Below, piece by piece: positions 1 to 64,000 of a stretch of 64,000 nt of DNA. Made by a program: the position numbers and the translations under genes. Every line of letters starts with the position of its first letter. The stretch's first letter is position 1. Origin of the DNA: Alphaproteobacteria bacterium (GTDB taxonomy: Bacteria; Pseudomonadota; Alphaproteobacteria; GCA-2731375); NCBI GenBank assembly GCA_965232515.1, contig CBDDPY010000002.1:4640001-4704000 (forward strand), written 5' to 3'. Under the pieces are notes generated by a model. That model searched no databases. It was not told the DNA's origin and worked only from the letters and a program-made list of their open reading frames with translations.

Positions 1-217
1 CAACGGCATCGGTATCGATCCGCAGTATGCCGAGCGCATCTTCATGATTTTCCAGCGCCTGCACGGCGCCGGCGAGTATGCCGGCACCGGTATTGGCCTC
101 GCGGTCTGCAAGAAGATCGTCGAGCGCCATGGCGGTCAGATCTGGATGGAATCCGAGCCCGGTCAGGGCACCACCTTCTTTTTCACGCTGCCGACCGAGG
201 GAGCCGCAGATGAGTGA
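1..217 (+). CDS. Sensor histidine kinase, C-terminal HATPase fragment (truncated by window edge; bacteriophytochrome/Cph1-like class)
   Basis: Frame from base 2 reads [21 protein letters not shown]...[34 protein letters not shown] (G1/F/G2 boxes); TGA at 215-217 overlaps the next gene. Confidence 0.9.
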
Positions 218-665
218 ATTCGACCTCGCCAAACCGATCGACATTCTGATGGTCGAAGACAACGCGGGCGATGCGCGCCTGGCGGAAGAGGCGTTCAAGG
301 AAAGCAAGATGATGAACAAGCTTCACCGCGTCAAAGACGGGGTGGAGGCGCTGGCCTTCGTCCGCCGCACGGATGAGTTCACCGACGCGCCGCGGCCGGA
401 CATCATTCTTCTGGACCTGAACCTGCCCAAAAAGGACGGCCGCCAAGTGTTGGAAGAGCTCAAGAACGATCCGGACCTGAAAACGATTCCGGTCGTCGTC
501 CTGACGACATCGGAGGCCGAGCAGGACATCCTGAAGAGCTACGAGCTGCACGCGAACTGCTACATCACCAAGCCGGTGGACTTGGACAAGTTCATGGGCA
601 TCGTCAAGCGCCTCGAGGACTTCTGGCTCAGCATCGTCAAACTGCCGTCTCCGGCGGCGAGCTGA
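210..665 (+). CDS. Single-domain response regulator, Rcp1/CheY-like
   Basis: ATG at 210; [30 protein letters not shown] and FWLSIVKLP are typical of Rcp1-type receivers. Confidence 0.9.
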
Positions 666-706
666 TCCCGAGCCCCGGCGAGAGGTGATCGGACAGAAAC
701 GCCGCC

Positions 707-1882
707 ATGGCCGATATCGAGCCGATCAAAGTCCTGCTGATCGAGGACAATCCCGGCGATGCGCGCCTGGCCGAGGTCTTGCTGGAAGACATCGCGCCGG
801 GCGGCTTTCAGATCACGCATGTCGAACGCATTGCGGTCGCGCTCGAGCGCCTGGATGAAACAGACTTCGACGTCGCGTTGCTGGATCTGTCTCTCCCCGA
901 TACCAAGGGATTGGCCGGCGTCGAATGCCTGCAACAACGGGCCAAGCAACTGCCCATCGTCGTGTTGAGCGGCCTGGACGACGCGGCGGTTTCTCTGGAG
1001 GCCGTGCAGAAAGGCGCTCAGGATTACCTGGTGAAGGGGCAGGGGTCCGGCGAAGTCGTGGCGCGGTCAATCCGCTACGCGATCGAACGCAAGCGCGAAC
1101 AGCAGCTATTGATGGAAGCCAAGGAGCGTGCCGAGTTCGCCAGCCGGACCAAATCCGAATTCCTGGCGGCCGTGAGTCACGAACTGCGCACGCCGCTCAA
1201 CGCCATTATCGGCTTTTCGGAGATGATGCGGGACGAGGTGCTTGGTCCGGTCGGGAATGATGCCTACTGCGAGTATGCCGACCATATCTACAACAGCGGA
1301 TCGCACCTGCTGGGCATCATCAACGACATTCTCGACCTGGCGAAGGTCGAAGCGGGCACGGCCGAGCTGAACGAAGAAGAGGTCGACATCGCGGAAGTGT
1401 TCGAGACAAGTCGCCGCATGTTCGAGGCCCGTTGCCAGCAGGCCGGCAACACGCTGACCTGTGAGGTCGCGGACGGCCTGCCGCGATTGCGGGCCGACCG
1501 GCTGAAGCTGCAGCAGGTGCTGGTCAACCTGCTGTCCAACGCCGTGAAGTTCACGCCCGAGGGCGGCAGCATCGTCTGCAGCGCCTATCTGGAGCCGAAC
1601 GGCGACATGCAGATAACCGTGGTCGATACCGGTATCGGCATTGCAGAGGCGGATATCGCCACGGCGCTCGAGCCGTTTCGGCAGGTCGATAGCAGCCTGA
1701 GCCGGCAGTACGATGGCACCGGTTTGGGCCTGCCGCTGGCTACGCGTTTCGTCGAGTTACATGGCGGCACGCTGCGCCTGGAGAGCCAGTTGGAGGCCGG
1801 CACCGAGGTGACGGTGACGTTTCCGAAGCATCGGGTCTGCACGACTGAGGCGGCCGTGACCGAGACGGTACCCGCCGATTGA
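707..1882 (+). CDS. Hybrid receiver-histidine kinase (REC-HisKA-HATPase)
   Basis: LLIEDN and LLDLSLPD receiver; SHELRTPLNAIIGF H-box; NLLSNAVKFT, DTGIGI and GTGLGL boxes. Confidence 0.92.
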   Translation: MADIEPIKVLLIEDNPGDARLAEVLLEDIAPGGFQITHVERIAVALERLDETDFDVALLDLSLPDTKGLAGVECLQQRAKQLPIVVLSGLDDAAVSLEAVQKGAQDYLVKGQGSGEVVARSIRYAIERKREQQLLMEAKERAEFASRTKSEFLAAVSHELRTPLNAIIGFSEMMRDEVLGPVGNDAYCEYADHIYNSGSHLLGIINDILDLAKVEAGTAELNEEEVDIAEVFETSRRMFEARCQQAGNTLTCEVADGLPRLRADRLKLQQVLVNLLSNAVKFTPEGGSIVCSAYLEPNGDMQITVVDTGIGIAEADIATALEPFRQVDSSLSRQYDGTGLGLPLATRFVELHGGTLRLESQLEAGTEVTVTFPKHRVCTTEAAVTETVPAD

Positions 1883-2033
1883 TCCGACAAGGCCGTATCC
1901 CCGGACTTTGCGCTCATAGTAGACTTGGTTCCGCATCATCGAGGCTTCAGGCGATCTCTTGGCGGCTCGGCGCCGCGCGCCAGGGAGTCGGTCAACGGAC
2001 GCCCGCGACCTCGGCTGTCAAGGGAGGGCGTGC

Positions 2034-2486
2034 ATGTCAGTCGGACCTTTGCAGCGTTATCTGCATCTCATCGTTGTCGGTGTTTTTGGTTTGACGCTTG
2101 GATCGATTGGACCGTCGATCGCGGCCGATCATGCGGAGGGTCGTCAGCTTTACGTCGACGTTTGCGCCAAGTGCCATGGCGCGCTGGCGGAGCGGCGCAC
2201 CAGCGGGCTTGCGCGCGACCTGCTGATCCTCGTCGTCGCGCCGCCGCTGGGACCGAACCTGAGCGGCATTTTCGGCCGGTCGGCCGGGACGGTCGAGGGC
2301 TTCCGCTATTCCAATGCGTTTCGCAAGAAGGCGGCCGGCCTGGTCTGGGACGAGCCGACGCTTGACCGCTGGCTGACCGACAGCCAGCGGATGATCCGTG
2401 GGTCCTATATGTTCCTAAAGGTGGCCCAGCCGGCGCGCGGCAAGATCATCGCGTATCTGAAGGCCTATGGCCGGCATCAGGAATGA
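2034..2486 (+). CDS. Class I cytochrome c (c2-like)
   Basis: Signal peptide, CAKCH heme motif, GPNLSGIFGR and GSYM distal Met. Confidence 0.85.
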   Translation: MSVGPLQRYLHLIVVGVFGLTLGSIGPSIAADHAEGRQLYVDVCAKCHGALAERRTSGLARDLLILVVAPPLGPNLSGIFGRSAGTVEGFRYSNAFRKKAAGLVWDEPTLDRWLTDSQRMIRGSYMFLKVAQPARGKIIAYLKAYGRHQE

Positions 2487-2518
2487 GGCCGGCCGGCGGT
2501 TGTCCCGCCGGCCGGTCC
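2487..2518. terminator. GC-rich hairpin between convergent genes
   Basis: ggccggccggcgg-ttgtc-ccgccggccggtc inverted repeat; no clear U-tract. Confidence 0.45.
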
Positions 2519-2522
2519 ATCC

Positions 2523-4019
2523 TCAGGCCTTGGCGATGTAGCCGTAGGTCGCGTTGCTGCGCAGTCCGCCGGCCAGCTGGTACTGCCGCTTGATCTCGGC
2601 GAACTTGTCCGCCTCGAGCGGACCGAGATCGGCGCGCAGATTGAGATTGTAGATCCGGGCCGAGTTGAAGCCGAAGATGGCGTTCTTGATCATGCCGTCG
2701 GCGGGGCCGAGCGGCGCGAAGCCGTGCTTCTGCTGCATGTCCTCGGGAATCTCCAGGCGGCGCAGCGCCTCGATCTGCCATTGCGGCGAGCCGTACCACA
2801 TGGAATCCGTGCCCCAGACCACGTGGTCGGCGCCCATGCCCTTGATGTAGGTGCCGAGCAACGCCGCCGCGAAGCGCGGATTGGCCGTCGCCGAATTGGC
2901 GAAGCTGCTGCCGAGCTCGGCGTAGACGTTGCTGACGCCGTACTCCTCGGGAATGCGCGCCAGGTGGCTGGCCCATTTGATCTCGCCGGTGGCCTCGAAC
3001 TCGGCCAGCACGCGATCCGGCAGCTCGAGGAACGGTTGCAGGCAGCCGTGATAGATGACGAAGTTCATTTGCGGCCAGTCCTTGGCCGCCTTGCCGATGT
3101 CCCAGTGCGTGTTGTACTGCCAGACGCCCGGCCAGCTTTGCTCGTAGTCCGCCGGCATCAGGCCCTTGTGGATGGCGATGGTGTTGATGCCCGCCTTCAC
3201 CGCCTTCTCGTAGAAGGGATACATCAGCTCTTCGTCGTCGAGCCGCCAGGGATACTTGGTCTTCGGCGAAAGCGGGTCCCCGATCGTGTAGGCCTTCCAG
3301 GAATCGTGCCGGCCGCTCTCCAGTGACGCATCCACCTTGTCCATCCAGCCGTCCTGGCGCGGGGTAATCACGAAGTGGCCCAGCATCCGCCGCGATCCGG
3401 AGATCGAGTTGATCAGGTCCACGGCCTGCTGGATCTGGTCGTTCGGCAATAGCCACCAGGACGGATCGTCGAACGGCGCGCCGCTCAGCAGGGCGACCTT
3501 GGTGTCGCTGTTCAGGAAGATCTCGCGAACGTAGCTCTCGAACTTGTAGTACGACAGCGTGATCTGCTCCGGCGACAGCTTGGGGTTCCAGTTCTCGGCC
3601 GCGAACAGCCCCAGCCCCAACAGCCCCTCCTGCTGAAAATCGTCATGCACGAAATGGGTCTGGTCGTCGAAGACGAACTGGTTGCGCAGGCCCGCGGCCC
3701 GCGCCATCGAGGCTTCCGGTTGGGCCGCCTCGGCGCGGCTGACGTCGAACAGCGGGCCGAAGACGTCGTTCATGGCCAGGAATGCGGCGGCCATGCCCGA
3801 CGCGGTGCCCAGAAACCGCCGCCGGTCGAGGCCCTGCTTGCGGCCGAACTCGTCGGCAAGTTCCTTTACCCGCTCCTCGACCTGACGCTGCTGCTTGGTC
3901 TGCGGCGGCGGGTTGAACTCGCCATTGGAAACGATCTGGGTGGGAACCGGACTGCGGAACGCGTCCGTCTGCGCGGGCCGGACCCGCTTCAATTCGTCAT
4001 CGCTCAAGTAGTGTGCCAT
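2523..4019 (-). CDS. Amidohydrolase_2 family metallohydrolase with Tat-like signal
   Basis: DRRRFLG twin-Arg, DDQTH, AIHKG, VIYHG and WGTDSMWYGSPQWQIEA motifs. Confidence 0.85.
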   Translation of the reverse strand: MAHYLSDDELKRVRPAQTDAFRSPVPTQIVSNGEFNPPPQTKQQRQVEERVKELADEFGRKQGLDRRRFLGTASGMAAAFLAMNDVFGPLFDVSRAEAAQPEASMARAAGLRNQFVFDDQTHFVHDDFQQEGLLGLGLFAAENWNPKLSPEQITLSYYKFESYVREIFLNSDTKVALLSGAPFDDPSWWLLPNDQIQQAVDLINSISGSRRMLGHFVITPRQDGWMDKVDASLESGRHDSWKAYTIGDPLSPKTKYPWRLDDEELMYPFYEKAVKAGINTIAIHKGLMPADYEQSWPGVWQYNTHWDIGKAAKDWPQMNFVIYHGCLQPFLELPDRVLAEFEATGEIKWASHLARIPEEYGVSNVYAELGSSFANSATANPRFAAALLGTYIKGMGADHVVWGTDSMWYGSPQWQIEALRRLEIPEDMQQKHGFAPLGPADGMIKNAIFGFNSARIYNLNLRADLGPLEADKFAEIKRQYQLAGGLRSNATYGYIAKA

Positions 4020-4298
4020 GGCGCCGTTGCCCTCCGATATTCTTGTTGCGGAATACGCGAACTGGCTCGGCCGAACGGATTGACGCCGTTGGATCTACGC
4101 TACTGGCGTATCAATGCACTCCCAATACAAGACGACCACCATCCTCTCCGCCCGCCGGCGGCGACGTCTACGACGTGACGCGTGGTCACGGCGACGCTCA
4201 CAATCGGCCTGTCCTCAGGGTACGATGGGGTAAGTCTGAGCAAGGCGTTCAGGTTTGACAATCTCATTCTTTGCTGAATCAAGGCGGGGGAAGCGGCC

Positions 4299-5084
4299 AT
4301 GCGTGCACTGATAACCGGCGCCAGCCAAGGGATCGGCGCGGCGATTTGCCGTCGGCTGGCTGCCGACGCGCGCCGATCAGATGACAAGCTGCAACTGGCG
4401 GTCTGCGGTTCGCAGCATGCAGATGCGCTGTCTGCGCTGGTGGATGAACTGACCGCCGCCGGCGCCGAGGCGACGGCGGTGCTGGGCGATCTGGCCGATC
4501 CGGAGACGCCCGCGCGGTTGGTTGCATCGGCGGTCGATGCGTTCGGCGGATTGGATGCCGTCGTCAGCAATGCCGGCATCGCACGGCCCGGCGCGCTGCT
4601 GGATGTGTCGCTCGACGATTGGAACCGTCTGTTCGATATCAACACCCGCGCGACCTGGTTGCTGGCCAAGGCCGCGCATCCCTGGCTGCGGCAGGCGGGC
4701 GGCAGCCTGGTCATCGTCGCCTCGATGTCGGGGGTGGATCCGCAGCCGGGCATGGGCGCCTACAGCGTCAGCAAGTCGGCGCTGATCATGCTCACGCGTC
4801 TGATCGCTCAGGAATGGGCGGACGACGGAATTCGGGCCAACTGCGTATCGCCCGGATTGGTGCTGACGCCCATGACCGAGCAGGCCTATGCGGACGCGGA
4901 TTTCAAGCGCCGGCGCGAGGCGTTCGTACCGCGACGCCGGATTGCCGAACCGTTGGCCGACATCGCTGGCGTCGTCGCCTTTCTGCTGGGACCGGATGCG
5001 GCCTATTGCAGCGGTCAGAACCTCGTGGTCGATGGCGGGCTTACCGACTCGGTGTTGCGCGCCCTACCCGTACGCACCGTCTAA
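4299..5084 (+). CDS. Short-chain dehydrogenase/reductase
   Basis: TGASQGIG, SNAG, YSVSK (YxxxK), VVDGG. Confidence 0.93.
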   Translation: MRALITGASQGIGAAICRRLAADARRSDDKLQLAVCGSQHADALSALVDELTAAGAEATAVLGDLADPETPARLVASAVDAFGGLDAVVSNAGIARPGALLDVSLDDWNRLFDINTRATWLLAKAAHPWLRQAGGSLVIVASMSGVDPQPGMGAYSVSKSALIMLTRLIAQEWADDGIRANCVSPGLVLTPMTEQAYADADFKRRREAFVPRRRIAEPLADIAGVVAFLLGPDAAYCSGQNLVVDGGLTDSVLRALPVRTV

Positions 5085-5250
5085 CCGGCATTCCGGCTGC
5101 CAACGCGATCTGCGTCGCGCTCAGGCGTTCGATCAGTCAGACGCGGTCTGAAAAGCGCGGCAGGCGTTACGGTCGAGGATCGCGGCGCGGCACCGGCCAT
5201 GACAGGTGTGAGGAACCCAGGCCAAGCAGCGCCCACCAACGGCTTCAGAT

Positions 5251-5565
5251 CTATTTCTTGGCTTGTTGGCTGTCGAATAGCGCGTCGATAGTTTCCGTCG
5301 ATGCGTCGCGGAGATTGTCGTCCGGCGGCGGCGGCGCCAGGCTGAAATCTGTCTCGATATCCGTCAGAACCATGAATGGGATGACATAGTCACGGCCGTC
5401 GGCCGGCACCGCCTGCGGTGATGCGCCGGATTCATTTGGATTGGCCGGCTGTGCGACCGCTGAAACCGCCACCAGGCAGGCGGCAATCGTTAATAGGACA
5501 GCGCTACCGCAAAGGGTATTGCGCCATGCGGTATGTTTGTCGTCTTCGGCCCCTAGCCTACGCAT
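5251..5565 (-). CDS. Small secreted hypothetical protein
   Basis: Hydrophobic segment ending AVA-Q followed by a Pro/acidic mature region; start uncertain. Confidence 0.5.
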   Translation of the reverse strand: MRRLGAEDDKHTAWRNTLCGSAVLLTIAACLVAVSAVAQPANPNESGASPQAVPADGRDYVIPFMVLTDIETDFSLAPPPPDDNLRDASTETIDALFDSQQAKK

Positions 5566-5902
5566 CAACTTTCGGCTGTGTTGTGTTGCGGTGGGAGGTG
5601 TGGGGCCGACGCTATACTCAGTACCCGTCACAACTGTCATCCGGTATTATTGTTTATTTGTTAGGGTTAACATACGCGATCTTTCTCGTTCAAGGAACGA
5701 AAAAGGTAGTTAACGGAATCAAAATGGATACTTACTAGCTTCACATGGCTAGTGCCCCCGTCGCATGACCAAAAACGGCAACCGACAGCCTCACGCACGA
5801 ACCTTGCCGCGAGCCGATACATATTCAGAACGTCACCAGTGTTGTGGTAGTCGATGGGCGGCTCGTTGATGCCGGGGCAAAACAGGTCGGTGGATTGCTG
5901 TC

Positions 5903-6277
5903 ATGTCATTGAAAATACTGTCGTTAATACTGGTGAGCGTTTGTCTGTCGGCAGTCGCGCAACTGATCCTGAAGCTTGGTATGTCGGAGCCCCAGGTGCA
6001 AAGCGCAATGACGGGGAATGATCGCGTTGCCGTGTTGCAGGCGGTTGCGCTTAATTTCAAGGTCTTGGCCGGGTTGACCACCTACGGTCTGGGCGCCGTG
6101 CTGTGGCTGTTCGTGCTGGCAAGAACGGATGTGTCGATGGCTTACCCGTTTGTCGGTTTGGGCTTTCTTCTGACCATGGCGTTTGGCGCCTTGTTCCTTG
6201 GCGAACCGATGTCGCTTGCCCGGATCGGAGGTACAATCCTGGTCGCATCGGGCGTCTACCTGGTGGCGCAGAGTTGA
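5903..6277 (+). CDS. EamA/SMR (ArnE/ArnF-like) small membrane flippase
   Basis: 4 TM segments; AQLILKLGM, DVSMAYPFVGL and LGEPMS motifs. Confidence 0.85.
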   Translation: MSLKILSLILVSVCLSAVAQLILKLGMSEPQVQSAMTGNDRVAVLQAVALNFKVLAGLTTYGLGAVLWLFVLARTDVSMAYPFVGLGFLLTMAFGALFLGEPMSLARIGGTILVASGVYLVAQS

Positions 6278-6383
6278 GGCGCCGTCGGCAGCGTGACCAT
6301 AGCGGCTTGTTGGTATGCGACGTTCGCCAGCCCGCCCCAAACTGTGCGGCCTGTAGGAGCCAATTCGGCGCGGAACGCTGAAA

Positions 6384-7877
6384 ATGGCGGGAGCGGATAG
6401 ATTGGTCGAACAGCTCCAGTCGGAAGAAGCCGACGTACCGCTCTGCGTCGATCTGGACGGGACGTTGATCCGGTCCGATATCTTGGTCGAGTCGGCTTTT
6501 GCGCTGTTGAAACAGTCTCCGCTGTTGGTGCTGGCGATGCCGTTCTGGTTGTTCAGGGGCCGCCAGCATTTGAAGCTTCAAATCGCCCGGCGTGTGGCTC
6601 TCGATGTCGAGGCGCTGCCCTACGACGATGTCGTGGTTGACTTCCTCAGGCAGCAGCAAGCCGATGGCCGACGGTTGGTGATGGCGACCGCCACGAACGA
6701 AAGGCTCGCCGGCGCGGTAGCCGATCACTTGGGCATATTCGACGAGGTATTGGCGAGCAATGCGGACGCCAATCTAAAGGGCGACCGCAAGCAGGAGACG
6801 CTCGTTCGCCGCTACGGTGAACGTGGCTTCGATTATGCCGGCGACGCCTGGGCCGATCTGAAGGTCTGGTCGGGTGCGCGCCATGCCATCCTGGTGCGAC
6901 CGTCGGCCCGACTGAGCCGCATTGCAAATCAACGGTTCAATGTCGAGCGGGTGTTCGAGTCCGACAACCGGTCAGTCGCGTTCTATCTGCGTGCAATGCG
7001 GCTTCACCAGTGGGTCAAGAACCTGCTGATCTTCATACCGCTGCTGGCGGCACAGAAGGTCGCGGAGCCGCAATTGCTCCTGCAGGCTCTGATCGCGTTT
7101 CTCGTATTCGGACTATGCGCGTCGAGCGTTTACGTTCTGAACGATCTGCTCGATCTCTCGGCGGATCGGCGGCATCCGCGCAAGCGGTTGCGCCCCTTTG
7201 CGTCGGGAGCAATTCCGATTACGCACGGCGTCGCAATGATTCCATTGCTGCTGCTCGTCGCGGCGGCATTTGCCTACTTGCTATCGCCGATCTTCGCGGT
7301 CGTTCTTGCCGGCTACTACGCGCTCACGTTGGCCTACTCGCTCTGGCTGAAACAAAGGGTATTGGTGGATGTCCTGACGCTCGCCAGTCTCTACACCATC
7401 AGGGTCATTGCCGGCGCGGCGGCCGTTGCCGTCGCGCCATCGTTTTGGCTGCTGGCCTTTTCCATGTTCCTGTTTCTCAGCTTGGCGATGGTCAAGCGTT
7501 ATGCCGAGTTGATCGAAGTCGAGGCCAAGGGCGGCGAACAGATTCTCGGTCGCGGCTATCAGATCGTCGACCTGGAAACGCTGACGAGCCTGGGGGCGGC
7601 AAGCGGCTACGTTTCGGTTCTGGTGCTTGCCTTCTACATCAACAGCCCCGACGTGCAGATCCCGTATGGTCTGCCGCAAGCGATCTGGCTGGTTTGCCCC
7701 ATCATGCTGTATTGGATCAGCCGGATGTGGTTTGCGGCGCGCCGGGGCAAGATGCATGACGATCCAATCGTATACGCAGCAAAAGACAACATCAGCCGAT
7801 GGTGTTTCGTGACCGTGGTTCTGGTGTTGGCGCTGGCCGTCTTTGGCGCGCCTCTTGCGGATATCGCGGCATCCTGA
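6384..7877 (+). CDS. HAD-like + UbiA prenyltransferase (polyprenyl-phosphate phosphoribosyltransferase type)
   Basis: VDLDGTL HAD motif; RLHQWVKN, NDLLDLSADRRHPRK and HDDPIVYA UbiA motifs. Confidence 0.9.
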   Translation: MAGADRLVEQLQSEEADVPLCVDLDGTLIRSDILVESAFALLKQSPLLVLAMPFWLFRGRQHLKLQIARRVALDVEALPYDDVVVDFLRQQQADGRRLVMATATNERLAGAVADHLGIFDEVLASNADANLKGDRKQETLVRRYGERGFDYAGDAWADLKVWSGARHAILVRPSARLSRIANQRFNVERVFESDNRSVAFYLRAMRLHQWVKNLLIFIPLLAAQKVAEPQLLLQALIAFLVFGLCASSVYVLNDLLDLSADRRHPRKRLRPFASGAIPITHGVAMIPLLLLVAAAFAYLLSPIFAVVLAGYYALTLAYSLWLKQRVLVDVLTLASLYTIRVIAGAAAVAVAPSFWLLAFSMFLFLSLAMVKRYAELIEVEAKGGEQILGRGYQIVDLETLTSLGAASGYVSVLVLAFYINSPDVQIPYGLPQAIWLVCPIMLYWISRMWFAARRGKMHDDPIVYAAKDNISRWCFVTVVLVLALAVFGAPLADIAAS

Positions 7878-7897
7878 GCCGACAGGGCGCGATCGTC

Positions 7898-9580
7898 TTG
7901 CGACAAGGTTCCGACATCGTCATTCCGATCGGGCTTTTGTTTCTCTCGGCATTCCTGCTGCACTTCCCCCGAATTGTGTTGGACTTCAACATCTACAGCG
8001 GCGATTCCAAATTGTACTTCGTGAGTGCCGTCGATTTCGCTCGAGCGCTCGATGAAGGTCAGGCATTGCCGCGTTGGGTGGGTTGGGCGAACAATGGTCT
8101 GGGCGAGCCGGTCCACATGTTCTTTTCGCCACTGTTCTATTACGCGACAGCGCTGGTCGCGAAAATCACCGGCGAAATCTGGTTGGCCATGAAAGTCGTG
8201 ACCCTGATCGCTTGCTGGGCGATGGGTGTCCTCGGTTACCTGATTCTGCGACGCCTCGACTGTGCACGACTTGGTTTGTTCGCCGCCGTCTGCCTTCAAC
8301 TCACGCCGATTCTGCCCTTCTATCTTTTTAAGAGCGTGCATACCTACAGCAACGCCGCCGGATTGCTTTTGGTGGTTTATTGTCTCCTTCGCTACCAACC
8401 GCGTGCGGAATTCATCAGCATCATGGTTGCGCTGGCGGTATTTCTCACGCTGGTGATGCACTCGCTGAGCGGCATCATGAACCTGATGTGTCTGTTCCTC
8501 GGGTTGCTCGCCGCCGCACTGCTGACGCGACGGAACCTGCGCGTCGACGTCTTTCGGATCGTCGGTTTCGGCCTGTCGTCCCTGATCGGACTTGGATTGG
8601 CGCTGTTTCATGTGCTGCCGGCCTACATCGCCAAGTCCTACGTCAATCCGGCCTGGCAGGCGAGGGATCTCGGCGCTTCGATGATGCTGCCGGTTGTGCA
8701 GGAGGCGAGCGAACTCAGATGGTTCACCGTTCAGTGGACGCTGCCGCTCTTGTTCCTGGCCGTGAACATCTCGACCTCATGGCTGCTGTGGCGTCTGAGG
8801 GATCGGTGGTCGACGAAACATGACTTTGCATTGGTTTGTCTGTGCGCGTCCTGGTCGGCTCTGCTGCTAGGAAGTGGCTTCGCGGTGCCCGTCTGGGAGG
8901 TTTTGACGCCCTTGCAGACCTTGCAGTTTGGGCATCGTCTGGCGTTTCCACTGACGCTGTTTGGCCTTCTCGCGTGCCTGGCAACGGCTGTCATTGCTTG
9001 GCATGGGGATCTGTCTCGCCTCATGCGCCAGGCTTCCGTTCTGCCGGCCGTCCTTTCCGCCGTCATCGGAGCACTCGTTCTCGCCAAGTTTTCGTTGCTT
9101 GACGCCGCACCATCCGCATTTGCCGGCTCGGATGGCGTGTTCATTCGCGGCACCCACTACTTCCGTCCGATTACGGCCGGCGAGGCGCGATACGACTATG
9201 TCGAGGCCGGCGGTTTCCAGACCGAATGTCGGGGGCTGGGTATCGACTGCGCGTCGACGCGGGACGATCTTCACGATCGGCGTTGGATGATCGATGCCGG
9301 ACAGTCGGTGCAGGTGCGTCTGCCAGTGCTGCATTTTCCGGGCTGGGCGGTCTCGATCGACTTCAAGAAGGCCGAGATTTCACCCGATCCGGAGACTGGT
9401 TTGATTTCGGTCGAGGTTCCGGAAGGGCGATCGTTCGTGCGCCTCTATTGGTCATATGCCGGCTATGAGCGGATCGGTATTGCGGCTTCGTTGGCGTTTC
9501 TGATCGTGCTGATGGTTGTTTTTGGCCTTCGTCGGAAAGCTGGGGCGCCGCAGCACGGCGGCGACCCGCCGCTGTCCTAG
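7898..9580 (+). CDS. Multi-pass membrane protein, YfhO/PTPS-related GT-C-like glycosyltransferase
   Basis: PRWVGWANNGLGEPVHMFFSPL periplasmic loop, many TM segments, C-terminal HFPGWAV domain; start uncertain. Confidence 0.7.
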   Translation: MRQGSDIVIPIGLLFLSAFLLHFPRIVLDFNIYSGDSKLYFVSAVDFARALDEGQALPRWVGWANNGLGEPVHMFFSPLFYYATALVAKITGEIWLAMKVVTLIACWAMGVLGYLILRRLDCARLGLFAAVCLQLTPILPFYLFKSVHTYSNAAGLLLVVYCLLRYQPRAEFISIMVALAVFLTLVMHSLSGIMNLMCLFLGLLAAALLTRRNLRVDVFRIVGFGLSSLIGLGLALFHVLPAYIAKSYVNPAWQARDLGASMMLPVVQEASELRWFTVQWTLPLLFLAVNISTSWLLWRLRDRWSTKHDFALVCLCASWSALLLGSGFAVPVWEVLTPLQTLQFGHRLAFPLTLFGLLACLATAVIAWHGDLSRLMRQASVLPAVLSAVIGALVLAKFSLLDAAPSAFAGSDGVFIRGTHYFRPITAGEARYDYVEAGGFQTECRGLGIDCASTRDDLHDRRWMIDAGQSVQVRLPVLHFPGWAVSIDFKKAEISPDPETGLISVEVPEGRSFVRLYWSYAGYERIGIAASLAFLIVLMVVFGLRRKAGAPQHGGDPPLS

Positions 9581-9613
9581 ATCAGATCCTCAAGCCGCGC
9601 TCTCCGGCCCGGC

Positions 9614-11311
9614 CTACGGCCGCTTCGTCAGTTCCCAGGCGTCGAGGCCGGCGAGCGGGCCGATCGGCGTGATCTCGTAGTGTTCGCGGAAGAAACCGAT
9701 CAGCTTCCGTTTCGGCATGCCGTGGCCGGCGAATTTGAGCCAGGGCGCGTCCCAGTCCCGCTCGTCGAAGATCCGGAAAGCGACGACCTGGCCGCCAGCT
9801 TCGAGCGTGCGGTCGATCTGCGCCTTGGCATCCGGCAGCACCGAAGGGTCAAAGCGGCTTTCGATCAGCGCCCGGTCGAGTTTCAGTCTGGGGATCCCGG
9901 GCAGGGCGAAGAACGAGATGTCCGGACGGCCGGCGTAGCTCGTGAAGTGCACGATCAGGTCGTCGGCGCCGAACCGCGTCTGCATGTCCGCCTCGTGCGC
10001 GGCGAGCGGATAGAGCGCCCGCGGCACGGAATAGAGGCTGAGGTTGACCGCGCCGACCACCAGCAGCCATACCGTCGCCACCGCCGCAACGGCCGTGGCG
10101 GCCGGCAATTGCGTAAACAGCAGCAGCGTCGGAAACGTCACCTGAAACCAGATCTCCGGGTCATTGACGTTGGTGGTGATGGCGAAGCCGACATGGCCGA
10201 CGAGGAAAGCAAATGGCACCACGACCGGAAAGCCGCCGGTCAGCAGCCGCAGGCCGGCGGCCAGATAGGTGGCGCCAAGGACGATGATGGTCAGGACGAA
10301 GGGCACGATGTCGCGCGCCAGCTCCCAGGTGTAGGGCGCCAACGAGTCGATCTGGCCCCACAGGCGGGCGCGCATGACTGGCCCGAGGTCCGGCGTGAAC
10401 ACGTAATTGTAAACCACGGCGTAGGCGCCGCGCGCCAAACGGTCGACGAGCCCGAAGTCCCGTGCGAAGGCGTTGCTGTGCTTGTGCGCCACCTGGCCAA
10501 ACACGTAGCCCAGGAAATCGAACAGGCCGCCGGGCTGTGCAACATCGGCGACATAGCCGACGAACATGGCCGCCGCGCCGATGCCGCAGCAAATCGCACC
10601 GAATGCCACCATGGGCGCCAGACCGCGGTGCCAGCCCTGGCTGGCGCGGTGAAAAATCAACAGGATGCCAAGGCCGATGAACGGAAGCACGGTGATGCCG
10701 GTGACCAGGAAGGCCGTCGACATGCCGAGCGCGGCGGCTGACAGGGTCAATCGATACCAGTTGACGACTTTGCCGCCACCGACCGCTTCGTGCTCCCACA
10801 ACACGGCGTGATAGAGCGCCAGCGCCAGAAACGGCAGGGCCAGCATCTTGATATGCGGGGTCGGCGCCAGCGCCAGAACGTTGAAGCTGAGGGCCGCGAG
10901 GCCGGCAACGACGATCCGAAGCCAAAGTCCATAGCCCAGACGGCAGAGCAGAAAATAGAAGATGGCCAGTCCGATGGCGGCGCACAGCGTGTTGATCTGG
11001 GCCATGCTGCTGACCACGTCGCCGCCGTCTCCGAACAACCGGTGCCAGATCAGCGCCGCCGGTTGCAGGAAGATGTGAAACACCTTCCAGTCGAACTTGT
11101 CGGCCTCGAGCTTCGCGGCGTAGAGGGCCACATCGTCGGTCGGTACTTCCGAATAGAGCAGCCGGAAGAACAGCCAGATGATGGCGAACGCGGCTGTCAG
11201 CTCGAGCCAGTCGCGCGGCCTCGCGGCCGGAAGGCTGCGATCCGCCGGCGGGCTGAGGAGCCATGTCAGCCTGGCAGGTCGACGTTGATTTTCGCTCGAG
11301 AGGCTTGCCAT
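9614..11311 (-). CDS. Multi-pass membrane protein, putative GT-C fold
   Basis: TDDVALY acidic loop after the first TM, about 11 hydrophobic segments, soluble C-terminus. Confidence 0.6.
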   Translation of the reverse strand: MASLSSENQRRPARLTWLLSPPADRSLPAARPRDWLELTAAFAIIWLFFRLLYSEVPTDDVALYAAKLEADKFDWKVFHIFLQPAALIWHRLFGDGGDVVSSMAQINTLCAAIGLAIFYFLLCRLGYGLWLRIVVAGLAALSFNVLALAPTPHIKMLALPFLALALYHAVLWEHEAVGGGKVVNWYRLTLSAAALGMSTAFLVTGITVLPFIGLGILLIFHRASQGWHRGLAPMVAFGAICCGIGAAAMFVGYVADVAQPGGLFDFLGYVFGQVAHKHSNAFARDFGLVDRLARGAYAVVYNYVFTPDLGPVMRARLWGQIDSLAPYTWELARDIVPFVLTIIVLGATYLAAGLRLLTGGFPVVVPFAFLVGHVGFAITTNVNDPEIWFQVTFPTLLLFTQLPAATAVAAVATVWLLVVGAVNLSLYSVPRALYPLAAHEADMQTRFGADDLIVHFTSYAGRPDISFFALPGIPRLKLDRALIESRFDPSVLPDAKAQIDRTLEAGGQVVAFRIFDERDWDAPWLKFAGHGMPKRKLIGFFREHYEITPIGPLAGLDAWELTKRP

Positions 11312-11453
11312 CGTTTAGCGCTCGTCACCGCCCACATTGCCGAGGTTGGACCGTTTGTTCCGGCCGGCGAAATGCCTCGCATGCTTCAGCGAATTGCGCA
11401 AGGTACGCCGTCGCCGATTTCGATCTCGGAGATGGGGTTCCGGTTCGATTCCG

Positions 11454-12632
11454 TCAGGCGGCCGGCGTCACGGCCTGGGACAAGTCCACGCCATCGAGGA
11501 TCGCGCCATGCAGATCTGCGTCGGTCAGGTTGGTCGGGCAGGCGCGGCCAATCGGCTTACCATCCGGCCCCTTCAGTTCGATGGCAGCCAGCTTCGCCCC
11601 GGTCAAGTTCGCGCCGCGAAGATTGGCGCTTGTCAGATTCGTGCCTGACAGATCCGCATCGTTGAGATCGCAGTCCGAAAGGTCGGCGTACGACAGGTCC
11701 GCCATCATCAGTTTGCAGCGGCTCAAATGGGCGCCCGACAGATTGGCGCCCGAAAGACTGCTGGCCGAGAGATCCAAACCGGCGAACGCGGAGCCCTTCA
11801 GATCCTGCCGGTCCAACTGCAAACGCTCGCCCTGTGCCCCGTTTGACGACAACCAAATGGCATGGTTGTCGAGGCATTTCTGCATTGAGGGCGATACGAT
11901 GGCGGTGTCCTTGCTGACGACGGCGCCAAGTAGACTGGTGGTCGAGAGATCCACATTGGTCAGCACCGCGCCACTCAGATCGGCGCCATCGAGCCGAGCC
12001 TGCTTCAAGTTGGCTCCACGCAGATTCGCGCCCGACATATCGGCGTGTTTAAGCTGCGCGCCCTCAAAGTTTGCACCGGCAAGGTCCGCGCCACGGAAGT
12101 CGACATGCTCGCCCTGCGCGCGCGACAAGTTGGCGTCGCGAAGATTCGAGTTGGCGAACCGGGCATGGTCGAGCTTGGCCCTTTTCAGCTTGGCCTGCGT
12201 CAGATCGACGACCGAAAGATCGGTGACCTGCGTCGTTTCGGATTGCATCATGGCGCCCGGCCGCAGGTCGGTCTCGGCGAGATTGACCCGGATCATTTTT
12301 GCGCCGCCGAAACGCGCGCCGCGAAGATCCGCCCGCGCGAAGATGGCGTCGGTCAGATCGGCATCGTGAAAGTTGGCGGCAAACAGATCGGCATACTGGA
12401 ATTTGCCGCGCGTCAGGACCGAGTGGCTGAAGTTGACCGCGCTGAGCAGGGCTTGCTGTAGATCGATATCGGGCAAATCGCGCCCCGACAGGTCGCGATT
12501 GCGAAGATCGGCCCGAACCCCGCCGCTCTGCTTGGCCACATAACGTCGATGCTCTTTCAGAACGGCGACGAGTTCATGAATCGTTAACGGTTGAAGTTCC
12601 AGCGGCGCGGCTGCTGTCACGTCATCCCCCAT
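11454..12632 (-). CDS. Pentapeptide repeat protein
   Basis: Long A(D/N)LxG-type arrays in two blocks, each preceded by H..(W/Y)...GG.RA/GER caps; start may extend to 12764. Confidence 0.9.
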   Translation of the reverse strand: MGDDVTAAAPLELQPLTIHELVAVLKEHRRYVAKQSGGVRADLRNRDLSGRDLPDIDLQQALLSAVNFSHSVLTRGKFQYADLFAANFHDADLTDAIFARADLRGARFGGAKMIRVNLAETDLRPGAMMQSETTQVTDLSVVDLTQAKLKRAKLDHARFANSNLRDANLSRAQGEHVDFRGADLAGANFEGAQLKHADMSGANLRGANLKQARLDGADLSGAVLTNVDLSTTSLLGAVVSKDTAIVSPSMQKCLDNHAIWLSSNGAQGERLQLDRQDLKGSAFAGLDLSASSLSGANLSGAHLSRCKLMMADLSYADLSDCDLNDADLSGTNLTSANLRGANLTGAKLAAIELKGPDGKPIGRACPTNLTDADLHGAILDGVDLSQAVTPAA

Positions 12633-12800
12633 TACCAGGTGCCAAGTCACGGGATTATCGTCAGGTTTGGTTTGAGAATTACTAAGCCGAAGAGAGGAAT
12701 TCTTGGGCAACTCTAGCGGGCGGGTCCCAACTTGATCGTTGCTTTTCGGTGCAGGCGAACCCAATTCCCTGATCGAGGCAACCGGACGGGGTGGAGCGAC

Positions 12801-13037
12801 ATGCCAGGCGATTGGTGCCGGACAGATGTTCTGATTTCCAGACGCCGTTTTCTGACGCGGGCCGGTTTGGTGCTGGGATCTGGCGCCTTAACCGCCTGTT
12901 CGCCGCAGGAGGTGTTCCGACAGAATTGCGAAGGCAAAGGCCTGCAAGCCGGGACGGCGGCGTTCGACCGGTGTTTGGCGCGAGAGCGGGCAATTGTCGA
13001 TCGCATGGGTCGGTCGAGGCGCAGTGGCGGGCCTTAG
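12801..13037 (+). CDS. Small lipoprotein with Tat-like signal
   Basis: SRRRFL, lipobox LTA-C, mature C-x2-G-x3-GT-x5-CLARE. Confidence 0.7.
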   Translation: MPGDWCRTDVLISRRRFLTRAGLVLGSGALTACSPQEVFRQNCEGKGLQAGTAAFDRCLARERAIVDRMGRSRRSGGP

Positions 13038-13039
13038 GT

Positions 13040-13267
13040 ATGGCCGATCCGATCAAGGGTATCTCCGCGGGTGTCGGACCGTTTGGTCTGACTGTCTGGC
13101 TCGCCCTTGGCGTTTTGCTTGCCGGCTGCGCGGCTGACGACTGGATGCAGCGGAGTTGCATAAAGCAGGGTTTTCAGCCGGGCACGGCCGGCCATGACGC
13201 ATGCCTGGCGCGTGAAAAAGCCTGGAGCGATAAGCTGGATCGATATGGTCGCGGCGGCGGCCCATAG
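13040..13267 (+). CDS. Small lipoprotein, paralog of upstream gene
   Basis: ATG 2 nt after the previous stop; lipobox LAG-C; CIKQGFQPGTAGHDACLARE. Confidence 0.7.
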   Translation: MADPIKGISAGVGPFGLTVWLALGVLLAGCAADDWMQRSCIKQGFQPGTAGHDACLAREKAWSDKLDRYGRGGGP

Positions 13268-13422
13268 TCCGGCACGCGCCTTATCCTCATTGTGCGTTCA
13301 TTGTATTCGCACGGTTGTTCACACATTTCCTTCGCATTTGATGCTCGGCCCGGCGGCTGGAACCGGTAAGGATTGCGCCCAATCGGCATTGCCGAGGTCC
13401 ACGAGCAATACGTGAGGGTTCC

Positions 13423-13785
13423 ATGATTTCCGTTCTTCGCCGGATCGGCGGCATTCTTGGCGTGCTGGCGCTGGTCGCCGCCTCGATCACTGGGCCGGCC
13501 GCCGCACAGACGGCGTACAGCGACGCCAAGCTTCAGGCTTTCGTCACGGCGGCGCTCGCGGTCGATGATCTGGTCAAGACCTGGGCGCCACGCATCGATA
13601 GCGCCGGCAGCCAGGAGAAGGCCGATCAGCTTCGCACCCAGGCCAATACCGAGTTGATCGGTGCGGTCGAACAGACAGACGGTATTTCGCTCGACGAATA
13701 TCGCCAGATCGTTCGGGACGCGGGCCAGGATGCCGACCTGTCGGCGCGCATCCAGAAGATCGTTGAGGAGAAATCCGTCGACTGA
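13423..13785 (+). CDS. Secreted DUF4168-like protein
   Basis: Signal peptide AAA-Q; YSDAKLQAFVTA and GISLDEYRQI motifs. Confidence 0.7.
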   Translation: MISVLRRIGGILGVLALVAASITGPAAAQTAYSDAKLQAFVTAALAVDDLVKTWAPRIDSAGSQEKADQLRTQANTELIGAVEQTDGISLDEYRQIVRDAGQDADLSARIQKIVEEKSVD

Positions 13786-13880
13786 CCGACGCCCGACCGG
13801 TCGATCGACGGTATCGACCCCGACAGACGATTGCGCGGCGGTTGTAAGGCGTAAACCGCGCGTGCGAAGCTGCCGCGGAC

Positions 13881-14783
13881 ATGCCGGAACTGCCGGACAT
13901 TACGCTCTATATCGAGGCGCTTGAGCGACGCATATTGGATACGCCGCTGCTGGGCGTGCGGGTAACGAACCCATTTCTGTTGCGGACGGCGGAACCGCCC
14001 ATCGCATCGGTGGCCGGTCGGCGGGTCATCGCGCTACGGCGGATCGGCAAGCGGATCGCGATCGGGCTTGAGGACGAGTTATGGCTGGTTCTGCATCTGA
14101 TGATCGCCGGCCGGTTGCACTGGCGGGCGCCGGGCGCAGATCCTCCGGGCCGGCGCGGCCTGGCGGCGTTCGATTTTGCCGACGGCACCCTGATCCTGAC
14201 CGAGGCCGGCAGCAAGCGCCGCGCCTCGCTGCATGTCGTGCAGGGAGCCGCCGCCCTCGGCGCCCTCGATCCCGGCGGGCGTGAGGTGTTCGACATCGAT
14301 GTCGCGACGTTCGGTGCGTTGCTGACGCGCGAGAACCACACGTTGAAGCGGGCGCTGACCGATCCGCGTGTTTTCAGCGGGATCGGCAATGCGTTTTCCG
14401 ATGAGATTCTGCATCGTGCCCGAATGTCGCCGGTGGCCATGACCGACAGGCTGACGCCGGCGCAGATCGAGGCGCTGTTCCACGCGACCCGGGATACGCT
14501 GATGCACTGGGTGGCCGAGTTGCGGGCCGAGATGGGCGATGGCTTTCCGGAAAAGGTGACGGCGTTCCGCGACGGCATGGCGGTGCATGGGCGTTTCGGC
14601 AAGCCCTGTCCGGACTGCGGCACGGCCGTGCAGCGGATCCGGCATGCGAGCAACGAAACCAACTACTGTCCGCGCTGTCAGACCGAGGGCAAGCTGCTGG
14701 CCGATCGGGCCTTGTCGCGACTGTTGCGTAAAGACTGGCCGCGCACCATCGACGAGCTGGAACGCATGGGGCGAAGCGGTTGA
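13881..14783 (+). CDS. Fpg/Nei family DNA glycosylase/AP lyase
   Basis: MPELPD N-terminus, [19 protein letters not shown] (H2TH), CPDC...CPRC zinc finger. Confidence 0.9.
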
Positions 14784-14814
14784 GTCGGGGACGACATCGG
14801 TCCGGGATGCCGGA

Positions 14815-16380
14815 TCAGCCTGTGATCGGCAGGTATTGGTAGAGCCAGGTCTCTGTCAGGGTCCGTTCGTTGAATCGCAGAAAGCAGCGCAAATCGACTG
14901 GCTGGTCACCGTCTGCATAAAGATCGAAGAAAGCCCGCCAGCGGTTCGTGCCAACGATCTGCAGTGCGTAATCGTTGTCGATCCGGCCGCGCGAGGCTGA
15001 GATTACGGGCTCGACGCCGTCCTGCTTGCGCAAGCCACGAAGCGGGCCGCCGTCGAAATCGATCACGAATTTCCTGGCGCCGTCGGGCCTTGGTTGGCCC
15101 GGAACACCGCCGCGTCCGAGACGGGTATGGCGAACGCGCCCGATGCTGTCGTCGGCAAAAGGTTCGTTGCCAAGCCAATGCAGACGATAATTGAACGACC
15201 ACTGCGAGCCGGCGGTCACCGGCTCCTCCGGCACCCAGTAGGCGGCGATGTTGTCGTGGATCTCGTCGTCGGTGGGAATTTCGACGAGCTGCACCGCCCC
15301 TCTTCCCCAATTTCCGCGCGGCTCCACCCAGACACTGGGACGGCGGTCGTAGAACACGCCGTCATCCTCATAGTTGTGGAACTGGCGATCGCGCTGCAAC
15401 AGTCCGAAGCCCTTTGGGTTGTCATCGACGAACGTATTCGTGACGACCCGATCGGGATTGTTGAGCGGGCGCCAGATCCGCTCGCCGGCTCCGGTCCAGA
15501 TCGCCAGGCCGTCGCTGTCGTGCACCTCGGGCCGCCAGTCCGTCGCCTGATGACGGTTGTTTTCGCCAAACCAGAACATGCTGGTCAGCGGTGCGATACC
15601 CATGCGTTCGATTTTCTTGCGCGGGAAAAGCTCGGCCTGAACATCCATCACGACGCCGGTCGATCGGGTGCAGTCGAACCGATAGGCCCCGGTGATGCTG
15701 GGGCCGTCCATCATCGCATAGAGGGTGATGGTCCCTGTATCCGGCGCCGGCCGGACCAGCCAGAACTGCGTGAAGCGCGGGAATTCCTCGGGCCAAGGCA
15801 TGGCCGTGTCGATCGCGATCCCGCGCGCCGACATGCCGTACTGGTTAAAGGCACCGGAGCTACGAAAGTAGGCCGCGCCCAGAAAGACCAGCCAGTCGGT
15901 CTTGCCGTCATCCGGATTCATCAGGCGAAAGCCGGCGAAGCCGAGATCGTCCGGCAACCGGGCGGCAAGTTCGGTGTCGCCGAAATCGAAGAAATCCGTG
16001 GAATAAAAAATCTGTCGGGCGGTAGCGCCGTCGACGGCGTGAATTGCGACCGGCGCCTTGAAGTACCGGCCGAGATGGAACAACTGGGCCGGAAAGGCCG
16101 CGGAGCCGTCGGCCCAGAGCGCTTGCTCGGGGCGAAAGCGGATCTTCTGATAGGCGTCGTAGTCGATGCTTTCGAGCAGTTCCGGATGTTGAATGATGGG
16201 GGTGTGGTAGGCCCGCTTGGCCGATTCGCGTGCCAGATTTCGTAACCAATCGAAATCAAACGCGCGGGAGGGACCGAACCGAACGACCGGGACCGTTGCC
16301 AGCGCTGGCCGCGAAAGTGTCAGCGGCAACATCGCCGCGGCGGCCAGCAATTGCCGGCGCGAAGTGAACTTGGACAACAT
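14815..16380 (-). CDS. opgD: Periplasmic glucan biosynthesis protein OpgG/OpgD (Tat signal suggests the D type)
   Basis: SRRQLL signal; YDAYQKIRF, FLGAAYFR, DWRPEVHDSDGL and DEIHDNI motifs. Confidence 0.88.
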   Translation of the reverse strand: MLSKFTSRRQLLAAAAMLPLTLSRPALATVPVVRFGPSRAFDFDWLRNLARESAKRAYHTPIIQHPELLESIDYDAYQKIRFRPEQALWADGSAAFPAQLFHLGRYFKAPVAIHAVDGATARQIFYSTDFFDFGDTELAARLPDDLGFAGFRLMNPDDGKTDWLVFLGAAYFRSSGAFNQYGMSARGIAIDTAMPWPEEFPRFTQFWLVRPAPDTGTITLYAMMDGPSITGAYRFDCTRSTGVVMDVQAELFPRKKIERMGIAPLTSMFWFGENNRHQATDWRPEVHDSDGLAIWTGAGERIWRPLNNPDRVVTNTFVDDNPKGFGLLQRDRQFHNYEDDGVFYDRRPSVWVEPRGNWGRGAVQLVEIPTDDEIHDNIAAYWVPEEPVTAGSQWSFNYRLHWLGNEPFADDSIGRVRHTRLGRGGVPGQPRPDGARKFVIDFDGGPLRGLRKQDGVEPVISASRGRIDNDYALQIVGTNRWRAFFDLYADGDQPVDLRCFLRFNERTLTETWLYQYLPITG

Positions 16381-16546
16381 CAGTACAGCTTCCCTGTCGG
16401 AGAAAAACGAGGACGGGCGCGATCACTTCGTGGCTCGACGCGGGGCGCAACGTTCGCGTCGCTAGCAGTTGCAGCTAGTTGACGACAGGTAGGGCGCAAG
16501 TCCGGTCCACGCCGTTGTCACAACCGTGCGGCATTTGCGCCGGCGT

Positions 16547-18181
16547 TCATCCATGTCGCGCGAACTTGAGATGGCAATCGTTCAGTCGGCCTTCGGCGGT
16601 CGTTCCGTGGGCGGCGAGATTGGTGTTCAGCGCGAACGCCTGACCGCGTTCCTCGAACTGGAGATCAATGACGCCGTTCTTGCCGACGCTGGTCTCAAAG
16701 ATCCGCTCCGGCGTCGGTGTCCATTCCCCCGACCGCTTGATCTTGGCCGTCGCCTTCGGTCCGTTGACGTCGAGCGCGAGGTCGAAGAAGACCTTTGTTG
16801 TCTGGCTTATCATGTCGGCAATCTGGCAGACGCCATATGCCTGCCACGTGCCGTCGTAAGGTGATGTCGTTGACCCCGATCGTTCGTTCGCGACCGGTTC
16901 CGGCGCGTTGGCGATCCGGGTGCGTGCCGTGTCGGCGTGACGGCCGTCGGGAAAGGCTTCCAGATAGGCACGGTAGCCGACGGTCGCCTCGCCGGTTTCG
17001 GCGACGTTCCAAAGGCCGTCGTCGTCCTGTGCCGCAGGATCGGCGCGCGCGAGCGCTTTTTCGACCTCATCGATCAAGGCGCGGGCCGTCAGTGCATGCC
17101 GGCCTTGCGGATGGTTTTCGAGATAGCTGCGAAACGCCGCCAGCGTGCCGATCTCCGAGGCGATCCGCCACGCCGCCTCTTCGGCCTCGTCGCGAACCCG
17201 GAGTTGATCGAGGCGTGCCGAGGCGAGCGGCGCAAATCGGCCCGACGGATAGGTGTCGAGGTAAGCCGTGTAGTCACTGGCGCTGCGGCTGTTGCTGATC
17301 GAATCCCAGAAGGCCAGCTCCACGGCCATGTCATTGTCCGGTTCCCGCGCGACGGCGACTTTTTGGGCCGCCTGATCCAGCTGGACCGTCGGTATGAACA
17401 GGAATTCTCCGCCTTCATGGCTGGCCCGACGGATCTCCGAATACTGCGGCGTCTGGTCGGCATTGACGACGACCTGGCGGCTGACCTGCAGGAACAGCTC
17501 GTCCCCGTCGAGGATGTTGTTGTTCTCGCGCAGAGCGCGGAGAAAGGCATTGGCGAAGGTCGAATGGCCGTTGGCGCCGGCGTCCGTCACCGGCTCAAGG
17601 CCGCCGGAAACAAGCGCGGTGCGCGACCGCCGCCCGGCGACGCGCTTGATCCAGGCCTGCCGTTCGAACCCGGTCGCGGGCCGCGCCCTGGCGGTCCGGA
17701 CCAGGGTGCCCGAGAAGCAGCTATCGGCGACGACGATGACGTGCCGCGCGGTCATGCCCTTGAGGCGGCGCGTGAGCGCATCGTTCGCGATCCAGTTCAG
17801 GTCGTTCTCGGGTTCGGCATCGACCGGTAGCCAATAACCCATGCCTGTTTCGCGCTCGAGCGTTCCATGGCCGGCATAGTAGATCAGCAAATTATCGCGC
17901 TCGGTCAGCTCGGCCCGCAGACGGTTGATGGAGCGAAGAGTGTCTTCGCGGGTCGCGTTGTGCAGCAGCGTCACGGTGAAGCCGTATTTGACCCGGAGCA
18001 GCTCGGCTGTCGCCGTCGCGTCGTTGACGGCCGTCTCCAGCTTGGGCAAGTGCTTGTAATCGTTGTTCCCGATGACGAGCGCGTGGTAACGGCCGAATTC
18101 TACATCTTGGACCGCAAGACTCGGGCGTGATAGATAGCAAAAGAGGCATATGATCGCCGCCGCGATCGAAAATATTCGCAT
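16547..18181 (-). CDS. Secreted caspase-family (peptidase C14) protein with helical repeats
   Basis: ALVIGNNDY, YYAGHG and ADSCFSG (His-Cys dyad); three AYL..(Y/H/F)P.G repeats. Confidence 0.88.
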   Translation of the reverse strand: MRIFSIAAAIICLFCYLSRPSLAVQDVEFGRYHALVIGNNDYKHLPKLETAVNDATATAELLRVKYGFTVTLLHNATREDTLRSINRLRAELTERDNLLIYYAGHGTLERETGMGYWLPVDAEPENDLNWIANDALTRRLKGMTARHVIVVADSCFSGTLVRTARARPATGFERQAWIKRVAGRRSRTALVSGGLEPVTDAGANGHSTFANAFLRALRENNNILDGDELFLQVSRQVVVNADQTPQYSEIRRASHEGGEFLFIPTVQLDQAAQKVAVAREPDNDMAVELAFWDSISNSRSASDYTAYLDTYPSGRFAPLASARLDQLRVRDEAEEAAWRIASEIGTLAAFRSYLENHPQGRHALTARALIDEVEKALARADPAAQDDDGLWNVAETGEATVGYRAYLEAFPDGRHADTARTRIANAPEPVANERSGSTTSPYDGTWQAYGVCQIADMISQTTKVFFDLALDVNGPKATAKIKRSGEWTPTPERIFETSVGKNGVIDLQFEERGQAFALNTNLAAHGTTAEGRLNDCHLKFARHG

Positions 18182-18514
18182 GACTAACGCATCGTGTTAT
18201 TGCGGGAGGATTTGGTATTTTTTCGAGTTCCGCCAATTGTATTTGGCTTAGTGCTATATGATGCTTTCGAACGCGTGTCATATCTGTGAGAAATCAATGT
18301 GAAAGGCCGAGCGCATTCTTGATCGACGGGCGCCGATGGAAGGCGCTGCGGCAGTTCGGATGCGGCTGACCTTTTTCATGCAAATCCGGCGGCAATTTCA
18401 CCGGTTTGTGATGCATTTCACACGGTTCGTCAGCCTGCATCCGTAGATATGAGGGGTCGTGAACCCGCTGTCGGGTCCGACTGCGTGCCGTGCCTGGGCA
18501 ATAGGGGCTGCATT

Positions 18515-19312
18515 ATGAGTTACGACGACGATCGATATCGTAACGAGCTGCGCGAGGCGGATTTGCGCCGAGACGATCTGCGTCAGGATTTTCTTCGCCA
18601 GGAGTGTCTGTTGGACGATCTTCGCTTGGCCGACATTCGACAGGAGCAGATCGATTGGGAATTCCGCCGTGATGACGCCGCGCACGAGCAGCGAGCCGTG
18701 GAGGCCCGCCATGAACACGGCAAAGAGCCGGCGAGATCGGGCGATGTTTCGGGTTTGGCCGGACTATATGGGCTCGACTACCAGCCGGCATTGGCCGATC
18801 GCGACCGCGGGTTGGACCGGTTTCCAGCATTGACGTTGGCGAACATAGATCTGTTTCCGCTGAATGGTGTGACATTGGGCCAGACGACGATCGCTGAGCT
18901 GAGCCAGCTTGGCCAACGCTCGCGCTACATCGACGACCAGACCGGCGAGCCGTTTCGCTGTTATCAGGTGGGCGGCATCAATTTCTGGTATCTCGACGGC
19001 GATGTCGCAGACAGCGTGTTCTTGTCCCACGGCACGACGATTCCGGAGAAATGGCGGAAACTTGGATTTTCCTGGGTTCATTCCTTCGATCGCTACGGAG
19101 AGCTGTTGCGCACGCTCGGTTTCGACGTGGCTGTGACACGGGCGTCGACGACACGTTGGTTCTCGGGCCGGCGATCCTTCTCGGCGGAACTGGAAGGCCG
19201 GCGGAAAGGTCCCGTCGATCTGCGCATCAAATTGGACTTCGATTTCGGCGAGGGCACGACGGCGGAAGACATCGACACGCTGTATTCCATCGATGTGGCG
19301 ATTACCGAATAG
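18515..19312 (+). CDS. Hypothetical protein with periodic charged N-terminus
   Basis: Open frame, ATG at 18515; globular-looking C-terminal half. Confidence 0.65.
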   Translation: MSYDDDRYRNELREADLRRDDLRQDFLRQECLLDDLRLADIRQEQIDWEFRRDDAAHEQRAVEARHEHGKEPARSGDVSGLAGLYGLDYQPALADRDRGLDRFPALTLANIDLFPLNGVTLGQTTIAELSQLGQRSRYIDDQTGEPFRCYQVGGINFWYLDGDVADSVFLSHGTTIPEKWRKLGFSWVHSFDRYGELLRTLGFDVAVTRASTTRWFSGRRSFSAELEGRRKGPVDLRIKLDFDFGEGTTAEDIDTLYSIDVAITE

Positions 19313-19402
19313 CCGCTGCGCGACCTGTTCCCCTGCGCGCGACCTCCGCTGCGCGGCCGAACGGCAATCATCCAAAAGGCGCAGAAACCTCATCCAAATC
19401 AA

Positions 19403-19417
19403 TTAATCGATCATTTA
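19403..19417. promoter_or_regulatory. CtrA-like box
   Basis: TTAA-tcgatca-TTTA (1 mismatch to TTAA-N7-TTAA) upstream of a PAS gene. Confidence 0.35.
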
Positions 19418-19570
19418 GGTCGTGCGCCTATGGTTGGGTCGGGACGCCGGTTGGCGCCCGCGGCGATGTGGCATTGGCGCATGCTGCGGTTCCGCCATTC
19501 TGCAGGGCGTTCACATCCGCGACGGCTGCTGTTGGAACGCGACCGCCGATTGAGCGATGGACCTTCCAAG

Positions 19571-20053
19571 ATGGGCGTTTGGGAAGATCAATTGTTCCTC
19601 GATAGTTGCGATGGCCGCATCGCGTCGTTGTACCGCTATTGGACGGCGAAGCGGAGCGGTCGCTCGATGCCTTCGCGTGGGGACATCGATCCGATCGAGA
19701 TGAAGCCGTGGCTTGGTCGCATCGCGTTGATCGATGTGGCCGAGGAGCCGGTGGGGTTGCGTTGGCGGCTTGTCGGCTCGGAATTGACCATCGAGTCTGG
19801 CGTCGATTTGACCGGCAAGCGCGTCGACGAGGCGAGCTATCTGGGTGACTCGACGGTCGCCTATTCAGCGTTGACGGAATTCGCCGCCAGGGGGCTGCCG
19901 CGCTATCGCAACGATCCCTTGACGGCCACGTCGGGCTGGTTTCGAAGCACCGAGCGCCTGTATCTGCCGTTATCGGGCGATGGCAGCCGGGTCGACATGA
20001 TCCTGCTGTACGTGTTGAACGATATTCTTGTCGATCCCTACGATCGCGGCTGA
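19571..20053 (+). CDS. Stand-alone PAS-domain protein (PAS_5/DUF1457-like)
   Basis: YWTAKRSGRSMPSRGDIDP, WRLVG, RLYLPLSGDG. Confidence 0.85.
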   Translation: MGVWEDQLFLDSCDGRIASLYRYWTAKRSGRSMPSRGDIDPIEMKPWLGRIALIDVAEEPVGLRWRLVGSELTIESGVDLTGKRVDEASYLGDSTVAYSALTEFAARGLPRYRNDPLTATSGWFRSTERLYLPLSGDGSRVDMILLYVLNDILVDPYDRG

Positions 20054-20070
20054 CCCGGCCGCAATCCCCC

Positions 20071-21399
20071 TCAATTCGGATCCGTCCTGTTGCGCGGACC
20101 GCTGAATTCATAGGCACCGATGTCCGGATCGCCGTCGCGTCCGCGCAGCGCGCCGGCCGCGTCGCGCCGGACGGCGTCGGGAAGATGAACGCCGCGATCG
20201 ATCAATTCATGCGCCGTCGCGCGCAGACGCAGGTCGCGTTGTTGCGCATTCACGAATGTCCGCTCGGCCAGACCAATATCCAGCACGTGATTTTGACGCT
20301 TGTCGACCTGCATGCCGGCATGTGTTTCGATCGCATGGCCAAGAACGTTGTTCCGAATGGCGACGCGGCTGACGGCCTTTGGATTGCGGCCGTCAATGGC
20401 GACGAGGATCGACTGGCCATTGGCGAACAGCGTGTTGTGGTCGACGCGGCCGCCATCGACATTGACCACGGCGATGCCGATCTCGGTCGAATCGACGACA
20501 ACGTTGTTGACGACCCGTCCACCGATATGCCCAGGCGTCTCGAGGCCCTCGCCACCGAAGACGATGCCGATATGGCATCGCGCCACCCGGTTTCCGGCGA
20601 TCAGGGTTCCGGTTGATGCGCTCTTGAGCTGAATGCAAGCGCCACGGTCGAAGCGGGAATGGGATTGCTCGGTCGGGCGACGGATGTCGTGCAGGTGGTT
20701 GCCGATGATCTGGAACCGGTCGCAGCGATTGCAGTCGATGCCTTGAAAGTTCCCGCCGCCCGGATGACTCGTATGGAAGATCTCGTTTCCACGCAGGACG
20801 ATGTCTCGGGGCCGGTCCCGCGGGTCGCCGCTGCCCGAGCCTTTGATTTCGGCATGGCTGTTAAGGGGACGGCGCCGGTGGTTGTCAAAGATTCGGTTGC
20901 TATCGAGCGTGATATGCGCGGCGCCCCTGTCGAAGAACACGCCGTGATAACCCCCGCCCGTGATGTCGAGATGCCGGATTTCGATGTGCCGGGCGCGGCT
21001 GAACTTCACGGTGATGTTGGCGCCACGGCCATCGATGACGGCGCTGCCCGGCCCGTCGCGAGCCCGCAGCACGATCGGCGCATCGCGGCTGCCTGAATTG
21101 CCGTCGGTGAAGCGCAACGTGCCCCGATAGCGACCGGGCAGGATTTCGATGATGTCGCCAGGCCGCGCCTGCCCGATCGCCATCCGCAGCTGCGGCATCG
21201 TCGCAACGGTCACGGCAGTGTCCGCTTCGCCGGTGGCGACCGGCGTCGTCCCGATGGCAAGGGCGAGCAGAAATGGACCGCCAGCGCGAAGGCGTTGGTG
21301 AAGGTGTTTCGCGGATAGAAATCGATCCACGCTCGATCCCATTGCCATGCGGTGACCGCAACCGTTCGGCATGATGCGAATTAGGGCGGCGTTCGGCAA
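20071..21399 (-). CDS. Secreted right-handed beta-helix (pectate lyase-like) protein
   Basis: ARPGDIIEILPGRY, repeated I.GN.(I/L) strands, C-terminal PDIGAYE; start uncertain. Confidence 0.8.
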   Translation of the reverse strand: MPNAALIRIMPNGCGHRMAMGSSVDRFLSAKHLHQRLRAGGPFLLALAIGTTPVATGEADTAVTVATMPQLRMAIGQARPGDIIEILPGRYRGTLRFTDGNSGSRDAPIVLRARDGPGSAVIDGRGANITVKFSRARHIEIRHLDITGGGYHGVFFDRGAAHITLDSNRIFDNHRRRPLNSHAEIKGSGSGDPRDRPRDIVLRGNEIFHTSHPGGGNFQGIDCNRCDRFQIIGNHLHDIRRPTEQSHSRFDRGACIQLKSASTGTLIAGNRVARCHIGIVFGGEGLETPGHIGGRVVNNVVVDSTEIGIAVVNVDGGRVDHNTLFANGQSILVAIDGRNPKAVSRVAIRNNVLGHAIETHAGMQVDKRQNHVLDIGLAERTFVNAQQRDLRLRATAHELIDRGVHLPDAVRRDAAGALRGRDGDPDIGAYEFSGPRNRTDPN

Positions 21400-21854
21400 T
21401 CACATAGCCGGCTGGACTGTCGGCGCAGGATGGCCGCCTCGCCAGTCATGGCGATGGCGATGCTGAGTGCCAGGGTCGAGCGGCCCTGCGGGTTGCTGCG
21501 GTGGTACCGGAGCATGCGCGCCAGGCGCAGCAGGATATGCCGCGTCCAGTCCCGACCGATATCATTGTCTACGGTGAGCAGATCGCGATCGAGATGTTGC
21601 GGCCACAACGGCGGCAGGTCGCGCGCTCGGTCGTAGAATGCAGCCGCGGCGCGGATGCGTCGCTTGCGCGCCGCCAGGCCCTGGGCGCGCGCCTGGGCGG
21701 AGGCGATGGCGACATGCGGCGAGACGCCGCGGCGCAGCAGACCTGAAACCAGTCCCGGATTTGGCGTCGGAACGGCAGCGTCGCCGTCCGAGGCCGTTTC
21801 CGGCGGATTGCCGTTCGTATCACGAGCGGCGGTGGCGGCGGTCTTGGTCATCAT
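21381..21854 (-). CDS. DUF6477-like protein
   Basis: RIRAAAAFYDRARDLPPL motif resembles DUF6477 (recognition from memory). Confidence 0.55.
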   Translation of the reverse strand: MMTKTAATAARDTNGNPPETASDGDAAVPTPNPGLVSGLLRRGVSPHVAIASAQARAQGLAARKRRIRAAAAFYDRARDLPPLWPQHLDRDLLTVDNDIGRDWTRHILLRLARMLRYHRSNPQGRSTLALSIAIAMTGEAAILRRQSSRLCDCRTPP

Positions 21855-21878
21855 TGGCCCCCCGGCAGCGTCAAGGCA

Positions 21879-22313
21879 TCAGGCGTGGATGGCGACGACG
21901 CTTTGGCTCGACGAAACGGCGCGCCGATCAAGCGTGCGGCGTAGATAGCCCTGCAGGCAGGAAATCACGCCTGCTTTCGTCCCGTCATGGTGCGGGCTGG
22001 GATCGTCGAACACTCGCCAGGGGATGCCGAGGGTAGTGGCAACGCGTTTCATCACCTGCGGGGAAACGGCGATCGGCGAGCGGTGGCGCGGCAGATCGAT
22101 GTCCGGATTATCCTGCAGAAAATCGGCACGCAGTTCGGGATCGGCGAGAAAATGACCGCAGGCGCAGCCGGGCGTGCCGCAGAAATGAAAGACGAATGCA
22201 TGGTCGTAGGTCTCGGACCGCTCGATGGTGGCAATCAGTCGTTGCAGTCGTTGGCGGCGTCGGATGCTCTCGGGATCGATGTTTGGAATGTCGCGAGGGT
22301 CGATCATTCGCAT
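21879..22313 (-). CDS. Hypothetical phage-like protein
   Basis: HFCGTPGCACGH motif; first gene after the leftward operator/promoter. Confidence 0.6.
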   Translation of the reverse strand: MRMIDPRDIPNIDPESIRRRQRLQRLIATIERSETYDHAFVFHFCGTPGCACGHFLADPELRADFLQDNPDIDLPRHRSPIAVSPQVMKRVATTLGIPWRVFDDPSPHHDGTKAGVISCLQGYLRRTLDRRAVSSSQSVVAIHA

Positions 22314-22466
22314 GAGGCAGGTTTCCCATTCTTGCGCTGCTGTTCCGGCGCCGGCGCGTTTTCGTCGCACGTGCGCCGCTGAATAGCTGGCCGCATTGGT
22401 GTGGCCGATCTATGGCCGTTGCGTGGCGGCAAGATGCCCGTCCCGGTTTCGGGCGGCTGTGATATA

Positions 22467-22516
22467 TGTGTAGCATAGTTATGCGGTATACGCAAATGAT
22501 AATCGCATAATTATGC
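22467..22516 (-). promoter_or_regulatory. Leftward promoter with two repressor operators (OL-like)
   Basis: GCATAGTTATGC 22473-22484 and GCATAATTATGC 22505-22516; minus-strand TTGCGT (22495-22490)-17 nt-TACACA (22472-22467) with the first operator inside the spacer. Confidence 0.7.
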
Positions 22517-22585
22517 GTTATTGAGTTCCAGATATCGCGCGCGCCGCGTGACGGCGGCACGCGTCAGGACTGAATCGGGAGAGAT

Positions 22586-23188
22586 CTATCGCCGTCTGGG
22601 CTTGTAGACCCAGCGGACGACGGCGCCGTTGCGGATAATCACATCTTCGATTTCGGGCGCGTTGTACGAAGCCAGGCTGAACAGGCCCGGCCGGGTTCCG
22701 CGGCGGACCTGTTTCAGAAACCTTCGGCCGTCGTTGAGCTCGACGATACAGTCTTCACCAAGCAGTTCACTGAGGTCCTGCACCGGAATCTCGTCGAAGA
22801 AGATGATGTCGCGGTCCTTGTAAACGGGATACATGGACTGCCCGCGAATGATCGCGGCCTCGGTGCCGACGGGACCTTCTGCCTCGTCGATGCCGTCCGC
22901 ATCATCGAGAGCGAACACCTCTTCGCCGGCTCCGACATAGAACTTCACTTTCACGACCCCAAATGCGCTTTCCTCGCCCAGCAGAGCAGCGACAGAAACG
23001 CCTTGCTGCCGCGCCAGCTTTTCCAAGACTCGGGTCGAAAGAGAGTCGGATAGTCCGTTCAGGAAGTTCCTGATTGCGCCCTCACTGACCCCCGCCGCGT
23101 CGGCCCACGGCTTGTTCTTGAGCTGCCTTCTCTGCATGAACCGGCGCAGAGCGGCACGCCTTCGTTCGGCTTCAATGTTAGCGGACAT
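22586..23188 (-). CDS. CI/LexA-like repressor (XRE HTH + peptidase S24)
   Basis: WADAAGVSEGAIRNFLNG HTH; VGAG cleavage site, RGQSMYP catalytic Ser, FLKQV catalytic Lys, LASYN. Confidence 0.9.
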   Translation of the reverse strand: MSANIEAERRRAALRRFMQRRQLKNKPWADAAGVSEGAIRNFLNGLSDSLSTRVLEKLARQQGVSVAALLGEESAFGVVKVKFYVGAGEEVFALDDADGIDEAEGPVGTEAAIIRGQSMYPVYKDRDIIFFDEIPVQDLSELLGEDCIVELNDGRRFLKQVRRGTRPGLFSLASYNAPEIEDVIIRNGAVVRWVYKPRRR

Positions 23189-23211
23189 AGTGAAGGAAAC
23201 AATAGGCGGGT

Positions 23212-23280
23212 GCGCATAATTATGCGCTAGCATATTTATGCGAAATATCGGTTGAAATCGCATTTATATGCGATTATTTC
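23212..23280. promoter_or_regulatory. Divergent promoter region with three repressor operators (OR-like)
   Basis: GCGCATAATTATGCGC perfect palindrome 23212-23227; GCATATTTATGC 23230-23241; GCATTTATATGC 23260-23271, inside the TTGAAA (23252)-17 nt-TATTTC (23275) spacer. Confidence 0.75.
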
Positions 23281-23287
23281 TTTCGTC

Positions 23288-23929
23288 ATGATAGCGAATC
23301 AATCGGTATCCCAGCCATCACCTGCAAATTCGGACCCGATCGCCCGTGGATCGTCCGCGGAACCGGCGGACAACGGGCATGATCCATTCACGACCGTTGC
23401 CGCCGTGATCGCGTTGGAGCCGCGTCAATGTCGTTGGCCGAACGGTGTGCCTGGGCATTCGGGGTTCCATTTCTGCGGTGCGCGGACGGCCGTCGGCGAA
23501 AGCTATTGCGCGGAGCATCTGCGTCGATCCCTGCATCGCTCGGAGCGTCGGACGCCGGAAGCCTTGTATCGCTTGAACAGGGCGCAGCAAGCCGCCGTCA
23601 TGGATGGCGGTCGATCGGACGCCCTTGCCGTTCCGGCAGAGACAAAGACGACGACATCCCGATCGCGGCTTCAGCGACAGCCGCGACAATCCGACGTCAA
23701 TCCGCCGGTTCCGCAGCAGAAGCTGGCACGCGGTGTGCTGCAGCGTCAGTTGTTCGACTTTCTCAGGCGACAGCCTCGCGGGGTCGATCTCGCACCGGCC
23801 CGCGACATCGCGCAGCAACTGGACTTGAAACCGGAAACCGTGCGCGGCCAGCTCAGCCGGTTCGAGGCGCGGGGTTGGATCCGGCGCCAACCGTTCGATC
23901 TGCTGCACGATCCCACTGCCGCGACGTGA
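23288..23929 (+). CDS. GcrA C-terminal-type Cys/His domain fused to a C-terminal winged HTH
   Basis: CRWPNG...FHFCG...YCAEH followed by ARDIAQQLDLKPETVRGQLSRFEARGWIRR. Confidence 0.75.
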   Translation: MIANQSVSQPSPANSDPIARGSSAEPADNGHDPFTTVAAVIALEPRQCRWPNGVPGHSGFHFCGARTAVGESYCAEHLRRSLHRSERRTPEALYRLNRAQQAAVMDGGRSDALAVPAETKTTTSRSRLQRQPRQSDVNPPVPQQKLARGVLQRQLFDFLRRQPRGVDLAPARDIAQQLDLKPETVRGQLSRFEARGWIRRQPFDLLHDPTAAT

Positions 23930-23937
23930 GCCGGACG

Positions 23938-24132
23938 ATGTTGTCATCATTGCTCGGCAAACGCGCCGGCCAGAGCCCGGCCACCGCCGAAGATATCCGT
24001 GAGATGGCCCAGCGCGCCTGGCGTCAGAAGGGACTGGCGCTGATCGATCCGGCCGATGTGCCGGACCCGTTCGCGCGCCAGGCCATCATCAACGAAGCCG
24101 AACGCCTCTATGGCGAACGATTGGAGGCGTAG
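23938..24132 (+). CDS. Small phage-type hypothetical protein (64 aa)
   Basis: MLSSLLGK...MAQRAWRQKGLALIDP...RQAIINEAERLYG; ATG 8 nt after the upstream stop. Confidence 0.7.
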   Translation: MLSSLLGKRAGQSPATAEDIREMAQRAWRQKGLALIDPADVPDPFARQAIINEAERLYGERLEA

Positions 24133-24204
24133 GGACGTGGGCGAAAGCGAGCAATTCCGGCTGATGCCCCGGGGCGCCTGTCATGCGGACGACGGAGCAT
24201 CGGC

Positions 24205-24861
24205 ATGAAAGCTGGCGCAGACAGGCCGCGACGGCCGGGCAACGCGAACCTCGATACGGCCACCGATGAGCGGGTTTCGCGCGCATCCGCTGCGGCCGAG
24301 AAGATCCGACGGGACGACCGGGCGCGTCAGAAACGATCCGATGAGATGACGCCGCTCGACTGGCGGGCACGGCACGATCCGCTGGGCGGCAAGCAGCGCG
24401 CCGTCGTCCGCCACGGCCTGACCATGGCGGACGCTCACGGCACGATTTCGCACCCGCACCGGGTCTTCGACACGCTGGCCGCGCTGCATCGCCGCGGCGC
24501 CATCGACGATCCGGCCTATGCCGCCGGCGAGCGCTTTCGAAACGACTGGGAACGGGCGCATCTCGACCCCTTGCATTCGCCGGCGCTGGATCGGGTGCTG
24601 GGCGCCAGTGGGGGTGGTGGCGAGCACATTTCCGAACGGGCGGCGCGGGCGCGTGACGAAATCTGGCAGGCGTTGCAGGCGCTGGGCGGTCATGCCACGC
24701 CGATCGGCTCGGCCGCCTGGCACGTTCTCGGCTTTGGCCTAACGATAAAGGACTTCGCCGGCCGGACCCAACTCGGCCAAGGACGCGCGCTTGACGAACG
24801 TACGGCGCGGGGGCTGGTGATCGGCGCCTGCTGCGTGCTGGCCGGCCATTACGGGACGTGA
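24205..24861 (+). CDS. DUF6456-like protein (phage late regulator / GafA-GafZ-like domain)
   Basis: DTLAALHRRGAIDDPAYAAGERFRNDWERA, AAWHVLGFGLTI and LAGHYG C-terminus. Confidence 0.7.
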   Translation: MKAGADRPRRPGNANLDTATDERVSRASAAAEKIRRDDRARQKRSDEMTPLDWRARHDPLGGKQRAVVRHGLTMADAHGTISHPHRVFDTLAALHRRGAIDDPAYAAGERFRNDWERAHLDPLHSPALDRVLGASGGGGEHISERAARARDEIWQALQALGGHATPIGSAAWHVLGFGLTIKDFAGRTQLGQGRALDERTARGLVIGACCVLAGHYGT

Positions 24862-24899
24862 TATGCAATCCCGTCTTTTGGTCTGACGGAGTTGCCGGC

Positions 24900-25118
24900 A
24901 TGAAGGTGACGATCGAATACTGCGTCCAGTGAAACTACGAACCGAATGCTCTCCGTGCGAGGGACCGGCTGGTGGAGAAGGCGGGCGCCGAGGTTGAGTT
25001 CATCAAATCCGGCGGCGGTGTTTTCGAGATCACCGTGGACGGCGCCTTGCGGTTCTCGAAGAAGCAGCTCGGCCGTTTTCCGACCGACGAAGAGGTCGAT
25101 GCGCTGATACCCAACTGA
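24900..25118 (+). CDS. SelT/SelW/SelH (Rdx) family selenoprotein, 72 aa, Sec at TGA 24930-24932
   Basis: MKVTIEYCVQ-U-NYEPNALRA...SGGGVFEITVDGALRFSKKQLGRFPTDEEV: CxxU plus the GVFEI/FSK/RFP family motifs across an in-frame UGA. Confidence 0.9.
24933..24975 (+). promoter_or_regulatory. Candidate bacterial SECIS element
   Basis: ctctc (24949-24953)/gaggg (24959-24963) stem with a G-containing loop just 3' of the UGA; lower stem imperfect. Confidence 0.45.
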
Positions 25119-25166
25119 TCCGTTTGGCGATAGGACGGCGAACGCCGAGTGACGATGCCGGCGCAA

Positions 25167-26162
25167 TCAGCCGGTGGTGCGTCTGATGCCGTGCCATTCC
25201 TGTCGCGTCCACTCGACGCAGGCGATGCTCTGCTCGAAGAGCGAATAGCGGCAGCCTTCACCGTAATCGAGGTTCGGGATGAACTCGGTCGAGATCTGAC
25301 CGAGTTGGCCGTCCGGATCGTCGGCGTGGTGGCGCAACAGGTGACGGATCGCCTCCTTCCACGGCGCCAGCGCTTCTTCGTCCCAGTCGGCGTGGTACTC
25401 GCCGGGCCCGGGTCGTTTGAACGGATACTGGATGCCGCGGCCGGGCCGGCCCTGATCGTCGCGGGCCATGGTGTTCTTCGGGTTGTTGGGCACGGCGGCC
25501 CGCGCATGGCAATGGCGCACCCAGCCGGCGTCGATCCATTCGTCGATGACGTTGCCCGGATGAAACGGATTCAACACCAGCTCGCCGGCTTCGACGGCTG
25601 GCCGGATGTTCTGGACGTCCTGTTCTTTGGGGTTGTCGATCTTGAAGATGACGTGGCTGTGGTCGAGCGTCATGTGGAATGGCGCGCCGGCCGCTTCGAC
25701 GGCGCGCGCGACGTCGCCGACGCGGCGGAAATCCTCCGACCACATGTTGACGTGCACCTCGAAGCACGGGGTTACGCCGTATTTCTGTCCGAGCTCGTGG
25801 AATGACAGATAGGTTTCAACGACGCGCTCATTGCTGACCAACTCGTTGTCGGCGTCATAGGTCATGATCTGCGTGTTGTGCACCAGCGAGCCGAGCTGTT
25901 TCGCCATCCGCAGGTTCTCTTCGAACAGCGGCTCGTCGCGCCCCAGCGTGTAGAACCAGCCGCCGGCGCGTACCGGCAGGTCGTATTTGGCGCTCGCCTC
26001 GAGAAACTGTTCCAGCTCGCCGGGTCCCGGCGTCTTGTCGACATAGTCGAAGACGCCGGCCTCTTTCACCATGCGGAACCGCGTGTCGATATCGGGCATC
26101 GGATCGGCATGGGTATGCTTGATGCCGTTGGTCTGAATGCCGAACAGCAGCTTGTCGGCCAT
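25167..26162 (-). CDS. Xylose isomerase-like TIM barrel protein
   Basis: FEVHVNMWSE, TLDHSH, HCHAR and STEFI metal-ligand motifs. Confidence 0.75.
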   Translation of the reverse strand: MADKLLFGIQTNGIKHTHADPMPDIDTRFRMVKEAGVFDYVDKTPGPGELEQFLEASAKYDLPVRAGGWFYTLGRDEPLFEENLRMAKQLGSLVHNTQIMTYDADNELVSNERVVETYLSFHELGQKYGVTPCFEVHVNMWSEDFRRVGDVARAVEAAGAPFHMTLDHSHVIFKIDNPKEQDVQNIRPAVEAGELVLNPFHPGNVIDEWIDAGWVRHCHARAAVPNNPKNTMARDDQGRPGRGIQYPFKRPGPGEYHADWDEEALAPWKEAIRHLLRHHADDPDGQLGQISTEFIPNLDYGEGCRYSLFEQSIACVEWTRQEWHGIRRTTG

Positions 26163-26236
26163 CGTCGCCTCCCGGTCTTTTTCGTTTCCCTAATGTTAGC
26201 CGGATTGCGTGGGCGATGGAGACGTTATCGGCTCGG

Positions 26237-26935
26237 CTATCTCAGGGTGTCGACGACGTCGGCATAGGTCTGCAACGCGTCCCGGCCCTTCGGCGACAAA
26301 GTGTAGATGCCGCGTTCGACCCGCTGGAACCAGCCGTAGACGTCCTTCTGCAGGATGCTGGCGGCTTTCTGCACGCCGCTGGCCTGCCGCAAAACGGCGA
26401 GTTTCATGGGGCCGTCCGTGCCCAGCCAAGTGGCGCACCTCAGCGCGTCCTGGCGATAGGCGGTGACGACCGGCCGCTTGTTGACGCCGCCGCTGTTCGG
26501 GTCGCCGACGCGGTGTTCGAATTCCTTCAGCAACAGATTGCCGCGGCGGCGGTTCTTGCGCGGCTGGTACGGCGCCGGATCGAGATGCGCCTCGACCTTC
26601 GCCGCCCGACGGTTGCCGATATGCACGGCCAGCAGGCCGAGACCCAAAAGTCGGCAGAGGCGGTGGATATCGCGCCGGCGCCGCTGCCAGATCGCGGTCC
26701 GGGCCTGGCCGGCGGGAACGCCGATGGCGAGATAGACATCGTCGGCGATGCGCTGACGATCGATGCCCTGGAATACCAGCTCGAGATTGAAGCGCTGTTT
26801 CAGCTCGACAATGACCGGCGGCTCGTCGTCCCGCCGGGCCACCAGATCACAGTTCCGGACCTCGCCCTTGACGACGTAGCCTTGGCTTTCCAGGTAGGCC
26901 TTTACGGGTGCGTAGAGCTCGGATTCGCGCGTCAT
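26237..26935 (-). CDS. DUF2161 family putative PD-(D/E)XK nuclease-like protein
   Basis: ESELYAPVK, CDLVA, IVELK, VTAYRQDAL, YGWFQRVERG. Confidence 0.8.
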   Translation of the reverse strand: MTRESELYAPVKAYLESQGYVVKGEVRNCDLVARRDDEPPVIVELKQRFNLELVFQGIDRQRIADDVYLAIGVPAGQARTAIWQRRRRDIHRLCRLLGLGLLAVHIGNRRAAKVEAHLDPAPYQPRKNRRRGNLLLKEFEHRVGDPNSGGVNKRPVVTAYRQDALRCATWLGTDGPMKLAVLRQASGVQKAASILQKDVYGWFQRVERGIYTLSPKGRDALQTYADVVDTLR

Positions 26936-27039
26936 CGAATTGCCTTATCCGCTGCCCAGAATGTAGGTGATTCGGCCCGAGCTCGAGAATGGGTAGTTGA
27001 CTGTGCCCCGTCTCGGATCCGTCGCGGAGCGAAAACGCC

Positions 27040-27696
27040 ATGGCAGATGACGATCATCCGGAAGAGACGTTGATCGAGGAGGTCGTCAACACGCTGACGC
27101 ACGGGGTCGGCGCGGTGCTGAGTATGGTCGGGCTCGGTGTGCTGATCTGGCTGGCGGTGACAGACGGCGGCGCGGCGGTGATCGCCAGCGCCGTGGTTTA
27201 TGGGGCGGCGCTGGTGATCCTCTATCTCAGCTCGACGCTCTATCACGGCACCTGGCACGGTGGCGCCAAGCGTATCCTTTTGGCTGTCGACCATTGCGCG
27301 ATCTTTCTGCTGATCGCCGGCACCTATACGCCGATCGCGATGCTGACCATGCCGCTGTCATTCGGCCTGCCATTGGTTCTTGCGGTATGGCTGCTTGCCG
27401 TGGTCGGCATCGTCCTGCGGCTGTGCGTCGTTCGGCTGTTCGACCGCATCTCGACCATGCTTTATCTGGCGATCGGCTGGCTTGGCATCGTCTGGGCCGG
27501 ACCGCTGGTCAAGGGGCTGGGCGCCGGCGGGTCGTTGCTGCTGCTGGCGGGCGGGCTGTCCTATACGGCCGGTGTACCGTTCTACGCTTGGCGTCGCCTC
27601 CGCTTCAATCATGCGATCTGGCATGTCTTCGTGCTGACTGGCAGCGCCCTGCACTTTTTCGCGATCGCGCTATACGCTCTGCCGGCGGTGGGTTGA
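27040..27696 (+). CDS. Hemolysin III / PAQR membrane protein
   Basis: EEVVNTLTHG, SSTLYH, DHCAIFLLIAGTYTP, HAIWHVFV. Confidence 0.92.
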   Translation: MADDDHPEETLIEEVVNTLTHGVGAVLSMVGLGVLIWLAVTDGGAAVIASAVVYGAALVILYLSSTLYHGTWHGGAKRILLAVDHCAIFLLIAGTYTPIAMLTMPLSFGLPLVLAVWLLAVVGIVLRLCVVRLFDRISTMLYLAIGWLGIVWAGPLVKGLGAGGSLLLLAGGLSYTAGVPFYAWRRLRFNHAIWHVFVLTGSALHFFAIALYALPAVG

Positions 27697-28203
27697 CGAT
27701 CGCTGAACCGCGTAGCGCACCAGACCGTGAGCGCCGCTCGCGCGGAACCAGATACGGGTCATGCCGCATTTTTCCAGGACATGGTGAGAGGCGGCATTGT
27801 CGCCGCGCGCCATGGCGACAATCTGATGCAGCGACAAGGTGTTGAAACCGTAGGCGAGCGCGGCGCTGGCGGCTTCCGTGGCATAGCCGCGGCTACGGAA
27901 AGCGGGCAGCAAGCCATAGGTCAGTTCCACATCGGCGCCATCGTCGGACCAGCGCAAGCCGCATTCGCCGACAAAGCATCCGCTTCCACGCTCGATCATG
28001 GCCCAGATGCCGAACCCATGCGTGTGCCAGTGGTCGAGAATGATCTCCAATTGATGTTCGGCGGCGGCCGTGTCGAGGACACCGAGCTTGCGGATCGCCA
28101 TGACCTCGGCATTACCATAGAATGCGACGATCCGTGCTCGATCGCCCTGAGAAAATGGCCGCAGGTGCAGGCGATCGGTGAAGACCTCCTTATCACCTAC
28201 CAA
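27670..28203 (-). CDS. GNAT (RimJ/RimL-type) N-acetyltransferase
   Basis: TDRLHLRP, RSRGYATEA, NAASHHVLEKCGM; start taken at TTG 28203. Confidence 0.85.
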   Translation of the reverse strand: MVGDKEVFTDRLHLRPFSQGDRARIVAFYGNAEVMAIRKLGVLDTAAAEHQLEIILDHWHTHGFGIWAMIERGSGCFVGECGLRWSDDGADVELTYGLLPAFRSRGYATEAASAALAYGFNTLSLHQIVAMARGDNAASHHVLEKCGMTRIWFRASGAHGLVRYAVQRSSTHRRQSV

Positions 28204-28205
28204 CG

Positions 28206-30233
28206 CTAGTTCACGGGCGCGCCGCGCAGGTCGAGCGCCGGATTGCGGTCGAAGAAGTTGAACGGCCGCAGCATGAAGGCGTGCCATTTGGTCGGCATGA
28301 TCGGCCAGTCCTCGGACCGCGTGACGTGACTGAACCCCAGCGTGTACCAGAGCACGATGTCGCGGTTGACGATGCTGCGGCCGGCCTTGGTCCAGGCTGG
28401 CAGGCCGTCGTCGCCCTTGCTTTGGTTCGGAAAACGTCCGGCGGCGAAGATCTCGTCCGCGTCGTGCGGCGTGACCCAGAGGTGATGCTTGCTGAAGGCC
28501 GCGCGGCGCAACGGGAAATCGTCGTCGCCCAGCAGCATCGAGGCGTTGCCCATGGGCATCAGTTGATAGCTGGTCGGATTGCCGACGGCATTGCTGCGGT
28601 TGGGATTCATCACGCGCCAGACGGCCGGCCGCTGCAGGTTGATGTTGAACTTGGCGCTGCTGTCGCGCTGGGCCACGTGGGGTTCGATAACCCAGATGCT
28701 ACGCCTCGCGCTGTCGGCATCGAGCTGTTTCGGCACCCGACGGTCGAGGACGAAGCTGTTGTCCCGGCCGTCGATATCGAGATCGAGCCGGAAGCTGAAG
28801 AAATGGTCATGGTAGATCGCCACCAGATTGGGCGCGACGAGTGTGCCGTAGGCCGTGTCCGCGGCGGCGGTCGGCTCGGACATGTGACGCGTCGCGACGC
28901 CCTTGACGGCGTCGATCCCGGTGGCGCCGACCCGCACCGTGATGTTGCCGCGCTGATCGAACACCCAGTCGACGGCGTAGTCGTAGTTGCCGATGGTCGA
29001 CATGGTGCGGAACACAAGATCGACCTGAGGACGGCTTTCGTGCGTTTCGTTCAGGATCTCGAAATGTCGCCAAGCCGGGTCGCCGGCATTGCGCTCGAAC
29101 AGGCAGGCGATGCCTTCCAGCGTCAGCGGATTGCCCTCGTCGTCGGCGATCGTCGCGTCAAGATAGGTCGCGGCGGCCGGGCAATCAGAACCGGGCATCA
29201 GCGGCGAGGTCAGCAGACCGAAGCCGTATTCGCCCGCGTCCATATAGGTGCGGAAGCTCCAGCCAATGTCCGGGTCCATATAGGGCACGAAGATCTCCGA
29301 CAAGGCGCCCTGATAGAGCACCGACCGGGTTTCGCCGTTCTCCTGATAGGCAACGTTCGAAATGATGGCCCCCTGGCGCCGGTCGAAGCGGACATGGAAG
29401 CGCCACTTCTGCCAGGAGATGACGCCGCCATCGATGCTGTAGTTGCCGCCGTCGCCGCTTGTCATCCGCACGGGTTTCAGTGGTGCTCGCAGCGTTGCGA
29501 CCGACGCTTCGTCGTAGTCATGCGTATCCGTACTGATCGGCACCATGCCGGTATCGATCACCTCGACGACCTGCCGGGCATTCAGATCGACGACCGCGAA
29601 CAGTCCCTCTATGGGCTTGCCGAACCAGTGATTCTTCGTCCCGCGCAGATCGAAGCACGGCACCTTCAGCAGCCGACGCCCCTCTTCGCCCGGCAGCGCG
29701 AAATAGCCGGCGCTGAGCGGCGCGCAGAACACCTTGTCGGTATCGACGCCGCGCTTCTGCATTGCGGCCTGCCAGTCGGGATGCGCGGCCGTGATCTCCT
29801 GCGCCGCGATCCATTCCTCCAGCAGGATGTTCGGCTGCACGCCATCCTGCCTGGTCCAGGACGCGATCCGGTTGCCGGTCAGATCGACGACGCCCTCGAA
29901 GATCTCGGCGCCGCTCTTGACGACGACATAGCTCTGTCGGCTGAGCGGCTGGCCCGGCGACCAGGCCAGCACGTCGGCCTTCGCCGGCTCGCGCAAGGTG
30001 ATCATCGGAAAACGCGCTTGCGCATCGGCCTTGCCGGCGTCGCGGAGCACCTGAACCGTTTGCTTGATCTCGTCCGGCGTCAGCGCGTCCATCGGATGCG
30101 CCGGCGCGGCAACGGCCGTATTGTGCAGAAAGAAAGCGGTCAGCGTCGCCAATATCGCGCGACGCCATGCGGCTCCATGGATCATCCGAGCTCTCCCCAT
30201 CGCTTCGGGTCCGCGTGCGGACAGATACGCCAT
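28206..30233 (-). CDS. tynA: Copper/TPQ primary amine oxidase
   Basis: HPMDALT, TIGNYDY (TPQ motif), YHDHFF and SHVTRSEDWPIMP Cu ligands; signal peptide. Confidence 0.93.
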   Translation of the reverse strand: MAYLSARGPEAMGRARMIHGAAWRRAILATLTAFFLHNTAVAAPAHPMDALTPDEIKQTVQVLRDAGKADAQARFPMITLREPAKADVLAWSPGQPLSRQSYVVVKSGAEIFEGVVDLTGNRIASWTRQDGVQPNILLEEWIAAQEITAAHPDWQAAMQKRGVDTDKVFCAPLSAGYFALPGEEGRRLLKVPCFDLRGTKNHWFGKPIEGLFAVVDLNARQVVEVIDTGMVPISTDTHDYDEASVATLRAPLKPVRMTSGDGGNYSIDGGVISWQKWRFHVRFDRRQGAIISNVAYQENGETRSVLYQGALSEIFVPYMDPDIGWSFRTYMDAGEYGFGLLTSPLMPGSDCPAAATYLDATIADDEGNPLTLEGIACLFERNAGDPAWRHFEILNETHESRPQVDLVFRTMSTIGNYDYAVDWVFDQRGNITVRVGATGIDAVKGVATRHMSEPTAAADTAYGTLVAPNLVAIYHDHFFSFRLDLDIDGRDNSFVLDRRVPKQLDADSARRSIWVIEPHVAQRDSSAKFNINLQRPAVWRVMNPNRSNAVGNPTSYQLMPMGNASMLLGDDDFPLRRAAFSKHHLWVTPHDADEIFAAGRFPNQSKGDDGLPAWTKAGRSIVNRDIVLWYTLGFSHVTRSEDWPIMPTKWHAFMLRPFNFFDRNPALDLRGAPVN

Positions 30234-30284
30234 GCGGTTGCCGGTCTCCAGGTTACCACATCCGCCGGACGGCCGGCGTTCGGC

Positions 30285-30689
30285 TTACAGCCCGGTGCCC
30301 CGCTCCAGGCCGATATCGCGGCGCGCCGTTGAGATCGTGATCGTGAAGCCGGCAATAACGTCCAACAGCGTCATGATGGTGATGACGAAAAACGTCGACG
30401 TCGCGGCCTGCGGCACGACCAGCAATTCGACGACACAGACAACGAACAAGCCGGTCGACAGGATGTGGTCGACAATCGATGCATTCGAGGTGCGCGTCGC
30501 CTTGAAAATCTCGAAAAACAACAGGATCAGGCCGCAGACGACGAGCAGCTCTCCGGTGCTGAACTGCCATGTCGCGCCGGACGGCATGGTCATGCTGAGA
30601 ATGTTGTCGTCGAGCGTTCCGGCCGTAAAGAAGGCGATAACATTGTAGGCTGCAACGACCAGGATCAACAGCGGTATACTGGCAAGCAT
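30285..30689 (-). CDS. Conserved alphaproteobacterial 4-TM hypothetical protein
   Basis: MPSGATW, FEIFKAT, DHILS, DVIAGF...ARRD. Confidence 0.75.
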   Translation of the reverse strand: MLASIPLLILVVAAYNVIAFFTAGTLDDNILSMTMPSGATWQFSTGELLVVCGLILLFFEIFKATRTSNASIVDHILSTGLFVVCVVELLVVPQAATSTFFVITIMTLLDVIAGFTITISTARRDIGLERGTGL

Positions 30690-30834
30690 GCGTTCCTCCG
30701 GACATACGCGATTTGGCGGCAAGCCGACCAAGGGTATACAACGGATCGACACGAATCCCACGAACCAAGATCGTGACATGACGACACAGCCGACTTGCCG
30801 ACTGTACCGGCTGACGACGGTGCACTAGCCAGCC

Positions 30835-30996
30835 ATGGAACCTGTCGTATTCATCGTCGGCGCCATCATCGCGCTGGTGCTGGCCCGGATCTTCAAGCAG
30901 ATCTACCGCGACCATGGCTCGCGATGGGAACCGATTGCGCTCGGTATCGCGGTGATTGCCGCCGTCGCGATCGTGCTCAGCCGCTTCCTCGAGTGA
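30835..30996 (+). CDS. Small 2-TM membrane protein (53 aa), absent from ORF track
   Basis: MEPVVFIVGAIIALVLARIFKQIYRDHGSRWEPIALGIAVIAAVAIVLSRFLE*; GC3-rich codons. Confidence 0.65.
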   Translation: MEPVVFIVGAIIALVLARIFKQIYRDHGSRWEPIALGIAVIAAVAIVLSRFLE

Positions 30997-31015
30997 CTTC
31001 GCGGCGGTTGCCGTG

Positions 31016-31360
31016 TCAGTGATCGGCGCCGATCAGGATCTGGTCGCGTAGATTGGTCTCATAAGACAGGCCGTCGGGCGTCAGCGAAATCCCGAGCGGG
31101 AAATGCGAGCGCGCCAGACCTTTGCGTTCGAGCGCCCGCCAGACGTTTTCGTTTCGCAACCCACTTGCGTCCCTCGCCATGACGACGCGGTTGCCGATGT
31201 GGAAATGATTGCCATGCGGTTGCGGCAGCAGGGTGATGAGGATGTCACCCGACTCCTCGTTGGGCGTCGAGGTCTGAGGGCTGCGCGCCAGCTCCTGCAG
31301 CAGGACCAGTGTTTTCAGTTGCAGCTTGTTCAGCTTCAGCGGATTGAGTTTCTGCGGCAC
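31016..31360 (-). CDS. Conserved hypothetical protein (wHTH-like)
   Basis: NPLKLNKLQLKTL, PHGNHFH, VWRALERKGL. Confidence 0.7.
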   Translation of the reverse strand: MPQKLNPLKLNKLQLKTLVLLQELARSPQTSTPNEESGDILITLLPQPHGNHFHIGNRVVMARDASGLRNENVWRALERKGLARSHFPLGISLTPDGLSYETNLRDQILIGADH

Positions 31361-31468
31361 GTGGGGATTCCTGGCAACTAAGAAATTTTCTTATCGCCAG
31401 CCTACGAACTGCCTTGGCAATTGCAAGATCGGGAGCCGGTTCGCCACCGTGCCGCCGCCCACCAGAAA

Positions 31469-31936
31469 TCAGGTCCGCTGCTCGAATTCGATCACCCCGA
31501 AGATCGCGTCTACCGTTTCGCCGTCGTCCGATAACGGCATGTAGAGATCCTGATACGCCTCGACGAAAGCATCCGGTCCCACGTAGGGGATGTCGCTGTA
31601 GAAAGGCATGGCTTCTTGCACCAGGCGGACGCCGGCCTGCCAGACCCGGCTGCCGGGCCGCTGATGCGGGATGTCGGTGAACCGCATGCCGGTGTAATCG
31701 AGCTCGATGCGTGCGATCACGGCCTCGCCGATATGGGTGTAGCGGAAATTCAATGGATCGCTCAGTACGTCGATCAGCACCACATTGGCGGCGACATGCG
31801 GAATCTCAATCGACTGAATGTCCTGGCGGCGCGGCATCGCGCGTCCGGCCCGCTTGCCTTCCCAATAGGAAAGAGCCTGCTCGAAACGCCTGACCGCAAA
31901 GCGGCTGGATGGCGGTGAGAGTTCCATGACGGACAT
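31469..31936 (-). CDS. Stand-alone PAS-domain protein (PAS_5-like)
   Basis: YWEGKRAGRAMPRR, FRYTHIG, MPLSDDG. Confidence 0.85.
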   Translation of the reverse strand: MSVMELSPPSSRFAVRRFEQALSYWEGKRAGRAMPRRQDIQSIEIPHVAANVVLIDVLSDPLNFRYTHIGEAVIARIELDYTGMRFTDIPHQRPGSRVWQAGVRLVQEAMPFYSDIPYVGPDAFVEAYQDLYMPLSDDGETVDAIFGVIEFEQRT

Positions 31937-32087
31937 GCCGATGTTGACCCCGGGAACCGGCCCGTCCGGCGACGAGCGGTATGTATCAACTATCAGAAGG
32001 ATAGACCGGCATCAGTGACTAAACTCACAAACAACGCGGTTCGGGGCCGCACTGGCGCAGACGACACATGGAACCACGAGGGTATGG

Positions 32088-32102
32088 TTAGCCGTCGCTT
32101 AA
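32088..32102. promoter_or_regulatory. CtrA-like box
   Basis: TTAG-ccgtcgc-TTAA (minus strand TTAA-N7-CTAACC) upstream of the PAS gene. Confidence 0.4.
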
Positions 32103-32114
32103 TCGCCGCCGTCG

Positions 32115-33104
32115 TCAGGTTGCCGTGGTCAGGTAGTGCACACTGAAAAGGCGATCCTCGTCGCACCAGACCCGTTCGTGGGACCATCCGGCGTCCTGCG
32201 CCAGCGCGCGGAACTGGTCGAGATCGTATTTGTACGAGTTCTCGGTATGGATGGTTTCGCCGGCGCGGAACGTGAAACGCTGTCCGGCGATGTCGACCGT
32301 CTGCGGGCGTTTGCTGACAAGATGCATCTCGATGCGGCCAAGCCGGTCATTGTATCGGGCATCATGCTCGAAAGACGACATATCGACGTCGCCGCCCAAC
32401 TCGGCATTGATCCGCCTGAGCAGGTTCATGTTGAAGTCGGCGGTCACGCCAAGCGGGTCGTTATAAGCCTCGTGCAGGATCCGCAGGTCCTTCTTCAGAT
32501 CGACGCCGATCACCAGGGATGCGTCGGCACCGAGGATTGCGGCGGCGCCCTTCAGGAAAGCCCGCGCCGCCTTCGGCTCGAAGTTGCCGATCGTCGAGCC
32601 CGGGAAGAAACCAAGCCGGGCGTCGCTCAAGGCCCAATCGGGAAGCTCAAGCGTGCCTGTGTAGTCGGCGCAGATCGGCAGCACGACCAGGTCCGGATAG
32701 TCGGCCGCCAATGTCTGAGCGGCGGCGAGCAGGTGTTCGCGCGAGATGTCGATGGGGATGTAGGCAGTGGGATTGTTCAGCCGGTCGAGCAGCAGCCGGA
32801 CCTTCCGGCTGGCGCCGCTGCCGAACTCGACCAGGCTGGCCCCGCTGTCCGTCAGCGCCGCGATCTCGCCGCAGCAGTCCTCCAGGATCCGCATCTCGGT
32901 CCGGGTCGGATAATAGGCCTCCAGCTCGCAGATCTCGTCGAACAGCCGCGAGCCGCGCTCGTCGTAGAAATACTTGCACGGCAGCTGCTTCTGCGGCTGT
33001 GACAGCCCATGCAGGACGTCGTTGCGAAATTCCTCAACATCGTCGCCGAGATCGTGGAACTCGTCGATCTCGCCGATCGCGACCGCCGTTTCGCCGGGCA
33101 TCAT
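32115..33104 (-). CDS. egtD: L-histidine N-alpha-methyltransferase
   Basis: KYFYDERGS, YYPTRTE, EFGSG, FFPGSTIGN, IHTENSYKY; ATGA overlap with egtB. Confidence 0.93.
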   Translation of the reverse strand: MMPGETAVAIGEIDEFHDLGDDVEEFRNDVLHGLSQPQKQLPCKYFYDERGSRLFDEICELEAYYPTRTEMRILEDCCGEIAALTDSGASLVEFGSGASRKVRLLLDRLNNPTAYIPIDISREHLLAAAQTLAADYPDLVVLPICADYTGTLELPDWALSDARLGFFPGSTIGNFEPKAARAFLKGAAAILGADASLVIGVDLKKDLRILHEAYNDPLGVTADFNMNLLRRINAELGGDVDMSSFEHDARYNDRLGRIEMHLVSKRPQTVDIAGQRFTFRAGETIHTENSYKYDLDQFRALAQDAGWSHERVWCDEDRLFSVHYLTTAT

Positions 33105-34408
33105 GCATCCTCCGCGAGGCGCAGGCCGCTGAACTGCCAGCGCTGATGGGGGTAAAAGAAATTCCGGTAGGTGGCGCGGCTGTGGCCGTCCGGCGTCACG
33201 CAGGAGGCACCGCGCAGGACGAACTGGCCGCACATGAACTTGCCGTTGTATTCGCCGACGGCGCCGGCCGGCACGCGATAACCGGGATAGGCGGTATAGG
33301 CGCTTTGCGTCCATTCCCAGACATCGCCGTACATCTGCAGCAACTGGTTGGCCGGACCGTCGGCGGCCGTCGGACGCAGCATGCCGCTGCCGCGCAGGTT
33401 GCCGTCAACCGCCACGGTTTGCGCGGCGACTTCCCATTCGGCTTCCGTCGGCAGTCGTTTGCCCGACCAGTGGGCGAAGGCGTCGGCCTCGAAATAGCTG
33501 ATCTGGCTTGCCGGCGCGTCGGGCTCCAACGGCTGCAGGCCGGACAGCGACATTGACCACCACGCGCCATCGCGCTGCTGCCAATAGATGGGCGCCCGCC
33601 AGTCTTCCGACTGAACCAAGGCCCAACCGTCTGACAGCCAGAACTCAGGACGGTCGTAGCCGCCGTCTTCGATAAAGGCTTGCCAGTCGGCGTTGGTCAC
33701 CAACCGCGACGCCAGGCGAAACGGCCGGAGCCAGACCTTGTGCCGAGGGCCCTCGTGGTCGAACGCGAAACCGTCGCCGTCATGGCCGATTTCGTAGAGT
33801 CCCTCGTCGAAACGCAGCCAGGCGAGTGGCGGTATTTCCGCCGCCGGTCCGGACCGATAAGGCCGGTACGCCGGCTTCAGCGGATTGCAGGAAAATGCGT
33901 GCAGCAGGTCGGTCAGGATCAGTTCCTGGTGCTGCTCCTCGTGATTGAGGCCCAGTTCGATCAACGGTGCAATGTCCTGCCAGGTCCGGTCGTCCGTTCG
34001 TGCGATCAGCGCGGTCATGGCATCGTCCGTGCGCTGACGGAAGTCGACAACTTTCGCCAACGGCGGGCGGGTCAGCATGCCGCGCCGTGGGCGCGGCTGA
34101 CGGGGGCCCTTGGCCTCGTAGTAGGAGTTGAACAGAACGCCGAAGTCCGGATCGAACGGTGTGAAATCGGGCTGGTGGTCGGCCAGGATAAAGGTCTCGA
34201 AGAACCAGGTGGTGTGCCCGAGATGCCATTTGACCGGGCTCGCGTCCGGCATCGATTGCACGACTTGATCTTCGTCCGACAGACCATCCGCGAGCGACAT
34301 CGTCGCCTGCCGCACATTGGCATAGCGGTCCAGAAGGTCGCCCCGATCCGGCGTCGTGGCCGATGCGGGCGGTTCGTGGGAATATCGATCGGTGGAGGCA
34401 ATGGACAT
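33101..34408 (-). CDS. egtB: Ergothioneine biosynthesis sulfoxide synthase
   Basis: QSMPDASPVKWHLGHTTWFFE, HEEQHQEL, FGE-sulfatase domain RLPTEAEWE, YNGKFM. Confidence 0.93.
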   Translation of the reverse strand: MSIASTDRYSHEPPASATTPDRGDLLDRYANVRQATMSLADGLSDEDQVVQSMPDASPVKWHLGHTTWFFETFILADHQPDFTPFDPDFGVLFNSYYEAKGPRQPRPRRGMLTRPPLAKVVDFRQRTDDAMTALIARTDDRTWQDIAPLIELGLNHEEQHQELILTDLLHAFSCNPLKPAYRPYRSGPAAEIPPLAWLRFDEGLYEIGHDGDGFAFDHEGPRHKVWLRPFRLASRLVTNADWQAFIEDGGYDRPEFWLSDGWALVQSEDWRAPIYWQQRDGAWWSMSLSGLQPLEPDAPASQISYFEADAFAHWSGKRLPTEAEWEVAAQTVAVDGNLRGSGMLRPTAADGPANQLLQMYGDVWEWTQSAYTAYPGYRVPAGAVGEYNGKFMCGQFVLRGASCVTPDGHSRATYRNFFYPHQRWQFSGLRLAEDA

Positions 34409-34986
34409 TCGGACCCACTCCTGTTCGATGCATGAGGGCGCTTGCTCCAGCACCCTGTCGCGGCGACTAGACCTCGTGTTCGGCCCGAACGATTCGGAAG
34501 ATAGGTACGGTCGTTCGTTGTGTAAATACGCATATGTTGCGCAAAATTATCATCTGCGCAAAAAAATTGCTTATCAAAAACCTATGTTCTGTTTAGTAAA
34601 CAAGTTTGTGTATCTGACAACAGATCGAGTGCGGACTCGCGGGGCGAATGTCGTTGACGCCGGTCGTCACCCGACGGTTCCGGATGCCAGGGCGAGACGG
34701 GCCAACAGGTCGCCGGTCGCCACGGCGTCGTTATTCATCCACGATTCTGAAAAAGAAAGGCGGCCTGCCGGACAGGTATGAGGTAGAGGTTTGAGAGCTC
34801 AGGCAGGCCGCCGCCGTTATCGTCCAATTGGACGTCGTCGGGCACTTCCATATGTGTCTTAGTCCGGTGACCCATCAACAGCATTGCGCGTGTCAAAACC
34901 GTGTCCGATGAAACCCCAATGACCAAACAGCGCCGCCACAAGCCGTATTGCGATACCCAATACGCCGGTCCGCCGCGTGAGGGATC

Positions 34987-35397
34987 GTGGGGCGCGCGAT
35001 AGGGCGCGTGGCCGTGCGGTTCGCGGTTCTATTTGCCGGTTGCAGCGGTTTTGCGACCGTGGCATTGGGCGCTTGGGCGGCGCATGGGCTCGCGCGACTG
35101 CTCGACCCGCCGGCGTTGGCCTGGATCGAGACCGGCCTCAAGTATCAGGGTCTGCATGCCGTTGCGTTGATCGGCGTCGCCTGCCTGATGGCGATCCGAC
35201 CGGCGCGGGCGTTGGTTTTCGCGACGTCGGCATTTGCCGTCGGCACGCTGCTGTTCTGCGGCAGCCTTTATGCGCTCGCCTTTACCGGCATACGCACGCT
35301 GGCCTTCCTGACGCCGATTGGCGGGCTGGCGTTTTTGGCCGGCTGGGCTGGCATTTGCTGGTACGGCATTGGTCTGCGACCAAACACAAAGAATTAA
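34987..35397 (+). CDS. DUF423 family membrane protein
   Basis: LGAWAAHGL, YQGLHA, LFCGSLY, TPIGG. Confidence 0.88.
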   Translation: MGRAIGRVAVRFAVLFAGCSGFATVALGAWAAHGLARLLDPPALAWIETGLKYQGLHAVALIGVACLMAIRPARALVFATSAFAVGTLLFCGSLYALAFTGIRTLAFLTPIGGLAFLAGWAGICWYGIGLRPNTKN

Positions 35398-35447
35398 CCA
35401 TGTCGCGGCTTTCCCGGTCGGCGAAAATCGGCGCGCTCTAACCAGGT

Positions 35448-35462
35448 CTTAAGGCGCAAGAC
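35448..35462. promoter_or_regulatory. CtrA-like box
   Basis: CTAA-ccaggtc-TTAA upstream of the ORF at 35536. Confidence 0.4.
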
Positions 35463-35535
35463 CCTAACATTGGCTGTTGGATGGTGGACGGCCCAATCGG
35501 CTTGGCCATGCGGGGGCGGGTAGAGGGATCTGAGT

Positions 35536-35991
35536 ATGCAGCCAGAGCTTCTGGGACTTGGCCGCGGCGAAATCGCGTCGCCACGGTCGATATCACGACC
35601 CGACCGGCCGGACTCAAACACCGTTCGATCGGACGTTCAGCGTCCGGTTTCCGGGGACGGCGAGGCGGTGAAGGTAACCCTCAGCGACGAGGCGCAGAAA
35701 CGTCTTGCCGCCGATGAGGCCGCCAATCGACCGAACCCGCCGGCGGTTGCGCCATCTGAACAGGCGCGCCTCGAGGTTGCCGCCAATCCCGGTCTGGGCG
35801 ACTTGCCGTTCGGCAAAGTCGTATCGGCTATCGCCCGTCAACTGGACCTGTCGGGACTATTCGCGCAGGCATCGTCGACGCCGGCGAAACCTTCGGATGA
35901 AGCCCGTGCCAACGCGCCGAATGCCGGGGCCGAGCAGGACAAGTCCGCCGACCCGAAGCAGCAGGGATCCAGGATCTCAATTCTGGCCTGA
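35536..35991 (+). CDS. Hypothetical low-complexity protein
   Basis: RBS gaggg upstream; VKVTLSDEA motif; PFGKVVS. Confidence 0.6.
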   Translation: MQPELLGLGRGEIASPRSISRPDRPDSNTVRSDVQRPVSGDGEAVKVTLSDEAQKRLAADEAANRPNPPAVAPSEQARLEVAANPGLGDLPFGKVVSAIARQLDLSGLFAQASSTPAKPSDEARANAPNAGAEQDKSADPKQQGSRISILA

Positions 35992-36121
35992 TGGTCACTA
36001 TTCGCTGAGTGGCGAACACGATAGAGCGCTCGACGCGTTTCATTGGCGATGATCTTGGCAATCGCGCTAGGCTGACAACGTTAGGTGTCGATCCGAGTCG
36101 TCTGGGCGTCAGGAGCCCAAC

Positions 36122-36247
36122 GTGAACCGCCGCGTCCTCATTGTTCTGTTTGTCGCGCTTGCCATTTGCCTCGGCTATGCGTCTTGGCGCGGCTGGCTTC
36201 CCGGCGTCGTTGACTACGGTGATATCGAGGCTCGGGAGGATCGCTGA
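36122..36247 (+). CDS. Small single-TM protein (41 aa), absent from ORF track
   Basis: AGGAG at 36111 then GTG; MNRRVLIVLFVALAICLGYASWRGWLPGVVDYGDIEAREDR*. Confidence 0.55.
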   Translation: MNRRVLIVLFVALAICLGYASWRGWLPGVVDYGDIEAREDR

Positions 36248-36284
36248 CGACCGGCCGCCGCGGAACGCGGCCGTTACGGCCCGG

Positions 36285-37136
36285 TCAGAACCGCTGGATA
36301 AAATCCAGGATCGCCGACTTCGAATACTCGACGTTGGCGACGTTGCTGGAATTCATCACGTTGTGTCCGTTGTCCGGCAACACGATCGATTCAGACCTTG
36401 CCCGTCCGTCGAACAGCAAGCCGCAGTGTTTGTCCCTTAGCGCCGCGTACCAGGGGTCCTCGTTGCCGATGATCGCCAGCACCGGCACCGACGGCGGCAG
36501 CTTGAGACCATAGTAGTCGCCGATGCCGTGGCAGTGCCACGCCGTGATGATGGCGGCGGCAAGGCCGGGCTCTGGATAACGCGCCAGCGCCATGCCGCCT
36601 TCGCTGAAACCGACGGCAATAACCTTCTCGGGGTCGATCCACGGCTGCGCGCGCACCTGCTCGATGGCGAAGCCGATCTCCTCCTGCCGATAGGGATTGA
36701 CATCGGGCGTCGACTTGGCCGTGAAGCTATCCGTCCGACAGGTCGACCGGCGGCCGGTCCGGGCGAAACTGTCCGGTACGAATACGGCATAGCCGTTTTC
36801 GAGAAACAACAGCTTTGCCGCCTCCTCTTCGGAGCCGATCCCGGCACAGCCGTGGAGAAAGATAATCGCGGGCAGCTTGACCTCGGGACCCAGGCTGGCG
36901 ATGGCCTGCTGTACGCGCCGCTCGCGCCATTTCCCAAGCACCGGCAGCCCGCCGAACACGCTGCCGGGCAAGGCGATCTGGGCCGAATTCCAGGTCAATT
37001 CGACATCGGCCGACGCGGTGTTCGCCGGCATGACGCCGAACAGGAACGTCAGCAGGAAAACCACAACCCGCCAATCCGCCGGTTGCTTTCGGACGCCTTG
37101 GGTCACGCGTTGAATTCCGTCAATAGCCGACATCAC
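36285..37136 (-). CDS. Secreted dienelactone hydrolase-like alpha/beta hydrolase
   Basis: FLHGCAG, GFSEGG nucleophile elbow, GNEDPW, NGH. Confidence 0.85.
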   Translation of the reverse strand: MMSAIDGIQRVTQGVRKQPADWRVVVFLLTFLFGVMPANTASADVELTWNSAQIALPGSVFGGLPVLGKWRERRVQQAIASLGPEVKLPAIIFLHGCAGIGSEEEAAKLLFLENGYAVFVPDSFARTGRRSTCRTDSFTAKSTPDVNPYRQEEIGFAIEQVRAQPWIDPEKVIAVGFSEGGMALARYPEPGLAAAIITAWHCHGIGDYYGLKLPPSVPVLAIIGNEDPWYAALRDKHCGLLFDGRARSESIVLPDNGHNVMNSSNVANVEYSKSAILDFIQRF

Positions 37137-37236
37137 CGATCAGTTGCCCGACCGATTATTGCCGCCGACATCTGTGTCGACCAGCGACAAACACGCGTCA
37201 TCCCCACCCTGGCCGGACAATTCCCGACGTTTGCCG

Positions 37237-38610
37237 CTAGATGCTGTCGATCATCAGCTGACGTTTCCGACCGTATTCGGTCTGCGAAATCAGCTTCTGC
37301 TCCAGCAACTGGTTGAGCAGAATCAGCCCTTTCTTGGGATCCATGTCATCGGGGTTGATGCGCGCCAAGACACTAGCGCGCGCCTTGACGAAGGCTTCCG
37401 GCGTCAGTTCGTTGCGACGAAACTTGCGGTTGACCTCGGTCAACTCGGCGGCGATCCCGCCGACCGCACGTTCAGCGGCCAGTTCCGACTTCTTCGCTTC
37501 ATACTCCTGGGCCGTCAGCAGGCCGGATTTGTAGAGATCTTCGATGCGCGCCAGACGTTCGGATTTGCTGACAGCGGGGACGGCCGCGCGGGGCGCCGGG
37601 GCAACGGTGCCAACGGCAGCGGTCCGCGTCGATTGGCTGCTTGTCGAGCTGGTGTCTGCCGGCTTGCTGGTCGCTGTAGCGGAACGGGTCTGCTTGGGCG
37701 CCGGCGCAGCTTCACCGACGAGGCTGCCGAAGATAAAGCCGACGTCACCGGTCGAGAGCGTTATCCGGTACCATTTGCCGGCGCTGGTGCCGACCTCGCC
37801 ATTGATCCGCACATCCGTGCCAACCGGCAGCACGGTCAACCTGTCGGCGTTGGCGGTCGGCGCTACTCGCACGTTTGACCTGGTCAGCGTCTTCAGCGTG
37901 CGGGGAGACAGCGCCGCCACATCAAACGTCGCGGCCGCCGGTTTTGCGGCGGGCGGGGGCGTGGCCTGTCCGGACCCGGCAATCTGCTGCTGGTTCAGCG
38001 AGGCGGTCACGAGCTGGCATTCGACCTCGCCACGGTTTGAATCGGTGTATTTCCAGTAGACCGGAAACCGCAGCCGCGGCGCGTAGTAGGTCACCAGCTT
38101 GGATGAGTAGGTGCCGGTGTATCGTTGCTCATCCAGGATCGTGACGTCGAGATCGCCAAAATCGCGGTTGTAGTAGACATCGTTGCCCACCACGGCGACC
38201 TTGTAGCTCCAGCTATAGTCGTTGATCGTGCCACGATCCTCCTTCACCCAGGCATTGACCTGCGTGCCGATCTTGAGGTCGCGCAGCTGCTCGAAGTCAT
38301 CGGGCATACGACGCACCACGGACTCGCGCCCACCGACCTTCTCCGCCGTCGCGAGTGTGGTCGGGATCAGGTAGAACGGTTTCTCGTACCAGTTGGAGTC
38401 CTTGCCGGTCTCGACATTGACCCGCACGACGCCGCCGTCGTTCGAGGCGACACGATAGGTTTCCTGATATTGAAAGCCGCCCTGCAACGAGCAGTCGAAC
38501 GCGTATTCATCGCCGACGAACGGCGCTTCCATCGCCGCCAGGGCAGGCGTGCTGACGAATAGCGCGAGCGCCGAGAGCGCGGTCCGATGCGACGTAATGA
38601 TGTTCACCAT
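37237..38610 (-). CDS. Secreted protein with bacterial SH3 and SHOCT-like domains
   Basis: Signal peptide; SNVRVAPT...WYRI...GFIFG SH3; LYKSGLLTAQEYEAKK and ISQTEYGRKR SHOCT-like repeats. Confidence 0.75.
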   Translation of the reverse strand: MVNIITSHRTALSALALFVSTPALAAMEAPFVGDEYAFDCSLQGGFQYQETYRVASNDGGVVRVNVETGKDSNWYEKPFYLIPTTLATAEKVGGRESVVRRMPDDFEQLRDLKIGTQVNAWVKEDRGTINDYSWSYKVAVVGNDVYYNRDFGDLDVTILDEQRYTGTYSSKLVTYYAPRLRFPVYWKYTDSNRGEVECQLVTASLNQQQIAGSGQATPPPAAKPAAATFDVAALSPRTLKTLTRSNVRVAPTANADRLTVLPVGTDVRINGEVGTSAGKWYRITLSTGDVGFIFGSLVGEAAPAPKQTRSATATSKPADTSSTSSQSTRTAAVGTVAPAPRAAVPAVSKSERLARIEDLYKSGLLTAQEYEAKKSELAAERAVGGIAAELTEVNRKFRRNELTPEAFVKARASVLARINPDDMDPKKGLILLNQLLEQKLISQTEYGRKRQLMIDSI

Positions 38611-38654
38611 ATCAACATTTCCCGTTGGCTTTGATTGGCGGCCGCGAGGCCTGT

Positions 38655-40880
38655 TCAACTTCCGTCGCGGCGCACGAACACGAAGTCGCCGCCGTCGTGG
38701 CCCGAGAGCCGGATGTCGGAGTATTCCGGCGTCTGCGCGGCGTTCAACATCACCGGACGCCGGATGTTGAGGAACAGCTCGGTGCCGTCGATAAAGTCGG
38801 TGGTCGACTGAAGGGCGTCGATGAACGCCTTGGCGAACACGGAGTGATCGCCGCCGCCGCCGTCGACGACCGGTTCGAGGCCGCCTGATGTCAGCACCAC
38901 GCGCGCGCGTTTCTGCACCATCCGCTTGAGGTAGTCCGGGCTGCGCAGCGTCGGCTTCACGCTTCGCGTCAGGGTGCCGGAGTAGCAGCTGTCGACCACG
39001 AGCATGACATGCTTGGCGCTCATAGCTTTCAGGGTGTCGGTGATCGTCGCGTTCGACACCCAGCTCACCTGCGTGTCCGGCGAGGCGTCGACCGGCAGCC
39101 AGTAGCCGCGTTCCGACGAGTAGTCGAGGATGCCGTGACCCGCATAGTAGATCAGCAGGTTGTCGTCCTCGGTGAGCGTCTTTCGATAGTCGTCGAGGGC
39201 GATGATGATGTCGGCGCGGGTGGCGTTGCGCAGCAGCCGCACCTCGAAGCCGTAGCTGGATTTCAGCACCTGCGCGACGGATTCGGCGTCGCTGACGGCC
39301 GTCTTCAGTTTTGGCAGGTCCTTGTAATCGTTGTTGCCGATGACCAGCGCGTGATAGCTGCCCAGGGTCTGTAGAAGGGCAACCGTAGCGGCGGAGGGTG
39401 CTCCGGCAACCTCGTCAGCGGCGGTGTCGGGGGTTGACACGGCCGGCTCGGCGGCTGCGGTCTGCACCGGGGACTCGGGCTTGGGCTCCAGCAGGTCGGC
39501 GAAGACATAGCCGGTCTCGTTGTTCGGCAACGCCACCAGCAGCCAGTTGCTGCCTTTCACCCGACCCAGCACGGTGATCTCGCTGCCTCTGTCGATGCGG
39601 TCGACCTTGGTCGCCTCGGTGCCTGGCGCGGACCGGACGTTGGCATTGGCGACGGCCGTGTAGGCGGCCATGACGGGCTCGAACGCCGGCATAGGCTGCT
39701 CCGCGGCCGGTGCCGGCGTTACCGGGGCCGCGGGTGCCTCGCTCGGCGCGACGGCCGCGGTTTCAGTGGTCGTCGGCTCAGGCTCGGCTGCGGCCGGTTG
39801 GGCGGCCTCCGGCCGGTAGGTCGTGTCGACGTCGGATGGCGGGCGGTAGGCCGTATCGACCTGGGTCGAGGATTTTGTCGTCGGCGTCGCCGCCGCGACC
39901 GGTGCTGGCGTCGGGGCAGCGGCGGTGGCAGTGGGACGGTCGGCGGCGATGCGGCGTTCCACCGCAGCGATATCCGTCGACGAAATACGGTGACGCGTGC
40001 GGGCCATGCCGGCCCGCCCGGCCTCCTGGATCTCCTGCAAGCGGGCGCCGGTGGCTTTCCGGAACCAATAGAACGCTTCCTTGTAGTTCCGTTCGACGCC
40101 GCGGCCGCGTTCGTACAGCAGGGCGACATTGATCTGCGCCTTGCCCCAGCCCTGCTTGGCGGCCTTCAGATACCAGTCCGCGGCCGCCTGAAGGTTCCGG
40201 CGAACGCCGAGGCCCTGCTCGTAAGCGTAGCCGAGGTCGTTCTGCGCACGGGCGAAGCCCTGATCAGCGGCCTTGCGGAACCAGGTGATCGCCTTGGCCT
40301 GATCGCGCGGGACGGTGCGGTCGCCGCGTTGATAGATCAGGCCGATCTTGTATTCCGCCAACGGATAGCGCTGGTTGGCGGCAGGCTCGTACCAGCGCAA
40401 TGCCTGCTGCAGGTTACGCTCAACACCCCAGCCTTCCAGATACATTTCCGCCAAGTGGGTTTGCGAGCTGATGTCGCCCAGTTCGGCGCCACGGCGATAC
40501 CATTTCAACGCTTCACTATAGTTGCCGAGGTCGAACTGATAGGTGCCGCCGATGTTCGCGAAGGCGGCGGCGTAGTTCTTCTCGGCGGCGGCAAACAGAT
40601 ACGGCAGGCCCTCATCGCGCCGCTTCGCGCGCAGCAGCGCCCGTCCGAGCTGAAACTGGAAGCGAAGAACGTCGGGGTATTTGGCGACGGCGTCGCTGCA
40701 TGCCTGAATAGCCGCCCTCGCATTCATGACGTCCCATTGCACGCCCGGTACGACCCGGTTGCCATCGGCGGGATGGGCTGCGAGACGGTCACAGTCATTC
40801 GGCGGCGTGTCGGCCGTGGCCGAAGCCACGGATCCGAGTGCCAGGATGGCGACCAGACAGGCGGTTGCTGGCGCTTTCAT
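38655..40880 (-). CDS. Secreted Sel1-repeat + SH3 + caspase-family (C14) protein
   Basis: CDRLAAHP cap, multiple Sel1 repeats (AQNDLGYAYEQGLGV), ANVRSAPG SH3, YYAGHG/VDSCYSG dyad; ATG at 40880. Confidence 0.88.
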   Translation of the reverse strand: MKAPATACLVAILALGSVASATADTPPNDCDRLAAHPADGNRVVPGVQWDVMNARAAIQACSDAVAKYPDVLRFQFQLGRALLRAKRRDEGLPYLFAAAEKNYAAAFANIGGTYQFDLGNYSEALKWYRRGAELGDISSQTHLAEMYLEGWGVERNLQQALRWYEPAANQRYPLAEYKIGLIYQRGDRTVPRDQAKAITWFRKAADQGFARAQNDLGYAYEQGLGVRRNLQAAADWYLKAAKQGWGKAQINVALLYERGRGVERNYKEAFYWFRKATGARLQEIQEAGRAGMARTRHRISSTDIAAVERRIAADRPTATAAAPTPAPVAAATPTTKSSTQVDTAYRPPSDVDTTYRPEAAQPAAAEPEPTTTETAAVAPSEAPAAPVTPAPAAEQPMPAFEPVMAAYTAVANANVRSAPGTEATKVDRIDRGSEITVLGRVKGSNWLLVALPNNETGYVFADLLEPKPESPVQTAAAEPAVSTPDTAADEVAGAPSAATVALLQTLGSYHALVIGNNDYKDLPKLKTAVSDAESVAQVLKSSYGFEVRLLRNATRADIIIALDDYRKTLTEDDNLLIYYAGHGILDYSSERGYWLPVDASPDTQVSWVSNATITDTLKAMSAKHVMLVVDSCYSGTLTRSVKPTLRSPDYLKRMVQKRARVVLTSGGLEPVVDGGGGDHSVFAKAFIDALQSTTDFIDGTELFLNIRRPVMLNAAQTPEYSDIRLSGHDGGDFVFVRRDGS

Positions 40881-40953
40881 ACCCCTCTGTCCTCCCGAAC
40901 GTGTTGGGTGTTTGACGTTGATGGCGTGTGTCGGATCGATGCCGGTGAAGCGG

Positions 40954-41322
40954 TTACCAGGAACCGCCGCCGCCACCGCCACCGCCGCCACCGCCGCCGC
41001 CACCACCGCCGCCACCGCCGCCACCGCCGCCACCACCGCCACCGCCGTCACCGTCGCCGCCGCCGCCGATCAGGCCGCTGGAGGATCCGGTTGACGCCGA
41101 CGGGTTGTACGGCTGGGTGACGTTGTTGCCGGTGGGGATGGAGATCTGCATCGCGAGCAGCGTTGCCGGCGCGGCTGTCGTCGGCGAGGAATCGTTCGCT
41201 GGCGTGGGCGAAACACTGGCGTGGCTGGCGAACGAGATTGACGCCACGATGGCGGTGACCGCGCTGATCGCGGCGAGCTTCGTAGTTTTCACTTTAGCGA
41301 TCATCAGTTTGCGTCCTTTCAT
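40954..41322 (-). CDS. Small secreted glycine-rich protein
   Basis: Basic-hydrophobic signal ending SHA; C-terminal poly-Gly tract then SW*. Confidence 0.65.
   Translation of the reverse strand: MKGRKLMIAKVKTTKLAAISAVTAIVASISFASHASVSPTPANDSSPTTAAPATLLAMQISIPTGNNVTQPYNPSASTGSSSGLIGGGGDGDGGGGGGGGGGGGGGGGGGGGGGGGGGGGSW
40963..41067 (-). repeat. (GGC/GGT)n trinucleotide tract encoding poly-Gly
   Basis: 40963-41046 is 28 consecutive Gly codons, preceded by GGGGDGD. Confidence 0.95.
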
Positions 41323-41699
41323 CGGGGCTTGTTGCTAGCCGAAAATTGTCACATACGGCCTGGGACGACTGTGAAACGCCTCTCAGACGAGATGACGAGT
41401 CCGGTCGATCGGTCCATGCCGGAGAATTCGTTCCCCTCTTCATCCAACATATTGACGTCGGGCGAAAATCATGAAGTGTCGGATGACACAAACAGGTGCC
41501 CTAAATTGTCAAAATGTGGCCTTTGGCAGTCTATTACGGCCCGGCCGGAATGGAAACGGTCCTCGCCAACACCTCTGGCGTGAAAAAATCCAATGTAAAA
41601 TCCCGCCAACACTTTGTCTTTGCTTGTGTAGGATTGGCTTGGCTCTGCCCGAGGGCAGGTTCGCCGAACTGATTTTTTGCGATGGGAAGCGAAGCGATC

Positions 41700-43139
41700 A
41701 TGAGTGGCAGAGCAGATGGCCTTGTGCTTGTTGCGAAACGCGATTGTCCGACCTGCACGCTGATTCAGCCGATCTACAGCCAGCTTGCCGTCAGTGGCCT
41801 CGGCCTGACCGTCGTGAGCCAGGACGATCCGACGTTTCCAGGCAATATTGACGGCGTCATTGACGACCGGGAACTGTCGGAATCCTGGCATCTGAACATT
41901 GAAACGGTGCCGACCCTGCTGCGGTTCCGTGGCGGCGAGGAGGTCGGACGCGCGATCGGCTGGCATCGGGCGGAATGGGAGGCGCTGACGGGCCTGTCGA
42001 ATCTCGGTCCGGAACTGCCGGACTCCCGACCGGGATGCGGTTCGCGAAGCGTCGAGCCCGGCATGGCGGAAGAGTTGGCCGTGCGGTTCGGCGATGTGCC
42101 GATGAAGGCGCGGCGGATCGACGTCGTGATGCCGGAAGATCCGCACGAGGTCTGCCATGAGCGCGGTTGGAGCGACGGGCTGCCGGTCGTGCCCCCCACG
42201 CCGGCCCGGGTGCTCCGCATGCTGAACGGAACCAAGCGGCAGCCGGACGAGGTGATCGGGAACGTGCCGCCGAACCTGGCGCCGTGCACCGTCGAAAAGG
42301 TCGCCATCAACGCGGTCATGGCGGGTTGCAAGCCGGAGTATCTGCCGGTGGTGCTGGCGGTGGTCGAGGCGGCGCTGGAACCGGCTTTCTGCATGCACGG
42401 TCTGTTGTGCACGACCTATTTTTCCGGACCGCTGGTGATCGTGAACGGTCCGGTCGCCCGACGTATCGGCATGAATTCGGGCGTGAACGCGCTGGGGCAA
42501 GGCAACCGGGCCAACGCCACGATCGGACGTGCGCTGCAGCTTGTCATTCGCAACGTCGGTGGCGGCGTGCCGGGCGGCATCGACCGAGCCACGCTGGGCA
42601 CGCCCGGCAAATACACGTTCTGCTTCGCCGAGGACGAGTCGGACGCCGAATGGCAAAGCCTTGCGGTCGAGCGTGGTTTCCCGGCCGGCGCGTCAGCCGT
42701 GACGTTGTTCGCAGGCGATGGCGTTCTCGGCAACTTCGACCAACTGTCCCGAACGCCCGACTCGCTGACCCGCTCGCTCGCCATGTCGATGCAGGCGATC
42801 GGTCATCCGAAAAAGGTACAGGCGCACGATGCGCTGCTGGTGCTGTCGCCGGAACACTACCGGGTCTATGGCGAAGCCGGTTGGTCGAAGGAACGGATCA
42901 AGGATGAGCTGGCATCCGCCCTGACCCGGCCGGGACATGAACTGGTTCGCGGCGCGCACGGCGTGGCGGAAGGCATGCCGGAGGCGTTGGCCGATCGGAC
43001 GCTGACCAAGTTCCGGCCGGGCGGCCTGAACATCGTGCGCGCCGGTGGCGAGGCCGGTCTGATGTCAGCTATCATCGGCGGATGGGCCGCCACCGGCGAG
43101 CGCGGCAGCGAACTTGTCAGCAAGGAGGTGGGCAATTGA
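41700..43139 (+). CDS. Thioredoxin-like (CPTC) domain fused to the UGSC-associated partner domain
   Basis: KRDCPTC, ETVPTL, RPGCGS, GWSDGLPVVPPT, TVEKVAINAVMAGC, NRANATIGRA. Confidence 0.8.
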   Translation: MSGRADGLVLVAKRDCPTCTLIQPIYSQLAVSGLGLTVVSQDDPTFPGNIDGVIDDRELSESWHLNIETVPTLLRFRGGEEVGRAIGWHRAEWEALTGLSNLGPELPDSRPGCGSRSVEPGMAEELAVRFGDVPMKARRIDVVMPEDPHEVCHERGWSDGLPVVPPTPARVLRMLNGTKRQPDEVIGNVPPNLAPCTVEKVAINAVMAGCKPEYLPVVLAVVEAALEPAFCMHGLLCTTYFSGPLVIVNGPVARRIGMNSGVNALGQGNRANATIGRALQLVIRNVGGGVPGGIDRATLGTPGKYTFCFAEDESDAEWQSLAVERGFPAGASAVTLFAGDGVLGNFDQLSRTPDSLTRSLAMSMQAIGHPKKVQAHDALLVLSPEHYRVYGEAGWSKERIKDELASALTRPGHELVRGAHGVAEGMPEALADRTLTKFRPGGLNIVRAGGEAGLMSAIIGGWAATGERGSELVSKEVGN

Positions 43140-43666
43140 ACGAACGATTGACCATGTTGGATCCGACGGCGGAGCAAAGCCCGGTCAAGCGCCAGCGCCT
43201 GGCGCCGCCGGCGAGCTTATCGGGCCTGACGGTGGGCTTGCTCGATATCGGCAAGGCGCGCGGCGACGTCTTTATCGATCAACTCGATACGCGGCTGAGC
43301 GAGCACGGCCTGACGGTCCGGCGCTACGCCAAGCCGACGAACACGAAAGTAGCGCCGGTCGAACTGGCCCAAGCAATCGCCGCCGAATGCGATGTTGTCG
43401 TGGAGGCGCTGTCCGACTGAGGTTCATGTACCTCGTGCAGTTTGCATGACATCATGGATCTCGATGGACGCGGTATCCCTGGCGGCATGGTCGCGACAAC
43501 CGCCTTCGAGCAGGCGGCGCGAGCGCAAAGCGACGCACTGGGCTTCGAACCAGCGGTGGTCTATGTGCCGCACCCCATCCAGGATCGCAACGACGCCGAG
43601 ATCCGCGTGATCGCCGATGATGCGGTCGACGCCGTCTTGGAGATGATTTGCCGCTCGCCTGACTAG
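43136..43666 (+). CDS. UGSC family selenoprotein, 176 aa, Sec at TGA 43418-43420
   Basis: ORFs 43082-43420 and 43442-43666 share a frame and read VVEALSD-U-GSCTSCSLHD across the UGA; TTG start overlaps the upstream stop. Confidence 0.88.
43421..43460 (+). promoter_or_regulatory. Bacterial SECIS-like stem-loop
   Basis: ggttcatg (43421-43428)/catggatc (43453-43460) lower stem; tcgtgca (43433-43439)/tgcatga (43443-43449) upper stem; G at the start of the apical loop. Confidence 0.7.
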
Positions 43667-43789
43667 CCGCTTGTGACTGCATTGCTGGCCGGTTGGCTGC
43701 CGACCGGCCAGCAAGGTCGCCCCCAGGCGGCCAGACACAGCAAAGTCACAAATAGGTTCGTTGTCGCATCGGTGGGAAAACGCCTGAAT

Positions 43790-43895
43790 TGAGGCGGGGA
43801 AATCAGCCATTTCTCCTCTCTGTTGGCTGACGGAAATAGGCCCGCCCCTACCCCCAAGCAAGTCCTCCCAGACGTGCCGGGCGGGCCCTTTTTCC
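43790..43895 (+). ncRNA. Candidate sRNA with anti-Shine-Dalgarno loops and terminator
   Basis: Hairpin tcagcca/tggctga with CTCCTC loop; hairpin ggcccgccc/gggcgggcc enclosing TCCTCCC; followed by T5. Confidence 0.45.
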
Positions 43896-43928
43896 TCGCG
43901 ATCAATGAATGGGTCCGGCCGCTGCGGC

Positions 43929-44375
43929 TTATTCGCCGGGCGCTTTCCAGATGTAGTCGACGCAAACGAAGATCATGTTCACGGACTGATCGTTGGACGA
44001 CAGCGGCATGATCACGTCCTCGGCTTTCAACACGTCGTGCTTTGGTCCGACGTAGGGAATATCGCTGCTGAACGGCCGCTTCTCGTGAACGGTGCGTTCT
44101 AGGTTTTCCCAGATCTTGCTCGGCGATCTCTGATGCGGAATTTCGGACATTAGAAGGCCGGTATATTCAGCCGCCCAATAGTCATAGAAGAACGTGCCGA
44201 CCAGGCGATAGCGGAAGTCCAACGGCTCGTAGCTCACATCGAGCAGGATGATGTGCGGCAGGAAGGTGACCATCTCGACGGGGTCCAGATCCTTGCGTGA
44301 CGGCATGAACCGACCGGCCTTCTTCGACAGGTAATACTCGTAGGCTTGCCGGTTCTTTTCCGAGTTCAGGATCAT
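43929..44375 (-). CDS. Stand-alone PAS-domain protein (PAS_5-like)
   Basis: MPSRKDLDP, FRYRLVGT, IPYVGP, MPLS. Confidence 0.85.
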   Translation of the reverse strand: MILNSEKNRQAYEYYLSKKAGRFMPSRKDLDPVEMVTFLPHIILLDVSYEPLDFRYRLVGTFFYDYWAAEYTGLLMSEIPHQRSPSKIWENLERTVHEKRPFSSDIPYVGPKHDVLKAEDVIMPLSSNDQSVNMIFVCVDYIWKAPGE

Positions 44376-44806
44376 GAGGCTGTCGAGAAACGCGAGGAGC
44401 GGCGCAAATTAGGCTTTGCTGACATTTGCTGGCAACTCTAGCGCCATCATCTCCCCTGGTGCAGTGACGGATGCACGTCCAATAGACGCGAGGCATTCGC
44501 GTGTACGACGGTCGCGAATCGGCAGAAGTTGTGGCGTATTCATTTGAGGTATCCACAACGCGACATCAAAAAACCGATGATGTTTCACGGTATGCGAGCC
44601 GGATGTTGGGAGATTGCTGGTCTTGATTGCTGATTCTCTCGTCCGACCCATGCAATTGTCGTTATCGGCTTGCGCACAGACTTTCCTCCACCGAGACATG
44701 AACTCTGTTTGATGGGCTATGCCGTGCGAAGCGTAGTCCTACGGATATCATCATCTTGGATTTTGCATAAAGTTGTCACGTATTTCGGAATTGCGGTGGA
44801 GCAATA

Positions 44807-47800
44807 ATGATCCCGATGACTTGTGGGGGTTGTCGGCCTGCAGCGCGTTGGTTTCGTTTCGCGTATCGCCTCGCATCATGGTTAGCGCTTCCGTTGAACA
44901 GATCCGGTTGTATAGCGGCGGTTGAGCGAACCGAGGCACGGTCTCGGCGTTCCGTCCGAAACCTTCGCCGAGAACGAACGCGTCGCGGAACTGCGCTTGG
45001 CTTGGCCCGTGTCGGGTTGCCGGTACTCGTCGCCGCCACAACCCTTCAAACGAAACAGGTCGGGGCCGACGGCGTCGACCGTTTGGCACTGCCGCAGGGC
45101 GGCAAGGTGTCCGACGGGCAGGCGGACATTCAGTACGACGGCAAGGCCCGATTGAATGTCCGTCAGCACAGCGATCGCGCAGTTATCGATTGGCAGTCGT
45201 TTGATATCGGCGCGGGCGCGCATACCCGGTTCAGCCAGCCGAATGCCGGCTCGATCGCGGTCAACCGTGTCTCCAATGGCGATCCCTCGCGGATCCTGGG
45301 CCGGCTCTCGGCCAACGGCCGGGTGATGATCCTCAATCCGAACGGCGTCGTGTTCGGGCGCGGTGCGCGGATCGACGTCGGCGGCATCGTGGCCAGCACC
45401 GGATCGATCGACCGCTCGGCGTTCATGGCCGGCGCGCCGGTCCTGGGGTTCCGGGATCTGGGCGGCGGCGCCGTGGTCAACGAAGGCGAGATCAGCGTTC
45501 GCGACGGCGGGCTTGCGGCATTCGTCGCGCCGGTGGTTGAAAATTCAGGCGTCATCCGCGCCCGATCGGGCCGCATTGCGCTCGCCGGCGGCCGCGCCGC
45601 GTTTACGCTCGACCTCTATGGCGACCGATTGGTGAATTTTGCCGTCGCCGACCCGACCGGTGGCCAGGTCGACAATCCAGGCCGGCTGATGGCGGAAGGC
45701 GGGATCGTTGAGTTGTCGGCGGCTGAAGCGAGCGATGTTGTCGGCAGCGTGATCAACACCAGCGGCGTGGTGTCGGTGGCATCTGTTCACGTCGATGGCG
45801 GTGCGATCGTTCTCGCCGGCGCCAACGACTCGACCCTGACGGTGGCTGGCGAACTGTCGGCGGGCGGTCGGAATGGCGGCCGCATCGATATCGATGGCGG
45901 TCAGGTGGAGATCGCCGCGGGTGCGGCACTGGACGCGTCAGGTGTCAGCAACGATGGCGGCAGGATCAACGTCTGGTCGACGTCCGCGACGATCGTGGAT
46001 GGTGATTTGTCGGCCCGGGGAACGGGGGCGGGCGCAGGTGGTTTCGTTGAGACGTCCAGTGCCGGTGATCTCAGTGTCGGCGAGACGGTTGCCGTCGATG
46101 TCAGCGCGGAGATTGGCAGATCCGGAACCTGGTTGCTGGATCCGGATAGCCTGATCGTTGCAACGGCAGGCAGTGGCGACCTTGTAGGGCCGGCGACCGG
46201 CAGCCACACGGTCGCGGCAAATGCCGTGGTTGCGGCGCTGGCGACTGGCAACGTGACGCTGGCGGCCAACACGCTGATCCAGATCGATGCGCTGATCGAT
46301 GCCAGCGCACAGGCCAACGACCATACGCTGGCGTTGAACGATCAGAACGCAGACGGCGATTTGACCGTGACGCTCAATGAGCAGATCCGACTTGCCGCCG
46401 GACAGCAGCTCGTCGGCCAGGCGTCGCAGGTAAACGTGTCGACGGCGGCTCTTATCCAGAACGGCGTGGATGTCGCGGCTGCTGGCGCCACACTTGCGTT
46501 GGCGGCCGGCACGTTCTTCGATCCCGACACAATCGTGATCGGCCAAGACTTGACACTGCAGGGCCAGGGCGCGGAGGCAACGACCGTCAGCGGCGGCAAT
46601 GCTTTCGGCGTTTTCCGAGTAACCGGCGGAACGGTTTCGCTAAACGATCTTGCCGTTGTTGACGGCCTGGCGACATCCGGCGGCGGCATCCACGTCTCGG
46701 GACCAGCGGCCCTGGAGCTGAATAACAGCCGAATTGCCGCCAATGCCGCGACGCTTGACGGCGGCGGCATCTTTAATGACGGCGGAACGGTCGATGTCGT
46801 CAACACGACGATCTCGGAGAACACAGCCGGCGACGAGGGCGGCGGCCTATTCAGCGTTCGCGGCGACGTGAGCGTGACAGGCTCGTTGGTCGAAGGTAAC
46901 AGCGCCGCCGACCATGGTGGCGGCCTGCGCATTCAGTCCGGGACGCTCGATGTCATCGACACGGAAGTCTCGGGCAACGAGTCGACTGACGAGGACGGTG
47001 GCGGTATCGCGGGGTTGGGCGCGACAATGACCATCGTATCGAGCACGATTACCGGCAATGTCAGCCTCGATAATGCCGGCGGTATTGAGAACACCGGCGG
47101 CAGTCTGGAGATCGACAACAGTACGATTTCGAACAACACGGCCACGACGGACGACGGCGGCGGTATCAGCACGAATACGCGCCGCACATTCGCCGCGCCT
47201 GTGACGACGATCAGAAACAGCACGATCTCGGGCAATACGGCCGGCGGAAATGGTGGCGGCCTGTTCGCCGAGGGTCGTACTGGCATCGATGTGGACGTCT
47301 CGATATCGAGCAGCACGATTTCCGGTAACGAGGCCGGTGACGAAGGCGGTGGCATCCAGCTTCTTGGCCGACCCGGAACGGCGGGCCAACTTGCCATATC
47401 GAACAGCACGCTAACCGGCAACGTTGCCGTCGACCGCGGCGGCGCGATCGATACCCGTCAATCCGAACTGCAGGTCAACAACAGTATCGTCGCCGGCAAC
47501 ACCGCCGCCGAATTCAACGAGCTCGGACAGACGTCGAGCGTTGCCGTTATCTCCAACACCTTCAATCTGATCGGCGAGAATGGCGACGCCGGCGGATTTC
47601 CGGCCGCTGGAAGCGGAAACACTGTGTTGACCGGTTCGATCGACACCGTTCTTGGCCCCCTGGCCGACAACGGGGGGCAGACGTTTACCCACGCCCTAGC
47701 GTTCGACAGTCCCGCCATCGACACGGCCGATCCAGCGTTCGCCGCGCCACCGGACACCGATCAACGCGGCTTTCAGCGCGTGTTTGGCGGCGGTTTGGAT

Positions 47801-48595
47801 ATCGGGGCGTTCGAGTCGCGCGGCTTTGCGCTTTTGGCGGTCGGCGGCACGCCGCAGAACACGGACGTCGGTACGCCGTTCGCCGATGATCTCGAAGCGC
47901 AGATAACCGATACGGTCGGGGTCCCGCTGCGACTGCCCGGCATAGACGTGACGTTCGATGTGCCCAATACCGGCGCCAGCGTCACGGCCGACAACCTGAC
48001 CGTCGTCACTAACGAGGACGGGCTTGCCGCCCTCGCCGCGACCGCAAACGATACGGCGGGCGCATTCACGGTGAATGCCGGCGCCGGGTCGCTGACGCCG
48101 GTCGCGTTTGCGCTGGAAAACGTCGATCCAAGCGCTGGCGGCGAGCCGCCCGGCGGTGGTGGGGGCGGCGGGCCACCTGGTGGTGATGGCGGTGGCGGCG
48201 GACCGCCAGGCGGTGGCGACGGCGGCGGTGGTCCAGGCGGTGGACCGGGTGCCGGCGGCGCGGCCGCGGCGACGGCGGGCGCCGAGACCCGCGACATTCT
48301 GCCTGTCGAGTTCCAGACCGTGTTCGCGGCGTTGCCGGGCACGCTGTTGGGCGGCCTTTCGGCCGATGTCGTGGCCCAGATCGCGCCGGCCGCCGGGCCC
48401 GAAGGCCAGCCGCCTATTCCGGCGTTCGTGATTTCGGATGACATCGGATCCGCCAGCGCCTATTCGAGCGTTGGTTCGCTCGCCGTCATCGACTTTGAAT
48501 TGTGCGATCCACGGCGGGTGCCGAGCGTGACCTGCACCGTTTCGCTGCAGGTGGACGACCTCTTCGCCCGGTTCGGACAACCGGATGCGCAGTAG
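44807..48595 (+). CDS. TpsA filamentous-haemagglutinin-family exoprotein (TPS domain, PMP-like beta-helix, choice-of-anchor Q, Ig-like domain)
   Basis: IDWQSFDI and ILNPNGVVFG TPS motifs; GTWLLDP; GN.A...GGG(I/L) repeats; LGPLADNGG and DQRG...DIGAFE; start uncertain. Confidence 0.85.
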   Translation: MIPMTCGGCRPAARWFRFAYRLASWLALPLNRSGCIAAVERTEARSRRSVRNLRRERTRRGTALGLARVGLPVLVAATTLQTKQVGADGVDRLALPQGGKVSDGQADIQYDGKARLNVRQHSDRAVIDWQSFDIGAGAHTRFSQPNAGSIAVNRVSNGDPSRILGRLSANGRVMILNPNGVVFGRGARIDVGGIVASTGSIDRSAFMAGAPVLGFRDLGGGAVVNEGEISVRDGGLAAFVAPVVENSGVIRARSGRIALAGGRAAFTLDLYGDRLVNFAVADPTGGQVDNPGRLMAEGGIVELSAAEASDVVGSVINTSGVVSVASVHVDGGAIVLAGANDSTLTVAGELSAGGRNGGRIDIDGGQVEIAAGAALDASGVSNDGGRINVWSTSATIVDGDLSARGTGAGAGGFVETSSAGDLSVGETVAVDVSAEIGRSGTWLLDPDSLIVATAGSGDLVGPATGSHTVAANAVVAALATGNVTLAANTLIQIDALIDASAQANDHTLALNDQNADGDLTVTLNEQIRLAAGQQLVGQASQVNVSTAALIQNGVDVAAAGATLALAAGTFFDPDTIVIGQDLTLQGQGAEATTVSGGNAFGVFRVTGGTVSLNDLAVVDGLATSGGGIHVSGPAALELNNSRIAANAATLDGGGIFNDGGTVDVVNTTISENTAGDEGGGLFSVRGDVSVTGSLVEGNSAADHGGGLRIQSGTLDVIDTEVSGNESTDEDGGGIAGLGATMTIVSSTITGNVSLDNAGGIENTGGSLEIDNSTISNNTATTDDGGGISTNTRRTFAAPVTTIRNSTISGNTAGGNGGGLFAEGRTGIDVDVSISSSTISGNEAGDEGGGIQLLGRPGTAGQLAISNSTLTGNVAVDRGGAIDTRQSELQVNNSIVAGNTAAEFNELGQTSSVAVISNTFNLIGENGDAGGFPAAGSGNTVLTGSIDTVLGPLADNGGQTFTHALAFDSPAIDTADPAFAAPPDTDQRGFQRVFGGGLDIGAFESRGFALLAVGGTPQNTDVGTPFADDLEAQITDTVGVPLRLPGIDVTFDVPNTGASVTADNLTVVTNEDGLAALAATANDTAGAFTVNAGAGSLTPVAFALENVDPSAGGEPPGGGGGGGPPGGDGGGGGPPGGGDGGGGPGGGPGAGGAAAATAGAETRDILPVEFQTVFAALPGTLLGGLSADVVAQIAPAAGPEGQPPIPAFVISDDIGSASAYSSVGSLAVIDFELCDPRRVPSVTCTVSLQVDDLFARFGQPDAQ

Positions 48596-50309
48596 GCGCC
48601 TTATGCGCTGGAACGCCGGTCTGCCGATCGGCTGTGTTTTGTTGATTTTGTTTACCGTTGTGGACGGTGCGTTGGCCCAGGTGTTGCCACCGTCCGCCGA
48701 TCCAAGTCGTGTGCGGCAACGGTTCGAGCCGCCGCCACTGCCGCCGCGTCCGGCGCCGCCCGATGTGCCGCGACTGCCGGAGCGGGGCGTACCGCCAGGC
48801 ACGGAAGACGTGCGTTTCGTTTTGTCCGAGGTCCGGATCGAGGGGGCGACGGTCTATGATGCCGACGAATTTCGGCCGCTCTATGGCGAGCTGATCGGCC
48901 AGGAGATTTCGCTCAACCGCATATTCCGGATTACCCAGTCGATCACGGCGCGGTATCGCAGCGACGGCTATGTGCTGTCGCAAGCGTTACTGCCGGCGCA
49001 GCGGATCGAAGGCGGCGTCGTCCGCATTCAGGTCATCGAAGGTTTCGTCGATGCCTTTCGCATCGAAGGAGAGCCGAGGGGCGGCAGTGACCTCATTGCT
49101 GCCTATGCCGAGAAGATCGTCGCGTCGCGGCCATTGCGAAACAGCGATCTCGAACGGTACCTGCTGTTGATGAACGACCTGTCGGGTCTCCGAGTTCGCA
49201 GCGTGTTGCTGCCGTCGCCCGACACGCCGGGCGCCGCCGACATGACGCTGGTCGTTGAGGAAAAGCGATTCGACGCTGTTGGCACGATCGATAATCGCGG
49301 CACCAAGTTCCTTGGTCGGTCACAATATCTGGCGTCTTTGGCTGCTAACTCGCTGCTGTCCCTGCACGAACGGATGCAACTGCAGTATGTCGGCGCGCCG
49401 ACAACGTCGGAGCGCGAGCTGTCCTATATATCGGGCAGCTATCAGCAACCGATCTTCGATGAGGGGACGACATTGTCCTTGTTTGCCAGCCGATCCGATA
49501 CGGAGCCGGGGAGCGAGCTGGAAGATCTCGAGATCGAAGGCGAATCGACAACGCTAATCCTGTCGGCCTCCCATCCGTTCATTCGCTCGCGGCGGCAAAA
49601 CCTGTCGGTGGCGTTGCAGTTCGACGTGCGAAATTCCGAGACCGACATCTTCGGTACTCAGACCTTTTCCAAGGATCGTCTTCGCGTGTTGCGCGCCCGC
49701 ATGCTCTACGACTTGGTCGATACCTGGGCCGGCGTGAATTTGGTCGATGTCGAGGTGAGTCAGGGCCTGAATGTTTTCGGCGCATCCGATGATGGCGATG
49801 ACAATCTGTCAAGAGTGGGTGGACGAAGCGACTTCTTTAAGGTGGCGGCAACGGCGCAGCGGGTGCAGGACCTTGGGTTCCTGAAGGACGGCCTCGGTCT
49901 GTTGTTGAGTGTGGGCGGCCAGAAGTCGGCGAATGCCTTGCTGTCGGTCGAGGAGTTCGGACTCGGCGGCATCGACTTCGGCCGCGCCTACGATCCATCC
50001 GAGTTGACGGGCGACGACGGTCTGGCCGGCCGGATCGAATTGCGACTCGACTTCGACGAGGTGTTGTCGCAGCCGACCGAGTTGTTCCAGGTCTACACCT
50101 ATTACGATATCGGCAAGGTTTGGAACCGCGGCGACGTCGCGGGTGAGTCGTCGGGCGAATCGCTGGCCTCGGCCGGCGTGGGCGTCCGCTTCGCCATCAC
50201 CGATTGGCTGAGCGGCAGCCTGGAAGCCGGCAAGCCGCTGACTCGACGCGTCGACGCGGAGGGAGACAAGGAATGGCGCGGCTTTTTTACGCTGCGGGCG
50301 GAGTGGTAG
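48585..50309 (+). CDS. TpsB ShlB/FhaC/HecB outer-membrane secretion protein
   Basis: POTRA YRSDGYVLS and LERYLLLMNDL; FGRAY loop; C-terminal W. Confidence 0.9.
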   Translation: MRSRRLMRWNAGLPIGCVLLILFTVVDGALAQVLPPSADPSRVRQRFEPPPLPPRPAPPDVPRLPERGVPPGTEDVRFVLSEVRIEGATVYDADEFRPLYGELIGQEISLNRIFRITQSITARYRSDGYVLSQALLPAQRIEGGVVRIQVIEGFVDAFRIEGEPRGGSDLIAAYAEKIVASRPLRNSDLERYLLLMNDLSGLRVRSVLLPSPDTPGAADMTLVVEEKRFDAVGTIDNRGTKFLGRSQYLASLAANSLLSLHERMQLQYVGAPTTSERELSYISGSYQQPIFDEGTTLSLFASRSDTEPGSELEDLEIEGESTTLILSASHPFIRSRRQNLSVALQFDVRNSETDIFGTQTFSKDRLRVLRARMLYDLVDTWAGVNLVDVEVSQGLNVFGASDDGDDNLSRVGGRSDFFKVAATAQRVQDLGFLKDGLGLLLSVGGQKSANALLSVEEFGLGGIDFGRAYDPSELTGDDGLAGRIELRLDFDEVLSQPTELFQVYTYYDIGKVWNRGDVAGESSGESLASAGVGVRFAITDWLSGSLEAGKPLTRRVDAEGDKEWRGFFTLRAEW

Positions 50310-50546
50310 ATACGCAGCGGGACGTTTGTGCCGGCACAGACCGGTTCTCGCTGCCATAGTCGCGGCGTTTGCTTCTGCGTGGATCGATATTGGTTCCGCC
50401 GCATAAAGCCTCATATCGAGCAGCGTTCATGGATAGGCGGCCGTGTGGCCGGCGGGCTTTCCGGCGGCCATTGACAGATCACACGCTTGACGGTCGTTGC
50501 GGTCGATCTCTACCGTTTCCGCGGCTTCAATCGGCGGATCGACGAT

Positions 50547-51581
50547 ATGGTAAGACTGCGGGTGGGATTGATCGGCCTCGGCATGGCGGTGACGCCGCAT
50601 GCCACGAGCTTGCGCGACCTGTCGGATCGCGTCGACGTGGCGCATGCGTTCAGCCCGACGGCGACGCGACGGTCGGCATTTTCCGAGCGATTTCCTGAGT
50701 TCCCGCTGGCCGATGACCTCGACGCAGTGCTGGGCGATCCCGGCATCGATGCGGTTTTCATTTTGACGCCACCGAACACCCACCTTGAACTGGTGCGCCG
50801 CTGCGCGGCCGCGGGCAAGCATGTGCTGCTGGAGAAGCCGCTCGAGATCGACACGCGCCGGGCGGTCGAATTGGTCGACACCTGCCGGACATCAGGCGTT
50901 CGCCTGGGTGTGATGTTGCAGCATCGCTATCGGCCGACGGGTCTGGCGCTGCGCGAGGTTCTGGCAAGCGGCCGGCTCGGCGCAATTGCCGGCTGCTCGA
51001 CCGTTTGCCGCCTCTGGCGACCGCAGAGCTACTACGACGAGCCGGGACGCGGCGACAAGGACCGCGACGGCGGCGGTGTGCTGATGACGCAGGCGATCCA
51101 TACGCTGGATCTGATGCTGAGCCTCGCGGGCCCGGTGCAGGAGGTTGTCGGTTTCGCGAAGACCAGCGCACTGCACCGCATGCAGACCGAGGACATGGTC
51201 GCGGCCGCCGTGCGCTATGCCAATGGTGCGCTCGGCACCATCGACGCCACCACGGCGGCCTATCCCGGCTACCCGGAACGCATCGAGCTGATCGGCGAAA
51301 ACGGCACGGCGGTGCTTGCCGGAACGTCGCTGCTGGTGCAGTTCCATGACGGCACGACGATCTCCGAGGACCCGCCCGCGGCAGGTGACGGGACGGGCGC
51401 CGATCCCATGGCGTTTCCGCATGACTGGCATCGCGCGCTGATCACGGATTTTCTCGATGCCATTGATGCCGACCGCGATCCGCCCGTCAACGGAGAGACG
51501 GCGTTGAACGTCCATCGACTGATCGATGCGCTGTTGCTGGCCGCCGAGACGGGCGGTCGGGTTGCGGTGGCGGGGGCTTGA
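50547..51581 (+). CDS. Gfo/Idh/MocA oxidoreductase
   Basis: VGLIGLG, GKHVLLEKP, GGGVLMTQAIHTLD. Confidence 0.92.
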   Translation: MVRLRVGLIGLGMAVTPHATSLRDLSDRVDVAHAFSPTATRRSAFSERFPEFPLADDLDAVLGDPGIDAVFILTPPNTHLELVRRCAAAGKHVLLEKPLEIDTRRAVELVDTCRTSGVRLGVMLQHRYRPTGLALREVLASGRLGAIAGCSTVCRLWRPQSYYDEPGRGDKDRDGGGVLMTQAIHTLDLMLSLAGPVQEVVGFAKTSALHRMQTEDMVAAAVRYANGALGTIDATTAAYPGYPERIELIGENGTAVLAGTSLLVQFHDGTTISEDPPAAGDGTGADPMAFPHDWHRALITDFLDAIDADRDPPVNGETALNVHRLIDALLLAAETGGRVAVAGA

Positions 51582-51582
51582 C

Positions 51583-52470
51583 GTGGCGGTCGAGATCGAC
51601 TGCGTCGTCGATGCGAAAGCGACGTGCGGCGAAAGCCCGGTCTGGTGTCCGATCGAGCAACGTCTCTATTGGGTCGATATCGACGGCAAAGCGCTGCATC
51701 GCTTCGATCCGGCGACCGGCCACAATGACACCTGGCCGATGCCCGAGGAGATCGGTTGCATCGCCTTGCGGAAATCCGGCGGTCTGCTCGCCGGTATGCG
51801 GTCGGGCTATTTCGGCATCGACCTCGAAACCGGTGCGGCGACGCGGCTCGGCGATCCCGAGCCCGACAAGCCGGACAACCGCTTCAATGACGGCGCGGTC
51901 GATCCGGCCGGCCGGTTCTGGACCGGCACCATGCGTATGTCGGCGGCGGACCGGACCGATGACGGTGTGCTTTACCGCATCGACCCGGATTATTCCTGCC
52001 GTGCGGTCCTGGGTCATTTGTGGACGGTCAATGGACTTGCCTTCAGTCCGGACGGCCGTCGGATGTACCTGTCGGACACGAATGCGCAGGTGCAGACGAT
52101 CTGGGTCTTCGACTACGATGCGAATAACGGCGCCGCCACCAATAAGCGGGTGTTCGCGGCGACGCACGATCTTGCCGGCCGCCCCGACGGCGGCGCGGTC
52201 GATGCCGACGGCGGCTACTGGATGGCCGGGGTCGGCGGTTGGCAACTGGTGCGGTTCACGCCAGACGGCGATGTCGACCGCATTATAGAATTGCCGGTGG
52301 AGCGGCCGAGCAAGATCGCCTTCGGCGGTCCCGATCTGGACGTGATGTATGTGACATCGATCCGGCGCGGCACCACGCCGGACACGCTCGATCGGCAGCC
52401 GCAGGCCGGCGGCTTGTTCGCCGTGCGTGCCGGTGTCACTGGCGTCGCCACGCCCCGGTTTGCCGGTTGA
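51583..52470 (+). CDS. SMP-30/gluconolactonase family protein
   Basis: GESPVW, NRFNDG, NGLAFSPDG, PDGGAVD, FGG. Confidence 0.92.
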   Translation: MAVEIDCVVDAKATCGESPVWCPIEQRLYWVDIDGKALHRFDPATGHNDTWPMPEEIGCIALRKSGGLLAGMRSGYFGIDLETGAATRLGDPEPDKPDNRFNDGAVDPAGRFWTGTMRMSAADRTDDGVLYRIDPDYSCRAVLGHLWTVNGLAFSPDGRRMYLSDTNAQVQTIWVFDYDANNGAATNKRVFAATHDLAGRPDGGAVDADGGYWMAGVGGWQLVRFTPDGDVDRIIELPVERPSKIAFGGPDLDVMYVTSIRRGTTPDTLDRQPQAGGLFAVRAGVTGVATPRFAG

Positions 52471-52531
52471 TTGCCCGAACGGTTTGGGAAAATTGTTGTC
52501 GGATGTGAGTTCAACTAGATGTCAATTAACT

Positions 52532-52545
52532 AACGGACGTTCGTT
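52532..52545. promoter_or_regulatory. Imperfect palindrome, candidate TetR-type operator
   Basis: AACGGACGTTCGTT in an AT-rich region upstream of the Rieske gene. Confidence 0.4.
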
Positions 52546-52635
52546 TCTTGTTGATATGACTGCTCCGACGGCACATGATAGGCGCCGCGCCTATTGGGCT
52601 CGATAGCCCCGTCGCGGCGGCCGGGAGGAACTCAG

Positions 52636-53790
52636 ATGGAACACAGTGAGCAGGTACGCCAGGCCCGGAAGATCTTCGACTTCATGGATACCGGGACCAC
52701 GGCGATGGTCGACGAGATCTATCGCAACAACGTGACCGACTATACCTGCCGGGAACAGTTCGTGAAGGAGAAGCAGTCGCTGTTCCGCCAGCATCCGCTG
52801 AATCTGGGATTGAGCTGTCGCGTCCCGGCGCCCGGCGACTTCTTCACCGACGATTTCTCCGGCGTGCCGATCCTGGTCGTGCGCGGCCGCGATAATGTGC
52901 TGCGGGCGTTCATGAATGTCTGCCGGCATCGCGGCGCCAAGGTGGCGTCCGGATGTGGACAGGGCGTGCACGGCTTCAGCTGTCCCTACCATGCCTGGAG
53001 CTACGGCCTTGACGGCGGCTTGAAGGCCATCCCGTTCGGGCAGGGCTTCGGCGATGTCGACAAGGCGAAGAACGGGCTTGTCCCCCTGCCGCTTGTCGAG
53101 AAGTACGGGATGATCTGGGTGACGCCGACACCCGGCGATACGATGGCGATTGACGACTATCTTGCCGGGCTCGAGGTCGATCTTGCCGCCTATGCGCTGG
53201 ACGGCTACGCGCACTACGAAACGCGGGTGATCGAACGCCGGATGAATTGGAAGCTGGTGGTCGATACGTTCCTGGAGAGCTATCACCTGCCGGTGCTGCA
53301 CAAGAACACCATCGCGCCGATCCTGCGCGGAAATCTGGCGACGTTCGATCCTTTTGGCAACAACGAGCGCCTGATCTTCGTGCGTTTCAGCATGGATGAG
53401 ATGCGCACGCAGCCCGAGCAGGATTGGGACCTGATCAAGCATACGGCCGTGGTCAACATCCTGTTCCCCAACACGGTCTGCATCATGCAAGGCGACCATC
53501 TGGAGATGTTCCACATTTATCCCGATGGCGATGACGTGAACAAGAGCCGGATGTATGTGTCGCTCTATACGCCCGAGCCGGCGGAAACGGAGAGCGCGCG
53601 CGGCCACTGGGACCGCAACTTCGATTTGCTCCTGCGGACCGTCGAAGACGAGGATTTTCCGGTTGGTGAGGACATCCAGCGCAGCTTCTCTTCCGGCGCG
53701 CAGGATCACATCACGTTCGGTCGGAACGAACCCGGTCTTGCGCATTTTCACAGGTCGGTGAAACAGGCTCTGGGTTGGCAGGCCGCTTGA
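52636..53790 (+). CDS. Rieske ring-hydroxylating oxygenase alpha subunit
   Basis: CRHRG...CPYH Rieske site; ESYHLPVLH and ED mononuclear Fe ligands; GGAGG RBS. Confidence 0.92.
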   Translation: MEHSEQVRQARKIFDFMDTGTTAMVDEIYRNNVTDYTCREQFVKEKQSLFRQHPLNLGLSCRVPAPGDFFTDDFSGVPILVVRGRDNVLRAFMNVCRHRGAKVASGCGQGVHGFSCPYHAWSYGLDGGLKAIPFGQGFGDVDKAKNGLVPLPLVEKYGMIWVTPTPGDTMAIDDYLAGLEVDLAAYALDGYAHYETRVIERRMNWKLVVDTFLESYHLPVLHKNTIAPILRGNLATFDPFGNNERLIFVRFSMDEMRTQPEQDWDLIKHTAVVNILFPNTVCIMQGDHLEMFHIYPDGDDVNKSRMYVSLYTPEPAETESARGHWDRNFDLLLRTVEDEDFPVGEDIQRSFSSGAQDHITFGRNEPGLAHFHRSVKQALGWQAA

Positions 53791-53824
53791 AGCGGGGCGC
53801 AAGCCACAACGCTGGGAGGCCGTC

Positions 53825-54937
53825 ATGCATGTCGGCATGAGCACCTTTTTTCAGAACCTGACCGGCGATCACAGCGACCGAGACGTTTACCTCCACGAGC
53901 TGTCGATGGCCGATATGGCGGAACCCCTGGGGTTCGATTCGATCTGGTCCGCCGAGCACCATTTCGATCAATACACGATGTGCCCGAACGTGGCGCAGTT
54001 CCTGACCTACATGGCCGGCCGCACAGAGCGGGTGAAGCTCGGATCGATGGTGATGGTGTTGCCGTGGCACGATCCGGTTCGGCTGGCCGAAGAGGTTTCG
54101 GTGCTGGATCATCTGTCGGGCGGCCGGGTGATCCTGGGCGTCGGTCGCGGTCTGGGCCGCATCGAGTTCGATGGCTTCCGTGTCGAGATGGGCGAATCCC
54201 GTGAGCGTTTCGTCGAGTATGCCGAGGCGATCCTGAACAGCCTTGAGACGGGTCATATCGAATACGACGGCACCCATTATAAGCAGCCGAGGAAAGCGAT
54301 CCGGCCGTTCCCGTTCCGCAGTTTTCGCGGACGGACCTATGCTGCCGCGGTCTCGCCCGAGTCGGCGCGGATCATGGCGCGTCTCGGCATCGGCATTCTG
54401 ATCATCGCCCAGAAGCCATGGGATAAGGCCGTGGCCGAGCTCGACAATTACCGGCAGATCTATCTCGACATGAACGGCGTCGCGGCGCCGAAGCCGATTA
54501 TCGCCAGCTTCATTGCCTGCCACGAGGACGAGTCCGTGGCCCGCGAGATGCTCGACAATAACATCCGCGGCTATAGCCGTTCGGCGTTGGACCACTACGA
54601 GTTTCACAACGCGGGCCTGGCCGACATCAAGGGTTATGAGTATTACGGCGCGCTCGCCAAGAACATCGAGAAGCACGGCATCGATGCGTTTGTGAACTTT
54701 CTCGCCGAGCTGCAGATCTACGGCACACCCGACCAGTGCTTCGAGAAGCTGATGGAGCATCACAGGCTGGCCGATAGCGGCGGCCTGATTGGCATCTTCA
54801 GCTATGGCGGCATGCCGCATGATCTGGCAAAGCAGAACATGCGGCTGTTCGCCGAGAAGGTGATGCCGCGGCTGAAAGCCATTGATACCGGTTCGGGCGT
54901 TGGTGGCGGCGCGCCCCTGACGGTGGCGGCCGAATAA
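53825..54937 (+). CDS. LLM-class flavin-dependent oxidoreductase
   Basis: GFDSIWSAEHHF, PVRLAEE, LSGGRVILGVGRG, LFAEKVMP. Confidence 0.92.
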   Translation: MHVGMSTFFQNLTGDHSDRDVYLHELSMADMAEPLGFDSIWSAEHHFDQYTMCPNVAQFLTYMAGRTERVKLGSMVMVLPWHDPVRLAEEVSVLDHLSGGRVILGVGRGLGRIEFDGFRVEMGESRERFVEYAEAILNSLETGHIEYDGTHYKQPRKAIRPFPFRSFRGRTYAAAVSPESARIMARLGIGILIIAQKPWDKAVAELDNYRQIYLDMNGVAAPKPIIASFIACHEDESVAREMLDNNIRGYSRSALDHYEFHNAGLADIKGYEYYGALAKNIEKHGIDAFVNFLAELQIYGTPDQCFEKLMEHHRLADSGGLIGIFSYGGMPHDLAKQNMRLFAEKVMPRLKAIDTGSGVGGGAPLTVAAE

Positions 54938-54955
54938 CATCCGGACGGGTTTGAA

Positions 54956-56218
54956 TCAGCGGTTGCCGCCGGCCAGCTTGATGGCGTCGGGATGGGCGCG
55001 TAGTCGGGCCATGGCGATAACACCCAACACGGGGCCGATGGCCAAAGGTGCAAAGGCATAGCGCCAGCCCAGCCAGTCGACCAGCGCCGGTATCATATGG
55101 ATCGTCGTCAGCGTCAGCAGGAAGCCGATACAGGTCTGGATTGTCAGCATGGTACCGACGTGATCGCGCTCGGCCAGTTCGATGACGCAGGATGAGAACT
55201 GTGCCGAGTCGGCGACCACGGTGACGCCCCAGACGAGGCATAACGCGACCAGCAGCCACGGACTGCCGCCGAACAGAAAACCGACGACCAGCGCGCAACT
55301 GCCGCTGATGGCCATGGCCAGTATCGTCAACGTGGTGCGACCGAGCCGGTCGGCAAAGACGCCGCCGAACAGGCAGCCGGCGGCGCCGGCGCCGATGATC
55401 GCAAATGTGGCGAGGTCTGCCAGCAAGGTTGCGTCCGTTCCGCCGATGCTGCGGGCGAAGCTTTCATGCAGGAACAGGCCGATCCAGGCCCACATGGCAT
55501 AGAGCTCCCACATGTGTCCGAAATAGCCGAAATTCGCCAGACGCAGCGCCTTATTTCGCCAAGCCCTGAGCACGGCCGCCGGCTCGAACGGAGGCGCGGC
55601 GGCACGGATCGGTCCCAGGCTGACAGCGTTAACCAGCAGGCCAGACAGGGCCGCCGCGCATGAAGCCATGACCAGAGTGGGCTGCCAGTCGATGCCGCCC
55701 GCGGCATTGAAGAGATAGGGCGAAGCGGAGCCCAGCGTCAGCGCGCCAACCAGCAGTCCCACCAGCAGGCCCGTATCGCCCTTGGCCCAGGTGGCGATCA
55801 TCTTCATGCCGACCGGGTACGTGCCGGCCATGCAGGCGCCGGTCAGGAACCTGAGCGCGACGACAGCCGGCGAGGTCGGCTCGAACAGCAGGATGGCGGC
55901 ATTCGCTGCGGCGGCGATAAATGCCGCCGCCATGAAGAAGCGACGCGGATGCAGCCGGTCCGCCAGTCCCAGCAAGGCGCTGCCGAACGTGCCAACGACA
56001 AAGCCGACAGCGACGCTGCTGCTGAACAACGAGGCCTGAAGATCGCTCAGCGCATATTCCACGCGCAAGGTCGGCACCACGGCCGCGGCCGAGAACCATA
56101 GACTGAGCGCCATGATCTCGCAGACGGCGAGCAGCGCGACCGAAGGCCATTTGCCTTTCGTTCGGAAGCGCTCGCCCGAATCTTGTTCGCCGATGCCGTT
56201 TCGGTGCTGCTGCGTCAA
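54956..56218 (-). CDS. MFS transporter
   Basis: About 12 TM segments; GYFGHMWELY, ADRLGR, VADSAQFS. Confidence 0.9.
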   Translation of the reverse strand: MTQQHRNGIGEQDSGERFRTKGKWPSVALLAVCEIMALSLWFSAAAVVPTLRVEYALSDLQASLFSSSVAVGFVVGTFGSALLGLADRLHPRRFFMAAAFIAAAANAAILLFEPTSPAVVALRFLTGACMAGTYPVGMKMIATWAKGDTGLLVGLLVGALTLGSASPYLFNAAGGIDWQPTLVMASCAAALSGLLVNAVSLGPIRAAAPPFEPAAVLRAWRNKALRLANFGYFGHMWELYAMWAWIGLFLHESFARSIGGTDATLLADLATFAIIGAGAAGCLFGGVFADRLGRTTLTILAMAISGSCALVVGFLFGGSPWLLVALCLVWGVTVVADSAQFSSCVIELAERDHVGTMLTIQTCIGFLLTLTTIHMIPALVDWLGWRYAFAPLAIGPVLGVIAMARLRAHPDAIKLAGGNR

Positions 56219-56336
56219 GGGATGTGTTGGTATGAATGCGGAACAGACGGATCGTCACGAATCCGCATCCTAGCAAACGCAGCGCGGAATGGGTCGCTTG
56301 GGATGTTGCCGCGGTGCCGCTCCGCGGCGAAGCGGC

Positions 56337-57329
56337 CTAATCGCCGTCGTCTTCGGGGGGCGCGATGTTTTCGAGCCGTTTTGCGAGTTTGTCTTTCAAC
56401 TTCGGACCGATGACGAATTCGACACCCAATGTGTTGTCCGCGCCCACATGCCGGACCTCGGCTTCGAAGTCGCCCAGTTTCGGGTCCGTGACGAACAGCA
56501 CATCGCCCAGGTTTGCCTTGGCATCGCTCTTGATGAGCGCCCCGCCGCCGGAGATGTTGGCGACCGTGCATTTGCTGACGTCGCCATTCACGGTCAGTTG
56601 CGCCAGTGTATCCATGGCCCAGCGCCGATAGCGACGTCGGTTCTCGACGCTGTCGGGTGGCTCGGCGTCCGACGGATCGTCGGTTCCGGTTCCCTCCGCG
56701 TCCAGGGGCGCAACCTTGTGGAGGCGGGTACGAAGATAGTCCCACAATTGGGCGATCTCGGAATCGTCACTTCCGTCTGATGTATCAGACCGGCTTTCGT
56801 TGGCGGCCGCAGCCGATTCCAATTCGCCGCCCTGATTTACGGTCACCGGCGAGACGGTGCCGTACTGGCAGAGCACGATGGCGGTTTCCGCGCTGGCGTC
56901 CGGATCGGGATTGCTGGACGGCACATTGATGATGAAGACGAATGGCTTGGCCTGCATCTCGACGGAGTCGAGCGTGCCTTTCACGCTGTCGAGCTGGGCG
57001 GTATCCGGCACCGTCGGTATGGCGACGAGGTCGGAGAATGCGATGGCTTGTTCGGTTGCTTCCCGTTCCTCCGCGCTCGTATCGATCACGGCGAGCGCCA
57101 GCCCATCGTTATATTGCCGCTCAAGTTCCGGCAGCAGATCGGCGACGTCACGGCAAATCAGCTTCGGGGCGTCAGCGTCCGAGGCGTCTTCCGCGTCGTT
57201 TGCGGCATGGCCGGGCGACAGCCGAATAACGGCCACCTCACCCTCACCGGCGTGCCGCGCCTGCTGGGCGATCTGATTGGCTAAAGCGCCACTTCCGTCG
57301 CCATGTGAGATGAAAGACAGTATTCGCAT
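56337..57329 (-). CDS. Degenerate ParA/MinD-like domain fused to PilZ
   Basis: AVIDT, SDLVAIP, FVFIIN and EIAQLW ParA scaffold with Walker A lost (HGDGSG); NRRRYRR and NISGGG PilZ motifs. Confidence 0.75.
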   Translation of the reverse strand: MRILSFISHGDGSGALANQIAQQARHAGEGEVAVIRLSPGHAANDAEDASDADAPKLICRDVADLLPELERQYNDGLALAVIDTSAEEREATEQAIAFSDLVAIPTVPDTAQLDSVKGTLDSVEMQAKPFVFIINVPSSNPDPDASAETAIVLCQYGTVSPVTVNQGGELESAAAANESRSDTSDGSDDSEIAQLWDYLRTRLHKVAPLDAEGTGTDDPSDAEPPDSVENRRRYRRWAMDTLAQLTVNGDVSKCTVANISGGGALIKSDAKANLGDVLFVTDPKLGDFEAEVRHVGADNTLGVEFVIGPKLKDKLAKRLENIAPPEDDGD

Positions 57330-57401
57330 GGGGTCAGTTGCCTTGCATCGCACCCGGCCGTGATCGACCTCGGCCTGCCGCGGCGAGTCTGCCGGACAGC
57401 C

Positions 57402-57416
57402 TTTAAGTTTTCATAA
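57402..57416. promoter_or_regulatory. CtrA-like box
   Basis: TTAA-gtttttc-ATAA upstream of the ParA-PilZ gene. Confidence 0.4.
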
Positions 57417-57436
57417 AGATGGCCGATGCGGCCGGC

Positions 57437-58147
57437 TCAGACCGTCAGGTGGCGACGAACCTCTGCTTCGTCGAGATCCCGGCAAGGGCCGGCCAGGACG
57501 ATCTCGCCACGGTCCATGACCGCCATATCATCGGCCAGGTCGTGAGCGAATTCGAAATACTGCTCAACCAGGAGGATGGCCATATCGCCCCGATCCGCCA
57601 ACAGCCGAATCACCCGCGCGATATCCTTGATGATCGACGGCTGAATCCCTTCGGTGGGCTCGTCCAGGATAAGAAGTTTCGGTTTCGTTACCAGGGCCCG
57701 GGCGATCGCCAATTGTTGCTGTTGCCCGCCCGACAGGTCGCCGCCGCGGCGGCCCGCCATCTCGCCCAGGATCGGGAACAAATCGAAGATTTCAGGCGGC
57801 AGGTATCTCTCCGAACGCGGCAGACAGGTGTAGCCGGTCATCAAGTTTTCTTCGACCGAAAGCCGGGGAAAGATCTCCCGGCCCTGCGGCACGTAGCCGA
57901 TTCCACGACGCACGCGCGCATGGGTTGGCAACCGACCGATGTCGTCGTTTTGCCAATGGATGCTGCCATCGACAATGGGCGTCAGGCCCATAACCGCCCG
58001 CAACAGGCTCGATTTGCCGACGCCGTTGCGACCGAGAAGGCAGGTGACCTGCCCGGCGGAGGCGCCAAGGCTGACACCGCGCAGGATATGGCTGGCACCA
58101 TATCGGAGGTGAATGCCATCGATCCGCAAAGTGGCGTCAACGCCCAA
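57437..58147 (-). CDS. urtE: Urea ABC transporter ATPase
   Basis: GRNGVGKS, LSGGQQQQ, LDEPTEGIQPSII. Confidence 0.92.
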   Translation of the reverse strand: MGVDATLRIDGIHLRYGASHILRGVSLGASAGQVTCLLGRNGVGKSSLLRAVMGLTPIVDGSIHWQNDDIGRLPTHARVRRGIGYVPQGREIFPRLSVEENLMTGYTCLPRSERYLPPEIFDLFPILGEMAGRRGGDLSGGQQQQLAIARALVTKPKLLILDEPTEGIQPSIIKDIARVIRLLADRGDMAILLVEQYFEFAHDLADDMAVMDRGEIVLAGPCRDLDEAEVRRHLTV

Positions 58148-58898
58148 GATAGACCTCGATCACCTGATCGTTCTTCTGCACCGTATCCATCGCACCTTCG
58201 GCCAGCACGCCGCCCTCGTGCAGGACGGTGACTCGGGCATCGAGGCTGCGGACAAAGGCCATGTCATGCTCGACAACGACAACCGAGTGGTTTTGCGCGA
58301 TGTCGAGCAGGAGCGCCGCGGTCTGCTCGGTCTCATGGTCCGTCATGCCGGCGACAGGCTCGTCCAGCAGCAGCAGTCGGGGATCCTGGATCAACAGCAT
58401 GCCAATCTCCAGCCACTGTTTCTGGCCGTGACTGAGATCACCAGCATCATCGTGGGACCGGTCCTGCAAACGAACCACACGCAGAACCTCTTCGATGCGT
58501 TCTATTTGCGCCGCCGTGGGTCGAAACATCAGCGTGGCGAACGTGCCGCGATCGCCCTTCAGCGCCAGCTCCAGATTCTCGTATACGTTGAGGTTTTCGA
58601 ACACCGTCGGTTTCTGGAACTTTCGGCCGATGCCGATATTGGCGATCGTGGCCTCGTCGAGGCGGGTCAGATCGATGCTGCCCTCGAACAAGACGGAACC
58701 CTGATCCGGGCGCGTTTTGCCCGTGATCACATCCATCATAGTGGTCTTGCCGGCGCCGTTCGGGCCGATGATCGACCGCAACTCGCCGGGTTCGACGATC
58801 AGGCTGAGATTGTTGAGCGCCTTGAAGCCGTCGAAGCTGACGGTGACGCCGTCGAGGTACAGCAAGCTGTTGCTGGCGATCGTGGGTGGCTCAGACAT
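58137..58898 (-). CDS. urtD: Urea ABC transporter ATPase
   Basis: GPNGAGKT, LSHGQKQWLEIG, EVYLGR. Confidence 0.92.
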   Translation of the reverse strand: MSEPPTIASNSLLYLDGVTVSFDGFKALNNLSLIVEPGELRSIIGPNGAGKTTMMDVITGKTRPDQGSVLFEGSIDLTRLDEATIANIGIGRKFQKPTVFENLNVYENLELALKGDRGTFATLMFRPTAAQIERIEEVLRVVRLQDRSHDDAGDLSHGQKQWLEIGMLLIQDPRLLLLDEPVAGMTDHETEQTAALLLDIAQNHSVVVVEHDMAFVRSLDARVTVLHEGGVLAEGAMDTVQKNDQVIEVYLGR

Positions 58899-60027
58899 GA
58901 CGTTTGAGCAGAGCTGGCGCGCCGTTGCGCAGACGTGCGGACAACGACCTGGTGAGGCCGACCAGTCCTTTCGGCATATAGAGGGTCACGCAGATGAACA
59001 ACGCACCCAGGAAAAACAGCCAGATCTCTGGCGCGACGCCCGTCAGCACACTCTTTGCGCCATTGATGGTCAGCGCGCCGACGATGGCGCCGAAGAGCGT
59101 GCCACGTCCGCCAACCGCGACCCATACCGCTACTTCGATCGAGTTGGCCGGCGCGAACTCTCCCGGATTGATAATGCCGACCTGCGGCACGTAGAGGGCG
59201 CCGGCAATCCCGGCCAGGACCGCGGATAGCGTGAAGACGAAGAGCTTGGCGCCGGTCACCGAATAGCCGAGGAACCGGAGACGGCTTTCGGCGTCGCGGA
59301 TCGCCAGCAGCACCCGGCCGAGTTTCGACACGGCGACGAAACGGCAGACCAAGTAAGCGAGCCCGAGACCGATGGCGGCGCAGACATAGAGCCCAACTTT
59401 CGTTGATTGTTGGGCCAGATCAAAGCCGAGCAGTTCCTTGAAATCCGTCAGACCGTTGTTGCCGCCGAATCCCATGTCGTTGCGGAAGAACGCTAGCAAT
59501 AACGCATAGGTGAGCGCCTGGGTGATGATCGAGAAATAGACGCCGGTGATCCGAGAGCGAAAGGCGAGCCAGCCAAACACGAATGCCAGACTGCCCGGCA
59601 CCAGCATCACCATCAAAGCCGCGAACCAGAACTGATCGAAGCCGTACCAATACCATGGCAACTCCTGCCAGTTCAGAAAGACCATGAAGTCGGGCAGCTC
59701 TGGATGGCCATAGACGCCGCGCTCGCCGATCTGACGCATCAGGTACATCCCCATGGCATAGCCGCCCAAGGCGAAGAAGGCGCCGTGGCCGAGACTGAGC
59801 ACGCCGGCAAACCCCCAGATCAGATCCAGGCTGAGCGCCAGCATCGCGTAGCAGAGATACTTGCCCATGATGGTGACGAAATAGGTCGGGACGTGCAGCG
59901 GCGACTGTTCCGGCACAATCAGGTTCAAGACGGGAATGCCGACAATCAGCACGATGCCGCATGCAACGAAGACCGACCAACCGCGCCGGTTTTCCAAGGC
60001 CAGGAGGCGTGAGGTGAGCGGGCCCAT
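58891..60027 (-). CDS. urtC: Urea ABC transporter permease
   Basis: LPDFMVFLNW, GVYFSIITQA, FGGNNGLTDF. Confidence 0.92.
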   Translation of the reverse strand: MGPLTSRLLALENRRGWSVFVACGIVLIVGIPVLNLIVPEQSPLHVPTYFVTIMGKYLCYAMLALSLDLIWGFAGVLSLGHGAFFALGGYAMGMYLMRQIGERGVYGHPELPDFMVFLNWQELPWYWYGFDQFWFAALMVMLVPGSLAFVFGWLAFRSRITGVYFSIITQALTYALLLAFFRNDMGFGGNNGLTDFKELLGFDLAQQSTKVGLYVCAAIGLGLAYLVCRFVAVSKLGRVLLAIRDAESRLRFLGYSVTGAKLFVFTLSAVLAGIAGALYVPQVGIINPGEFAPANSIEVAVWVAVGGRGTLFGAIVGALTINGAKSVLTGVAPEIWLFFLGALFICVTLYMPKGLVGLTRSLSARLRNGAPALLKRHV

Positions 60028-60042
60028 CGCGTCTCGTCACCC

Positions 60043-61710
60043 CTAGGCTTCCGCCGCCCGCCCTTTCAGGGCGAAGAGACCGCGCGGGCGCTTCTGGATG
60101 AACAGAATGATCAGCACCAACAGCGCGATCTTGGCCAGAACCACGCCGGCGAAGGGTTCCAGGAACTTGTTGACGAGGCCGAGGCTGAGGGCGCCCGCGA
60201 CCGTGCCCCACAGACTGCCGACGCCGCCGAACACAACCACCATGAAACTGTCGACGATAAAGCCCTGGCCCAAGTTGGGGCTGACATTGGTGATCTGACT
60301 GAGCGCGACGCCAGCCATGCCGGCGATGCCGGAGCCAAGACCAAAAGTCATGACGTCCACGCGATCGGTGGGGATGCCCATGGCCGCGCTCATGCCGCGG
60401 TTCTGGGTCACGGCGCGCATGTTCAACCCGTACTGCGTGAAGCGGATCAAGATGGCGAGCACGCCGACCACCAGGAAGGCGAACACGATGATGTAGATCC
60501 GGTTGTAGGTCAGCGCGACGCCGCCGGCCAACTCGATGGCGCCCGACATCCAATTCGGATTCGCGACCTCGCGATTGGTCGCACCAAAGATGGATCGCAC
60601 GAGTTGCTGCAGGATCAGGCTGACGCCCCAGGTCGCCAACAGCGTTTCCAATGGGCGCCCGTACAAGAAACGGATCACGCCGCGCTCGATCGCAATTCCA
60701 AAGACGCCGGCAACGAGAAACGCCGCCGGAATCGCGGCCAGCAGGTAGAGGCCGAAAAATTCGGGCGGCAAAAACGACCGAAAAACCTGCTGCACGACAA
60801 ATGTCGTGTAGGCGCCGAGCATGATCATCTCGCCGTGGGCCATGTTGATCACACCCATGACGCCGAACGTGATCGCCAGTCCGATGGCCGCGAGCAGCAG
60901 CACAGACCCGAGGCTGAGGCCGTGAAACAGGTTTTCACCGATGGTGAACAGGAAGAGCTGATTGTCGATGCGCGTCAGGGCAGCCGTCGCCGCGGAGCGC
61001 ACTGCCGCGTCCGGCTCCTGGAAATTGCCGTCGCTGTCCTGCAGCAAGAGCCGGTTTAACAGCGCTTTCACATTCGGATCGAGCGAGCCGGCGAGCACAT
61101 CGATCGCGCCGATCCGTTGTTCCGGCGTGCCGCCCGCCAATTCGGCGCCAGCAAGGCTGATAGTCAGGGCGTCGCGAACATCGACATTCGTTTCCGACTT
61201 CAGGGCATCGCGCAGCAGTCCGGCGACATCAGGGCCGGGGCTCTTGATCAGATCTCGCGCCGCCGCAAGCCGGACATCCGCATCGGCGCTGAACAAGCCG
61301 AGCCGGCCGACGGCATCGCGGATATGCTTGCGCAGCTTGTTGTTGGCGCTGATCTTCTTGACGTCTCGACGCCCGACCTCGCCGAGCCCCGCGCTCGTCA
61401 GCACGTCGGTCAACACGTAGCCACCGCCCGTTCGCGTGCCGATAACGATGGCGGTGTCTGACTTTCGCAAGAACAAACGACCGGCTGACAGGGCCCGCAA
61501 CACCGGCAGTGCCCGCCGGTCGCCCAGAGCGACGAGCCCATCGACCGCTTCGGTCTTTGCCTTGAAGCTCTTTGCATTCAACGCCTGCACGGCCTGTGCG
61601 AACGGATCGGCATGCGCATCTAGCGCTGAGATCATGAAAAGCAGCAGGCAGGCGAGCGTCGAGATGGCAAGGCGCAGGAAGCGGGCGTCCTGTTGGCGCC
61701 GTTCAATCAT
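60043..61710 (-). CDS. urtB: Urea ABC transporter permease with N-terminal HEAT-like extension
   Basis: GVINMAHGEMIMLGAY, RPLETLLATWG, IQKRPRGLF; start uncertain. Confidence 0.9.
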   Translation of the reverse strand: MIERRQQDARFLRLAISTLACLLLFMISALDAHADPFAQAVQALNAKSFKAKTEAVDGLVALGDRRALPVLRALSAGRLFLRKSDTAIVIGTRTGGGYVLTDVLTSAGLGEVGRRDVKKISANNKLRKHIRDAVGRLGLFSADADVRLAAARDLIKSPGPDVAGLLRDALKSETNVDVRDALTISLAGAELAGGTPEQRIGAIDVLAGSLDPNVKALLNRLLLQDSDGNFQEPDAAVRSAATAALTRIDNQLFLFTIGENLFHGLSLGSVLLLAAIGLAITFGVMGVINMAHGEMIMLGAYTTFVVQQVFRSFLPPEFFGLYLLAAIPAAFLVAGVFGIAIERGVIRFLYGRPLETLLATWGVSLILQQLVRSIFGATNREVANPNWMSGAIELAGGVALTYNRIYIIVFAFLVVGVLAILIRFTQYGLNMRAVTQNRGMSAAMGIPTDRVDVMTFGLGSGIAGMAGVALSQITNVSPNLGQGFIVDSFMVVVFGGVGSLWGTVAGALSLGLVNKFLEPFAGVVLAKIALLVLIILFIQKRPRGLFALKGRAAEA

Positions 61711-61805
61711 GTGGCTGGATGTCCACGGCATGGATAGCTGCAGCTGGCAACCGCCGCAGCCCGATGCGGTGGGGCTGCGGCGGTGTCGGCGTGCCGCAAT
61801 ACGGC

Positions 61806-63086
61806 TTAGTTGATCGCGAACTTGGGCTTGGCGCAGTTGCCGCAGACCCATGGATAGGTCCAATCGGCGGTCAGTTTCGCGCTCTCCGGGATGTAATCGC
61901 TCCAGGCATCGCCAACGACAGGCTCATCCGTGCTCCAGACGGTCTCGAACTGGCCGTCCGGCTGGATCTCGCCGATCAGCACCGGCTTCGACAGATGGTG
62001 GTTGGCGTGCATCACCGCGGTCGTGCCTGTCAGCGACATCACCGTCTGTCCATACATAGCCTGGCGGACCGCATCGACATCAGTGGTGCCAGCCTGCTTG
62101 ACCGCCTGCACCCACATATTGAAGCCGATGTAGTGCGCCTCCATCGGATCGTTGGTCACGCGGTCCTCGCTGCCGATAAAGGCATGCCACTTCTGGATGA
62201 AGGCGTCGTTCTCCTTCGTATCGACCGACATGAAATAGTTCCATGCCGCCAAGTGACCAACCAGCGGTTCGGCGTCGAGGCCGGCCAGCTCTTCCTCGCC
62301 GACCGAGAACGCCACGACCGGAATGTCTTCGGCCTTGATGCCCTGGTTTGCGAGTTCCTTGTAGAAGGGCACGTTGGCGTCGCCGTTGATGGTCGATACG
62401 ACGGCCGTCTTCTTGCCCTGCGCAGCGAACTTCTTGACCTCGGCGACGATGGTCTGCCAATCGGAATGACCGAACGGCGTGTACTCCTCCATGATGTCGT
62501 CGTCACCGACGCCTTTGGCATTCAGAAAGGCGCGCAGGATTTTGTTCGTCGTGCGCGGATAGACATAGTCGGTGCCCAGCAACACCCAGCGTTCGGCGCC
62601 GCCGCCGTCCTCGCTCATCAAATACTCGACCGCGGGGATTGCCTGCTGGTTCGGCGCCGCGCCGGTGTAAAAGACGTTGCGCGACGATTCCTCGCCCTCG
62701 TATTGCACGGGATAGAAAAGGAGTCCGTTCAGCTCCTCGAACACCGGCAGCACCGACTTGCGCGACACCGACGTCCAGCAACCGAAGACCACCGCGACCT
62801 TCTCAACCTCGATCAGCTCGCGCGCCTTCTCGGCGAACAGTGGCCAGTCGGAGGCCGGGTCGACGACCACCGGCTCGATCTTTTTCCCGAGCAGGCCGCC
62901 GTTTGCATTCAAATCGTCGATCAGCATGAGCACCGCGTCCTTCAACGTCGTCTCGCTGATCGCCATGGTCCCAGACAATGAGTGCAGAACGCCGACCTTG
63001 ATCGTGTCCTCGGCCTTCGCCGCACCGGTCATCGACGCCGCCGCCAGGGCTCCGGCCGTCGCGATCGCACGAAGCGCTTTTTTCAT
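61806..63086 (-). CDS. urtA: Urea ABC transporter substrate-binding protein
   Basis: LHSLSGTMAISE, GCWTSVSRK, YPVQYEG, GTDYVYPR. Confidence 0.95.
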   Translation of the reverse strand: MKKALRAIATAGALAAASMTGAAKAEDTIKVGVLHSLSGTMAISETTLKDAVLMLIDDLNANGGLLGKKIEPVVVDPASDWPLFAEKARELIEVEKVAVVFGCWTSVSRKSVLPVFEELNGLLFYPVQYEGEESSRNVFYTGAAPNQQAIPAVEYLMSEDGGGAERWVLLGTDYVYPRTTNKILRAFLNAKGVGDDDIMEEYTPFGHSDWQTIVAEVKKFAAQGKKTAVVSTINGDANVPFYKELANQGIKAEDIPVVAFSVGEEELAGLDAEPLVGHLAAWNYFMSVDTKENDAFIQKWHAFIGSEDRVTNDPMEAHYIGFNMWVQAVKQAGTTDVDAVRQAMYGQTVMSLTGTTAVMHANHHLSKPVLIGEIQPDGQFETVWSTDEPVVGDAWSDYIPESAKLTADWTYPWVCGNCAKPKFAIN

Positions 63087-63135
63087 CTGCTTTCAACCTC
63101 CACCACGGGTTCATTCTTGTGATGGGGTTGATACG

Positions 63136-63150
63136 GCAACAATCATGCCA
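63136..63150 (-). promoter_or_regulatory. Sigma54 -24/-12 promoter of the urt operon
   Basis: Minus strand TGGCATGATTGTTGC matches TGGCAC-N5-TTGC. Confidence 0.75.
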
Positions 63151-63229
63151 CCTTCGGTCGATGCGCCGGGCGCGGCATAACCCGCTGAAAACTGCCGAGA
63201 TGCACATTCGAGTGAGGAATCATCGTGCT

Positions 63230-63275
63230 TGCTGAATGTGTGTGCAGCGTAGTCACGTTGCACATAAATGCGTCA
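63230..63275. promoter_or_regulatory. Two candidate NtrC enhancer sites
   Basis: TGCTG-N7-GTGCA (63230-63246) and TGCAC-N7-CGTCA (63259-63275), upstream of the sigma54 site. Confidence 0.5.
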
Positions 63276-63340
63276 GATTGCGCCTTCCTCGGTCGGCGAG
63301 GAGCAAGCGTCACCGATCGTCAGGGTGATGGGTTCGTCTC

Positions 63341-63952
63341 TCAGACCCCCTGCGCAGGACCTCGTGTCTTCAGCCCCGCCAACAGGGTGACGATCATCTC
63401 GTCCGCCAGGTTCGACACCGTGTCGGTCGAGATCAGATTGAGCTTGTTGGTAAGGCCGAGCGAACAGATGCCATGCAGGGCGGACCACAATATGCGGGCG
63501 GTCCGGCGCCGGTTTGCGATTGCGTTTGGCGGGAACAATGGATCGATGACCAACTCGACGACCTCGAACAGCTGGCTCAGCTTCTTCAGGTACCAGACCG
63601 GCAGCTCCCGGCCGGAAGGCAGACGGTGCTCGAACAGCGCCAGCCAGAGGTTCTTGTTTGCCTCGGTGAATGAGATGTACCGCTCGGCCAACCCCAGAAG
63701 CTGCGCTTCGGTATCCGCGTCTTCTGTTCGGCCTTCGGTGATCGCGGCGTAGAGGCTGTCTAGGGTCAGGCCATGCACCTCGACCAGCAGATCGTCCAGA
63801 TCGATGACGACGTTGTAGATACTGCCGACGGCACAGCCGACGCCATTTGCCAGACGCCGAGCGGTCAATCCCTGCAGGCCTTCCTCATGAATGAGACGCC
63901 GTGCGTATTCGATCAATTCGTTTCGGAGGTTTTCACGCGGCTTTCTTGGCAA
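63341..63952 (-). CDS. TetR/AcrR family regulator (WHG-type C-terminus)
   Basis: LTARRLANGVGCAVGSIYN HTH; LWSALHG; purine-rich RBS before the TTG. Confidence 0.88.
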   Translation of the reverse strand: MPRKPRENLRNELIEYARRLIHEEGLQGLTARRLANGVGCAVGSIYNVVIDLDDLLVEVHGLTLDSLYAAITEGRTEDADTEAQLLGLAERYISFTEANKNLWLALFEHRLPSGRELPVWYLKKLSQLFEVVELVIDPLFPPNAIANRRRTARILWSALHGICSLGLTNKLNLISTDTVSNLADEMIVTLLAGLKTRGPAQGV

Positions 63953-64000
63953 TCCTTTCCTCCGGCAGGTTCGCGTGGACAGGTGTCGTCTGGCGATTCA

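What the first reader, a model, noticed from the sequence alone, without database searches (positions are those of the whole stretch)
21381..24861. Stand-alone phage-derived genetic switch with no phage to control: candidate domesticated GTA/prophage regulator
Seen: six tightly packed genes, [DUF6477-like]<-[Cys-motif ORF]<-[XRE-S24 repressor] and [GcrA-domain+wHTH]->[64-aa ORF]->[DUF6456-like], sit between ordinary chromosomal genes. No integrase, replication, terminase, capsid or lysis gene and no att repeat is visible. The repressor keeps its Ala-Gly site, catalytic Ser and catalytic Lys, all ORFs are open, and the operators are conserved, which is not what a decaying remnant looks like. 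Known (from memory): Caulobacter GTA is controlled by an XRE-S24 repressor (RogA) acting on GafYZ, and Rhodobacter GafA carries DUF6456 and neighbours a DUF6477 gene, in both cases away from the structural cluster. Inference: this is a minimal, possibly RecA-inducible switch acting in trans on a GTA or cryptic particle cluster, with an architecture (extra GcrA-like factor, two operator arrays) that differs from those two systems.
Basis: partly seen in the sequence, partly recalled or inferred. Interest (0 to 1): 0.85.

Follow-up and report, generated by a model that had tools for sequence, protein, structure and literature searches.

The report
Phage-type genetic switch without a phage
A compact phage-style repressor-and-activator cassette sits in a bacterial chromosome that has no recognisable phage particle genes, is kept intact in a sister species, and probably switches on its own neighbouring genes after DNA damage rather than a gene transfer agent.

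Summary
The six ORFs, the two operator arrays and the lack of phage structural genes are real. Five of the six domain labels hold: XRE+S24 repressor with Ala-Gly/Ser/Lys, GcrA sigma-interacting domain + winged helix, a 64-aa ORF, DUF6456 (GafZ/GafA family) and a Cys/His-motif ORF. The 'DUF6477-like' label failed HMM and profile tests. The layout is lambda-like: OL (2 sites) - repressor - OR (3 sites). The palindrome GCATAwwTATGC occurs exactly nowhere else in the 7.39 Mb genome. The sister species keeps all six genes in the same place, with dN/dS 0.05-0.35 and conserved operators, so this is not a decaying remnant. The GTA or particle target is not supported: no GTA_TIM, HK97 capsid, portal, tape measure or terminase (three Pfam families plus lambda-GpA by tblastn) was found. 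DUF6456 homologues elsewhere lie just upstream of terminase genes in prophages, or form similar stand-alone repressor/DUF6456 pairs in other genomes lacking HK97 capsids. Both arms probably run on into neighbours: a genus-specific secreted beta-helix protein on the left and an Rdx/SelW-like selenoprotein on the right. Best reading: a domesticated, probably RecA-inducible phage switch resembling RogA-GafYZ and AlpR-AlpA, with local or unknown non-particle outputs. New variant of a known kind; function untested.

The parts
20071..21372 (-). Possible passenger of the left arm: 433-aa right-handed beta-helix protein (Beta_helix/NosD) with a hydrophobic N-terminus
   Evidence: Pfam PF13229 1.8e-8 and NosD 4e-6. 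An in-frame ATG lies 8 nt after the g1 stop on the same strand (and sequence). Close orthologue only in G000 and G001 of 33 genomes of the order. No phage match. Co-transcription is inferred, not shown.
21381..21854 (-). g1: 157-aa protein of a very small unnamed helical family (not DUF6477)
   Evidence: No Pfam, PHROG or NCBIfam family. Two paralogues in the genome, one beside an XRE gene and one beside a tyrosine recombinase. 4 representatives among 1.84 billion proteins. AF2 pLDDT 79, helical, no fold match.
21879..22313 (-). g2: 144-aa Cys/His-motif protein (longest ORF runs to 22370)
   Evidence: No family. 7 relatives with invariant H38, H43, C45, C50, C52, H54. Found in 2 of 33 genomes of the order. 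AF2 pLDDT 73.7; best VIA Z 4.9.
22314..22470 (-). Conserved ~160-nt leader between the left operators and g2
   Evidence: Aligned with the G001 copy in A2 (85% mean column identity over 326 columns), with a long near-identical central stretch. A 2-nt insertion at 22443 in a close strain argues that it is non-coding. No Rfam family. Function unknown.
22473..22516 (.). OL-like operator array: two palindromes GCATAGTTATGC and GCATAATTATGC, 32 nt apart
   Evidence: Both sites kept in G001 with changes only in the central bases.
22586..23188 (-). g3: CI/LexA-type repressor, XRE HTH + Peptidase S24 with Ala-Gly, Ser and Lys (longest ORF runs to 23263)
   Evidence: 96% amino-acid identity to G001 and dN/dS 0.046.
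23214..23271 (.). OR-like operator array: three palindromes (23214, 23230, 23260) in the divergent promoter region
   Evidence: The region is 91% identical in G001, against 79% for the whole block. A promoter-like site on the minus strand at 23302-23273.
23288..23929 (+). g4: 213-aa GcrA sigma-70-interacting domain (no GcrA DNA-binding domain) fused to a C-terminal winged helix
   Evidence: 8 relatives at 57-100% identity, all with PF07750 and 7 of 8 with a winged-helix family.
23938..24132 (+). g5: 64-aa protein, phrog_19772
   Evidence: A homologue lies directly upstream of the DUF6456 gene in an unrelated stand-alone module, L030.
24205..24861 (+). g6: DUF6456 protein of the GafZ/GafA family, a putative Q-like late-gene antiterminator
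   Evidence: Pfam 32.3 bits, above cut-off 26.3. Homologues sit upstream of GpA-type terminases in prophages and in phage AcaML1 as gp20. 89-91% identity to G001 and dN/dS 0.12.
24900..25118 (+). Possible passenger of the right arm: Rdx/SelW-like gene with an in-frame TGA at CxxU
   Evidence: Rdx family, 62 bits, when TGA is read as U. 39 nt after the g6 stop, same strand. tRNA-SeC is present in the genome. Follows g6 in G001 too.

Best explanation
This is a domesticated remnant of the regulatory core of a temperate phage, laid out like the lambda immunity region.

Parts: a CI/LexA-type repressor (g3) sits between two arrays of its palindromic operator, GCATAwwTATGC.

Proposed sequence of events:
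1. While g3 is bound, it shuts off a leftward unit (g2, g1 and probably the beta-helix gene) and a rightward unit (g4, g5, g6 and probably the Rdx selenoprotein gene).
2. DNA damage (RecA filament) would trigger self-cleavage of g3 at its Ala-Gly site and open both units.
3. g4 would tether sigma-70 RNA polymerase to DNA through its GcrA-type sigma-interacting domain and its own winged helix.
4. g6, a GafZ/Q-like factor, would make the polymerase read through terminators.

Because the genome has no particle genes, the output is not a phage or a GTA. The outputs are the cassette's own passenger genes and perhaps unknown distal host genes.

Shown here: the gene and domain content, the operators, the conservation and purifying selection, and the absence of the structural-gene families searched.
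Inferred: repression by g3 at these sites, RecA induction, the activator and antiterminator roles, and co-transcription of the neighbours.
For: Architecture and domains.

Operators:
- 5 sites against 0.16 expected.
- Exact sites occur only in the cassette across 7.39 Mb. The 11 one-mismatch sites outside it are scattered singles.
- They are conserved in G001.

Selection:
- All six ORFs are intact and syntenic in G001.
- dN/dS values: g3 0.046, g6 0.12, g2 0.16, g5 0.27, g4 0.33, g1 0.35, flank 0.29, at dS 0.43-0.70.
- 7-8 metagenomic relatives of g1, g2 and g4 keep length and domains.

Phage ancestry of g6:
- DUF6456 genes lie upstream of GpA terminases in L028, L029, L036 and L038.
- gp20 of phage AcaML1 is a homologue.
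- GafZ is an antiterminator and GafY contacts sigma-70 (PMC11150451, Introduction and Discussion read).

No particle genes found.

The same logic recurs: S24 repressor divergent from a DUF6456 gene in L030, L031, L059 and L063. L063 also has a GcrA-SID gene and a small gene before DUF6456.

Tight same-strand junctions to the beta-helix gene (8 nt) and the Rdx gene (39 nt).
Against: - No experiment or usable expression data. Contigs from RNA libraries cover the cassette and its flanks alike at depth 2-9, so they say nothing about regulation and may be DNA.
- No terminator or GafZ-binding element was identified for g6 to act on. The terminator scan gave 5 sites against 3.1 expected, two of which are the operator palindromes themselves.
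- Co-transcription with the beta-helix and Rdx genes rests only on spacing and strand.
- g1 and g2, the most likely effectors, have no recognisable function.
- The region has lower GC3 (0.67-0.78) than several nearby genes (0.84-0.85), so the acquisition may be fairly recent. Only one other species-level genome with the cassette could be compared.
Confidence: 0.55

Rival explanations
1. One reading: the switch acts in trans on a GTA or cryptic particle cluster elsewhere in the genome, as RogA-GafYZ does in Caulobacter.
For: - g6 belongs to the GafZ/GafA family.
- In Caulobacter and Rhodobacter, GTA regulators lie away from the structural cluster (PMC9632790 and PMC11150451, passages and sections read).
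- An island at about 4.25 Mb holds a g1 paralogue and large ORFs without any family.
Against: - The genome has no GTA_TIM, HK97 capsid, PF04860 portal, tape measure, or PF03237, PF03354 or PF04466 terminase. The control genomes rang in every one of these searches.
- No lambda-GpA terminase, portal or capsid by tblastn.
- The only sheath hit is below cut-off and has no tail neighbours.
- G001 also lacks PF05065.
- In the order, GTA_TIM passes its cut-off in 1 of 33 genomes.
Confidence: 0.06
2. The cassette is a trans-acting regulator of ordinary, non-particle host genes at distal promoters. The precedent is AlpA of Pseudomonas, which acts on alpBCDE and also on the distal ampDh3.
For: - g4 and g6 both carry their own DNA-binding domains, distinct from the repressor's.
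- DUF6456 genes persist in 7 of 33 genomes of the order, and 6 of those 7 have no HK97 capsid.
- In genus g4 they stand in conserved chromosomal context without a neighbouring repressor.
- AlpA precedent: abstracts of PMC7969949 and PMC9998450 (search listing).
Against: - No target motif or regulon could be derived.
- The operator is strictly local.
- No other part of the cassette's DNA recurs in the genome except the g1 paralogues.
Confidence: 0.2
3. The cassette is kept as a defence. The repressor gives immunity against related incoming phages that carry the same operators, and the early and late regulators could mis-time their gene expression.
For: - g3 is by far the most constrained gene: 96% identity and dN/dS 0.046, against 0.12-0.35 for the others.
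- The operators are conserved.
- Related phages with DUF6456 late regulators exist in the class.
Against: - This does not explain purifying selection on g1, g2, g4 and g5.
- No phage or prophage carrying this operator or a close g3 relative was found. The metagenome scan gave 0 relatives, and the phage collection had no match for g1 or g4.
- The PADLOC library was not searched.
Confidence: 0.14
4. It is a neutral prophage remnant caught before decay.
For: - Lower GC and GC3 than much of the chromosome.
- Present only in genus g1 of the order.
- No integrase or att site is left.
Against: - Six of six ORFs are intact in two species separated by dS 0.43-0.70, with dN/dS 0.05-0.35, equal to or below the flanking gene.
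- The operators are more conserved than the coding DNA: 91% against 79% for the block.
- Relatives of g4 down to 57% identity keep both domains.
Confidence: 0.05

Closest known systems
RogA-GafY-GafZ control of the Caulobacter GTA, and GafA of Rhodobacter
   Same: An HTH+S24-type repressor controls an operon that ends in a DUF6456 (GafZ-family) factor. A second factor contacts sigma-70. The regulators are of phage origin but sit in the chromosome, away from any structural genes (PMC9632790, PMC11150451).
   Different: - Here the repressor is adjacent and divergent, and keeps Ala-Gly/Ser/Lys, whereas RogA lacks the catalytic residues.
- There are two operator arrays.
- The sigma-contacting partner is a GcrA sigma-interacting domain + winged helix, not a DnaA-domain-IV-like GafY.
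- There is an extra 64-aa gene and a leftward operon.
- No GTA or any capsid or terminase was found in the genome.
Lambda immunity region (OL - cI - OR, cro, ... Q)
   Same: The repressor gene lies between two operator arrays, with divergent left and right units. The repressor is an autocleavable S24 type. A late-gene antiterminator-type gene closes the rightward unit. This comparison rests on textbook knowledge.
   Different: - There are no N, cII, replication, recombination, lysis or morphogenesis genes.
- The Q position is held by a DUF6456 protein.
- The first rightward gene is a 213-aa sigma-tethering protein rather than a small Cro.
- There are two operators on the left, not three.
AlpR-AlpA-alpBCDE and PrtR-PrtN of Pseudomonas aeruginosa
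   Same: A phage-type repressor and a positive regulator without a phage, switched on by DNA damage. They control adjacent non-particle genes (alp) and a distal gene (ampDh3). Sources: abstracts in the listing. AlpR being LexA-like, and the whole PrtR-PrtN comparison, are recalled and come from no call.
   Different: AlpA is an unrelated antiterminator family. Its outputs are known lysis genes, whereas here the candidate outputs are unknown proteins, a beta-helix protein and a selenoprotein. No lysis gene was recognised.
GcrA cell-cycle regulator, and phage GcrA-like proteins
   Same: Residues 28-98 of g4 align with the GcrA chain in 5yix_B and with residues 82-154 of full-length GcrA. That this part of GcrA is the sigma-70-interacting domain is recalled. 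The genome has its own GcrA elsewhere. Phage GcrA-like genes are reported (listing).
   Different: The GcrA N-terminal DNA-binding part (profile positions 1-85) is absent. It is replaced by a C-terminal LexA/MarR-like winged helix.

Membership tests
LexA/CI-type autocleaving repressor (XRE HTH + Peptidase S24) | N-terminal HTH and C-terminal S24 domain above the Pfam cut-off | tested here: met
   PF00717 25.0 bits against 23.3. The HTH_26, HTH_3 and HTH_31 matches (E 4e-4 to 2e-3) are below their cut-offs. phrog_4 repressor 5e-16.
LexA/CI-type autocleaving repressor (XRE HTH + Peptidase S24) | Ala-Gly cleavage site, nucleophile Ser and general-base Lys | tested here: met
   VGAG; G88, S118-M119 and K159 are invariant columns in an alignment of 6 S24 repressors. 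The Ser-to-Lys spacing of 41 residues is close to that of LexA and CI (spacings recalled).
LexA/CI-type autocleaving repressor (XRE HTH + Peptidase S24) | RecA-stimulated self-cleavage and binding to the palindromic operators | not testable with these tools
   Needs biochemistry. No PDB relative by sequence.
DUF6456 / GafZ-GafA family | Match to PF20057 above the gathering score | tested here: met
   32.3 bits against 26.3, covering profile positions 12-90 of 136. It is the single hit in the genome. The C-terminal HTH-like block is conserved in an 11-sequence alignment.
DUF6456 / GafZ-GafA family | Partner GafY (DnaA-domain-IV-like) or a fused N-terminal HTH, as in GafA | tested here: not met
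   The upstream genes are a GcrA-SID+wHTH protein and a 64-aa protein. A true GafA in L043 carries HTH_38 + DUF6456 at 166.9 bits.
DUF6456 / GafZ-GafA family | Processive antitermination at a target promoter | not testable with these tools
   Known for Caulobacter GafZ (PMC11150451). No target element was identified here.
RcGTA-type gene transfer agent system | A head-tail cluster (HK97 capsid, portal, terminase, GTA_TIM) in the genome | tested here: not met
   0 matches for PF13547, PF05065, PF04860, PF03237, PF03354, PF04466 and PF10145. The control genomes rang in each search. The genome is 96.25% complete.
RogA | HTH + S24-like fold lacking the catalytic residues; located away from gafYZ | tested here: not met
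   g3 keeps Ser, Lys and Ala-Gly and is adjacent to its target operon. RogA features are taken from PMC9632790 (passages). No direct sequence comparison with RogA was made.
GcrA | C-terminal sigma-70-interacting domain | tested here: met
   PF07750 47.5 bits against 26.9, profile positions 86-150. 5yix_B at E 1.3e-8.
GcrA | N-terminal DNA-binding domain and full-length equivalence | tested here: not met
   Profile positions 1-85 are unmatched. The NCBIfam equivalog scored 40.1 bits against a cut-off of 280.
DUF6477 | Match of g1 to PF20083 or to a member of that family | tested here: not met
   - No hit at E<=0.1 in the protein or the genome.
- hhalign against a true member (115.6 bits) gave probability 2.9% over 26 columns.
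- A profile search of 1.84 billion proteins found 4 relatives.
- A shared fold was not tested.
Lambda-like immunity region | Repressor gene flanked by two arrays of the same operator, with divergent units | tested here: met
   The arrays are 22473-22516 and 23214-23271, on either side of g3.

The most novel reading that the evidence does not exclude
Autocleavable CI-type repressors paired with DUF6456 (GafZ-type) antiterminators form a recurrent DNA-damage-responsive regulatory cassette that is independent of GTAs. Alphaproteobacteria have domesticated it several times from lambda-like prophages. In this lineage it is wired to RNA polymerase through a GcrA sigma-interacting domain grafted onto a new DNA-binding domain. 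It now drives host-beneficial passenger genes: a secreted beta-helix enzyme, two unknown proteins and a selenoprotein. On this view it would be a living intermediate on the path that led to the RogA-GafYZ control of GTAs.
Probability: 0.25. Interest if true: 0.75.

Novelty: new variant of a known kind. Interest (0 to 1): 0.6.

Why it matters
In the papers read here, GafA/GafZ regulators are treated as dedicated GTA activators that co-evolve with the head-tail cluster (PMC9765227, passages).

Here the same family appears in three settings:
- at the Q position of real prophages;
- next to cleavable CI-type repressors;
- as conserved stand-alone cassettes in genomes without capsid or terminase genes.

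That offers a concrete origin for the GTA control circuit, namely a phage CI/Q module. It also implies that these regulators have jobs other than particle production. The GcrA sigma-interacting domain fused to a different DNA-binding domain is a natural domain swap that could be used to test how sigma-tethering activators work. The cassette is small and testable: one repressor, one operator sequence and two short operons.

Tried and rejected
Steps that gave nothing usable:
- One own-genome search used a wrong accession: PF20081 is DUF6475, not DUF6477. It was repeated with PF20083.
- ESM Atlas: g2 gave weak likeness (0.88-0.90) to unnamed, mostly viral clusters, which is a lead only. g1 gave no usable hit.
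- Fold searches of AF2 models of g2 and g1 gave no Foldseek match at E<=0.001. The best VIA Z for g2 was 4.9. g1 was not sent to VIA, and neither model was searched against BFVD.
- PDB sequence search of g3 and g6 found nothing meaningful.
- Rfam on 20900-25300 gave only one chance-level hit.
- RNAalifold of the g2 leader used only 2 sequences, which is too few to judge.
- The metagenome scan with g3 matched 398 pattern stretches, none of them a relative.
- Complex prediction of g5 with g6 returned no verdict (score 0.02, mark 0.32). It counts neither for nor against binding.
- Read laying: three RNA-library runs of one study (X4, X6, X7) hold a 95-99% identical strain at depth 2-9 over the cassette and flanks alike. 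The raw-read run X21 laid 0 reads. No conclusion on expression, strand or induction.
- The sub-threshold sheath hit at 0.49 Mb has ordinary neighbours.
- PHROG and Pfam scans of the 4.25 Mb island with the g1 paralogue found only an XRE and a ribbon-helix-helix gene. It was not annotated further.
- PADLOC was not searched.
- Supplementary files of the papers were closed. Tables of GafA/RogA homologues there might list this clade.

Full report
**What is there**

The window holds the six ORFs at the stated coordinates. I call them g1 to g6.
- g1, 21381-21854(-): 157 aa.
- g2, 21879-22370(-): most likely starts at the ATG at 22313, giving 144 aa, as in the database call P0020.
- g3, 22586-23263(-): most likely starts at 23188, giving 200 aa.
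- g4, 23252-23929(+): most likely starts at the ATG at 23288, giving 213 aa, as in P0009.
- g5, 23938-24132(+): 64 aa.
- g6, 24205-24861(+): 218 aa.

Family scans:
- g3 is HTH + Peptidase_S24, above the Pfam cut-off, and matches phrog_4, 'transcriptional repressor'.
- g4 matches only the C-terminal part of the GcrA profile (positions 86-150) plus a LexA/MarR-like winged helix. It matches the solved GcrA chain 5yix_B and full-length GcrA. That this part of GcrA is the sigma-70-interacting domain is my recollection.
- g5 matches phrog_19772, of unknown function.
- g6 matches DUF6456 above the cut-off.
- g1 and g2 match nothing in Pfam, PHROGs or NCBIfam.

There is no hit at E<=0.1 in the protein or the whole genome. 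A profile-profile comparison with a true DUF6477 protein gave probability 2.9%. An exhaustive profile search found only 4 representatives of the g1 family among 1.84 billion proteins.

**The switch**

The palindrome GCATAwwTATGC occurs five times in the window against 0.16 expected. The sites form two arrays on either side of the repressor gene: 22473 and 22505; then 23214, 23230 and 23260. This is the lambda layout, OL - cI - OR, with one unit running left (g2, g1) and one running right (g4, g5, g6).

In the whole 7.39 Mb genome, exact sites occur only here. The 11 one-mismatch sites outside the cassette are scattered singles. The repressor's direct regulon therefore looks local.

Aligned with five other S24 repressors that neighbour DUF6456 genes, g3 keeps the Gly of Ala-Gly, the Ser-Met and the Lys as invariant columns. 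RecA-dependent self-cleavage is plausible but untested.

**Not a decaying remnant**

The only other species of the genus in the collection (G001, an 81%-complete assembly) carries all six genes on one contig with the same left neighbour. The same right neighbour lies on the adjoining contig.

| gene | amino-acid identity to G001 | dN/dS |
|---|---|---|
| g3 | 96% | 0.046 |
| g6 | 89-91% | 0.12 |
| g2 | 79-81% | 0.16 |
| g5 | 81% | 0.27 |
| g4 | 65% | 0.33 |
| g1 | 72-80% | 0.35 |
| flanking beta-helix gene | 72% | 0.29 |

These values hold at dS 0.43-0.70.
- The OR region is 91% identical, against 79% for the whole block. All five operators keep their half-sites.
- Seven to eight further relatives of g1, g2 and g4 exist in metagenome assemblies. 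Some share contig lengths, which suggests shared contigs. All g4 relatives, down to 57% identity, keep PF07750, and 7 of 8 also a winged-helix family.
- Within the order (33 genomes, 8 genera), g2 is found only in this genus.

**No phage and no GTA to control**

The flanks scanned encode MdoG, a caspase-domain protein, a PAS_5 protein, a beta-helix protein, an Rdx protein, a TIM-barrel protein, DUF2161, HlyIII and a copper amine oxidase.
- There is no tRNA within 35 kb.
- There is no flanking direct repeat beyond chance.

Genome-wide searches gave no match for GTA_TIM, HK97 capsid, PF04860 portal, tape measure, or terminase families PF03237, PF03354 and PF04466. The control genomes rang in each search.
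- tblastn with the GpA-type terminase, portal and head proteins that neighbour g6 homologues elsewhere found nothing.
- A sheath-like hit is below cut-off and has ordinary neighbours.
- The genome is 96.25% complete and its chromosome is one 7.33 Mb contig.

A structural cluster built only of unrecognised families cannot be excluded. A GTA of the known alphaproteobacterial kind can.

**Where the parts come from**

With g6 as query, 13 of 400 other genomes sampled across the class have a homologue.
- In four loci (L028, L029, L036, L038) the DUF6456 gene lies upstream of a GpA-type large terminase. In L028 and L029 it lies directly before the packaging and head genes, which is the position of lambda Q.
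- The only phage-collection matches are three records of Acidithiobacillus phage AcaML1. There gp20 closes the early/replication block ahead of the methylases and terminase.
- This fits the published view that GafZ is a processive antiterminator (PMC11150451, Introduction and Discussion read). It also fits the claim that GafZ and GafA resemble Q21 in fold (bioRxiv 10.1101/2024.11.20.624540, passages).

Other homologues sit in cassettes much like this one. An XRE+S24 repressor lies divergent from a DUF6456 gene among metabolic genes in the following loci.
- L031 (G159).
- L030 (G086), which also has a g5 homologue.
- L059 (G007).
- L063 (G002). Here a 100-aa GcrA-domain gene and an 88-aa gene precede a g6 homologue of 44% identity.

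An XRE-only version stands in G146 and G299.

G001, G086, G159, G073 and G088 have no HK97 capsid. In the order, 7 of 33 genomes have DUF6456 and 6 of those 7 have no HK97 capsid. GTA_TIM passes its cut-off in 1 of 33.

So the stand-alone repressor/DUF6456 pair recurs and is largely uncoupled from GTAs.

**What it may control**

Both arms run straight into a further same-strand gene and end at convergent genes.
- Left arm: 8 nt after the g1 stop begins a 433-aa right-handed beta-helix protein with a hydrophobic N-terminus. Its close orthologue is found only in G000 and G001 of the 33 genomes. It has no phage match.
- Right arm: 39 nt after the g6 stop begins an Rdx/SelW-like gene with an in-frame TGA at the CxxU position. 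The genome has a tRNA-SeC.
- Between the left operators and g2 lies a conserved leader of about 160 nt. A close strain has a 2-nt insertion there, so it is probably non-coding. I consider it a candidate site for g6 action, but that is speculation.

g1 has two paralogues in the genome. One is divergent from a small XRE gene in a low-GC3 island. The other lies upstream of a tyrosine recombinase. It therefore belongs to mobile-element regulatory or recombination regions, but its function is unknown.

AF2 models of g1 (pLDDT 79, helical) and g2 (pLDDT 73.7) found no convincing fold relatives.

**Mechanism proposed**

Shown: the parts, the operators, the conservation and the absence of particle genes.

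Inferred:
1. g3 dimers occupy OL and OR and silence both arms, and probably regulate g3 itself.
2. RecA* triggers cleavage of g3.
3. g4 recruits sigma-70 holoenzyme through the GcrA-type domain, with its own winged helix choosing the site. This is analogous to GafY contacting sigma-70 in Caulobacter (PMC11150451).
4. g6 loads on the polymerase and suppresses termination.
5. The products are g2, g1, the beta-helix protein and the Rdx protein, and possibly distal genes.

The nearest functional analogues are RogA-GafYZ and the Pseudomonas AlpR-AlpA module. AlpA is a phage-type antiterminator that, after DNA damage, turns on adjacent autolysis genes and a distal amidase gene (abstracts in the listing). 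That AlpR is LexA-like is my recollection.

**Expression data**

Three RNA-library runs from one study contain contigs of a 95-99% identical strain. They cover the cassette and its flanks alike at low depth. One raw-read run had no reads. This shows a further close strain with the cassette's DNA, but nothing about regulation.

**Verdict**

I rate it a new variant of a known kind. It has a CI/Q-type domesticated switch of the RogA-GafYZ and AlpR-AlpA sort. Three features are unusual: a cleavable adjacent repressor with dual operator arrays, a GcrA-domain/winged-helix fusion, and no particle genes in the genome. In the library searched, DUF6456 appears in two papers, both about GTAs, and DUF6477 in none. 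I searched for no other wording, so I cannot say that stand-alone cassettes are undescribed.

Noticed in passing
window 24900-25118 (+): Rdx/SelW-like gene with an in-frame TGA at the CxxU position (MKVTIEYCVQ-U-...). It scores 62 bits against the Rdx family when TGA is read as Sec. The genome has a tRNA-SeC at C2:5877476-5877571. This is probably a true selenoprotein that ORF callers would truncate to 48 aa.
   Followed up: partly
window 22314-22470 (-): Leader of about 160 nt upstream of g2, with a long near-identical central stretch between two species whose coding DNA is 73-90% identical. It has GC-rich hairpins, no Rfam family, and a 2-nt insertion at 22443 in a close strain. It may be a regulatory RNA or an antitermination target.
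   Followed up: partly
G000:C2:4256485-4256814 (L008 5986-6315) and G000:C2:1368529-1369167 (L009 5730-6368): Two paralogues of g1, 61-67% identical over about 99 aa. One is divergent from a 77-aa XRE gene in a low-GC3 island with large ORFs of no known family. The other is a 212-aa form directly upstream of a Phage_integrase-family recombinase. A one-mismatch operator-like site lies 137 nt upstream of the second.
   Followed up: partly
L043 (G110:C34:87459-90740): A full-length GafA-like gene (381 aa, HTH_38 + DUF6456 at 166.9 bits) lies divergent from a DUF6477 gene (115.6 bits). This confirms the recalled GafA-DUF6477 adjacency in at least one genome.
   Followed up: yes
L060 (G004), L061 (G010), L062 (G013): In genus g4 of the same order, DUF6456 genes (28-42 bits in the genome search) stand without a neighbouring XRE/S24 repressor. 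In L060 and L061 they lie near large sensor-like proteins, and ClpS-like and D-Ala-D-Ala carboxypeptidase-like genes (named from reading the sequences, no family scan) recur in both loci. This may be another kind of domesticated GafZ relative.
   Followed up: no
window 16547-19312: A 544-aa caspase-domain (Peptidase_C14) protein is followed by a low-GC stretch (0.54-0.59) with two overlapping ORFs of no known family (18398-18718 minus strand, 18449-19312 plus strand). Not examined further.
   Followed up: no
G000 contigs C3 (5516 bp) and C4 (10862 bp): Two small contigs have 42-46% GC, against 65.5% for the chromosome. They may be contaminants or a foreign element. Not examined.
   Followed up: no
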